The notes beneath the pieces are model-generated. The model was not told the origin of the DNA, made no database searches, and saw only the letters and a program-made list of their open reading frames with translations. The position numbers and the translations under genes are program-made. Positions 1-64,000 of a stretch of 64,000 bases of DNA are shown here, one piece after another (positions within the stretch are counted from its first letter, which is position 1; each line of letters starts with the position of its first letter). This DNA comes from Eledone cirrhosa (lineage: Eukaryota), in the NCBI GenBank assembly GCA_964016885.1, contig OZ024740.1, forward strand, positions 265,856,001 through 265,920,000, in the 5' to 3' direction.

Positions 1-350
1 AAACTAACAAAGTCAATCTGTAAACGCAGAAGTGGATATTTCAAAAAACGTTGCAACCGGAGGAAGACAGGAAGACGATACTTTGGTTCGTGGAAACGTT
101 CCCTTCACAAAACATACAGGTAATATATACTTACCTATGCAAATAAGTAATGGTATAAACATAACATATACTTAGCTACCACATCAAGACGTAAAATATC
201 CACGTATAGATCGTACTATCCGTTGGGGTATAATGTGGGGCTGTAATACAGGAAAGTTTTGTGCAATTTATGTTTACAAGACGAAATTGCCTCAGATTTT
301 TTGTTTAAGATGTGGTCTGTGGCGTAGAGTATTTCCAGAGCCTCAGCGGC

Positions 351-1004
351 TCAGAGGTCACCAGGTCTTTTATTTCCGTTATACGATCTAGCCCTAGCTA
401 GGACCTCCCAGTGTAAATAATATTGGGTGTGGCTGTCTTTTAGACTCGAGATATAAGCTGAAAGTGACGTCATATTCCTTCTTAGAGGGTAACGAAAAGA
501 ATGGGTATGCATGTAAAGACGCTGCTTGAATCTGTTGGCGGTTAACCCTATGTAGGCCCTACGGGACGTGGGTGCTTCAACCTTACATTTGTACACAATG
601 TTACTAGAGAGGCATTTCCCGGATAGGGGGTAATCAACCCGATTCCTACAATTACAGTTAGTACTAACTACAGGGTTGCACGTGTTCCTACGGCTAGGTA
701 GTTTAGCTAAATTTGAAGCTGTGATGTTATATGCAAGGTTAAGAGTCGTAGAGTAAGAAATTTTAATAGTATTTCTATTAAAAATTTTACTATATTTATG
801 TGTAGGGGAAAAATGCTTCGTAATAAGGGATAGAAAGATCTTAGCTAATGGTGTGGCCACCTCCATATTATATGGTGGGTTATACCATATAATGCGACGG
901 GATCTATTTCTTCTAGGTCTATTCTCGTACTCTGTATATGCTACCTTATCGACAAATCCACTCCGAGCAAGAGCTTTATTTCGGCTTGTAAACATAAATT
1001 GCAC
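351..1004 (-). pseudogene. PLE RT-thumb/linker plus GIY-YIG endonuclease fragment
   Basis: GIY-YIG motif VYKC...YIGLT..FKQR..H. Premature stop relative to the copy at 30.6-31.3 kb. Confidence 0.85.
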
Positions 1005-1260
1005 AAAACTTTCCTGTATTACAGCCCCACATTATACCCTAATGGATAGTACGATCTATACGTGAATATTTTACGTCTTGATGTGGTAGCTAAGTATATG
1101 TTATGTTTATACCATTACTTATTTGCATAGGTAAGTATATATTACCTGTATGTTTTGTGAAGGGAACGTTTCCACAAACCAAAGTATCGTCTTATTGTCT
1201 TCCTCCGGTTGCAACGTTTTTTTTAAATATCCACTTCTGCGTTTACAGATTGACTTTGTT

Positions 1261-1311
1261 AGTTTCAGAAGATCCCGTTAAGGGTGAAAGCAGCGATTCT
1301 TTGCTTAAACT
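1261..1311 (+). ncRNA. Type I hammerhead-like motif with variant core CAGAAGA
   Basis: AGTTT-CAGAAGA-TCCC gttaa GGGT-GAAA-GCA..TGC-TT-AAACT. Stems I and III pair. Same motif at 52010-52060 (-). Confidence 0.65.
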
Positions 1312-1387
1312 TTAATCTGTTATTTTAATAAATATATATATATATATATATATATATCTCTCTCTCTCTCTCTCTCTTTATATATAT

Positions 1388-1487
<100 letters not shown>

Positions 1488-1689
1488 AGAGAGAGAGAGA
1501 GTAAGAGAGAGAGAGAGAGAGAGAGATGTATATAAATATATATGTGTGTGTGTGTGTATGTGTGTGTGAGTATTTCTCTGTTTATAATTAAGAATAGTTT
1601 TCCGAAAGTACACATTATGGGAAATACATATTTATTTCATATAGTAGTGTATTCTACAGGTGTATAAATGTTTCATTTCTTTAAAATCA

Positions 1690-1739
<50 letters not shown>

Positions 1740-2933
1740 AAACGAAAAATCAGTGATGCATCTAGACTCAGTTTATTACGTGTTACAATTGTTTCGCTGG
1801 CAGATAGCTCGAGACACGATCATTGTATGGATCTGTCTGATTCTAGAACTGCGGGTTCTTCGGACACATGCAATGCTTTCGGAGCAAATTTTCTCACTGG
1901 GGTGTTAGCTTCAAAAAATACCTTCAAATAACATCTTCCACTCTTGTCTTGCCATTGGCTGTTGTTTTTCTACGTCATCATAGATTCTGGTCAATATTTG
2001 CTGCCACACTGGCCATCAGCTCCTCTCAGTCCGACACACTTCAATGGACTCATGCTGGGTTTGGTATCTCACAAGTCCGCTCGCACTCACAAATATATAC
2101 CCACACATACACACACACATATAAATACACATACACATATGCACACACGCAGACACATACATATATATGCATACACATATGTACGAACATATATGTAGAT
2201 ATAAACACCCATACACATATACACACACACACTCCCTCTCTTACACACACCCACACACACCCACAACCATATAAACACACACGTCTACTGGCGCCTGCCT
2301 ATATACCCCCATACATCCGGTCTCACACGCACGCACAGGTGCACACACTCACACACACACGCACACGCATACAGGACACATATCAGCGTTCGCGAACATC
2401 TGCACATATATACAAACGCGCAGGGACATATACATGTACACACACACGCACACATACACGCCTGTCCTTCCAAAGACACAAACACACATACACACATACA
2501 TACACACCCATAACATACATACATATACATCTATACACACACATATATATATGCATATATATATACACACGCATACATACGCATCTGTACACACGCACAC
2601 ATACACACCCACATATAAACGTACACACACACATACATACACATCTATAAGAAAAACCTACAATATACTAAATTATGCATTTAACGTATACCTTAAAAGA
2701 AGGAAATTGTATTACCCATGCACGGATATAAACATCATAATCATATACATGCATCCATACACATTCACGTACCATATATATGTATATACACACACATGCA
2801 CATATGTACACACATATGTACACACATATGCCTACACATAGACACATATAAAAACAGTAAAATAAATATACAATATACAATAAATTAAAAAAAAAATATA
2901 TATATATATATATGTGTGTGTGTGCGTGTGTGT

Positions 2934-3021
<88 letters not shown>

Positions 3022-3889
3022 GTGCGCGTGCGTGTGTGCGTGTGTGTGTATATATATATATAATCTGAGTTTTTCGAATATTAATAATAATATTTGATTC
3101 GTTTGAAATTGTGCTGACAACCTATTTAAGCCATGTCTATAGAATGCCCCCTCATTCTTTCTCTTGTGTTGGCCTGTAAACAGAACTGCAGACACTAATG
3201 TTTATCAGTAGAGTATACTCGTCACCTGCTAACTGTGTATATACATGTATATGTATATTTAAATGCATGAATCTGTGTATATCAATGTGTGCATACGTAT
3301 GTATTTATGTATGTATGTATGTTATGTCGGGTCACTCTTGAGTGCTACTGGTAACATGTAACCCAGTACAACCTGTCGCATGGTCGGGTCGTCGGCGACT
3401 AAACCGGCAACCCCACAAAGTTTACTTGGTGAGGAGGGTAATTTTGGACAGCCTGCAGGACCAAAAACAAAACCTGACAAAGGGCGGAAGAACTCATAAG
3501 TGTCAACCGCCATCCAAAAGTGTGTAAATATGTAAATAGACATGTACCGCACGGTTAAACCACTGAGAGTGGAGGACTCCTAGCCTTTGTCAGGGCATTC
3601 TTCTAGGAGAAGGCAACTCAGGAAACTGGGATGAATCCGATATAAAACCTGCGCCTCAGTAGTTAGCGATGATGTTGATCTTTTCTTCTTTTCGTGTTGT
3701 AGCTACTGTCGCTCAGAGAGTGGGATTGGCTCAGTGCACAGTCTTTCCTCACTTTAAAAAATCTTCATGCACAGTCATTGCACGATAGAATTAATTAATA
3801 ATTATTAATAATGGTATATCATGCAATGGCCATACTCGATAACGAGGGGGAAGCCATTATGTATGTATGTATCTATGGATGGATGGGTG

Positions 3890-4495
3890 AATGGATGGAC
3901 CAATTTACAGAAAAAGTTCTGCATGGGTACCTGAGACGAAAAACACAGACCATCGAGGGGATAAATCATTCAAAATGCCTGGCATGGAGTTCCGACAAGG
4001 TTATGACATCCCACCTTGAAGGATATCTCTATGCAATACTGGAACAAGAAATCCCCACCAAATATCTGCTACACAAAATAGGAGGGCAATCAGTCCACAA
4101 TAAATGTAGGCTTTTTAAAACAAAGATCGAAGATGTTAGCCACATTGTTGCCAACTGGGAAAGAATGTCGTCTCGCTACTACCTCCCTATGAGATACGAT
4201 GTGATAGCTAGAACCAAATGGAACGCACTTAGGAAAAGAAGATTAAAATCAAATAAGGAAGAATATGTTGAGAAGGATAGCACTATAGAATGCTGGTGGA
4301 ACCTGAAAATAAAAACTGGCACCAAATTAAAACACAACCGGCCTGATATTGTTGTTTGGGACCACACATTGAAAACGTGCCCTGTTGCAGAGATCACCTG
4401 CCCTCTTGATGTCAACGTTGTAAGAAAAATACAGAAGAAGGAGGTCATCTACGGACCATTGATGAGGAGTTTGCAGATCCAGTATCCAAGATACA
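3890..4495 (+). pseudogene. R4/Dong-type non-LTR retrotransposon C-terminus (zinc knuckle plus restriction-like endonuclease)
   Basis: LHGY..EQEIPTKY..CRL....EDVSHIV..WWN..NRPDIVVWD..EITCP within ORF 3811-4647. Confidence 0.8.
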
Positions 4496-5023
4496 CACAT
4501 ACATACATTCATATAAACTTACACACGCTTATACATGCACACACATACATACACCCCCGTGAAATCTATATAGTATTGGCTGAAAACACAAGACCAGCTA
4601 AAAATATAGCACCTGTTTTCTTTTTTAGTGGGGTGCATCGTTATTGATATTTTACCGTTATGAGATGAAGCCCCGGGGTAGTGAATTAGATGTATTTTAT
4701 TAATCCCGGTTTTCTTATTTTAGACTCTAGTTCTTAATTTTATAATTACCCATCTTTCAGATTCCTGTATTATTCTATTTTCGCTTGCTTTCTAGCTAGC
4801 CTACTTTACCCACACACCTTAGAAATTGCTGTATAGAATTTACTTTTAACGCTTGACCGGCTTCACCCACTTCCTCTTTGTTCTACAGGCACGTTCGGCC
4901 ATCCCCCACCTCATACCCACCACTATGAAAGACTTAACTGTGTTTACAAAAAACTTCGACCACTCCTTTCGATAACTAAAACCTTCAGAAATGCCTGATT
5001 GTCACATGCCCATATATGGAATT

Positions 5024-5120
5024 ACCCCTTGAAGAGTTCGGCTATATCAACACTACGCTAAAAATTTTATTTAGTCCAGAAATAGCCGTCGAAACGGTTT
5101 GAGCTCTGCCGTCGCTGACC
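5024..5120 (+). ncRNA. Degenerate hammerhead with long stem II
   Basis: TTGAAGA-G.CGGCTAT...ATAGCCGTC-GAAA-CGG..CCG-TC. The 3' part resembles 29667-29706. Confidence 0.5.
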
Positions 5121-6289
5121 TGACTCTTTTCCTATATATAAGTATAAAGAAATTGCTCAAGCGTAGAAATTCTGTAAGGACCTTTCAGTTGTCAGCAGGC
5201 AGGCAGACAGCCTAACAAACATACATCCTGATTATAAAGAAACAATGTGCGAAGCATAATAGTCGGTTTTATATATACATACATACATACATACATACAT
5301 ACATACATACATACATACATACATACATACATACATACATACATACATACATACATACATACATACATACATACACACATACATACATACATACATATAC
5401 ATATATTAGTTTTGCGAAAAATGGCGTAGACATATAATACAACAGGAGGAAACGATAACACCACTGACGATGTTGCAGATGTGCAACGAAAGATTTATGA
5501 TAAACTATATATATGTGTTTGTGTCTATATTGTATCTGTATTATTTTTGACCGTCGGTCAATCAATGGCAACATTGAGGACCGAGTAAGTTAGATTACCG
5601 ATATAAAAGACACAGAAGCGAGAAGTGAAAACCAACCAAACAGTGAGTGTGTTCTGTTATTAATTCTGGCAATATTACACAAATATGCCCCTCCCCAAGT
5701 ATAACCATATACATATAACATATATAGTATATAATGGAGAGGATCAGGAGTGTGTAACACTCCACTTATCCAATAGGCAGTATAAGGTTAGCTCGATGTC
5801 TGAGGACAGAGCCGTAATATAATTAACAACAAAGAACGCTTAGAGCATAGGTATATCTTTACTTGCTAACAGTGTTTCGTCCACAATATATATATTTAAA
5901 CACATATTCTCAAAGCTCCTTCAAAGAACGAACATACCGCTTCGTACATTATTTCTTATGAATGTGTATGTCAGTCTGCCTGCCTACTGACATCTAACAG
6001 TTGTTGTCCAGTTATCTAGTTAAAATGACGAGAAAAAATTGTCATGGCTCCTTAACTTAATAGCTAAAGCGTCTAGCCGGTATCTGAGAGATAGGGGGGT
6101 TCAATTCCTCATAACGGGTGATGGCAATTTCTTTTCCCGTCTTTTAAGGGTCTTCACTCTTTAACATAAGCCATCTTTATAGCATTCAGCGCTTGAGCAC
6201 TTTCTTTATACTTATATATATTAATTTATATAAATATATATATATGTGTGTGCGTATGTTTAACTGTCTGTTAATGTGTGTAAGCGTGT

Positions 6290-6440
6290 GTGGGTGTGCC
6301 CAGACGCATGCATGCCAAAGGAAAACGGAAACAACAAAGCAAACAATACAGTACAATGAAGAAATATTTAGTTTAACGTTTGATCGAGTAAGAAAAGTGT
6401 CTTTAAGTGTCAGACACTAGTCCTTCATTAGAAGATAGAA
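6290..6440 (-). mobile_element. Decayed PLE pLTR-like fragment with eroded hammerhead (6401-6434)
   Basis: Minus strand reads CTAATGA-AGGAC tagt GTCT-GACA-CTTAAAG. The flank resembles the 19.0-19.5 kb repeat. Confidence 0.35.
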
Positions 6441-7571
6441 TGAAAAATAAAAGATGAACTAGAAAAATAGAGATTGAGAAGTGGAAGGATCTGAAAGAAA
6501 GTTTTTGATAAAACACACAGATCCTATTAGCGTATGACTATTTATAATATATACGAACTCGGCCAGAGATAAACTGGTATCATTTAATTGTATGCCCGAG
6601 ATCAGAATTCTGACTAGTTGTTTCCGTGCCAAATTTTCACGCTACTACCAGTTTGTCAGTGTACATTCGACGGAATTGTTGAAGAATAACACATCATTGT
6701 GGCATGTGACATCATTACAGCACTAACTATATATATATGGATGTGTATGTATGCTTGCGTGCATGTGTGTATGAGTGTGTCCGTGTGTGTATGCGCGTAC
6801 GTGGTCTGTGTCTATTTGAGCCTGAGTGCCCGTGTCTGTGTGTGTGTGTGCGTGCGCGTGTGTGTGTATGTGTGTGTAAATATACTTTAATTGTATAGTT
6901 TTGTTAACAGTTATTTATCTTAGCCATATTCATAATGCAACCTCCAGTCTCTCACGCGATTTTTTTATCTAGGAACCTATCGACTTGGCAATCCACACTG
7001 TACGAACATATATTTTTCAACGATGTAAAGAAACTATCCAGCAACTACTTATTACTTGCATAGTTCTCTCAATGCAAATATTTTTACCAGTAGGAATCGC
7101 AGTTTCCATTATTACATGTCCAATAACCTACAGAAAAGAAAATTATTCCAAGTGAAAAACACAATTTGTAGCATACACAGATCACACATCTTTGAACTAG
7201 TCGAAGAACATTTAAAAAGAACTTTCCGTGATGTAATCCGGGTAATTTTGAAGTAAAAACTTCTATAACTACATGCTGTGTTCCCTGCTGATGAATATCT
7301 TGGTAGCGTATAACGAATCTATTCGTGCAAAATCCGTGGTGACATTGATAAGAAGTAATTTGGTGCAAAAATGAAAGAGAAAAATATAAAGTTAGAGCAT
7401 TATTCGTCCTACAGCTAATATATCGGGATGGACATTAGATATTTTCCCTTTTTTGCTTTCCTTTTCTATCACTTTCTCATTCTCCCTTATTCTCCTTTCC
7501 TCTCTCTCCTCATCTTTCTCAATATCACTTCTCTTAGTTCATTTCCCACTAGCTCTTACTATCTATCAACC

Positions 7572-7613
<42 letters not shown>

Positions 7614-9179
7614 TCTTTGCTTTTCTTTCTAACTTTCTTATTTGTTACTAATCAAAATGTTTGCCATCTAGCATTATCTAGAATTAAGAAAATATATGAT
7701 ATAAACTGTGATAACGTGATCAGAAATTATTCTCCAGGTAAATACAAAAAATAAATTTGGTAAGGATTAGATTTAAAAACAAAATCATCTAAAATATTCT
7801 TATGATGATAATCATATAGAAAACTACAGATGTTTAGAGGAAAGAACATTGCGATATACAAACACACGAATACTCACAAATGTATACATTGATTCAAATA
7901 ACTATACACGCTTGCATGAAATCTTACAACTACATGACTATTCATAGGAATTGGTTGAAACACGTGAAATCAAAAGCTACCAGTAGACGCATGAAGACAC
8001 TTCATTCCATATACATGCAGGATATGATAACTAAATAAAGTTGTATAACACTTGTATGCCTGAAGTCAAAAAGTGTTAAGTACATCTTAACATGGATTTC
8101 ACTAAAGATTAATCTACATATTCACAGATGAAAATAGAAGGCCACTTGACGCAATAGATATGCACGAATTTGTAACCTTGTGAAACTACGATTTTTAAGT
8201 TTCCAGGGAATTTGTAGATGTCAATAAGTGTAGTTGCTGTTATAAGTGGAAATAGTTCCGAAGTTAACAAAGAAATGTTTGAGTTGAGAGACACCAAAGA
8301 GATGAAGAGATGACTATTCCTCCGTCAAGTCGGAATAACAGTGGCCCGCTTGAAGATAGAGGCACTTGGGGTAGCTATTGCAGCGGGTGTCCCTGGCCAT
8401 TCTCCACAATAACACTTTTGCCGTTTGGTCAACGGGTGGAGGCTGAGGCACTGCTCTGACTAGGGTGCAGTGTCTGTCATTACCCCTCTCCTTTCGTTAC
8501 ATGCACCTGCTTTCTTTTGCTCCTTTTCATTTTCTTTTTTTTCTTTTTTCCTATTCTGTTCCCTTTAGTAGTGTGTTTTGTTTTTATTAGTTACAGTTGA
8601 ATTATTTTTATATAATAGCCATCCTCTTTTGTGATATTGTGAGATTTTGTATATTGAATTATAGGAGCTGATAGAGTAATGCGCCAGCTTCAGCATTCAG
8701 CAATCAGAAGAAAGGAGGTAGGTGTAAATGCCAAACTCTGAATCTTCAATTCGGTATTCGTGCCAATCCTTGCCTATGGTAATGAATCTTAGGGAATGAC
8801 CTAAAGAATACAATCGTTAATACAATCGGCCGAAATTGGCTTCCTCCGAAGGGTCTTTGGAGTAACGTTACTTGATAGAGTGCGTAGCTCGGAAAACAGA
8901 GAGTCACCTCTGGTAGAGCCGCTACTTCTCCGGATTGCGAGATCACAGCTCTATGGGAATGTGATTAGAATGTCTCAGGAAAGAAACGCTGGACAGATTT
9001 TACAGGCAAAACAACTGAAATACTCCTCGGAGATTGGAGAGACCGACTGATGTACAAGAATCTTTCGCCTCTATTTTAGATATATATTTATCATCTTAGT
9101 TGTAAGAATAGCTGCATTTCCATTTGTATTGCTTTAACGTTTCCGTCGTTGGAATACTAATAGATTAATTATTGTGAAA

Positions 9180-9460
9180 TCCACATACATCTGCTACTTT
9201 TCCGCATTGAGAGATCACAGCTCCAGTACTATGTGGTTAGAAGGTCGCAGGAAAGAAGAATTGTTGGACAGATTTTATGGGCAAAACCAACCGGCAGGAA
9301 ACTCAGGGTTAGACACCGAGGAAAATGGCTGGATAACATCCATGAGCTTGGTTGCTCTCGCTTGGCGATCCAACCAGATCAGTTAGGAACGGTTACTTCT
9401 GATGGGACCAGCTGGAATGAGTTTTTGAGGACTCTGCCTCCACTATCCTCTCAAGAATAA
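9180..9460 (+). pseudogene. RTE-like LINE 3' fragment
   Basis: SQERRIVGQILWAKPTGRKLR..RGKWLDNI, typical of an RT C-terminus. Similar remnant at 8930-9050. Confidence 0.55.
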
Positions 9461-11968
9461 ATGGGCGAAGAAGAAGAAATTAGAAAGCTGCTGGATCTGT
9501 AGTTAATATTCAGGAATTGGGTGTAGATTGAGAAAGAAGAGAGCCGTGAGAGAGAGATGTTTTTTTGTGAGAGAGTATGTATGGTATGAGGTAGTAAGAG
9601 AAAGAGTTGGTGGTGGGAGGAACGCCTGGTAATATAGTATAAGTTAACCAGAGATAGATACATAAACACTTTTTTCAAAGAAACAAAAATGCCGGGGCGT
9701 GAAGTAAAAACCAGCACCGGGATCAGCGTGGTTAGATGGTGTAACTAGAAGTAGAAGTTTCTATGTAAAAAGTGAATGATTTCTACTTTGAATTGGCAAC
9801 TCATTTTCAGCTGAGCGTAATGGAGCATCGTGAATTTAAGTGTTCTGCTCAAAAACACAATGCACAACCCAGACCAAGAATCGAACCCATCAAAATATAC
9901 ATAACAGCTTGATTTATTTTCTTATTATCAAACGATTTCGTTTTGTAATGCCGTAAATTGTCATCGAGAAGACATGGAGAAGCTGTTGAACTATCCTTTT
10001 AATATCCGTTATTGTAACACAAAATGACAACAGTATGACTTACTGTGCCATATCATCTTCTCCAACAGAATTCATAATTCGTTGTTTATGAATTAGTGGT
10101 TAGAGAATTTGATTTGCAATCGTGTGGTTGCGAGTTCGATTCCTAGTCAAGGCGATGCACATAATACAATTTTTTTTCTTCCACGTTGCTCTTTCTGCCA
10201 GGATTGCAACTGGTAGGTGGTATCAACAATGGAAAACCCAATAAAAACATTGTTTATCCGGTCTGATTTGACGAATTCCACCAAACTCGGTAATCAAATG
10301 ACGTCTGCAATTTTGTCGATCGTCCTAGAAGAAAAGACGTAGTTTACTGAGGTTGTTACAAGGCTAGTATGTCTATCATTTTGGAATCACCGATTTTACT
10401 GTGAGGTTGGCTTCAGGTTAATCAAGGCGTTCGTATATACTAGGAATTGATGCTCATTTCTTTCTTGGTATACTAGTTCGCAGATGAGGGCTGTCCTCCC
10501 TGTGCATGCTCACGACTAGGTAGAGCTAATGTAGTTCTTGTGGGATATCCGAGGCCGGTCGCTTAAATTTGCTAATAAAGTGTTTCTCTGATGACGGCAA
10601 AACTTTAAATCAGTTTTCTTGTAAATGGTTATCACATTACTCTAATTTTTACAACTTCGCGGAGAAAAAATGTCAGTGACGGCCCCGCGGCGTTAAGTAG
10701 GTTCCTGTCTAAGTGAATCCATTTAGAGTGGGAGATATTGCTTCCTTTGTCCAGGAGCTTACAGATAAAAGAAGAAAAGGGAGTAGAACTTTCTCTGATC
10801 CACCATCTAAAGAAGTGTTCATGTTGGGTAAATCGACTCTTGAACTCTTTGGCTGTTAGGTCTATATTATTTCTCTTTGTTGAATTCCCTCTTCAGTCGT
10901 GTATAACTTCTCAGGATGATGTAGAAACAAAAATGAATTGTATAGATTTTTCGAAATTTCACTTTCTTTTATAACTTTCCTATTAATATGTATGTATTTT
11001 ATAAAAGTAATATTGTTTATGGCTGTCTCTCTCTCTCTGTCTGTTCCGTTAATGATGGAAAAATAGCATATTCCGTGGAAACCAGAGATAATTATGGACT
11101 TTACTCCTCATGTGATATAGATTTTAAAAATTAATACCTTATTCTACTCTCTTTAGATTTACATGATGTAATAGAATAGATATATGAGGTAATAGAATAT
11201 TCAAGAAAAATAGGGAAATAATATTTGAAGTAAGTTACTTTCTGATCAACTGACTGAATTCTGAACTCAAAAGGTTTATTGAAGAGAAAAGTGTTCATAG
11301 CCATTTATAAAACTTATTTGTTGCGTTTGAAATAGCTTTCTATCATTTCCTATCTATAATTCCATCACATCGTAATTAGATTATATGTTTTATTCCGAAC
11401 AATAACATAAGTAAACGCAAATATGTGGCCATAGAAAGAAAGAAATATAGCTAATGAAAAAGAAATAGAAGTATGCAATTATTTTATCTTGTTAATTGAA
11501 CATTCTCGATGTGTGTCGTGCCTCTACTATTATTAATAGATGAAAAGGACCAGAAGGAAAGTAGATAGCATTCAATGGATTACAAAGAAGTGGACAAAAT
11601 TTTGTTTCACATATAAGAGAAAACGGGTAGGATTAAAATTTTTAGAAAATACAGCATATATATATATCTGTGTGTAAGTGGGTGGGTGTACATATATATT
11701 ATATTTAGTATAAGTTATTCATAAAATCAGGCGTGATAAAATAGGAATTCAAACTAAACATCGGAAGCAGCTTAAATAGTTAATGTTAGACAATTCCTGA
11801 CTTGATTCCTTATAAAACGGTAAATACATCAATGTACAATCAGCTATATTGTAAAGGTGCTTTACTATAGTTTTAAAATAAGCCATTCTTTCAGAACTGT
11901 AACCAGCAGACAGATGTGGAATAGAGCTTGAAGCAACGAGATTCTTTTGTCAGTGTAATAAATGAAAC

Positions 11969-12031
<63 letters not shown>

Positions 12032-12034
12032 TTA

Positions 12035-12233
12035 TTTTTATTTTATAGAAGGAGCTTCTACAGGACTAGTACTGTTTCATTCAGATGAAATCTTCAGGAA
12101 GCCTGAAGATTTCATCTGAATGAAACAGTACTAGTCCTGTAGAAGCTCCTTCTATAAAATAAAAAAATTTTACTCTGCCATGTATTGAGTACCTTACTTA
12201 CTGTGGTTATCCCCGACTCAACCCGGGACCTAC

Positions 12234-12234
<1 letters not shown>
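12035..12234. mobile_element. Fold-back pLTR (family B) in (TA)n; palindrome 12035-12165, apex 12100
   Basis: Perfect ~64-bp arms, 3-nt loop and a one-sided 70-bp extension. Homologous to 15950-16118. Confidence 0.85.
12054..12102 (-). ncRNA. Canonical type I hammerhead ribozyme (GUA site)
   Basis: GCTTC-CTGAAGA-TTTCAtcTGAAT-GAAA-CAG tactagtc CTG-TA^GAAGC; all three stems pair. Confidence 0.85.
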
Positions 12235-12316
<82 letters not shown>

Positions 12317-12326
12317 ATATATTATA

Positions 12327-12357
<31 letters not shown>

Positions 12358-12497
12358 TTGTAACTATATATTTGTGCATGTTTTACTAACTAATTACACA
12401 TGTTACTGTATAAGTAAGCATGTATATACGTCGATAGATACTTTTGGTATCTTTACATATATATATGTGTATGTGTGCGTGTGTGCGTACATATATA

Positions 12498-12576
<79 letters not shown>

Positions 12577-12924
12577 ATATATATAATTTATATATAAGAG
12601 TAAAATTTGTTTCATGTGTCCTCTATTTGTACTTGATGTGTATAAAACCTATGTGGCTTTGAACTCTATTTTCTGCAAATCATTACAAACCCTTTTCAAG
12701 CGATTGCACGATCACTACTGCAATAAAAATAATAAGAAGAAAAAGATTAATTGGTATGAGGAGGAAGTCGAGTAGGAGGGGAAAGAACAGATGAATTTTC
12801 TCCATATCATCTTCGAAAGAACATTTTAAAGGAATGAATTAAAGCTAGACGGTGGAAAGCTATTAATTATAGGTCTACTTAATAAGCATTGGTTAACCAA
12901 CTGTCCTTTGTGTAGCATTAACAG

Positions 12925-13114
<190 letters not shown>

Positions 13115-13365
13115 CAGATGAGGCGTAAGAAATATATATTTTTCAGAGATAACACTTTTCTTGCATATGTGCGTGTGTATGTATGTCTGTGTATATGTGT
13201 GCATGTTATGTATGTATATATATATATATATATATATAAGTATGTAAGTGTGTATACGTACATACATATATGTATACAGACGTAAACTAGTATGTATATA
13301 TATACATACATGCACGCATATATATATATATGTTCGTATATATATATATGTTTGTGTGTGTGTGT

Positions 13366-13405
<40 letters not shown>

Positions 13406-13854
13406 ACTAATATTTTTTGTTTAGAATTTCTTTTATCAATATGTTCACCTCTTATATAAAAGAATTCTTTATTCCACCGAAACAAACCAAAATATATTCA
13501 ATAGCAAGCCTCTTTGGCATTAGAAATATTTCATTTTTATCGTCCAAATGACATTTCAGTTTTCATCTTTTAACATTTACGGTGTCTTTAGCATCTTTAC
13601 AAAACTTTATGAAATAATTTGAGGAAGTAGCGAAATAATCTGATAATTCAATAACAGCGACACTACAGATAAAAATATACTCATTATTTATTATTTCTTT
13701 CATATGTTGTGGGAACGAAAAATTGAAAAGGTTAATCTGTCGGTTTAGACATAGTTTTCTAGATGGGGTACCAGCGTGGTTTACGAAAATTCGTGATGTT
13801 ATTTAAAGATGAAATGAAAAGGAAGAGAGAGCTTAAAAGTATATATGCATGATA

Positions 13855-13886
<32 letters not shown>

Positions 13887-13992
13887 GCCCGAAACGTCGT
13901 TCCCCAACACCACCCCACTCTCCAGAGCGTGAAATTAATAAACATTCGTTGTACTGCCTCTCTGTTTTGTTCCTGTTCAAATGTTCCATTAT

Positions 13993-14027
<35 letters not shown>

Positions 14028-14073
14028 CTGTGTGTGTGTGTACATATACATATATATCTGTGTGTGTGTGTAC

Positions 14074-14125
<52 letters not shown>

Positions 14126-15154
14126 GTGTGTATGTGTGTGTGAGTGTGTGATTGTGTATATATTCATATGTACATACAAATATACATTTATTAGAAATAT
14201 GCATATATATATTTGTGTATATATATACACTCATTCACGCAAACACACGCATATGCATTTTTACATACATTCATGCATACATACATACACATATACATAT
14301 GTATGAATTTATATGTATATATATATATATTGGTTGTGTGTATATGTGTGTGTGTGTATGTGTGAGTATGGTGAAACTAGGACTTAGGGCGATTAGTGTT
14401 AAAAAGCAAATATTTGATACTAACTATATTTGATAATGATTTTTGCATCAAAGTTTAGAAAGTTCGTAATAATCCTGAATCAGTCTGATGCATTAAAGAT
14501 CATTTTTATAATATATGTTGATTCAACTAGGTTCATATTTACGTTTTTTATGTTGTTTGGGATTTTTTTTTTTTTTCGCTAGAAGTGAAATCGCGTGCCT
14601 TAGTTGTTAGAGTGCACTACTTCCTTGAGCAAGTCGCTTTACTTCACGTTGCTCCAGTCTCTTCAGTTGGCAAAAACGTGTTGCATATGGGTATTTGGAA
14701 TACTCAGGCATTTGCAAGTTAATTTCACGAGTGAGGTGTGTTTCGTGACGCAATTCAACACACATCGTCGGAACTAATGGTGGTACAATACACACATTTC
14801 CTTGTGTAGTTAAGAAGTGTGTGTGTGGGGGGGGGTGCGTATGTGTGTATGTGTGCATGAGTGAAATGCTTGCGAGAGTGCTGTGGGTAACAACGGCGTG
14901 AGGCATCAAGTAATGGAGAATGGCGAGATGAAAATGTGTTAAAAGGAGAATATTGCACGCTAGCAACTGTAAGAAAGAAGAACGACTCACAATGTGACGG
15001 GACTTGGGAGGTTATATATATATATATATATATACTAGTAACAGGTAGGTAAAATATCCAAGGTATAGAACAACTCTAGTCCGCAGCGCGTATTTGAATA
15101 TGATGATATAAATCTGTATATATATATATATTTATTTATATATATTACACACAC

Positions 15155-15304
<150 letters not shown>

Positions 15305-15430
15305 ATATATATTTGATATATATATATTTATATATATAACATCTGTCATACACTATCCCCTCTTTTTCTTCCTTTATTACTAATATAAATACTTCAATTT
15401 TTCTGATTTTATCCAATTTATCCAAAATCT

Positions 15431-15545
15431 CTGAAGAAGTGACAACTGATTATACATTTGCTATCGAATACTTGCTAACATTATATGATTACGCAAGCAG
15501 CGATACATAGGTATTCCGTCTGTTACAGAAACATATGTCAATGCC
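15431..15545 (+). ncRNA. Hammerhead-like motif with ~90-nt stem II region
   Basis: CTGAAGA-AGTGACA...TGTTACA-GAAA-CATATG-TC. Palindromic stem III; stem I is weak. Confidence 0.5.
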
Positions 15546-15949
15546 TAATAGGTTCCTTTTTTAAAAAAAGCACTTTCATTTTATATTCATCCTTTCTACA
15601 TTTTCTCCGGAATATAATTTCATACTCGTTGAGCAAACCTGCACGTACGCTGTTCATCTCTAACGTGACGATATATTATCACTACATTATTGATAACCTG
15701 AAATTTTATATATATATATATATATATGAGAGGTATAGAAAGTATTGTGGCAAGAACCCAACAGTATTCCATGATATATAAGTGACTATAGCGTCAAAAT
15801 GGGAAAATAGTTAACGTAAGATGTGGGAAAAATAATTCAAACTCAATTCAAATAGAATCAGGATATAGATTTATCCAACAGAATTTAGTGAAATCCAAGG
15901 AAAAATCAATAGAGCCTTAACTCATGATAAAATAAAGTTTATATATATA

Positions 15950-16118
15950 GGTTTATCCCGGGTTCTATCGGGGGTAACAACAGTAAGTAAGATACTCAAT
16001 ACAAAGCAGAGTATAAATATTTAATATAGAAAAGGCTTCTACGGGACTAGAACTGTTTCATTTGGGAGCTCCCGAATGAAACAGTTCTAGTCCTGTAGAA
16101 GCCTTTTCTATATTAAAT
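15950..16118 (-). mobile_element. Fold-back pLTR family B, second copy; palindrome 16019-16118
   Basis: Homologous to 12120-12234. Apex GGGAG|CTCCC at 16068/9 lies in HHR stem II, so only the GAAACAG..CTGTA half is retained. Confidence 0.8.
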
Positions 16119-16304
16119 GTATATATATATATATATATGTGTGTGTATGTGTGTGTGTGTGTATGTGTGTGTGTGTGTGTGTCTGTGTGTCTGTGTCTGT
16201 GTGTGTATCACCTTGACCGACCAGTCTGTCGGGCGCCAATCGGCGCCGCTGGTCACAGCGTGTCGTGCTCTTTTAGCCATTGTGTGCATATATATATGTA
16301 TATA

Positions 16305-17140
<836 letters not shown>

Positions 17141-17174
17141 TTTACATATATATATACATACATATACATATACG

Positions 17175-18110
17175 TGTTTTGCAACTGGTCACTTTGTTGC
17201 TCAATGAAAAATTTATTAATTAAACAATCAGAGCTATATATCATAAAACATGTCTATAGAATCACAAGATAAAATATATACTATTTTCTCTCCCAATTAC
17301 CATAATTAACTATATAAAAAATCGAATAGACCAGGCTATAAGAATGAGGCTTCTATGAAGAAATCTCCGACAAATAACCGAAACTAGCGCTTCGCGTCGG
17401 CCGCAGCGGAATATTTATCGAATATTTCGAAAGCGTAATCGCACAGATATAGTCAACTAAACAGAATTAGGTGTAAAATAAACTAGGCGAAAATAGAATA
17501 CATTTAAATACCTCTACCATGGTTTCATCCGTATTTTGAGTTTTCCAATAATTATGTAATAATTATATAAACTCGAGCGCCAGATTCATCAGGAAGCTCG
17601 CTCTTATCTAGACACTAAATTTTCCAAAGTGATCGCGCCAAGAATTCATTTCAAAATGGCTAAAAATCGTGACGTAGTCGCGGTCAGGTTCCAACCTGAC
17701 CGCGACTACGTCACGATTTGGAAAATTTAGTGTCTAGATAAGAGCGAGCTTCCTGTTGAATCCGGCGCTCGAGTTTATATAATTATTACATAATTATTGG
17801 AAAACTCAAAATACGGACGAAACCATGGTAGAGGTATTTAAATGTATTCTATTTTCTCCTAGTTTATTTTACACCTAATTCTGTTTAGTTGACTATATCT
17901 GGGCGATTACGCTGTCGAAATATTCGATAAATATTCCGCTGCGGCCGATGCGAAGCGCTAGTTTCGGTTATTTGTCGGAGATTTCTTCGTAGAAGCCTCA
18001 TTCTTATAGCCTGGTCTATTCGATTTTTTATATAGTTAATTATGCTAATTGGGAGAGAAATTAGTATATATTTTATCTTGTGATTCTATAGACATGTTTT
18101 ATGATATATA
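17175..18110. mobile_element. Fold-back element (family D), ~400-bp arms, apex ~17691
   Basis: 17235-17690 pairs with 17693-18107; the right arm lacks ~45 bp. Left-only extension is shared with 59632-59697. Confidence 0.9.
17510..17597 (-). ncRNA. Type I hammerhead with long stem-II insert (mirror 17748-17835 has the CTGTTGA mutation)
   Basis: GCTTC-CTGATGA-ATCTG...CGGAT-GAAA-CCATGG-TA^GAGGT. Confidence 0.75.
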
Positions 18111-18785
18111 TATATATATATATATACATCTATACAAAATATAAAGAATTGTGGAAAAATGGTAAAGAAAACAATATTTACTAATTCCTACATTTTGTTT
18201 CATCATAGTTGTTTCCATCTGTCTCCATAATATTTCCTTCATTATACATAGTATTACATTTTCAGAATAACGACTTCAGTACAACACTATATTTTAATTT
18301 ATCAGTCCCTAGGGGATGATAAAATTCCTAGTCAAATGTAATCGTAATTTATATCAGAATCTTTGAATACAAAGTTTAAATATTGCAGCAATAACATTCG
18401 CCTTTTATCAACTCTGCCATTGTGGAATTATTTTCATTCTTCTAATAATTTACTGATTTCACTACCTCGACTGCGGCCATGAGGATGGCACAACCTTCAT
18501 TTCGTCAATCATATCGATCCCAGAATTTGTTTTTCTTTGATTGAGTTTATTTTCTGTGTTCTGTGACTTGCTTTATCAATCTCGTTTTGTCGAACAGCTT
18601 ATTCCGAGATATAAGCACACATAACACATATATATATTTACAACGGGCTTCTGTATTTTTCGTCTACAAATACACCTCACAAACATAGGTCAGCTATAGT
18701 AGAAAACATTCACTCAAGATACCACAGCATGACTGAACCGCTGGACACTAGCATTTGAAATGTAATCGATCAAACGCAAAAACGT

Positions 18786-18892
18786 ATAATTGTTTCTACT
18801 TTAGGCACAAGGCCAGCAATCACGCAGTACATTACTGGTACTTTATTTTATCGACCCCGTAAGGATGAAAGGCAAAGTTAACCTCGGCGGGA
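18786..18892 (-). mobile_element. Nin-domain SINE, 5'-truncated
   Basis: GCCTTTCATCCTTACGGGGTCGATAAAATAAAGTACCAG on the minus strand. Confidence 0.85.
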
Positions 18893-19019
18893 AATAGTCC
18901 ATAATACGTAAAAAATACGTGTAATAAAAGTTGAGAAAATCGAGTAATGTATCCCAGGAAACATACATTATATATATACATAAAGCGTGAAAATAATAAG
19001 ACTTTGTGTCATTGCTTGT

Positions 19020-19262
19020 GTGTGTGTGTGCATGCAAAAAGCAAATAGAATTAACTAAGCAAACGTCACAGTACAATGAAGAATGTATATATATATATAT
19101 ATATTATTCCTTGTACTGTGACATTTGATTAGTTAGTTCTGTTTGCTTTTTGCATGCACACACATATACACGCACACACATACTCACCACACACACACAC
19201 ACACACACATGTATATATATATAATATATATATATATACTCACCACACACACACACACATGT

Positions 19263-19346
<84 letters not shown>

Positions 19347-19379
19347 TAACAGATTAAAGTTTAAGCAAAGAATTTTTAT

Positions 19380-19425
<46 letters not shown>

Positions 19426-19520
19426 CATTGTACTGTGACATTTGATTAGTTAATTCTGTTTGCTTTTTGCATGCACACACATATACACGCACACACATAC
19501 TCACCACACACACACACACA
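19020..19520. repeat. Inverted pair (19020-19083 / 19104-19170) around (TA)n, plus direct duplicate from 19421
   Basis: GCATGCAAAAAGCAAA..CACAGTACAATGAA and its reverse complement. Confidence 0.8.
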
Positions 19521-19532
19521 TGTATATATATA

Positions 19533-19622
<90 letters not shown>

Positions 19623-20379
19623 TTTCTTTTCATACATGCCTATGTATATATGCCTGAGTATTGGAGGATATGAAATAAAGATAGTTTGGGAATATGTGCA
19701 GATTACTTCTATCTGATTATTTTCTTCTATGCATAAGATCTTTCTAACGATGTACGTGGTTCATTTCTGCAGGGTTGATAATTTAAGTAACAATAAAAAA
19801 AAAAATTATCAGTAATCCCTGAAACGATTATTTCAACTATGATTGCGTTGTTCTAAGAAAGGAAGTAATCAATATTTAATACTTTGATAATTAACTTATG
19901 CACAAATATCAATCGAAGTATACTAGCTTGAAGTGTCTGGTAAGAACATTTCATGATCTATATTCAATATTCTATATTTCTAAATTGGATCATACAGGGA
20001 TGTTCCAAATTTGTACTGATTTAGACAGATACATTTATCAATGAGTTGAATTACTTTTCTCTCGGCATGAACCAGTGGGAAACAGCAATTCTTTTTGAAT
20101 AGAAGAATTTTAGATAAAATTTCTTTTTCAGTAGCTGTCTTGGCAGAAATATTGTTATATCAAAAATATAAAGAAAAACATTAATGAGAACGGAACATTA
20201 TGCACACAACTACTTCACTTGTAAAACATTTATCTTAGATGTTATTGAAATATCCAACAAAACTATCATAATTTTACTCATTTACAACGATTATTAATGC
20301 GCCCATGATTATTACTTTGTCGAAATAAATGAATCGCTAGAAATTATTGGAGAACAAGAATGAGATAAACAGTGACGTT

Positions 20380-20560
20380 CTTCTTTGGGAACCGAAGCAT
20401 GGGTATGGAAATGTTGGCAGACCACATCGAACCTACATAATGCACCTGTGCGAGGATCCTGGGTGCACCCAAGAAGACCTACCACGAGCACTGGCTGACC
20501 GAAGAGACTAGAGAGAACGAGTCATGGTGTGTCTTACAATAAGCACGACCGGATGATGAT
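20380..20560 (+). pseudogene. RTE-type LINE 3' end
   Basis: LLWEPKHG.G.VGRP..TYI..LCED followed by a (GAT)n tail. Confidence 0.6.
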
Positions 20561-20579
20561 GGCAGTTATTACTATAAAG

Positions 20580-20880
20580 CTCCCTTCGAATACGACTGAA
20601 CATGGGTTTGCATCCGGAAAGTTATTTTCCTTTGAGCAAGCCTGCGCAAGGTGTATTTTGTAGAACAGCAGTCACTCATGCATGCCAATCTCTCATCTGT
20701 ACGATGTCGTCCAAGGGAAAGGGGAAGCCGGATACAGTGTCATTGCAACTCATTTTTTCCAGCTGAGTAGACTGGTTCAACGTGAAGCACGTGTTTCTCA
20801 ACGCACTCTCTGTTTTGGAAATCGAACTCATGGCCTTACGATCATGAGTATAACACACTAACCACTAAGCCACACGCTTT
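20580..20880 (-). mobile_element. tRNA-derived SINE (second family), decayed
   Basis: Minus strand has box A TGGCTTAGTGG and box B GAGTTCGATTTCC. Related decayed SINEs near 9780-10150, 14580-14760, 18640-18740, 21660-21820 and 63880-64000. Confidence 0.6.
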
Positions 20881-20960
20881 CACTTACACCTTAGACCGAA
20901 CAGGTTTTGTTGTTTCTTAAATAGTCAGATAACATATTGGATTCAAACATTATGTTACCT

Positions 20961-21388
20961 TATATTACATTAAAATAATTGTTTCTACTATTGGCACATA
21001 GCCAGCAATTACCCAGTGCATTACTGGTACTTTATTTTACCGACCCCGTAAGGATGAAAGGCAAAGTTAACCTCGGCGGGATTTGAACTCAGAATGGCAA
21101 GGGCCATAACTCCATGCGTCAAAGCATGGCGTCCGACCCTCGACCGATACTGCCAATCTACCGCCTATATTACATTAAAATAATTGTTCCTATTTTAGGC
21201 ACAAGGCCAGCAATTATCCAGTACATTACTGGTACTTTATTTTATCGACACCGTAAGGATGAAAAGCAAAGTTAACCTCGACGGGATTTGAACTCAGATC
21301 ATAAAGGGACGTAACTCTATGCTTCAAAGCATGGTGTCCGACTCTCTACCGATACTGCCAATCCACCGCCTATATTACATTAAAATAA
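20961..21388 (-). mobile_element. Two tandem Nin-domain SINEs, separated and flanked by TATATTACATTAAAATA
   Basis: Box A TGGCAGTATCGG, box B GTTCAAATCC and Nin domain. The 17-bp sequence occurs at 20961, 21166 and 21371. Confidence 0.9.
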
Positions 21389-22740
21389 TATAACCAAATG
21401 TTATCTAAGATAAAAAAAATGTTCCTTTGAAAAATAGATTTTCTTGGTGAATGCATGAGGTGAAGTAATACAGTTATGACAACAGTGAGCATGATACAAC
21501 TCCTCCGGAAAATTGCGATGATCACCTGCTCACGACTGAAATTTTTGATTGAACATAAGGCAAATTGTAATTAGGATATTTATATATTTTATATATCTAT
21601 ATAACCTGACTTGCTGTGAACTCGAATATATTTCTATTCTAAGCTGAATAAGTAAGTAACATGGCAGAATGGTAAAGTCATTTTCTTTGCAACCATTAGA
21701 TCCCGGGTTTGATCTCAATGCATGGAATCTTGGGCAAGTGTCATTGACTATAACCTTAGGTCGACTTGAGCCTTGTGAGTGAAATTGTGTAGACGGAAAC
21801 TGTTTGGAAGTTCGTCGGATAGACTGTAATACTTTATATTTTAGTTATCATTTTATTCAATATACAGAATCTCACAATGTTGGGAAAGCCATTGACATTA
21901 TACAATTGAGCAGTATTTAATCAAATCAAAACACACTAATAAAGGGAACAGAAAGAGAAGAAAAATGAAAAGGAAATGGAGAAAAAAAAAAGGATAAAGC
22001 GTCGAAAGAAAGAGAGAGAGGGTGGGACAGTCTCTACACCCCAGTCTTCCTAATTCAAAGGGCCAGTGTCACAATATACCTCCTTGTAAGCTACTTTAAG
22101 AATACATAGACCTGTATTTGAAATGTCCAGTCTCATTCCCGTTACTTTAATGAGCAGGCTGTTCCGTTGATCAAACAACAGGAGCAATTATCATTGAATC
22201 CAATGGAAGCCCATTTAGCCCATGACTATCTTTTTTTTCTGTTTTCTTTCATATCATTCTCAATTATTAGTCATTGTATCGTTCACCTCTTTATGAGTAT
22301 TTAACCAGATTCCATTTCTTATTTATCAAAACGTTTGTTCGTTTCCTTTCATTTTTTTCATCCTTACTTCAAAAACATTATTGATTTTCTCTGTTATTCA
22401 CCTTTTCTTTTTCTTATCAGCTATCATCTTATCTGTTTCACATCATTTCATTTTCCTTACCTTCCTTTTCAAACCAAACTTACAGATTCGTCATATTACT
22501 CTTTCAGAAACATTTCCTCTTCTATTACCTATTACATGTTTTCTATAAATGCAGTGGCCTCGGATTCCTTATGCATGCAGCATCCCCCAAGCGTCAACTT
22601 CTTGGTGCTTATTTCCGAACACAGCCATCGAACGGCAGCATTTAGAAAACCTTTGGCTGCACTGTTCTTTAATGAGATCTATAAATATTTATCACATACT
22701 TGTATGTAAACAATTGTACTCCGGAAAGACTATTATTGCA

Positions 22741-22812
<72 letters not shown>

Positions 22813-22966
22813 GTGTGTATGTGTGTGTGTATACTATGTATATAGATATAGAGAGTGTGATAGAATGGGATAGACAGGTATAAACGTATATGTGCGTATA
22901 TACATATAAACCAAGATAGATAAATAAATAAATATATATGCCCGCACGCACTCACACGCACACGCA

Positions 22967-23114
<148 letters not shown>

Positions 23115-23266
23115 TGTGTGTATATATATATATTTATATATATATATATATATATATACATACATACATTTATATATGTGTGAGTCCGAAAACTACGACA
23201 CCAATGCCGCCATTATTTTGCTCGTGTTTATTTCATTTCCATGAACAATTATTAGGATTCATGTAT

Positions 23267-23314
23267 TGTGCTTGAAGACGAAGTAGGAGTATGTTCTGAA
23301 AAATGTTTAGTACA
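23267..23314 (+). ncRNA. Degenerate minimal hammerhead
   Basis: TGTGC-TTGAAGA-CGAA..TTCT-GAAA-AATGTT-TA^GTACA. Confidence 0.4.
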
Positions 23315-23487
23315 CTAAATACAGATTTAGTAAACGCGCATTGACAATGGAATGGACACAAGATATTGACGACGAAAGCTTTTGTTAAAAGTAGCTTTTA
23401 GGATATGATATAATAGATTTAAGTATAGGAACATTAAGAGCTTCAGAAAGCTATTTGGATGTCTGTTGAGTTAAGTACATAAGAATG

Positions 23488-23555
<68 letters not shown>

Positions 23556-23844
23556 TATATAAATGTAAGTCTGTATGTATACGTACATACATATATGTAT
23601 ACAGACGTACAGTAGCATGCATATATATACATATATATATATATATACATATATATACATATATATACATATATATACATATATGCATACAGGTACACAT
23701 ACATATATGCACGCATCAGTTTAGCGGACGTTTATTACAACGCCGCTTTGTTCGTTTGTTTGTCAACAAACCGAACAGCCTGAATTTATGCCATACGGTG
23801 TTAAGGCAACCACGTCACCTTTTTGTTCAACACTGACACAGGAA

Positions 23845-23885
23845 CGATGTACTAGTTTCAAGCTTGTTAGCTATCATCAGCACCG
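23845..23885 (-). ncRNA. Minimal type I hammerhead (inverted leader copy)
   Basis: Reverse complement of 24136-24176. Confidence 0.85.
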
Positions 23886-24135
23886 TTTACCCATCTGCCA
23901 GATAGTTGAACGTTCGAAAGTATATACTTTCCTTATGAACTTACAGACTTACATTTAAGTAAGTGCCATACTAAGAGTGAGAAATGAAATTTCGTTTTCA
24001 TTTTTTTCAACTTATCGTTTTCGGTATGCCTGACCGATTTAACTCACTCAATATGCAAATTAGGCTGCTCAGCCGTTAATTTTCATAAGGAAAGTATATA
24101 CTTTCGAACGTTCAACTATCTGGCAGATGGGTAAA

Positions 24136-24176
24136 CGGTGCTGATGATAGCTAACAAGCTTGAAACTAGTACATCG
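24136..24176 (+). ncRNA. Minimal type I hammerhead ribozyme, monomer 1
   Basis: CGGTG-CTGATGA-TAGCT aaca AGCTT-GAAA-CTAG-TA^CATCG. Canonical core with palindromic CTAG stem III. Confidence 0.9.
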
Positions 24177-24639
24177 TTCCTGTGTCAGTGTTGAACAAAA
24201 AGGTGACGTGGTTGCCTTAACACCGTATGGCATAAATTCAGGCTGTTCGGTTTGTTGACAAACAAACGAACAAAGCGGCGTTGTAATAAACGTCCGCTAA
24301 ACTGATGCGTGCATATATGTATGTGTACCTGTATGCATATATGTATATATATGTATATATATGTATATATATGTATATATATATATATATGTATATATAT
24401 GCATGCTACTGTACGTCTGTATACATATATGTATGTACGTATACATACAGACTTACATTTAAGTAAGTGCCATACTAAGAGTGAGAAATGAAATTTCGTT
24501 TTCATTTTTTTCAACTTATCGTTTTCGGTATGCCTGACCGATTTAACTCACTCAATATGCAAATTAGGCTGCTCAGCCGTTAATTTTCATAAGGAAAGTA
24601 TATACTTTCGAACGTTCAACTATCTGGCAGATGGGTAAA

Positions 24640-24680
24640 CGGTGCTGATGATAGCTAACAAGCTTGAAACTAGTACATCG
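24640..24680 (+). ncRNA. Minimal type I hammerhead ribozyme, monomer 2
   Basis: Identical to 24136-24176. Confidence 0.9.
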
Positions 24681-25143
24681 TTCCTGTGTCAGTGTTGAAC
24701 AAAAAGGTGACGTGGTTGCCTTAACACCGTATGGCATAAATTCAGGCTGTTCGGTTTGTTGACAAACAAACGAACAAAGCGGCGTTGTAATAAACGTCCG
24801 CTAAACTGATGCGTGCATATATGTATGTGTACCTGTATGCATATATGTATATATATGTATATATATGTATATATATGTATATATATATATATATGTATAT
24901 ATATGCATGCTACTGTACGTCTGTATACATATATGTATGTACGTATACATACAGACTTACATTTAAGTAAGTGCCATACTAAGAGTGAGAAATGAAATTT
25001 CGTTTTCATTTTTTTCAACTTATCGTTTTCGGTATGCCTGACCGATTTAACTCACTCAATATGCAAATTAGGCTGCTCAGCCGTTAATTTTCATAAGGAA
25101 AGTATATACTTTCGAACGTTCAACTATCTGGCAGATGGGTAAA

Positions 25144-25184
25144 CGGTGCTGATGATAGCTAACAAGCTTGAAACTAGTACATCG
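25144..25184 (+). ncRNA. Minimal type I hammerhead ribozyme, monomer 3
   Basis: Identical to 24136-24176. Confidence 0.9.
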
Positions 25185-25647
25185 TTCCTGTGTCAGTGTT
25201 GAACAAAAAGGTGACGTGGTTGCCTTAACACCGTATGGCATAAATTCAGGCTGTTCGGTTTGTTGACAAACAAACGAACAAAGCGGCGTTGTAATAAACG
25301 TCCGCTAAACTGATGCGTGCATATATGTATGTGTACCTGTATGCATATATGTATATATATGTATATATATGTATATATATGTATATATATATATATATGT
25401 ATATATATGCATGCTACTGTACGTCTGTATACATATATGTATGTACGTATACATACAGACTTACATTTAAGTAAGTGCCATACTAAGAGTGAGAAATGAA
25501 ATTTCGTTTTCATTTTTTTCAACTTATCGTTTTCGGTATGCCTGACCGATTTAACTCACTCAATATGCAAATTAGGCTGCTCAGCCGTTAATTTTCATAA
25601 GGAAAGTATATACTTTCGAACGTTCAACTATCTGGCAGATGGGTAAA

Positions 25648-25688
25648 CGGTGCTGATGATAGCTAACAAGCTTGAAACTAGTACATCG
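25648..25688 (+). ncRNA. Minimal type I hammerhead ribozyme, monomer 4
   Basis: Identical to 24136-24176. Confidence 0.9.
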
Positions 25689-26110
25689 TTCCTGTGTCAG
25701 TGTTGAACAAAAAGGTGACGTGGTTGCCTTAACACCGTATGGCATAAATTCAGGCTGTTCGGTTTGTTGACAAACAAACGAACAAAGCGGCGTTGTAATA
25801 AACGTCCGCTAAACTGATGCGTGCATATATGTATGTGTACCTGTATGCATATATGTATATATATGTATATATATGTATATATATGTATATATATATATAT
25901 ATGTATATATATGCATGCTACTGTACGTCTGTATACATATATGTATGTACGTACACATACAGACTTACATTTAAGTAAGTGCCATACTAAGAGTGAGAAA
26001 TGAAATTTCGTTTTCATTTTTTTTCAACTTAAATATATATAAATATATATCTATATATCTATATATACAATATTAAATAAATGGAAAACTATATTTATAA
26101 AACCATATTT

Positions 26111-26174
26111 ATTTCATTATATATATTTCGGGGATATCATATTAACAATATGCTATGCCTTCATCAGACAAAAT
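26111..26174 (-). ncRNA. Type I hammerhead of a separate pLTR remnant
   Basis: ATTTTGT-CTGATGA-AGGCATAGCATATT gtt AATATGATATCCCC-GAAA-TATATA-TA^ATGAAAT. Confidence 0.7.
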
Positions 26175-26540
26175 ACAATATAAACAGTTTTATAGATAAA
26201 TATATTCGACATACCGTAATAAACATCAACTTCATTTGAAGAGGTTCACTCTAGCAGTGAAAATACAGAGAGAAAGAAAGAGAGAGAGAAAAGAGGGAAA
26301 TAAGAAAGAAAGAAAGACAAAACGAAGAAAAGGAAGAAAAAGAAGAAAAAGAAGAAATGCATGGGACAAAATAGAGAGATGGAAAAATAGATAAAGCGAA
26401 GAGCTTCATGTAAAGAGACCGAAAGAGATATATATATATATAGAGAGAGAGAGGAAATAGAGATAGATACATATATAAATATAGATATAGAAAAATTAGG
26501 TAGTGGGAGGTCATTTTGAGTAAGTGTATCAATGATGCAT

Positions 26541-26575
<35 letters not shown>

Positions 26576-27118
26576 GCTCAAGTATTAATGTAAGGGAGAT
26601 ATATAGAGAGATATAGAGAGATATAGAGAGAGAAAAATTTAAAAATATTTAAAAATAGCCAGACATATTCGAGGCGTAGAAAACCCTATGTTTTAATGTA
26701 TTAGTATTTATAAAACTTACACTATATTGTAAATATCAGTATTCCTGAATGAAACAAGTATTCACAATGCGTGAAAATTCATTATCTTATGTTTAGTTTT
26801 TTTTTAAAAATTCATATGTCTATGTGAATCCAACTGATTCACTCCGCAAATTCAAAGTTACCGGAAAACATTCTCAATGTGGTATAAAAATTTGAGCGTA
26901 TTATTATTCTCTACAAGATTATCTATCAAGCAGAAATAGAGAGCAGATTTCAATATACTAATCGAAAATATATATTATATTATAAGCAGAGATAACAATA
27001 ATAATGATAATAAGTAAAAATATATAAAAATATAAAAATATAGAATAGAAAACTAAAAAAGAATATATATATATATATATATATAAATATATATAAATAT
27101 ATATCTATATATCTATAT

Positions 27119-27149
<31 letters not shown>

Positions 27150-27278
27150 AATATATATATGTATGTATATATACATATATAAAATATATATATATATATA
27201 TATGTAAATATATAAAAGATATATATATATAAGATATGTATATATAAGATATATATATAAGATGTATATATATATAAG

Positions 27279-27333
<55 letters not shown>

Positions 27334-27337
<4 letters not shown>

Positions 27338-27757
27338 ATCATGAATAGGTAAAGCAATTAAGATAAAAATTACCTCAAATGAATTGTGGTCCCAACTGCA
27401 GTTTCACCGTAAAGAGTATACCAGATATTTGAATAATTAATCATATAATAATTTATAATATTAGGCTAGGTGAATGGGCTCTTCAGGGAACCTTCTCATA
27501 TTAAGAAAAAATTCACAAGAAGGGAAGTCCATCAATTACTTCCCTTCTTGTGAACTATATACCACACGATGCGTGTCCCTTTCGAAAACATCAGTGGTAG
27601 CGATCACTAGAAATTTCTCTTAATATAAGAAGGTTCCCTGATGAGCCCATTCTCCTAGCCTTATATAATAAATTATTAGTCTTTACGTTAGTTGGGACCA
27701 AGAAGTATTTGAGGTAATTTTTTTTTCTCAATTACTTTGCTCATTCATGATTTTATA
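27334..27757. mobile_element. Older fold-back element with diverged arms and inner 17-bp hairpin (27512-27554)
   Basis: 27334-27510 is approximately the reverse complement of 27612-27757. Confidence 0.75.
27388..27492 (-). ncRNA. Type I hammerhead with ~74-nt stem II region
   Basis: GGTTCC-CTGAAGA-GCC...GGT-GAAA-CTGCAG-TT^GGGACC. Confidence 0.7.
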
Positions 27758-27931
27758 ATGCTCTGGCTGATTGATTAATTATTTAGTGAAGATTGTAATT
27801 GATGCACAAGTTTATATGTGTGTATATGCTTATGAATATATGTATACATATGTATTCAATTATGTATATATGTGCCTTCAGTTATGGCTAAGTAGTGAAT
27901 ATTGTTAATCTGGAGTTTCACTTACGAACTA

Positions 27932-27982
27932 TCATGTCTGATGACCCTGCGCGTGCGCAGGTGAAATTCCAGAGTAACAAGA
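27932..27982 (+). ncRNA. Type I hammerhead, preceded by an inverted fragment of its 3' half (27882-27921)
   Basis: TCATGT-CTGATGA-CCCTGCGC gt GCGCAGGT-GAAA-TTCCAGAG-TA^ACAAGA. Confidence 0.75.
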
Positions 27983-28473
27983 CTCACTACTTAGACATAA
28001 TACATGAATATTTAAACTTTTCTTCGGTATTGAGTAGTCTTTTCTCTTGTTCCTCAACTACATACGGATATGTATATATATATATGAATATATAACAATT
28101 TAAATAGAAAATAGAAGGCTTCACCGTAACATTTCACTAAATAATATAGTCTAATAACGGGGCGTATAAACCCACTGATCGGAAAAATATAGATATCAGC
28201 ACACAAAAGCGCACGCACACGCACACACACACATACGCAAATACACACATGAACACACACAAACACACTGACATACACACACATATATATATATAATATA
28301 GGTGACTTTAGTGGAGTATTCCACTATTAAATTTGGTAAGGTGACAAAAGTTCTATGCACACTAGAATTGTCAGATCGTAAGGAGTTTAAAACAATCGAA
28401 AGAAATCTTCAGAAATTAAAGTCCTTGTTGTTGAGGACAGTTCAAGTAGCAGAACATTATTATTTAAAATCTG

Positions 28474-28668
28474 GGCGGTGGATTGGCAGTATCGGTAGAG
28501 GGCCGGACGCCATGCTTTGAAGCATAGAGTTACCTCCCTTTATGATCTGAATTCAAATCCCACCGAGGGTAACTTTGCCTTTCATCCTTACAGGGTCGAT
28601 AAAATAAAGTACCAGTAATACACTGGGATAATTGCTGGCCTTTTACCAAAAGTAGGAACAATTATTAT
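28474..28668 (+). mobile_element. Nin-domain tRNA SINE, full length
   Basis: Box A/B, Nin domain and ATT tail. ATTATTATT.AAAAT flanks look like a target-site duplication. Confidence 0.85.
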
Positions 28669-28707
28669 TCAAAATGACAAAAAGACCAATGTTAACCACT
28701 TATAAAC

Positions 28708-29487
28708 ATCCCGAATTACGCCGTACAGTGCTCGGCAACCATCGTTGACCTTTTGTTCAACACTGACACAGGAACGATGTACTAGTTTCAAGCTTATTAG
28801 CTATTGTCAGCATCGTATACCTTTCTGTCAGATGATTGAACGTCTGAAAGTATATACTTTCCTTGTGCATATTAAAGGCTGAGCAGCCTAATTTTGCATA
28901 TCGAGTGTGTTAGTCGGCCGGGCGTACCGGAAACGATAAATGGAAAAGAATGAAACGACATTTCATTTCTCACTCAAAGTACGGCTGATACCTAAATATA
29001 AGTATGTTTACGTACATACATATATGTGTACAGACGCACAGTAGTATGTATATATATACATACATGCATACATATATATATATACGGTATGACCGGCCGA
29101 CTAACTCACTCGATATGCAAATTAGGCTGCTCAGCCGTTAATATGCATAAGGAAAGTATATACTTTCAGACCTTCAATCATCTGACAGAAAGGTATACGA
29201 TGCTGACGATAGCTAATACGCTTGAAACTAGTACATCTTTCCTAAGAGCGACGATGTTTGCCGAGCACTGTACGGCGTAATTCGGGCTGTTTGTTTACAA
29301 ACAAACCGAACATTATAATAAATGTTCAGTAAACCCATACGTACATATAAATATATATGTGTGCATGTATGTATATATACATACTACTGTGCGTCTGTAC
29401 ACATATATGTATGTACGTATACATACTTATATTTAGGTATCAGCCGTACTAAGAGTGAGAAATGAAATTTCGTTTCATTATTTTCCA
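28708..29487. mobile_element. Diverged relative of the 504-bp retrozyme family, two head-to-head permuted segments
   Basis: Clear similarity to the 504-bp unit. HHRs at 28775-28815 (-; CTGACAA) and 29198-29238 (+; CTGACGA..GAAACTAGTA). Confidence 0.85.
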
Positions 29488-29504
29488 TATATATATATAT
29501 ATAT

Positions 29505-29703
29505 AAACAAAGAGGGTGTGGTAAGATACCAGGTAGACCATAACGCACCAGAATACTCGATAAATGGGGTAGTAGAGTGGGTAATATAAAAAGAATCAGG
29601 ACTCCGACGGCTGACCTCCATCCGTTTCGACAGCTAGACCCGAAATGGCGTTCGGATGTAGCTGTCGAAACGGCCGAAGGTCAGCCGTCAGGGTCCTGAA
29701 TCT

Positions 29704-29710
<7 letters not shown>
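29505..29710 (-). mobile_element. Fold-back pLTR tip; palindrome 29585-29710 with apex in HHR stem II
   Basis: GACAGCTA..TAGCTGTC-GAAA-CGG..CCG-TC; both arms carry only the 3' half of the HHR. (TA)n flanks. Confidence 0.7.
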
Positions 29711-29781
<71 letters not shown>

Positions 29782-29944
29782 TACGAAACTTATATTCACA
29801 CATCACTACTCCGAGTATCATTGAAGAATGAACTACATGACAGTTAATTTATACTGGCAGTAACTTCGATTTTTCGATTCCACTCTATTTCCATATGCAT
29901 ATATTCCAAGTAAAAGAAATCAACTGTTTAGGTCTTAAATATAT

Positions 29945-30036
29945 TCTTCTTCTTCTTCTTCTTCTTCTTCTTCTTCTTCTTCTTCTTCTTCTTCTTCTTC
30001 TTCTTCTTCTTCTTCTTCTTCTTCTTCTTCTTCTTC
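29945..30036. repeat. (TTC)n microsatellite
   Basis: Direct inspection. Confidence 0.95.
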
Positions 30037-30399
30037 CTGTGATGGTCCTCAAACACTCTTTCTAGCGTATCCTGTCAGAAACAAGTGTCTCCAATTGATC
30101 CGGCAGCATCCCCAAGCGAGACTAGTCGAGCACAATGTTTTTATCCAACCATCTTGCTTGAGGTTGATTGCCGGTTGACTTTTGCCCGAAACATTTGTCC
30201 AGCGATTGTAATTATTTAAATGGTTTTATTTGTTTTAATAATTACAATCTTGTGTAAACGTAAAACCTGTTTACCACACAAACGCAAAACTCACGTATAC
30301 ACATAACCAGATACACATGTACCAGTATATAAAATATAATATATACGCCTATAACAAATACAAGCAAATATACGTGCGAGAAAGTATACGTACCATCAC

Positions 30400-31790
30400 A
30401 AACAAACAGGTAATATACACTTACCTATACAAATAAATAATGGTATAAACATAAAATATACGTAGCTACCACATCAAGACGTAAATTATCCACGTATAGT
30501 TCGTACTATCCGTTAGGCCCTAACGGATAGTACGAACTATACGCGGATAATTTACTAACGGTTAGGGTATAAAGTGGGACTGTAATACAGGAAAGTTTTG
30601 TGCAATTTATGTTTACAAGCCGAAATTGCCTCAGATTTTTTTGTTTAAGATGTGGTCATTGGCGTAGAGTATTTCCAGGCCTTCAGCGGCGCAAAGGTCA
30701 CACGGTCATTTATTTCCGTTATACGATCTAGCCCTAGCTAGGATCTCCCACTGTAACCTATATTGGATGTGGATGTCTTTTAGACTCCAGATATAAGCTG
30801 AAAGTGACATCAAATTCCATCTTAAAGGGTTAAGAAAAGAATGGGTATGCATGTAAAGACACTGCTTGAATCTATTGGCGGTTAATCCTATGTAGGCCCT
30901 ATGGGACGTGGGTGTCTCAACCTTACATTTGTAGACAATGTTACCAGAGAGACATTTCCGGGATAGGGAGCATTCAACCCGATTCCTACAATTAGTACTA
31001 GCTACAGGGTTGCACGTGTTCTTACGACTAGGTAATTTAGCTAAATTTGAAGCATTGATGTGTGTGCATGGTTAGAAGTCATAGAGAAAGAAATTGTAAT
31101 GGTATTTCTATTAAAAATGTTATTATATTTATGTGCTGGGGGAAAATGCTTCATAATAAGGGAGAGAAAGTTCTTAGCTAATGGTGTGGCCACCTCCATA
31201 TTATATGGTGGGTTATACCATATAATGCGTCGGGATCTATTTTTCCTAAGTCTATTCTCATACTCGGTATATGCTACCTTATCGACAAATACACTTCAAG
31301 CACGAGCTTCATTGTAATATGTGGAATGATCGGTGAAAATATGCTCGTTTGTAGATAGACGGGAAAACCTCAAAGAAACGTTTCTTACCAGGTTCTTGGT
31401 TATGCTGGCAGGATGGTTAGGATGCTTGCTTATGTAATTAAGCGTATCATTCGGCTTTCTATACGAGTAGTGCAAGCCATTCGACAGATTGAAGGTAACG
31501 TCGAGGTAATTAACGACAGAGAGGTTGTCCTCAACCTGTGTGGAGAGGTTGAAACCTTTAAAGAGGGTCGTGAGTTCTTTTCTGAACCTGTCGCAAGCGC
31601 GTGGGCAACACTTTGTAATGGTAAAAATACCGTCATCACGATACAAACCACCGCCCACGTTCGGGAATTCTTCCTTGATAGAGAAAATAAGGAAAAGGCC
31701 GATAAGATCAGTAACCTCCGCATAATCGCTGGCGCCCATACTCACGTCGAATGGGGTACTATTAGATTTTTTAATGCAAATAGAGTTGAC
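30400..31790 (-). mobile_element. Penelope-like element, family A relative, with RT core plus GIY-YIG (frameshifted)
   Basis: FDVSMGA, GGLYRDDG, VNYLDVTFNL and YRKPN..HP motifs (31296-31745). 30400-31310 aligns with 105-975. Confidence 0.9.
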
Positions 31791-31885
31791 GGTTCTTATA
31801 TATTTGATATATATTTATCCTTATCAAGCTCTCTTTCGATTTAAGTCTTCAAATTTATTATTAATACTATATATATATATACATA

Positions 31886-32621
31886 CTAGTAGAATGGCCC
31901 GGCATTCCTCGAGCTTCTAAATATAGATTGGCATGTTTATCCCTCCTTTCTGAAACAGTACAGCGAAGTACGGAATACCTCGGCCTGGGAATGGTGTCTA
32001 CATTTTGTGCTTATAAAAAAAATTCGTCGTAGATTACCAGGAGTTTAACTTAATTGGGTTCTTCAGAGTAAAATATTCAACCCACGAAAGCCAAGACGAT
32101 AGGGTTAAGTAAAAAGGCATTCGACAAACCGTACATGTATTTGTATTGTACAATGAAAGTTCCAGAGCAGTAAACATATGGGACTGCAGTGGTGGATAGT
32201 ATGAAGGAATCTAGTTGGATACTTTTAAGGTTACAAAAATCTACCCAATCTGATATAGACCGAACTGTTATATCGGAAGCCGAACGCTTCGTAGTTACTA
32301 TTGGAGTCACCTCAAAAATTTCAAGGGATTTTAGATTTAAGTAGGGATAATATAGTCTATAGAGAGAGGTAACTCTTTCAAAATACTAAAGAGTTGTCTC
32401 TCTTGAACATTGTAGACAAAATTTCCGAACTAACTGACAAAAGGGCTTAACGTTTTAGTGAAAAAAAACGCCTTTAACATCAGAAAATTGAAAAATAAAA
32501 GCTGCCGTTAATATCTTTACACCGCAAGGAATATATAAATGCAAGATTGAAGTCAATCGGAGTAGAAATGTGGATTTGTATAGACTTTGCCAAAATTAGG
32601 ACACACACACAGACAACTTCA

Positions 32622-32635
<14 letters not shown>
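31886..32635 (-). mobile_element. Non-autonomous Helitron-like element
   Basis: Minus strand has 5' TATATAAAACTGAAGTTGTCTGTGTGTG and 3' CGAGGAATGCCGGG..CTAG|T, matching the ends of 47705-48650. Confidence 0.65.
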
Positions 32636-32673
<38 letters not shown>

Positions 32674-32691
32674 CGTGTGTGTGTCTGTGTC

Positions 32692-32747
<56 letters not shown>

Positions 32748-33231
32748 CGCGTGTGTGTGTGTATGTTATATGATTATGTGTATCTTCCAGGAATTAGTTA
32801 TCATATTGTGTCTAATACCAGCTGTCTCTACACACACCTATATATATTTAAAACCGAAAATGTCTGTATGCATACAGTATGTATCGAATTTGATACATAG
32901 ACTAATTAGCTCCCGGTGCATGTCAACACATAAATTAAATCTTGCATAAAATTACATAGTTCTGCAGCTATTTAAAGACAGGGTGGGGCAGGTCTTTATT
33001 GATAGTAGCGACAGTGGAGAACGAGAGAGAAAGAGAAAGAGAGAACGAAACAGACAGGGTATCAGTGGGAGTAGTAACTACAGCCATAGTAGGAGTAGCT
33101 ATATAAAAGTGGTGGTGTTGGTGGGAGAGAGCCGTGGTAGCAGTAAGAGTACCGACAACAGTTACAGTAGGAGTAAGGTGTTTGATGTCATAAGACGCTG
33201 CAGAAGGTTTTGAGTTAAGTTTGATTTATTT

Positions 33232-33430
33232 CTGTCATTTAATTGTTTCTACTTTAGACACAAGGCCAGCAATTACCCAGTGCAGTACTTTATTTTATCG
33301 ACCCCGCAAGGATGAAAGGCAAAGTCAACCTCGGCAGGATTTGAACTCAGATCGTAAAGGGACTTAACTATGCTGGAAAGCATGGCGTCCGACCCTCTAC
33401 CGATACTGCCAATCCACCGTGTCATTTAAT
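33232..33430 (-). mobile_element. Nin-domain SINE with TSD TGTCATTTAAT
   Basis: Full SINE with an 11-bp direct repeat on both sides. Confidence 0.9.
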
Positions 33431-34084
33431 GGCAGATTTATGACAATAATCAAATATAAATTAACATGTTGTCAATGGAATCCCTACATTTTATTTTGTT
33501 TCTCTTGGAAAACTATTTCCATGTGAAAAGAAAGGTTTAATTTCTCGTCTGCTTTACAGGGTCTTCATTGAGAGTAGCGAGGCTGGAGGAAAACAAACGT
33601 GGTAGCAGTGTTTATAGAGAAATACAGATGAGGTGAGACAGGTATTCCATGTCAACATATAGTTTAAATCTTAATATTCTGGGACTATTTAAAGAAGGTC
33701 CTGTTGATGGGAGAGGGAGGTTTTTATTTACAGTGGCAAAAGCGTGTCCGGCAACGACGGGCTCTTTTGCCAGTAGATAATGTAATATAAATGTTCAAAA
33801 TCCTTGCATTCATGCAATTGTAATCTATGCAGACTGTAAGTGGAATATATTTTCATAGAATAAGTTTCGTTTATTAAACGTGTTTTGGTGACGACAGTTT
33901 AAAATGAGTTCATCACTAGAATTCTTGTGTTACGAAAAGACGACATAATGAATTATTTTTTACAAGTACACGTTTCACAATTCAATCCTGAAGAATATAT
34001 TTTGATAAAATCTAGCATGGAACACAGTCTCCAGGTGAACAACATGTTATGTTTCTTGTATGCTAGTTGTTTCTTGTCTCTTAA

Positions 34085-34225
34085 AAGCGGCAAACTGGCA
34101 GAGTCGCTAGAATGTCGGTTAGAATGATTTGCGTCATTCGTTCCCAGTCTCTGCTCTCTGAGCTCAAGTCCCGCCGAGTTCATCATTGTCTTTCATCCTT
34201 TAGGGGTCGATAAAGAAAGTACCAG
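34085..34225 (+). mobile_element. Older Nin-domain SINE variant
   Basis: TGGCAGAGTCG..GAGCTCAAGTCC..TTTCATCCTTTAGGGGTCGATAAA. Similar variants at 39158-39375 and 56498-56660. Confidence 0.7.
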
Positions 34226-35079
34226 TATAGTACATTCAATATCTCTTTCTCACTTCCTCTGTCTTACTTTCTATGTTTCTTTGAAAGGCATTTGCTGGGT
34301 TCGGTCAGACCTGGAAATAGATGGGCTCTGCCAGGCTTATAATGTCCAAGAGACGCTGAATGCCACACAATATGAATATTGTATGAGGATGTCCAATTGT
34401 AAGTAAAGTCAATACATCCAGTAAATATGGGGCAAAGGAATTGATGGTAAAATGATGGTCAGCTTATATTAATAACGTATAATTGTGAGGTTTTTTTGTC
34501 TATTTGCCTATTTATCGTAAAACCACTTAACCTTTAAGTCTACAAAATACTTCAGCAATGTTCCTATCGTCACTGCCTTCGACCCTCTCACTCTCCAGAT
34601 CTCCCACTATTATAAGCAAATGGGGGCCTACGCGCTGGCCACCCTTCAGCTCCTACGGACAGAATAGAGAAGGCGGTTCACTGAAGAATGGTGAGGGAGA
34701 CGTGTTGGAAGAGTCATTCCAGCTCGCGAGGTAGCCAACTCCGTGCCGATGGCGGTGAGTAGAGAGGTGGTCCTAGGATCAAGGAGAACAGAAGTCTCCA
34801 CTACGGCGCCACTATGACACCATAAATATATATTGTCTCTTTTTTTCTGAAATGACTATGCGATATAGAACGAGACGTTCTGTTAAGCATAAATCATCTT
34901 AAGCATAAATCATAATCATAATCATAAATCATACTCAGCAGAGTATCATGGCCTCTTGTGAGCAAAGGTTTAAATCAAAACTATTGCGTTGTGGTTCATT
35001 AATGGACAAAATGCTGCCAATAGAAATTAATATGAGAGTATTGAAGTTTGCTTGAAGCATTGTGGAATAATAAGGTAAA

Positions 35080-35554
35080 TTTCTTTAAGTCGTTTGGAAG
35101 CCTCGACAATGCAAATGGGTAAATCTCCGGGTAACAAGATCCGGTGGTGGAGAGAGAGAGATGTAAGTGGGTGTACGTTGAGATGGGTGGCGTGTATAAG
35201 ACGTGTAGAGGAATGAAGGAAAGAGCATAAAGGATAAAATTAAAATAACAACACGAGAGAGAGTTACCTTGGGAGAGATTTAATTGTCCCTATATATTTC
35301 GGATTCACATCCATCAACTGGGGGTTTTTTCCGGGGTGGGGGAAAGGTTGTCTTAAATCTCTCCCAAGGTAACTCTCTCTCGTGTTGTTATTTTTATTTT
35401 ATCCTTTATGCTCTTTCCTTCATTCCTCTACACGTCTTATACACGCCACGCATCTCAACGTACACCCACTTACATCTCTCTCTCCACCACCGGATCTTGT
35501 TACCCGGAGATTTACCCATTTGCATTGTCGAGGCTTCCAAACGACTTAAAGAAA
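35080..35554. repeat. Fold-back/MITE-like element, ~204-bp near-perfect arms, 69-bp spacer
   Basis: 35080-35283 is the reverse complement of 35353-35554. No HHR found and no (TA)n flanks. Confidence 0.85.
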
Positions 35555-36383
35555 TAAATTAATATGTTTATGTTAGAAATAAAATTATTGATGTTGCTAA
35601 TATAGCTGTAGCTGGGATTCTGATATTTTGGTATCTGGAAGAAATATTTTTATTTGATATGTGAATGTGTGCGTGCCGGTGTGTATGTGCGTGTGGATGA
35701 TCGATTCTCTCTCATACGCAAAAATATATAATTGAAAACACGTGTTCAAAGGATTTGTTTTAATTGTAATAAGTTTATACAATTTACTCCCATTCTTCGC
35801 TAATGACTGTGTAGCCTGAAAAAATTTGATACACAATGTATCATGTGACAATCACAACTGAACGCATGTTAGGAAAGGTAGGAATGCAAAAATTAAGCGT
35901 ATACTGATCCTTCTTATTGTCATAATCTATATCATATATGAAGTTTCCCTTATTGAAGTTTGTCTAACAATAGCCAACATTGTCCTAAGCAGATCGTAGT
36001 AACAAACCGATATACGGAAAATAGTATGTATAACCACTACGTAACACTACGTAAACCACCTGCTGCCATGGCTGAGAAATTTAATCACACTCATACGCCA
36101 TCTTGAGTATTTCTGACTCTTCACATAAGAGCGGCCTAAAACAGACTTGAAAAAACCCCAGATCTAATGAGATGAGTCAAATAAATATACTATCTTATGC
36201 CGCGTGATCGGTTTACCGATTATTCTAAATAGATTGTTTAAATTTCACCTGTCTCATTAACCCATGTAAAGATATTTCAGAATAAAGTATCATTGTCACA
36301 TGAGGATCAAAGACAATTTCAGATCACTCAACCACAGTCCAATATGAAATTTAAATTCTAGAGTTTTTCTTCTGCATTTACGC

Positions 36384-36414
<31 letters not shown>

Positions 36415-36416
<2 letters not shown>

Positions 36417-37550
36417 AGGTGAGTAATATTGTAGAACAATAAAACTATGCATATATCAGATAAGTAGCACTCAAGAGTTGGTAGAACCGGAGTATATATA
36501 AAGAAGAAATTAAAAGATGGTTAAAATATTAAAACTGCTATAGTCAGAAGTGTTGAAAAAAGAATTTCTAATTTATCCTTTAATAAACATATCTTCGATG
36601 CTAATGCCAACTATTATAATAATGCGTTATCTAGGGCTGGATATCCAGACAAAATTAAATACACTAAGGAAACTAATCTTGGCAGAACTTATAGTAATGT
36701 AGCTAGTAATAATCATACCAGTAACATAAAGAGGAGACCTAGATATAAAAATATCCTTTGGTACAACGCTCCCTTCTCTCTTTCACTTATTAGTAATATC
36801 CCTAAATTATTTTTAGGGCTCTAGATAACAGCTTCCCCCCTTCACATATATATAGCAACATTTTTAATAAGCATACCATTAAATTCTCATATTCCACTAC
36901 TTCCAACATTTCTAAAATTATCTCAAGATATAATTCTAAAATATTAAATAATAACTCATATGCATCCAACCTTGAGAGTCATAATAATAACACTGTAAGG
37001 CCCGACGTCAATGTAAACTCTAGGCAAAATAACATAAATATAAATAGGACGTCAAATTTAATTTAATTTTATTTCATTTTATTAATACATTTTTACACTT
37101 ATTAATCCAATTTTTAGTATTCAAACTCAATATAAAATAATATACCCAGTTTCTATATTCTAGACCTCTAATATTTGTAATATTAGCACATATACCTCAT
37201 CAATTTATTTTTTTTTTTTTTAGCCGTTATTTACAGCTGTTTTTCATTTATGACGGCGTTCCCGATCAAATGTCTCTCTCTCTCTATCTTTCTCTTTCTC
37301 TCTCCTCCTTCTTTCTTTCTTTTTTCCTTCCCTCTTTCCTTTTCTTCATTTTTCCTATTTTTCTCTTACTCTTATATTTTTGTCATATGTAGACTGGACA
37401 CTATCTTGTTGACAAGTGTTTTTAGGCCTCATATCATGTTACCTTATTTTATCTGATGAGAACACAATTTTTGTCCCAGGATGATGTTGTTTTCGAAATG
37501 CGCATAATAAAATATATGGAACTTTTTAAACCATCTTTTAATTTCTCCTT

Positions 37551-37556
<6 letters not shown>
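36415..37556 (+). mobile_element. PLE (YRDDG-type relative) fragment lacking GIY-YIG, with short inverted 5' tip and 3' HHR
   Basis: 36525-37066 translates IVRSVEKRISNLS..YNNALSRAGY..ILWYNAPFS (frameshift ~36815) IFNKHTIKFSYS, then an Asn-rich tail and TAA. 36497-36526 is the reverse complement of 37525-37554. Confidence 0.8.
37447..37512 (+). ncRNA. Type I hammerhead ribozyme
   Basis: TTTTAT-CTGATGA-GAACACAA...TTGTTTTC-GAAA-TGCGCA-TA^ATAAAA. Confidence 0.8.
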
Positions 37557-37589
<33 letters not shown>

Positions 37590-37703
37590 ATAATAATAAA
37601 TTTGAAGACTAAAATCCAAAGAGGGATCGATAAGGATAAATATATATCAAATATATAAGAACCGTAGAGCAAATATTAATTAAAATAAATGTTATTTTAA
37701 TTA

Positions 37704-37766
<63 letters not shown>

Positions 37767-38648
37767 TACCCAAACAGAAACATAGAAATACACTGGAACA
37801 CCTATATATATGTAGATCTTTCAGCTGTGTAATTACCCATTGTTAATATATTGTATCATAAAGTAATATTGTCACATGAGGTGCAAAGACAATTTCGGTT
37901 TACTCGAGCACCAGCTTATATACAACATCCACTACCGTCAAACAGAGGCCAGTATCACGTTGAAATTCTCGAGTTATTCTTCGGTATTTACGTATTTTTG
38001 TGTCTCTGTGTCTCTGTGTATGCTGCCTGTACATACATACACACCTATATATGTATACTCTATATATATATGCATATATATATATATATACGTATTTATA
38101 TATATATATGCATATATATATACATATATATATACATATATATATACATATATAAATATACAAATATAAATATACAAATATAAATATACATATATAAATG
38201 TACATATATATATATAGAGAGAGAGAGAGATAGGGGAGGGAGAGAGAAAGAGAGAAAGATATAAATATATATATATATATACATACATACATAAAAAGAA
38301 ATATATATGTGTGTGTGTGCGTTTGTGTGCATGGAAATACACTGAGATATACATACCTACACCCACACAAACACATACACACCTATATATATAGAAAATA
38401 ATATATGCCTCGCTATTCTCTTAAAGGCCACACAATTGGCTGAAAGGCATAGTATTTTTCTTCTCACAACAGAAACATAACACCTGGTTTTGTTCTCATC
38501 ATCCAGTAAAGTGTTCCCTTTTCCTCTATTTTTCCACTGTCGTAATGACATTTTACATAGAATGTCCATCAGCAAACTCTTACTACTCTTTTTTTTTTCT
38601 ATAAGCGCCTCTCATTCACACTCTCTATCTCTATATCTCCCCCGTTAA

Positions 38649-38700
<52 letters not shown>

Positions 38701-38843
38701 ATGTGTGTGTATTCGTATATATATATATATACAGATACACACATATTTGTATGTATCTATGTGTGTGTATAAGTAAATGTGTACACACACACACATATAT
38801 ATATATATATGTTTTTGTAAATATATTTATATACAAATACACG

Positions 38844-38967
<124 letters not shown>

Positions 38968-39419
38968 AGAAATATCTAGTCTCTATTATCATTAATTCTG
39001 TTATTGTTTTTATGAAAATAATAACAATATTTATTATTATTATTTTTATTATTATTTATAGTTATTATTTTTGTTCATGTTATTGTTGTTGTTGATTTTA
39101 TTTTTGCTGGTGTTGTTGTTGTTGTTTTACTTCTTCTTCTTTCATTATTATTATTATTGGAGGATTTGCAGAATCGGTAGAGCGACGGACAACATGCTTC
39201 GCAGCATTTTTACCTCCTTTTATTTTCTGAGTTCAAATCCCGCCGAGGTCAGCTTTGACTTTAATCCTTACGGGTCGATAAATTAAAGTACCAGTAACGC
39301 AATGTGGTCGATTTAATCGACTTTCACCTCCCACAATATTGTTGGCCTCGTGCCTAATTCAGAAACCATTATTATTATTATTACCTTGATATTTGAGTCG
39401 TTGTTGTTATTTAACCGAA

Positions 39420-39908
39420 ACATTTGCCCTAATGAACAGTGTTCCAAAACCATGGGCTAGGCTAATGTTCTTTAACCAGTCTTGGAAGCTTTTCGAGATA
39501 GTACCTAGTGCTGCTATGACAATGTGGATGACCTTGATCTCATGACAGTTGCAAATCCTTTTCAGTTCCTACTTTAAATTCTGGTTCCGGTTTATTTTCT
39601 CCTATATTTCTGGCACTCTTGTGCTAAAGGGGCAAGCTACATCTATAATCACGCAAGAACCTTTTTCTTTGTCAAAAACAGCCAGGTCAGATCTATTGTG
39701 TTCTAATTATTTGTCCGTTTCTATCTTGAAATGCCACACCACCTTCACCCGGTCGTTTTCTATCTCCGACTCTGGCTTATACTCATACTAATTCTCAGAA
39801 TGAGGTAATTTGTTCAGTTTGCATAAATGCCAGTGAATCACTTTTGCTCCGTCCTTTATAGTGAGTCTAGGCTAGGTGTTTACACTCGGATACAATGTGT
39901 GCCTGTTT

Positions 39909-39940
<32 letters not shown>

Positions 39941-40795
39941 CACAGATCCTGTAGAGCGGGCTAGCCGCCTCCTTGTCAATATGGTGCTTCATCCACTTCG
40001 TTCTAAGGGCTTGCTCCTCTGCAGCCAGTAGCATTCCCTTTGTGGCTTTCTTAAGGTCCATCTTCTTTAACCAGTCCGATGTCTGTGGATATCTGAATTC
40101 TGTTTTCTTTAAAGACATGCTATGAAGGGCCTTTTCATTCAGGTTGTTCTCCCCTTTTGCTGTTAGTTCTGTCGTGGACATCCTCTGGTTTATTATTGTT
40201 TCTTTCAATACAGCCTTGACTCGTGTCTTTCAGTCACATATTTATGCAGACAGCTTTTCTTCTTTTGAACACAGTCCTCCGCGCTGATTAGACCTCTTCC
40301 ACCTTCAGATCTATCAATATCGCTCTTCTCATGAAACCTACTGAAGGTGGTCATTAATTTCTTTGTCTTTCTATCCAGTTCATTTTGCTGGTTTACATTC
40401 CATTTAAAATTTCCCGCACAGTGCCTAATAATAGACACAGCTCAGGAATTTACTGTAGTTATGGTATTTCTACTATTCAGCTGTGATTTTAGTATGTTCC
40501 TTACTCTCCTTGTGTATTCAGGTCTTATCATCTCCTTCATTTTTTCCTTGATATTATCTACCTCCAGAACACCCAATTGCCTATATCCCTCTTCGGTGTC
40601 GATCACCTTTATCATCTCACCCGGTAGTACCCCGATGCCTTTGTTTCTCTTCAATTTGCCTCTTCTCATCACGAATACTCTATACTTACTAACACAAATT
40701 TCGTAAATATATCACGGCTGAAAATACGGACTGTGTCAACTCCCCGCTCTTTCCGAAGAGATTTATGCCGTCCATGAAGAGGAAGTGGTTGTTTG
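39420..40795 (-). pseudogene. R4/Dong LINE, RT C-terminus to RLE domain, decayed
   Basis: NHFLFMDG, YRQLGVLE, EGGRGLIS, LLAAEEQALRTK, HIVSECKHLA and RSDLAVFD; next to (TAA)n. Confidence 0.85.
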
Positions 40796-41185
40796 GCGGA
40801 ACACAATGCTGATTATATCGATCTCAGTATTTAATGAATTACCACTCAGTTACTGGAGGTCATAATATATGACTTTCCCTTCCACCGAAATTGCTGGCCT
40901 TTCCCCCGAAATAGAAACTATTATTATTATTATTATTACAAACACCACCACCATCATCATTTCACTTATACAGTTTTTGTTATATTTCTTACAGCCTTTT
41001 CGCAATATCAGTTGTCTTGACAATTCTCTTTAATATTTCTCTCTTCCTTTCTCTTTCACTCACTCGCTTTCTTTTTATCTTCATCTAATTTTTTTCCTCT
41101 CTCACACGTCATTTACCTTCAAAGTGAATGTTGTTGCTTTCAATATTCCTATATATTTCTTTGTTATTTATATCAATTTACATCG

Positions 41186-41267
<82 letters not shown>

Positions 41268-42915
41268 GTGTGTGTATGTATATATATATAGTATACTGCT
41301 TTTGTATCCTATTCAGTCTTCAAATTTTAGTTTTTGTTTGCGTTCGACTCCCCACGTTTTCTAGTTTTTTTGTTTGTGTTTGTTTCCCCACTTTTGACCT
41401 TTTTTTCTAACGTTTACTGTTTACTCTATTCTAGCCTCGATATCTTTCTATGTACATCAATTATACACTTCCCCAACTTTATAATGTGGCGAGTTAGCAG
41501 CATTGGGGGAGTTTCACATGTAAGGCTTGGTGGAATTCCGGTTCTCCCAAAGGAAACAAGGAAACCTAAACGGATAAGGAGGTAGCATCACCCGATGTCC
41601 AACAATACCAGGAGGGTAAGTAGCTTACTCAGGCTAGTATATGTAAAAACACGTTGTCCGAGGTTCACCTGGAAGCAAGTTTGTTTACTTAACATCCTCA
41701 GACCGCTAGACATAAATTAGGTAATCATCAATGGGATCAGGATTTGTGAAACGCGTACACTCTCGTCTATGTTTGAGGACTACATAACGGTGCTATATAT
41801 AGGCAGCAGCGAAGAAGTTGTATATAGCCTAATGCCGTCGTTGGAAACGTTCCCCTGAATGACTTACTCTTTAGTATTAATAGTAGCTGGAATAGTGTTT
41901 TAGGTGCAGGCTGGGGTTATTTGGCGTACGTTGTCATGAGAGAAAAAGGTAACAACATCGCAAATCGTTTCAGACTGTTTCTACTGGATGCATTTGTAGA
42001 CATACAAGAAGGGCATCTGTTCATTCAAATTGTATTTCGATTAGTTATTTTTTACCTCAATTAATAGAGATAATGCAACGTATCAGCCCTACATACCAGA
42101 ATTCTTTTCTCTACAGTGTCGACCTAGGTAGTCTACGTAGACAAAGACATGGCTACAGCAAACTGAACATGTTGTTTCCAGTGTCCTAACTCTACCCAAA
42201 TCAACTTAATGAATAAGTTAGGCGGTGATTGCCGTGTGTTGGCGCTAGTAAGCAAATTAAAAATCGATAGTGGAAAGCACGGCGATCAACGTGTTAACAG
42301 GGAAAATAGCGATTGACCATTTCTTCAAAACAAAAGGGCGCATGCTCTGAAACACAAAGGAACGAAAACTGCTCGATGGCCATGTGTGGCAGAAGCGTGA
42401 AGTAGCATCAGATGCAACTTGATGTTTCATTAGACGGGACGGAAGCGTTTTACATGATTACCTGAAGATGTGCACGGCATTTCAACAGGAGTTACTTACA
42501 TTGCTCCGAGCAGAGAATAGATCGAAAACATGAAATATTTACCGGATTACATCAAACTACCGGACGAGTATGAAATCCAGAGGGTCACAGAGGGCACACG
42601 GCCGCATTGTTTCGTTTGTGGTGAAGCCAACACCTGCAAGTCTTTTGCTCCCAACTGAATGGGTCTACTCTGAGCATGCGCCTGTAGGCTGGCTAATTTG
42701 AGAAGGAGAGGGGTGCACTTCTCAGATGCTTTCGAAGAGTCGTGTGGTTCAGGATTAAAGGGTACTTGAGTCGCCCCTGGGTGGTTATCCCTCTTATTGT
42801 GGAATTTTCAGTTTTGTATTTTTCTTGTTTATTGTTATTGTCCCCTTCTATTGTATTCTCCCCAATATGTCGGTCCTTGTGGCCAATAAATGAAACAATT
42901 ATTGTTATTATTTGC

Positions 42916-42993
<78 letters not shown>

Positions 42994-43199
42994 ATTGCAT
43001 TGGTCTTTATATCTGACACTAAAGTGTAGAAATTTGACAATTTTAAAACTATATCATTTAAATGAGTATTGCTTCACTTATGACAGGTGACAGGCATTGT
43101 GACTAGAGGAGATATCTAAATCACATATCCTTATGTAATGTCCATATATACAACACACATACAGTGTATATATATTAGATGCCGCAATATTGATCTCCA

Positions 43200-43935
43200 A
43201 CCATTTCTCCAAAGCAAATCTGCCATCTCCATTATCAGAATGCATTTATCAAATCTATAAGCCGTCTACGTAACACAAGTGACTCATCATCCAAGTGATT
43301 CTCTCTCCTTGCATCACCATTCTCATCCTCAGCCATACCTGGTTTCAATAAATACCATTCCTCTTCAGCATCCCTAACATTCTCATCACAATCTCCTTGC
43401 TCCTGCTGCCAATCATTCTCTCTGCCTTCAACCGTAGAGACGGCTCCAGCTTCTGCTCTAACCTCCCTTTGTTTTACATCTACAGCTTCCTTTAAGCGTT
43501 CACTAATCCGAGATATTTCTACCTCAGTTAAGCAGCCCTTCCTCCTAATCACCCTTACTTGATTCATTAGTTTACTTTCAGACATCTCAAACATAATCTT
43601 TTCCATCCAAAGCCCACAGTGCATCGTCCTACTCCATTTTTGCTCTTTCATAACATGCAATCAGTGTAGCGTACAATTCCTTCGCCTATTTAAGTCAAAC
43701 TGCGTGTAAATTCTGTATGTGATCTGTTGCTTGGTAACGACTGTCTGGAGCCAGATTACTTCTCCTGTTGCTGGAGGCTCCAAACAAAGTGGCCGAGAGA
43801 CCTTCACCGTGATTGGTTCTTACCTCATTCAAGCCATTAAATATTTCATTATTGTTTTGCATTAGGATTCCATGAGAGTGGTTTGTGGGGATTTTTCCCT
43901 TCCCACGAATATTTTTATTGAGACACCATCGATAT
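43200..43935 (-). pseudogene. Probable 5' part of an R4/Dong LINE ORF
   Basis: WS..M..LW.E..MFEMSESKLMNQVRVIRRKG resembles Dong/R4 N-termini. Same strand as 39.4-40.8 kb. Confidence 0.55.
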
Positions 43936-44130
43936 ATAAACAACCTTGCCAGGCTAAAACCTGTCTTTATTATCATTATCAACACCATCACCACCATCAC
44001 CATCACCACCATTTTTATTATCATTACTACCGTTATTATCATCTTCACTATCCTTATCATCACTTTCACTACCATCACTATTACCACCCCTATTGTAGTT
44101 GTGGTCTCATTACTGTTGTGGTATTGTTAA

Positions 44131-44910
44131 TTCTGAGTTCAAATCTCGATGAGGTTAACTTTGCCTTTCATCCTTACGGGGTCGATAAAATAAAGTACCA
44201 GTAATGTACTGGGTAATTGCTGGTCTTGTGCCAAAAATAGAAACAATTATTATTAGTTGTAGTAAGGGTGGTGGATTGGCAGTATTGGTAGAGGGTCGGA
44301 CGCCATGCTTTGCAGCAGAGAGTTACGGCCCTTTATGATGTGAGTTCAAATCCCGCCGAGGTTAACTTTGCCTTTCATCCTTACGGGGTCGATAAAATAA
44401 AGTACCAGTAATGCACTGGGTAATAATTGCTGGTCTTGTGCCAAAAATAGAAACAATTATTATTAGTTGTAGTAAGGGTGGTGGATTGGCAGTATTGGTA
44501 GAGGGTCGGACGCCATGCTTTGCAGCAGAGAGTTACGGCCCTTTATGATGTGAGTTCAAATCCCGCCGAGGTTAACTTTGCCTTTCATCCTTACGGGGTC
44601 GATAAAATAAAGTACCAGTAATGCACTGGGTAATAATTGCTGGTCTTGTGCCAAAAATAGAAACAATTATTATTAGTTGTAGTAAGGGTGGTGGATTGGC
44701 AGTATTGGTAGAGGGTCGGACGCCATGCTTTGCAGCAGAGAGTTACGGCCCTTTATGATGTGAGTTCAAATCCCGCCGAGGTTAACTTTGCCTTTCATCC
44801 TTACGGGGTCGATAAAATAAATCACCAGTAACGTATTGGGGTCGATTTAATCGACTCATCCCCCCACCAAATTACTAACCTTGTGCCTATACTAGAAATT
44901 ATTATCATTA
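44131..44910 (+). repeat. Tandem array of Nin-SINE, 210-bp period (~3.5 units)
   Basis: Identical blocks at 44281, 44491 and 44701. Confidence 0.92.
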
Positions 44911-44946
<36 letters not shown>

Positions 44947-44989
44947 ATAGTAGTAGTATTAGCAATACCAGCAGCATAAGTAGTGGTAT

Positions 44990-45525
44990 TCTACTTGAGT
45001 TGTGGCTATTGCTGGTATGAAGGTGAGGTCCTTGTTTGTTGAATTATTGATCCTATTGTTGTTGTTGCTGTCTGTCAAGACGACTTCGGCAGAGTTTGTG
45101 CTTCTGAAAGTTGCTGCTTGCTTCAAATGGAGGTAATTCTTCCTAGCTTCTCAAGTCAAGCATCCAACCACAATCGCTACCACTTCTACGTGTCTGATTC
45201 TCCACAGTTTCCTGTTTACTCTCTTCAGCTCTTGGTATTTCTCAACATTCTCGCTATCCATCTCATTCTCTCTGTGTCCCACGGTGAAGCAATATCCAAA
45301 ATACATGCCTTGTTATTCTTCCCATCTGCGATAAAAATGTCAGGCTTTCTAGCCACGGTAAATGGTCGCACTGGATGGTCATGTCCCACAAGATCTTATA
45401 TTGTTCGTTTTCAGTAACCCTTTCCAGTTGGTGCTCCTAACATTTGTCACTTCTCCGCATTTCATACTTATGACAGAGGTTCCAATAAATCAAGCTGGCA
45501 TTGTCGTCGTGCCTTCTCATGTATT
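44990..45525 (-). pseudogene. R4/Dong RLE domain remnant
   Basis: ILWD..ARKPDIFI.D......ILDIASPWD on the minus strand. Confidence 0.65.
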
Positions 45526-45532
45526 ATTATTA

Positions 45533-45722
45533 TGGTGGATTGGCAGTATCGGTAGAGGATCGGACGCCATGCTTTCCAGCATAGTTACGTCCCTTTACGA
45601 TCTGAGTTCAAATCCCGCCGAGGTTGACTTTGCCTTTCATCCTTACGGGGTCGATAAAATAAAGTACCAGTAATGCACTGGTGAAATTGCTGGCCTTGTG
45701 CCTAAAGTAGAAACAATTATTA
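45533..45722 (+). mobile_element. Nin-domain SINE
   Basis: Full-length match to the family. Confidence 0.9.
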
Positions 45723-46287
45723 TTCTTATTAATACTATTACAATTATTATTGTCATTCTTGTTAATGTTAATAGTATTATTATCATTAATTTTTTCATTG
45801 TTATTTTTTTTATTACATCCTCTTTTTTTTTTACACGCAGAAAGGCCCATTTGTACCGTCCTGTATTGTTCTGTACTGTCCTTAATGTCTACTTTATGTA
45901 AACCCTTGTGGTTAATAAAGAAAGCATTATTATCATTAATGTTAATGTTATTATTATCATTATTATTATTACTATTCAAATACCTTTTCTGGATAGCCGT
46001 CAACACCATGTGGTTTCTGGAATACAAGGTAATACCAAACATGAATACATGATACATGATAAGTTAACCATATATATCTATCTATATATATATATATATA
46101 TATATATGGGGGATTGTGTGTGAGTGTGTGAGTGTATGTGTCTTATTATATATATACATGCATACATATATATATTTATATACACGTATGTATATACATG
46201 TTTAGATATATACATAACTATGTATATTGAAATATGTATATTTATATATTCACACGCACATATGTATATATTTATATATATACATAC

Positions 46288-46366
<79 letters not shown>

Positions 46367-46826
46367 ATCGAACATTGCCCATTCGCCCACAAGGTCCATA
46401 CGATTTTCATATTTGTTTTTTGTTCGTTTTGTGTTTGTGTTGAAGGGTTTCTTCCTTTTTTTCTTTTTGTCTTTTACACATGAAGAAACAACATTATTGA
46501 CTGGATGTGAAATGATAAATGGAATAGCCTGAAACTAAGAGAAAATTTGCTTCTAATATTCTTGCTTTTGTATTCATGAGCAAATATCTCTTTTGTTGAA
46601 TGACCGAAAGGTAGCTTTTATACAAATTAATATTTCCCCGCGAAAAGCTGATCTCGATTCTATATATCACTAGAAAATAGTAAAAGATATGGAATTAAGA
46701 AATTCGTTATGTTCCCGAGTCTAGCGGGGAAGGAAAATCGAAAATGTCCCAAATATTTGTGTAGTAGTCAGCATTGTGTACGTGTGTAGAAAAGCGGTGT
46801 TGGTTGGTGTATATATATGCAGCCTG

Positions 46827-46866
<40 letters not shown>

Positions 46867-47376
46867 TAACAGATTAAATATATATATATATATATATATA
46901 TTATTATTATTATTATTATTATTATATTATATTATATTATATATATGCATATTATATATATGCATATAAATATGTATATATATATACATATTTATATATA
47001 TGTAATGTATACATATATATATATAATGTATACATATTATATATATATATATACATATTATATATATATATATATACATATTTATACTCGGGTGTGTTTG
47101 TGTTCGTGTGCGTGTATGTGTGTGTATGTATATGTGTGTGTGTGTGAGTGTGAATGCTTGTCTTTGTTCGTACTACTGGCACTGAGGTAAATAATTGGTA
47201 AACATCTCGATGTATTTCTTGCTATAACATTTTCTAGAAGACATCTAGAAAGTGATGTGATGCCAGCCAAATGAAAGCTGATATGTGTCCTATGGACATA
47301 GTTACACAGACAGAATTACATTAAAATATCATATATGCACACACATACACAAATACCCATACACATACACCCGCAT

Positions 47377-47426
<50 letters not shown>

Positions 47427-47457
47427 ATGCATACATTCATACATAAATACATACGTA

Positions 47458-47645
47458 CGTGGATTGGCAGTATCGGTAGAGGGTCGGACGCCATGCTTTG
47501 CAGCAAAGAGTTACGGCCCTTTGTGGTCTGAGTTCAAATCCCGTCGAGGTTAACTTTACCTTTCATCTTTACGGAGTCGATAAAATAAAGTACCAGTAAT
47601 GCACTGGGATAATTGCTGGCCTTGTGCCAAAAGTAGAAACAATTA
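47458..47645 (+). mobile_element. Nin-domain SINE
   Basis: Full-length match to the family. Confidence 0.9.
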
Positions 47646-47704
47646 TATATACATATGTGTGTGTATATGTGTGTGTGCGTGTGTGTGTATTGATAACTAT
47701 ATTA

Positions 47705-48650
47705 TCTATATAAATAAAACTGTGGTTATCTGTCTGTCTATCGATTTTTGGCACACATCTCCTCTTAGAATCTCTCACGGAATTGCACCGAAATTGCTAT
47801 ACTTGTACATTGAGCCCTAGCGAAGACATCGGGAAAAAAAATTTCAAATTGACCCACCCTATGTGACGAAATCGAATATAATGTATCGATTTTTGAGCGT
47901 AAGTTATCAGTTATTTCCCTTTGTTCTGTTTACATTGAGCGTCTTACGTAAAAAATTACGCTGGCTTTCTCAGCGTTTAAAATGACATTAACGTCAAGCC
48001 AGCAAAATATTGACCTGCAAAATTCATCAGTTCGAACACTAAACTTCCGTTTTGCTTCATTTCCATTTAAAAGCATTTTAAAACAATATTTTTACTTGAA
48101 AACAAGTCTATTTAAAGACTAAACAAGCAAATATTTCGTCGTTAGGCGTGCAGACAGACAGTCGTGCAGACAGACAGTCGTGCAGAGAGGTGATATACGC
48201 GTGCAGACAGATAGTCGTGCAGAGAGGTGATATAGGCGTGCAGACAGACAGTCGTGCAGAGAGGTGATATAGGCGTGCAGACAGACAGTCGTGCAGAGAG
48301 GTGATATAGGCGTGCAGAGAGGTGATATAGGCGTGCAGACAGACATAACTGATAATTTGGTTACGCTAATGTTTTTCTCTGCGTTGCAGTGTTTACATTT
48401 TCGATCTTTGTTAATAAATAACCAGTGCAGTTTCTATCCCCAGCATCCTCTTTTGTTATAACATTCGGGTTATCGTTATGTTTTCTTAACTTCATAAGGC
48501 ATATTGTTGGTTGAGGGAATATTAATCAAAAACACCACATGCAAGTCTGCACAGTAGACACTACAGTTTTTAAGCCAAGAAAGAAACTTAACATTGTAAC
48601 TTTAACACAGCTACTGAGCGACCCCGAGCAACGCCGGGCTTTACTGCTAG
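47705..48650 (+). mobile_element. Non-autonomous Helitron, copy 1
   Basis: A|TC start, CCCGAGCAACGCCGGG hairpin plus CTAG|T end, no TSD. Internal GTGCAGA minisatellite at 48146-48345. Confidence 0.85.
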
Positions 48651-49358
48651 TATACTATACATTATATACTTTGCATTTCAACCGTACTGGGAGTTATTCT
48701 CTATCTATATTTGTTTCACAGGTCCCGCTTCTCTCACTCTGCTCTCTCTCTTTCATCCTCTCTCGCTACTTCCCTGGGAGATATGTATGTATGTTTGTTT
48801 GTATGTACGTACGTATGTATGAATATTTTGTTTGTATGTAAGTATGTATGAATGTTGGCGTATACAAGTTGTGAACACCATTATCATAATTGTCACTGTC
48901 GCGACACGTTTTCGTCGATTAACCATGCACATACAACACCGACCCATCCATAACAGTACGTGCAAAAGTAAAATATATTGAACTTTACTTTTTAATATAC
49001 ACGTGTATCAGCTACACATAAGGTCATGCATATCTTATTATAGCTACTAACAACTTGTGCTTATTTACCAATGCCAGATCAGAGGGCCGACGACTAGGAG
49101 TTTCGTGCTTAACTGTACCCATCAACACGATTTTGTAGAGTGCAATTAACCACTATACTCCTATCCGCCGTGTCACTGATTATAGTTTCACATCTATTAT
49201 TTTAAAAAATAAACCTATTCGATACACGAAAATTGAATACATATATGGAAAGTCCGGTCTATGTTTGCGAATCTATATAAGTATAAACGTATTAGCATAT
49301 TGATAACTATATTATATACTATACATTATATATTATATATATATTAACTATATATTAA

Positions 49359-49424
<66 letters not shown>

Positions 49425-50919
49425 GTGTGTGTGTGTGTGTGTATATATAAAAACCTTCTAAATGGACTCAACAACAACTTACAATTTACAATGGAATACA
49501 GACATGAACAGCTTCCTTTCCTCGGCATCCTCATCAAGATAACAAACAACAAAATAGAAACAGACATATACTACAAACCCACAGACTCCAAACAATATCT
49601 TCCATTTAACTCGTGCCACCCTCGCCATAGCAAAATGGCAATTCCTTATAACCTAGCCAGAATGATCTGCACAATAGTTTCAGATAAATACCCATGCTAC
49701 ACATGACTAGAAGAATTAAAGAACACACTTATCAGCAGAAACTACCCACCATCCCTAATCAACAATGGATTCCAACGTGCCCTAAAACTCAACATCCAGG
49801 AACTCAGACACCCCAAACCCAGGGATGAACCGAAACAGAAAACTCTACCATACATCTCCACACACAACCCCCTCAACAATGAGGCATTCGTCACCATCCT
49901 CCAGAACATTGCTTTACTAAATAGAGACCCAAGAATGAACAAAATCCTCGAAACACACAGCATCATAAAGAGCAAAAGACAACCTAAATCCATAAAAAAC
50001 ATCCTCACACAAGCCACAATCCAACCAACCCTCACAATGAACCCTACAGTAAAAAGAATGCGGAAGGCCCAACTGTGGTATATGCATAAATCTAATAGAC
50101 GGTTCAACATTCCATTTTAAACAAGGACAAACATTTCACAGTTAAATACAAATTTACATGTGCATCTGAAAACCTAATCTATGTTTTGACCTACTCAGGT
50201 TGTCGAGAGCACTAGATTGGACAGACAAAAACAGCGTCCGACAACGTATGACGGTCCATAGATCACAAATCAAAATACAGGAATACAGAAAGATTACTTT
50301 TAGTGACCATATCGCCAATTGTGCACCTAACCAACATCCAAACTTTAAAATGTTTCCCATTTACAAATTCATAGACAACGCTTCTTTCATCCATCGTACC
50401 AATAAGGAAACGTACTTCATTAACAAATTCCAACCTTTATTTAATGGACTAAACTTCGAACTAAACTAAAACTGGAACGAACAATGAACCAAAGCCCCAA
50501 TTCCTGTTCTCTAAAGAGTTACCCCCCTCACACCCTACCTAATCTTCTTATATAAATGAATTACCCCTTCTCATCTCTCTTTCCCCTACATGACCACCCT
50601 GAATTACCTCCTTCTGCATATTAACTCTCTAAAAAGGGAAAACATATCCAACCCCAGATTACCATTTGTCTCCATCATGGATCAACCAAGCCCACTTGCC
50701 ATAATAACACTTTGGGGACTGCTTATCCTCAAGAACTATGCCTGTAAATAATATTATTCTTTCTTTCCCATTACCTTATCATGTTCCATATCACCACCAT
50801 TTTCTTCTTTTTTCTTTTTTTTTTATTCTTTTTACTTCAAAAACCTTGTTTGTAAATAATATTATTCTTTCTTTCCCATTTCCTTAACATGTTTAAAATC
50901 ACATTATCTTCTCTCCAAC

Positions 50920-51972
<1,053 letters not shown>

Positions 51973-51992
51973 TTAGTATATATATATATATA

Positions 51993-52110
51993 TTAAAATA
52001 ACAGATTAAAGTTTAAGCAAAGAATTGCTGCTTTCACCCTTAACGGGATCTTCTGAAACTAAAAAAATCAATCTGTGAACGCAGAAGTAAATATTTCGAA
52101 AGACGTTTCA
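51993..52110 (-). mobile_element. 3' tip of PLE family A with CAGAAGA hammerhead (52010-52060)
   Basis: Reverse complement of ~1210-1328, inserted in (TA)n. Confidence 0.85.
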
Positions 52111-52819
52111 CACTATATATATATATATACACACACTATATATACATATATACACACACACACACAGCGTCATAATGTTATAATGCAGACAGCCAGACAT
52201 ACAGGGCGCAATGTTATATCTATGTATCTATCTAAAAAGAAAGACTAAAAATGATAGAGAGAGGTCGCTAAATCGCCTAATGCGGTCCCTAGGGTATTGA
52301 CAATTTGAAATTTCTTTTTCTGAAAACACTCACAGGACCATAAATATTACATGTGTAAAGTTTGAAAACAATCGGTTGGGTGGTTCTCGAGTTTTAGGGA
52401 GCTGTCAGACAGATAGACATTCTCTGTTTAAGATATATAGATATACACACGTGTGTGTGTGTGAACGCTCGTGTGTATTTTTGTGTGTGTAGTAAATCCA
52501 GATATTTATGTAGTTTTCATATCAATTAAGTCTCTTATAATTTTTTTCTAGGACCAATCGCCTGCATGTCCAAAGGGTATCTGAAAAGAACTTCATATAT
52601 ACCATATTGAAAAGAAAATTCGAATATATCTAACTAAAACCCACACAAAGAGAAGAATCGTAAAGGTTCCTTTCTTTGTATTTAAAATATGGTCCGCCAT
52701 TGGCCTTATTTATTTTCCCTCATTTATTTATATTGTTAAGCAAAACAGATGTATACACAAACACATATCTATCACTCTCAATCTTTACACCCCTTTTCCC
52801 TACATACGCATATATACGT

Positions 52820-54085
<1,266 letters not shown>

Positions 54086-54329
54086 AGATTACGTAGGATT
54101 CAATGAAGCACAGAACCGAAGAATGGCACAAGCCTAATACGAAATATTGTCTAGAAATGCTTGGGGACTGTTACATGTACAGGATTATATTTAAACAGTC
54201 TAACACTAAAGAAACACACATACAAACCTATAAACTAACAATAACAGCACCCCACGAAATAAAAAAAATGATAATCTGTAACAGCAACAGCATGGCTAAT
54301 ACGTATACAAATGTTTATAATAAATGATA

Positions 54330-54349
54330 AGAATGATGACGATAACGAC

Positions 54350-54397
<48 letters not shown>

Positions 54398-54541
54398 AAG
54401 GATGATGACGATGATGACGATGATGACGATGAAGAAGAAGAAGAAGAAGAAGAAGAAGAAGAAGAAGAAGAAGAAGAAGAAGAAGAAGAAGAAGAAGAAG
54501 AAGAAGAAGAAGAAGAAGAAGAAGAAGAAGAAGAAGAAGAA
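54330..54541. repeat. (GAT)n(GAA)n microsatellite
   Basis: Direct inspection. Confidence 0.95.
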
Positions 54542-54552
54542 ATATTATTTTC

Positions 54553-55050
54553 AATAATTGTTTCTACTTTTGGCACAAGGCCAGCAATTACCCAGTGCAT
54601 TACTGGTACTTTATTTTATCGACCCCGTAAGGATGAAAGGCAAAGTCAATATTATTTTCAATAATTGTTTCTACTTTAGGCACAAGGCCAGCAATTACCC
54701 AGTGCATTACTGGTACTTTATTTTATCGACCCCGTAAGGATGAAAGGCAAAGTCAACCTCGGCGGGATTTGAACTCAGATCGTAAAGGGACGTAACTATG
54801 CTGGAAAGCATGGCGTCCGACCCTCTACCGATACTGCCAATCCACCGCCCTTTTCAATAGTGGTGGATTGGTAGTATCAGTAGAGTGTCGGACGCCATGC
54901 TTTGCAGCATAGCGTTACGTTCCTGTACGGTCTGAGTTCAAATCCTGCCGAGGTTAACTTTGCCTTTTATCCTTACGGGGTCGATAAAATAAATAACAGT
55001 AATGCACTGGGATAATTGCTGGCCTTGTGCCAAAGGTAGAAACAATTATT
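54553..55050. mobile_element. Head-to-head Nin-SINE pair (54661-54850 minus, 54861-55050 plus) plus ~107-bp partial duplication
   Basis: Family sequence on both strands, about 10 bp apart. Confidence 0.88.
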
Positions 55051-55266
55051 ATCAATATAACTCTTTGGCACAAGGCCAGCAATTTCAAGATAAGGGAATT
55101 CAATTATATCAACTGATGTACTTTATTTTCCCGACCTTGGAAGTGATTTCAATCAATTCCGAACATAGAGAGAGATAACTCAATGCTGCAAAGTATTTGG
55201 TCCGACGGTTTTCTACCAATCCATCGGGTTTCTTTTAAGTAGTAGTAGTAATAGTAGTAGTAGTAG

Positions 55267-55321
<55 letters not shown>

Positions 55322-55322
55322 T

Positions 55323-55456
<134 letters not shown>

Positions 55457-55560
55457 TGTTGTTGTTGTTGTTGGTGGTGGTTTCTCATTAACATAATCGT
55501 AATCTACACCCACGAAATTATATGTCGGTAAATGTATTTCATTTAAAATTGTATATATTA

Positions 55561-56493
55561 CTAGCAGTAAAGCCCGGCGTTGCTCGGGGTCGCTCAGTAG
55601 CTGTGTTAAAGTTACAATGTTAAGTTTCTTTCTTGGCTTAAAAACTGTAGTGTCTACTGTGCAGACTTGCATGTGGTGTTTTTGATTAATATTCCCTCAA
55701 CCAACAATATGCCTTATGAAGTTAAGAAAACATAACGATAACCCGAATGTTATAACAAAAGAGGATGCTGGGGATAGAAACTGCACTGGTTATTTATTAA
55801 CAAAGATCGAAAATGTAAACACTGCAACGCAGAGAAAAACATTAGCGTAACCAAATTATCAGTTATGTCTCTCTGCACGCCTATATCACCTCTCTGCACG
55901 CCTATATCACCTCTCTGCACGACTGTCTGTCTGCACGCCTATATCACCTCTCTGCACGACTGTCTGTCTGCACGCCTATATCACCTCTCTGCACGACTAT
56001 CTGTCTGCACGCGTATATCACCTCTCTGCACGACTGTCTGTCTGCACGACTGTCTGTCTGCACGCCTAACGACGAAATATTTGCTTGTTTAGTCTTTAAA
56101 TAGACTTGTTTTCAAGTAAAAATATTGTTTTAAAATGCTTTTAAATGGAAATGAAGCAAAACGGAAGCTTAGTGTTCGAACTGATGAATTTTGTTCGTGT
56201 ATTGTGTTAATGTCATTTTAAACGCTGAGAAAGCCAGCGTAATTTTTTACGTAAGACGCTCAATGTAAACAGAACAAAGGGAAATAACTGATAACTTACG
56301 CTCAAAAATCGATACATTATATTCGATTTCGTCACATAGGGTGGGTCAATTTGAAATTTTTTTTTCCGATGTCTTCGCTAGGGCTCAATGTACAAGTATA
56401 GCAATTTCGGTGCAATCCCGTGAGAGATTCTAAGAGGAGATGTGTGCCAAAAATCGATAGACAGACAGACAACCACAGTTTTATATATATAGA
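55561..56493 (-). mobile_element. Non-autonomous Helitron, copy 2 (near-identical to copy 1, inverted)
   Basis: Reverse complement of 47705-48650, inserted between A and T. Confidence 0.85.
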
Positions 56494-56791
56494 TTAGGGG
56501 GGAGAATTGGCAGAGTCGTTAAGACATCGGATAGAATGCTTTACGATATTCGTCCTACCTCATTGTGCGTCTGAGTTCAAATCGCGCCGGGGTCAACTTA
56601 CCTTTCATCCTTTCGAGGTCAATAAAAAGAAAGTACCAGACCAGTACTGGAGTTGATTCTTCCTCTATAGCAAAAAGGGAGAGGGTTGGCCCGCCTGGTT
56701 TAAAAGTGCCCTAGACGCGCCGTTTGACGGTACCACTACGACTCCACAAGGAATTATGGGATCTTTATCCTTATTCTATATTATTAGGAAA

Positions 56792-56832
<41 letters not shown>

Positions 56833-56970
56833 GCGAGGGCATATATATATATTTGTGTGTGAGTTAGGAAAAACAGGCAAGACATGAGTAGATTGTATAA
56901 TTAAATAAGTTTCTCTACTCACACCTTTCCTGTTTTTACACATATATATGCGCTCGCATATATATTTATC

Positions 56971-58753
56971 TTGGAGAACAATTACTTCGTTTTCAATAAC
57001 AAACCCTACAGGCAGAAATCTGGGACATCTATGAGAACGAAAACAGCCCCCACTTATGCCAACCTAGTCATGGGATACCTGGAAATCAGCCTCTACACTA
57101 AAGTACTAAACAAATTTGAAAACACTCTCCACTTACACATAGAAAGGAACTGGAAGCGATATCTAGATGACTGCTTCATCCTTTGGCACGAAAACATCGA
57201 GAAACTTAAAGAATTTCACACCCTTAAAAATGGGCTCAACACGAATATTAACTTCACGATGGAATACAGCCATCAACAACTTCCCTTCCTCGACATCCTC
57301 ATTAAGATCCATAACAAAAAAATAGAAACAGACATATACTACAAGCCCACAGACTCCAAGCAATATCTTCCTTTCAGCTCTTGCCACCCTAGACACGTTA
57401 AAATTAATATTCACTACAACTTAGCCAAGAGAATGTGTACTATAGTCTCCAATAAAAACACCTGCTACTTACGGCTACAAGAACTAAAGGATACACTCAT
57501 AGGCAGGGACTACCCTGCATCACTAATTGACAATGGAATCCAACGTGCCCTAAAACTCAGTACCCAGGACCTTAGACACCCTAAAGTAAATCACCGAAAC
57601 TAAAAGCTCTTCCATAGATCTCCACACACAACCCCCTCAACAATTAGGCATTTGATACCATCCTCCAGAACATCCCTGTGTTGAAAAAGGACCATAGAAT
57701 GAACCAAATCCTACGAACACACGATATCATAAAGAGCAAAATACAATCTAAGTCAATGAAAAACACCCTAACACATGCCAAAGTACTGCCAACCACAACA
57801 ACGAAACCCACAGTAAAAAAAATGCGATAGACCCAGCTGTGGCATATGCATCAACCTAATAGAGGGTTCGGAATTCTATTTCAAAGAAGGTCAACGTTTT
57901 ATAGTAAAACACAATTTCACATGCGCATCTATGTATTAACTTGCTCAGGTTGTCGAGAACAATACATAGGCCAGACCAAAAACAGCCTCCGCCAACGCAT
58001 GACTGTCCATAGATCCCAAATTAAAATACGGGAATACAGGAAAATACCGCTGAGTGAAAAACATTGATACCTGTGCCGCCCAAAATCATTCCAACTTCAG
58101 AATCTTTCCCCTCTACAAATTTAAAGATAATGCCACCCACACACAGCGCATCAGCAAGAAATCTCACTTTATTAACAAATACGGACCCCGTCTAAGCACT
58201 TCTCCCTAAGACGAACCCACAACATACACACGTCAACATACATACCTACATCAGCATACATCTCTATCCACATATAAACACAATGACATACGTAAACATA
58301 CATGTTCTATGGTGCAACTCAAATATACACAAATTTGCATACCTTTTGATGTCTATAGATGTGTGCCGACACATACATATACGCACACATGCATTGCACA
58401 CTGATGGGCACATACATATTTGTACACAAGTATTCCAATACGGCAGGGCCTAATGGATTCCCCTTGCAGTACGTACAATCTGGACACTCACACACACCTT
58501 GGTATTATGCCAATACTATATATCATTTCACACCTTTTATTATTAAGGTTTTTGATGTTCTATTGAGAGAATCGTTTTTACTGAAAATATCGAATAATGT
58601 ACACTATTTTTACCAGTATCACAAAAATACTGGTCCGCCCACACACACACACACATTCTCACACACACACACATACATATATATACACACATATATACAC
58701 ACACACATACACACGCGTATATTAACATACAAAGAGACACACACACACACACA

Positions 58754-58784
<31 letters not shown>

Positions 58785-59036
58785 TTCTCCGTATAAGACA
58801 AGAGCTGAAAAATATATTTTAACGTGTTAAAATATCCCCCACACACGTACAGACACATTCCTACTGACCATCCCTCTACCACGAATGACTCTGCTACACA
58901 CACACACACACACATTCACAAACACACACACACACACACTTGTCTTAATAGGCATTTGAACAGTCAGCAGGCAGGCGGTTCGCACACACATCCCTGCTGA
59001 CCATTATCACAACAACGAACCTCTTTACTACTACTA

Positions 59037-59132
<96 letters not shown>

Positions 59133-59505
59133 TTGTCTTGAAAGACTTATTTTTCAGTGACTTCTCAATCAGCCGAGACAAACCTACATTTGGCACACAA
59201 TCAATTTTTAACATTCACATGACCTCTACCGACCGATCAAAATTGTTTTGACCACAAGAATTTTTTCATACATCTGGAGCACTTTTTTTACATATAACAG
59301 GTAGAATTTCCAAAACTAATCAGATTAGAGCAAACATCACGGGCGCTCTATCTCAAAATTATTTTTGAAAAGCATTAGAAATGCGCAACCGGTAAAACTT
59401 AAAACCAAAACTGAATACTAACCAATACTTATTACTCATTTTTACTTATTCCTAATTAAACTATTTTTCACTGGGAACAATTTGTCAGCATATTCTTTTC
59501 CTTTT

Positions 59506-59510
<5 letters not shown>
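56971..59510 (+). mobile_element. Neptune-like PLE: RT core, Cys linker, GIY-YIG, long microsatellite-rich 3' region
   Basis: YRQKSGTSM..APTYANLVMG, WKRYLDDCF, CDRPSCGIC and IYVLTCSGCREQYIGQT; has stops and frameshifts. 59325-59510 is homologous to 61090-61285. Confidence 0.88.
59361..59398 (+). ncRNA. Hammerhead-like motif, TTGAAAA / GCAA variant
   Basis: TTT-TTGAAAA-GCAT tagaa ATGC-GCAA-CCGG-TA^AAA. Confidence 0.5.
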
Positions 59511-59569
<59 letters not shown>

Positions 59570-59631
59570 TGGGGGGGGGTTACATATACATAAACTAGAC
59601 AGAGCCATAGATATAAATATATATATATATT

Positions 59632-60721
59632 TTTGGCAACCATTCATGGTGTGGCTCAATGACGAATTAATTAATTAAATAATCAACAATCAGAGCAATA
59701 TATAAGAAAGTAAGTCCATAGAATCATTTGATAAAATATATACAGTATTTCTTCTCCCAATCACCATAATCAAGCACACAAAAAATCAATTAAACGAGGC
59801 TATAAGTTTAAAATGTACCTATGACGAAACAATAGATAAATAAAAGATAGCTATTTTATCCGCGATCCACAGCCACAGAAGATTTACTAGTATTTCTAAT
59901 AGCCCGTAGAAATTGACTAGACATATAGTTAACTATACACAATTAGGTACAAAATCAAAGTTAGAAGAAAAAATGTACATAAACATACCAAAATCCTGTT
60001 TCTACCCCCGGAAGTTTCATTCGCTTTTTGGAAATATCCGATCATGGATAAATTAACGAGTTTCGAAATCATCAGGAAACAAACTCAATTGGACAAAGAT
60101 TTTTCTTAAATGATCCCCGCCAGAAACGAATTCAAAATGGCTAAGAATTGTCACATGGCCGTAAGGTTGCGTAAAACTTTAGGCAGTATTCGGCTGCGCT
60201 CTCTAGCAACCAGCCTACTCGCCGTCAGGCACCAATCACAAGCTTTCTGACTTGACCACTGGCCATGTGACAATTCTTAGCCATTTTGAATTCGTTTCTG
60301 GCGGGAATCATTTAAGAAAAATCTTTGTCCAATTTGTTTCCTGATGATTTCGAAACTCGTTAATTTATCCATGATCGGATATTTCCAAAAAGCGAATGAA
60401 ACTTCCGGGGGTAAAAACAGGATTTTGGTATGTTTATGTACATTTTTTCTTCTAACTTTGATTTTGTACCTAATTGTGTATAGTTAACTATATGTCTAGT
60501 CAATTTCTACGGGCTATTAGAAATACTAGTAAATCTTCTGTGGCTGTGGATCGCGGATAAAATAGCTATCTTTTATGTATCTATTGTTTCGTCATAGGTA
60601 CATTTTAAACTTATAGCCTCGTTTAATTGATTTTTTGTGTGCTTGATTATGGTGATTGGGAGAAGAAATACTGTATATATTTTATCAAATGATTCTATGG
60701 ACTTACTTTCTTATATATATT
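59632..60721. mobile_element. Fold-back family D relative, ~460-bp arms, 100-bp loop
   Basis: 59698-60160 is the reverse complement of 60261-60721. Distant similarity to 17175-18110. Confidence 0.9.
59997..60081 (-). ncRNA. Type I hammerhead with long stem II (mirror 60335-60419)
   Basis: TGTTTC-CTGATGA-TTTCG...CGAAT-GAAA-CTTCCGGGGG-TA^GAAACA. Confidence 0.75.
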
Positions 60722-60812
60722 GATTTATATATACTCCATGAGTTATAGTAACCCGTAAAATAGTCATGAATTAACACGTGGAATATTATATCGCAGGACT
60801 TACTTAAACATG

Positions 60813-60854
<42 letters not shown>

Positions 60855-60858
<4 letters not shown>

Positions 60859-61291
60859 AAAGAATAGAGGTGTAACACACAAGTTATTATATATTGGTAA
60901 ACGGAATAGAAAATGCTAACAAATTGTTCACAGTTGAAAAATGGTTTAATTAGGAATAAAAGAGTATTAGTGATTGTATGGGTTAGTATTCAGTTGTGGT
61001 TTTAAGTTTTTAAGTTTTTACCGGTTGCGCATTTCTAAATGCTTTTCAAAAATAATTTTGAGATAGAGTGTCCGTGCTGTTTGCTCTGATCAGAGCAAAC
61101 AGCACGGACACTCTATCTCAAAATTATTTTTGAAAAGCATTTAGAAATGCGCAACCGGTAAAAACTTAAAAACTTAAAACCACAACTGAATACTAACCCA
61201 TACAATCACTAATACTCTTTTATTCCTAATTAAACCATTTTTCAACTGTGAACAATTTGTCAGCATTTTCTATTCCGTTTACCAATATATA
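60855..61291. mobile_element. Loop-less fold-back of a Neptune-like pLTR; 202-bp arms, axis 61089/61090
   Basis: Apex CTCTGA|TCAGAG with about one mismatch in the arms. Variant HHR at 61126-61164 and its mirror; (TA)n flanks. Confidence 0.92.
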
Positions 61292-61597
61292 TATATATAT
61301 ATATATATATAATGTAGAAAGTTTCGAACGCATAAAATAACTGGGAAGACAGTCTATTGATTGGTATAAATAATAGTTTTAAAAATAGTTAATAAACCTC
61401 GATAGACAGAAAAGAGTGCCCCGGGAATCGGACTCAGTAGTACCTGATTTTGAGAGGCACAACATTTGATTTTCTTCCGTCTATAGAGGGATTTTAGTCG
61501 ATATTCTAAACTAGTGTATATAGTAATCGATTGTGTTCGCATTTATTTTCCACATTTTCTAAGAATTTCAATATATTCGACGGTTTATTTACAATTG

Positions 61598-61688
<91 letters not shown>

Positions 61689-61716
61689 CATACAAACATA
61701 TATATTGAGTAAAACT

Positions 61717-62367
61717 CCCCTCCCCCTGTTCTTGCTTTCTTCGTATTCCCACTGCATTTTAATTTACTTTAAATAGCAACTACACAGCCATTTCTATTCT
61801 CCATATATTTCATCAAGTTTTTCGCTGTGACCATTCTTCTCTCCCCTTCTACCTACCTACTTCGCCACTTTCTACTCTCACACCTCTTTCTTCCCCTCCT
61901 TTTCTCCCTATCTACTCTTACACCACTTTCTTCCTCTCCTTTTCTCACTCTCTCTTTCAGACCCTCGTCTGACCGTTTAGCAGTTCTCTTCTCACTCACA
62001 ACTGCGGCCATCAGACGTGTGTCCTCTTTCTCTAGATTACTCGGTCTCGAACTTAAGTTCTTTTATCGAGTGGTCTTGGATTTCCTACCTATAGTTGCTC
62101 GCACATTGCTCGGTTTGTGGGGGTTTTTCGCTGTTGTGTTATTGTTTCCTTCCTCTCTTCCTTCGTTTTCCCAATAACTTATCCAGTTATTGACGCCCTG
62201 GGGTGAAGTGGCATCTTATCTTTAAAGCGTAGAAATATCCTAGACCTCCCAGTAGACAACTGATGAGGAACGCCCCCCCCTGTTCTTGCTTTCTTCGTAT
62301 TCCCACTGCATTTTAAGTTACCTTAAATAGCAACTACACAGCCATTTCTCTTCTCCATATATTTCAT
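61717..62367 (+). repeat. ~555-bp unit with ~95-bp terminal direct repeat (pLTR-like); CTGATGAG at 62260 may be a deleted HHR
   Basis: 61717-61813 matches 62273-62367. Confidence 0.65.
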
Positions 62368-62396
62368 TATATATATATATACATATATATATATAT

Positions 62397-63006
62397 AGAA
62401 TTTAGTATATCTACTAACATATGCGTACAGATGTACGCTAATGCTAGCAAATACATAAGTTATGTCATAGTACCTAGGTGGTTCAATGCAGGAGGATGCA
62501 GAACAATAATATGAAGGACGTAAAATAAGAACATTTTAAAAAAAGATTTAAAAAATTAACTTACTTACTAAAATTTTCACTCCAACTAATTAGTTTCTGC
62601 AATGGGATAAAGACAGTTACGTAATATAACCGTTGAGAATTCATTGCGTCATCAGGGAGTCTATTCTCAGCTAAGTCTCCAGGAAATGCGCGGACACTGG
62701 GGACTCATATAAAAATAATAATAATTCGGTAGATGGAACAGCTTGCGGGGACTGGATTCCATGCACTGAAAAGCTCGCTGTCTCTGGTCAAATGGCAGAT
62801 TCTAAAGAATCAATCACGTGACACTGAGGCTAGTCGGAAGGAGTGGGATGGTAAGATGACAGAAGCCTACTACCACACCAATGAATTAGTAGTGGTTTTG
62901 GCAGGTTTTCTCAACAAATAAATAATTTGGAGATAAATATAGAGAATTTAGTATATCTACTAACATATGCGTACAGATGTACACTAATGCTAGCAAATAC
63001 ATAAGT
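62397..63006 (-). mobile_element. 546-bp HHR-bearing monomer with 64-bp terminal redundancy
   Basis: 62397-62460 matches 62943-63006; internal HHR. Confidence 0.8.
62579..62660 (-). ncRNA. Type I hammerhead with ~50-nt stem II region
   Basis: ACTCC-CTGATGA-CGCAATG...CATTGCA-GAAA-CTAATTAG-TT^GGAGT. Confidence 0.8.
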
Positions 63007-64000
63007 GGTACGAATGCACTAAATTCTTCTGGCCACCAAAGCTAGCAGTAAATAAATTTTGGTTGGTCTGAACACCCACTGACCATATCGAGTTGTTGAC
63101 AGAGGTGACAGGGGACTGGTAGATAGAGAGAACAAATAAGGTTGGTGGTATTCTCGGTTGTAGTTGAGTGGTCAGCCACCCACATCCCTGTGACTAAGAA
63201 GGGCTGCCGGGGTGACCTAGAAGTTAGAAGGGATCGAACACTCGAAGCAAGAACATATATTTTTTTATTCCACTCTCTTCCACCCAAAATTGCCTCGGAA
63301 ATGTTATCTTTTAATCAATTTTTGCTGCCTGAAGTAATCACGATATCTATCGTCATTGCAATATGTATAACGGCTCAATTAATAAGGGACCTTAACATCT
63401 TCAACTTTGCATTTTATCTTTATATATATATATATATATATATATTAACAACATTAACTCGAATATCGAGTTTTGAAACGCGAGTGTATTAGAATTCTGT
63501 TAAAACAGTAAAATGTCGAAACGGCGTTGGGTGAAACATCACTGGCTATATTTATGTTAATTAATCAACCGACACCAGTCTACGTAGGATAAAATTCCCG
63601 GCGAAGTATACATGTAGGTCTGTGTATTCCGGAGTATTCGTATAACAATGAAGTAGAAGCAAATAGGTTAGAAGTTACCTCATTTAGTTCTTACACAATC
63701 AGTTACACAACTGTTAACTCTTAAATACAATGAATGGGAATATTCAAGGCGTGGGTTTACCACCATAAGATACTCTTCAGAATCCTCTGGACACTACTTA
63801 TCTATGAAGTCTCTATTTTTTTACTAAAAGCTTTAAACTCAAGGATAGCTAGTGTGTACGTGACCAATATAGTTTGGCACCAATGTCATCGCAATTCATT
63901 TTTTACTGGATGAGCAGACTGTTGCAATGTGAATTATATCTTGCTTGAAGACACAACACAACACCTGGTCAGGAATAAACCTTGCGATCGGGAGCTCTAC

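Follow-up and report, generated by a model that had tools for sequence, protein, structure and literature searches.

Metazoan retrozymes have been argued to be non-autonomous derivatives of Penelope-like elements (PLEs) in the available text of bioRxiv 10.64898/2026.07.22.740005, with their mobilization by PLEs having so far been argued from co-occurrence and likeness to pLTRs. PLE insertions, as described in the available portions of PMC8557442 and PMC3846280, are found in (TA)n and often carry a tail at one end only, next to an inverted and truncated copy. This tail has been equated with the distance between two internal start sites of reverse transcription, and the PLE enzyme cuts and extends both target strands in vitro (PMC11167929). 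How the tandem and inverted PLE insertions form is named as open in the available text of PMC8557442 and PMC11167929, while circles have been proposed as the templates of PLE tandems (PMC4209133). As for the ribozyme, cleavage is described as dispensable for insertion (PMC11167929), and one of nine Xenopus retrozyme dimers was cleaved in vitro (bioRxiv 10.64898/2026.07.22.740005).

The locus considered here lies in a 64,000-nt stretch of the Eledone cirrhosa genome (hereinafter the window), in which a 504-nt repeat with an inverted arm is confirmed as real, young and abundant (Table 1).

Table 1. Features of the two-armed insertion in the window; unit positions are numbered from the hammerhead cut.
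Feature	Position	Strand	Remarks
Left target-site duplication	23550..23561	.	12 bp, inside the (TA)n tract; same sequence as 26030-26041
Inverted arm, 0.75 unit	23562..23939	-	3′ end of the RNA (23562) at the "short" start site, unit position 288
Inverted-arm hammerhead motif	23844..23886	-	Predicted cut after 23850
Direct arm, 4.15 units of 504 nt	23940..26029	+	RNA 3′ end (26029) at the "long" start site, unit position 345
Hammerhead 1 with extended stem I	24109..24196	+	Predicted cut after 24171; based on fold and pair counts
Hammerhead 2	24639..24681	+	Predicted cut after 24675
Hammerhead 3	25143..25185	+	Predicted cut after 25179
Hammerhead 4	25647..25689	+	Predicted cut after 25683
AT-rich palindromic stretch of the unit	24301..24456	+	Long predicted hairpin; stops just 5′ of the short start site
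"Tail" between both start sites, ~57 nt	25972..26029	+	Conserved hairpin inside; at this end only
Right target-site duplication	26030..26041	.	12 bp; same sequence as 23550-23561
Second, older two-armed copy	28705..29490	.	Same lineage, 73-87% identical; separate insertion

An earlier note on this DNA had described about 4.1 near-identical tandem units, each non-coding and with a hammerhead core, preceded by an exact inverted copy of 379 bp, and most of this description stands. The period of 504 extends from 23939 to about 26020 with 2 mismatches (i versus i+504, at 23941 and 25450), the last partial unit having one additional T, and the inverted stretch (23560-23939, 380 nt) is 100% complementary to every array unit. 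Four hammerhead cores are found on the forward strand and one on the reverse, ending at the cuts given in Table 1, with an atypical U.U at pair 10.1-11.1. In five frames the longest stop-free stretch is 53-75 aa, and in an antisense frame across the microsatellite it reaches 120 aa; the 504-nt unit has no reverse transcriptase (RT) or GIY-YIG ORF. The placement of the insertion in (TA)n also holds, while its bounds shift from 23561..26030 to 23562-26029, between the two copies of a 12-bp duplicated word that is itself an interrupted (TA)n. This single duplication encloses both arms, in agreement with the claim of one young insertion. The mirror points of the arms are 142 nt apart, which is not a short hairpin loop. 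The GC content of the unit is 0.35, no terminal direct repeats are seen besides the units themselves, and the length of the palindromic AT-rich stretch sets that of the unit, which varies from 420 to 556 nt between loci. A locus-private base is present in 5/5 copies at the locus and in 0/198 copies in other fetched loci, so a collapsed or invented assembly is hardly to be expected. The older copy in the window has lost one end, and both of its hammerheads are mutated.

Across the 3.0-Gb genome, the exact 36-nt core has 10,412 matches and a relaxed core 26,120 copies, with none for the reversed control in either search; the exact motif is thus not a product of chance. The family is dispersed, and the arrays of variable unit number that the earlier note had anticipated do exist, as insertions extend from a fraction of one unit up to 15+ units. 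Older subfamilies have units of 419-433 nt with 81% identity, and a colinear sister family (1,448 exact motif copies) has a 469-nt unit with 62% identity and a hammerhead with the canonical G10.1-C11.1 pair. These three lineages diverge by up to 38%; they are colinear and lack an ORF along the whole unit, and the subfamilies are separated by indels, consistent with a non-coding unit. The sister family was encountered at L318:1700-4600, L317 and L334-L363, with one array of ~27 units in which motif gaps recur at intervals of 7-8 units. A public run of unknown kind has contigs that carry the 504-nt family at great depth, including two opposite-strand joints, and the contigs of X4 and X5 yielded 0 and 2 pieces, respectively. 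No RNA run was listed as containing the sequence, and about 12% of one RNA run, from an organism not shown to carry the element, gave 0 reads. No description of the family was found in the open literature searched, and the supplements of PMC7229834, PMC8557442 and bioRxiv 10.64898/2026.07.22.740005 may list related motifs. An unrelated 310-nt tandem hammerhead repeat, with 8 motif copies arranged head-to-head (L047:5990-8300), also has the U.U in stem II, and its stem III is palindromic.

In the first hammerhead of the array, stem I is formed by 24135-24140 with 24172-24177 around a core at 24141-24171, and stem III is palindromic. Assessed by hand, the core is complete, the 6-bp stem I is prolonged as a long interrupted helix, and stem II has 4 bp following the U.U that stands in place of the usual G10.1-C11.1 pair. 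Thus, while the 504-nt unit has the palindromic 15.2-16.2 and loop 3 of the minimal PLE hammerheads, it lacks their G10.1-C11.1 pair with a 7-8 bp helix II. Rfam returned no hammerheads among 102 matches at E<=1 for 20000-30000, where its matches are microsatellite-driven miRNA matches under the gathering score. Pairing of stem III between two units (as a self-duplex) is predicted at -5.4 kcal/mol, and the predicted active fold lies 2.1 kcal/mol above the minimum of the circle. The prediction is of self-cleavage that depends on dimers and is followed by ligation to circles, which would be monomers, or dimers and trimers where one hammerhead is skipped; dimer cleavage was reportedly described by Lunse et al. 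in 2017. The fold has a z of -5.5 for 344 nt of the unit, the microsatellite being excluded. Among 30 representatives, 96.8% of the cells in 55 predicted pairs are paired and 8/55 pairs are altered on both sides, counts made in the same alignment from which the 55-pair structure was derived, so that their controls are lenient. A stem I pair alternates as G.U, A-U and U.G across subfamilies, which also differ from one another at core position 7. On the strength of these compensatory changes and the fold z, the lineage appears to have been selected as RNA.

Nearly all arms have their 3′ end at one of two sites, the short one at unit position ~286-288 and the long one at 345, with (TA)n coming next, which places the two start sites about 57 nt apart. 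For a survey of these ends we took the first 100 exact motif matches of contig 1, contained in 50 fetched stretches. All 23 two-armed insertions with both ends called combine one short and one long end, and 34 more ends are unpaired. By eye, 2 of the remaining pairs fit this rule, 6 have one end lost and 2 extend past the fetched stretch; one uncalled pair, at L054, is possibly short+short. The single long+long pair, from the top-hit loci (L042), turned out to consist of two insertions that lie 1.2 kb apart and belong to different subfamilies, and it was excluded. The short+long combination recurs in 7 additional pairs at the top-hit loci, in 8/8 cases in the older subfamilies (20 loci) and in 7/7 in the sister family. 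The target duplication is 12-13 bp at 6 informative sites among 30 two-armed insertions, its length being readable only at interrupted (TA)n targets. The autonomous PLEs of this genome, of which we examined four families (lettered A1, A2, B and C without a tree) among a larger number, obey the same end rule in 13/13 cases for C and 9/9 for A2 (22/22; 20 loci each), with further short+long cases in A1 and B, and the duplications of C and A1 are about 12 bp. The inverted 5′-truncated arm, the one-end tail and the (TA)n target that are hallmarks of PLEs are all found in the 504-nt family, to which the 12-bp duplication may be added. Judged by its ends, then, the element bears a PLE signature without a PLE protein, which agrees with the kind of integration that had been proposed for it.

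The two arms of an insertion differ from each other at 24 of 4,421 sites (21/28 insertions, with the palindrome, unit positions 84-98 and the microsatellite omitted and the 7 with fewer than 40 shared sites dropped), as against 7,668 differences at 185,001 sites between insertions. Moreover, private variants are common to both arms in 6/25 insertions, one of them being a gap, and in one insertion on contig 4 a variant hammerhead stands second from the 3′ end on each arm. The few differences and the private variants on both arms point to one template lineage for the two. Since just 1/56 arm 5′ ends lies within 5 nt of the hammerhead cut, cleaved linear monomers are not the template. Of 28 arm pairs, 5 consist of arms of which neither contains its partner, and in 15 the arm with the short end exceeds the other in length; the distance between the arm 5′ ends is compatible with a uniform distribution (KS p=0.25, 28 junctions), 2/28 junctions being perfect palindromes (distance 0) and 18/28 overlapping by 1-7 nt. 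The inversion junction at L035:4932-4963 consists of four stacked short palindromic copies resembling repeated template switching.

The simplest reading of these data is that of two primings on one concatemeric RNA, which fits better than fold-back because private variants are shared and the arms are often not copies of each other; we regard two primings on one RNA as likely. We found no description of twin priming in PLEs in the open literature searched. The earlier note had instead taken the insertion to be ended by fold-back after rolling reverse transcription around a 504-nt monomer circle. In its full form, this alternative would have one priming, with the folded-back cDNA being copied and an endonuclease trimming one arm to leave the one-end tail. 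It draws on published proposals of self-priming for PLE inversions (PMC3846280) and of endonuclease resolution for the tail (PMC8557442), as well as on the few junctions that are perfect palindromes. Further, rolling around a monomer predicts uniform arrays, and the present homogeneous array and young arrays in general fit this, with a median of 1 difference per 327 sites within arrays and 15 between them (99 units). However, the junction distances look uniform rather than short, as if the 5′ ends were independent stops, either arm may be longer, some pairs are not contained in each other, and the 3′ ends of the two arms are separately fixed, each next to one target duplication. The tail, in turn, matches the two RT start sites observed in vitro (PMC11167929). 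Unit-specific variants that span both arms or alternate along one cannot come from a monomer, and we consider fold-back on a monomer circle unlikely.

These variants come chiefly from a survey of one stem II variant covering 27 places (from 30/36 matches fetched), 4 of which carry the variant more than once: it occupies both units at L383, alternates at L385 and recurs on both arms of the contig 4 insertion noted above. The fourth place, L092, has a three-unit block with the variant, in one copy on one arm and in two copies on its partner, the long arm running past the fetched DNA so that its far end was not reached, and at L065 three variants are common to one unit of each arm. The sister array has mixed unit haplotypes and, like L092, duplicated runs of units. 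Variants that are shared between arms or alternate imply a multimeric template, or else later gene conversion. Hence, the monomer circle of the earlier note suits the homogeneous array, but other loci need a multimeric template, which we infer to be either a linear read-through or a dimer or trimer circle where a hammerhead failed. A circular RNA template is plausible, and we hold the choice between it and linear read-through to be evenly balanced.

The two primings could also have used two sibling RNAs, with an asymmetric enzyme dimer devoting one subunit to each start site. Such a scheme would need no strand displacement to account for the 12-bp duplication and the end rule; a PLE dimer is a published prediction (PMC11167929), and sibling RNAs transcribed from a single locus would have private variants in common. 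On the other hand, the genome has several young subfamilies, yet 0 called pairs mix them, and the in-register variant would require both siblings to have started in the same unit. Weighing against a single RNA, the register test on the other existing pairs is mostly flat or uninformative, and the in-register case is a single insertion. We view the use of two siblings as improbable and retain two primings on one RNA.

Turning to the relation of the element to PLEs, the earlier note had asked whether its genomic copies are always attached to a PLE ORF as a pLTR, and the outcome went against this: at 0/70 loci is a family copy the 3′ terminal repeat of a PLE ORF. At 11 places in these loci a family hammerhead follows the end of a same-strand PLE ORF, which is from one of three protein groups, and in 11/11 a (TA)n tract of 16-128 nt parts the two. 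Families A1, A2, B and C, all intact and abundant, have no significant sequence in common with the unit by BLAST, and the best tail likeness, to A2, is weak (alignment versus shuffles, p 0.02-0.11 in 12 tests). These results support the view that the element is not an ordinary pLTR of the four families examined. The tail of the element measures 57 nt, as compared to about 40 in A1, 43 in C, 63 in A2, 87 in B and about 70 in the sister family; as the last differs from the element, tail length is evidently not fixed by the enzyme. Attempts to assign a driver by tail length or duplication length gave no assignment, ~12 bp being found in both C and A1.

Units that are ordinary truncated pLTRs of another autonomous PLE family, outside these four and stacked in partial tandems, would accord with published work that derives animal retrozymes from pLTRs (bioRxiv 10.64898/2026.07.22.740005) and with the presence of more than four PLE families in the genome. 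However, the units are complete and in fixed order in arrays of 15+, the intervening (TA)n tracts belong to the PLE ORF ends, and the three lineages are colinear and ORF-less throughout. A relaxed hammerhead pattern used to look for a parent gave 33 matches (control 4), mostly mutants of this very family; we hold this alternative to be very improbable. A minisatellite grown by DNA slippage or unequal crossing-over, or an assembly artefact, is scarcely credible, since the insertions are dispersed with fixed ends and target duplications, bear locus-private bases and recur, opposite-strand joints included, in independent contigs of the public run, even if the duplicated unit runs of the sister array and L092 indicate that DNA-level turnover or template jumps may add units during insertion or afterwards.

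The PLE families have features of their own. A1 (L185:5798-9447) has a separate 455-aa frame, without a match in Pfam, upstream of and overlapping a 784-aa RT/GIY-YIG frame. C (L183:735-4382) is very young, with a 1,216-aa frame containing a long asparagine-rich insert, 4.1-kb tandem units and its own hammerhead; 143 of its 144 best matches are 99-100% identical. B (709 aa; L187, L095 and L105) has 46,693 candidates and a hammerhead-like motif with an altered core, having A in place of U4. In the window, a short two-armed insertion of A1 ends, one long and one short, lies in (TA)n at 60850-61290, and four other PLE-type families are represented by motifs of hammerhead or hammerhead-like form at 26068-26230, 5464, 37453, 1265 and 52055, one of which directly adjoins the right target duplication. 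A SINE-like repeat of 205-210 nt, also in short tandems, is found at 20961-21389, 44134-44831, 54541-54756 and 28468-28627; together with the dense (TA)n tracts it presumably recalls octopod genomes.

Bringing these strands together, we posit that the element is very probably non-autonomous and PLE-driven. The family would likely be transcribed as a concatemer, with an autonomous PLE reverse transcriptase-endonuclease likely copying this RNA into (TA)n tracts. The enzyme would nick both target strands 12 bp apart, each nick priming once, at two fixed sites ~57 nt apart on the same RNA. Strand displacement might let both polymerases copy one stretch, random stops would end both cDNAs, and their ends may be joined through the 1-7 nt of microhomology. 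The back-to-back arms with two fixed 3′ ends inside one 12-bp duplication are read from the DNA itself, as are the shared private variants, the read-through of many hammerhead junctions, the want of a coding frame and the compensatory changes that preserve the fold. Taken as a whole, a PLE-copied non-coding hammerhead repeat with two primings on one RNA seems to us a fairly probable explanation. Points on the other side are the lack of the G10.1-C11.1 pair, the in vitro cleavage of only one of nine Xenopus retrozyme dimers (bioRxiv 10.64898/2026.07.22.740005) and the failure to find a driver among the four PLE families examined. More tentatively, the family could go back to an ancient line of viroid-like RNA circles of 420-510 nt, with at least 3 branches up to 38% apart and no surviving parent retroelement, that spreads in this genome by means of borrowed Penelope enzymes, its insertions displaying a general Penelope mechanism in which two polymerases from the nicks of one 12-bp staggered cut chase round a single circular RNA from two fixed sites. 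If true, this would explain tandems, head-to-head inversions and the one-sided tail at once.

By its testable features, the 504-nt element classes as a metazoan non-LTR retrozyme, the kind to which the earlier note had referred it: its type I hammerhead units are short, tandem, non-coding, low in GC and dispersed, with a duplication of more than 4 bp. As in the non-LTR retrozymes described in the available text of Cervera and de la Pena 2020 (PMC7229834) and Li et al. 2026 (bioRxiv 10.64898/2026.07.22.740005), non-coding units of a few hundred bases are arranged in tandem. Each unit has one type I hammerhead and a low GC content, arrays extend from dimers to long multimers, target duplications exceed 4 bp and PLEs coexist (PMC7229834). 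It differs in that its unit exceeds the 170-400 nt shown as circles, and in that most of its insertions have two arms, one with the fixed short end and one with the fixed long end, an arrangement that we did not find in the available portions of those accounts; nor was a parent pLTR found for it, as against the published retrozymes. With EN+ PLEs (PMC8557442, PMC3846280, PMC11167929) it has in common the head-to-head inverted arm, one-end tail, (TA)n targets, scattered 5′ ends and a hammerhead in the repeat. It differs from them in the lack of an RT or GIY-YIG frame and in a tail of 57 nt as against the 30-40 given in the available text, while the PLEs of its own genome have the same end rule and duplication of about 12 bp. 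The minimal PLE hammerheads (Cervera and de la Pena 2014, PMC4209133) likewise have a palindromic stem III suited to dimers and a variable core position 7, whereas the 4-bp stem II after a U.U, in place of their 7-8 bp with G10.1-C11.1, and the stem I prolonged as an interrupted helix set the present unit apart. The retrozyme kind and the one-sided PLE tail were thus already known (PMC7229834; bioRxiv 10.64898/2026.07.22.740005; PMC8557442, in their available text); what is added is that an element without an ORF keeps strictly to the short+long combination and has a single 12-bp duplication. This hammerhead repeat bears all marks of PLE integration, alongside several PLE families that are intact and have spread recently, and a structured substrate of 500 nt, two mapped starts, thousands of natural insertions and candidate enzymes make the PLE mechanism directly testable. 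In L1 twin priming, two target nicks prime on one RNA to give an inversion joined by microhomology, with a variable second start and two cDNAs that do not overlap. The scheme proposed here would resemble it in the two nicks, the one RNA and the microhomology-joined inversion, but its starts are both fixed, and the two arms are copies of one and the same repeated sequence.
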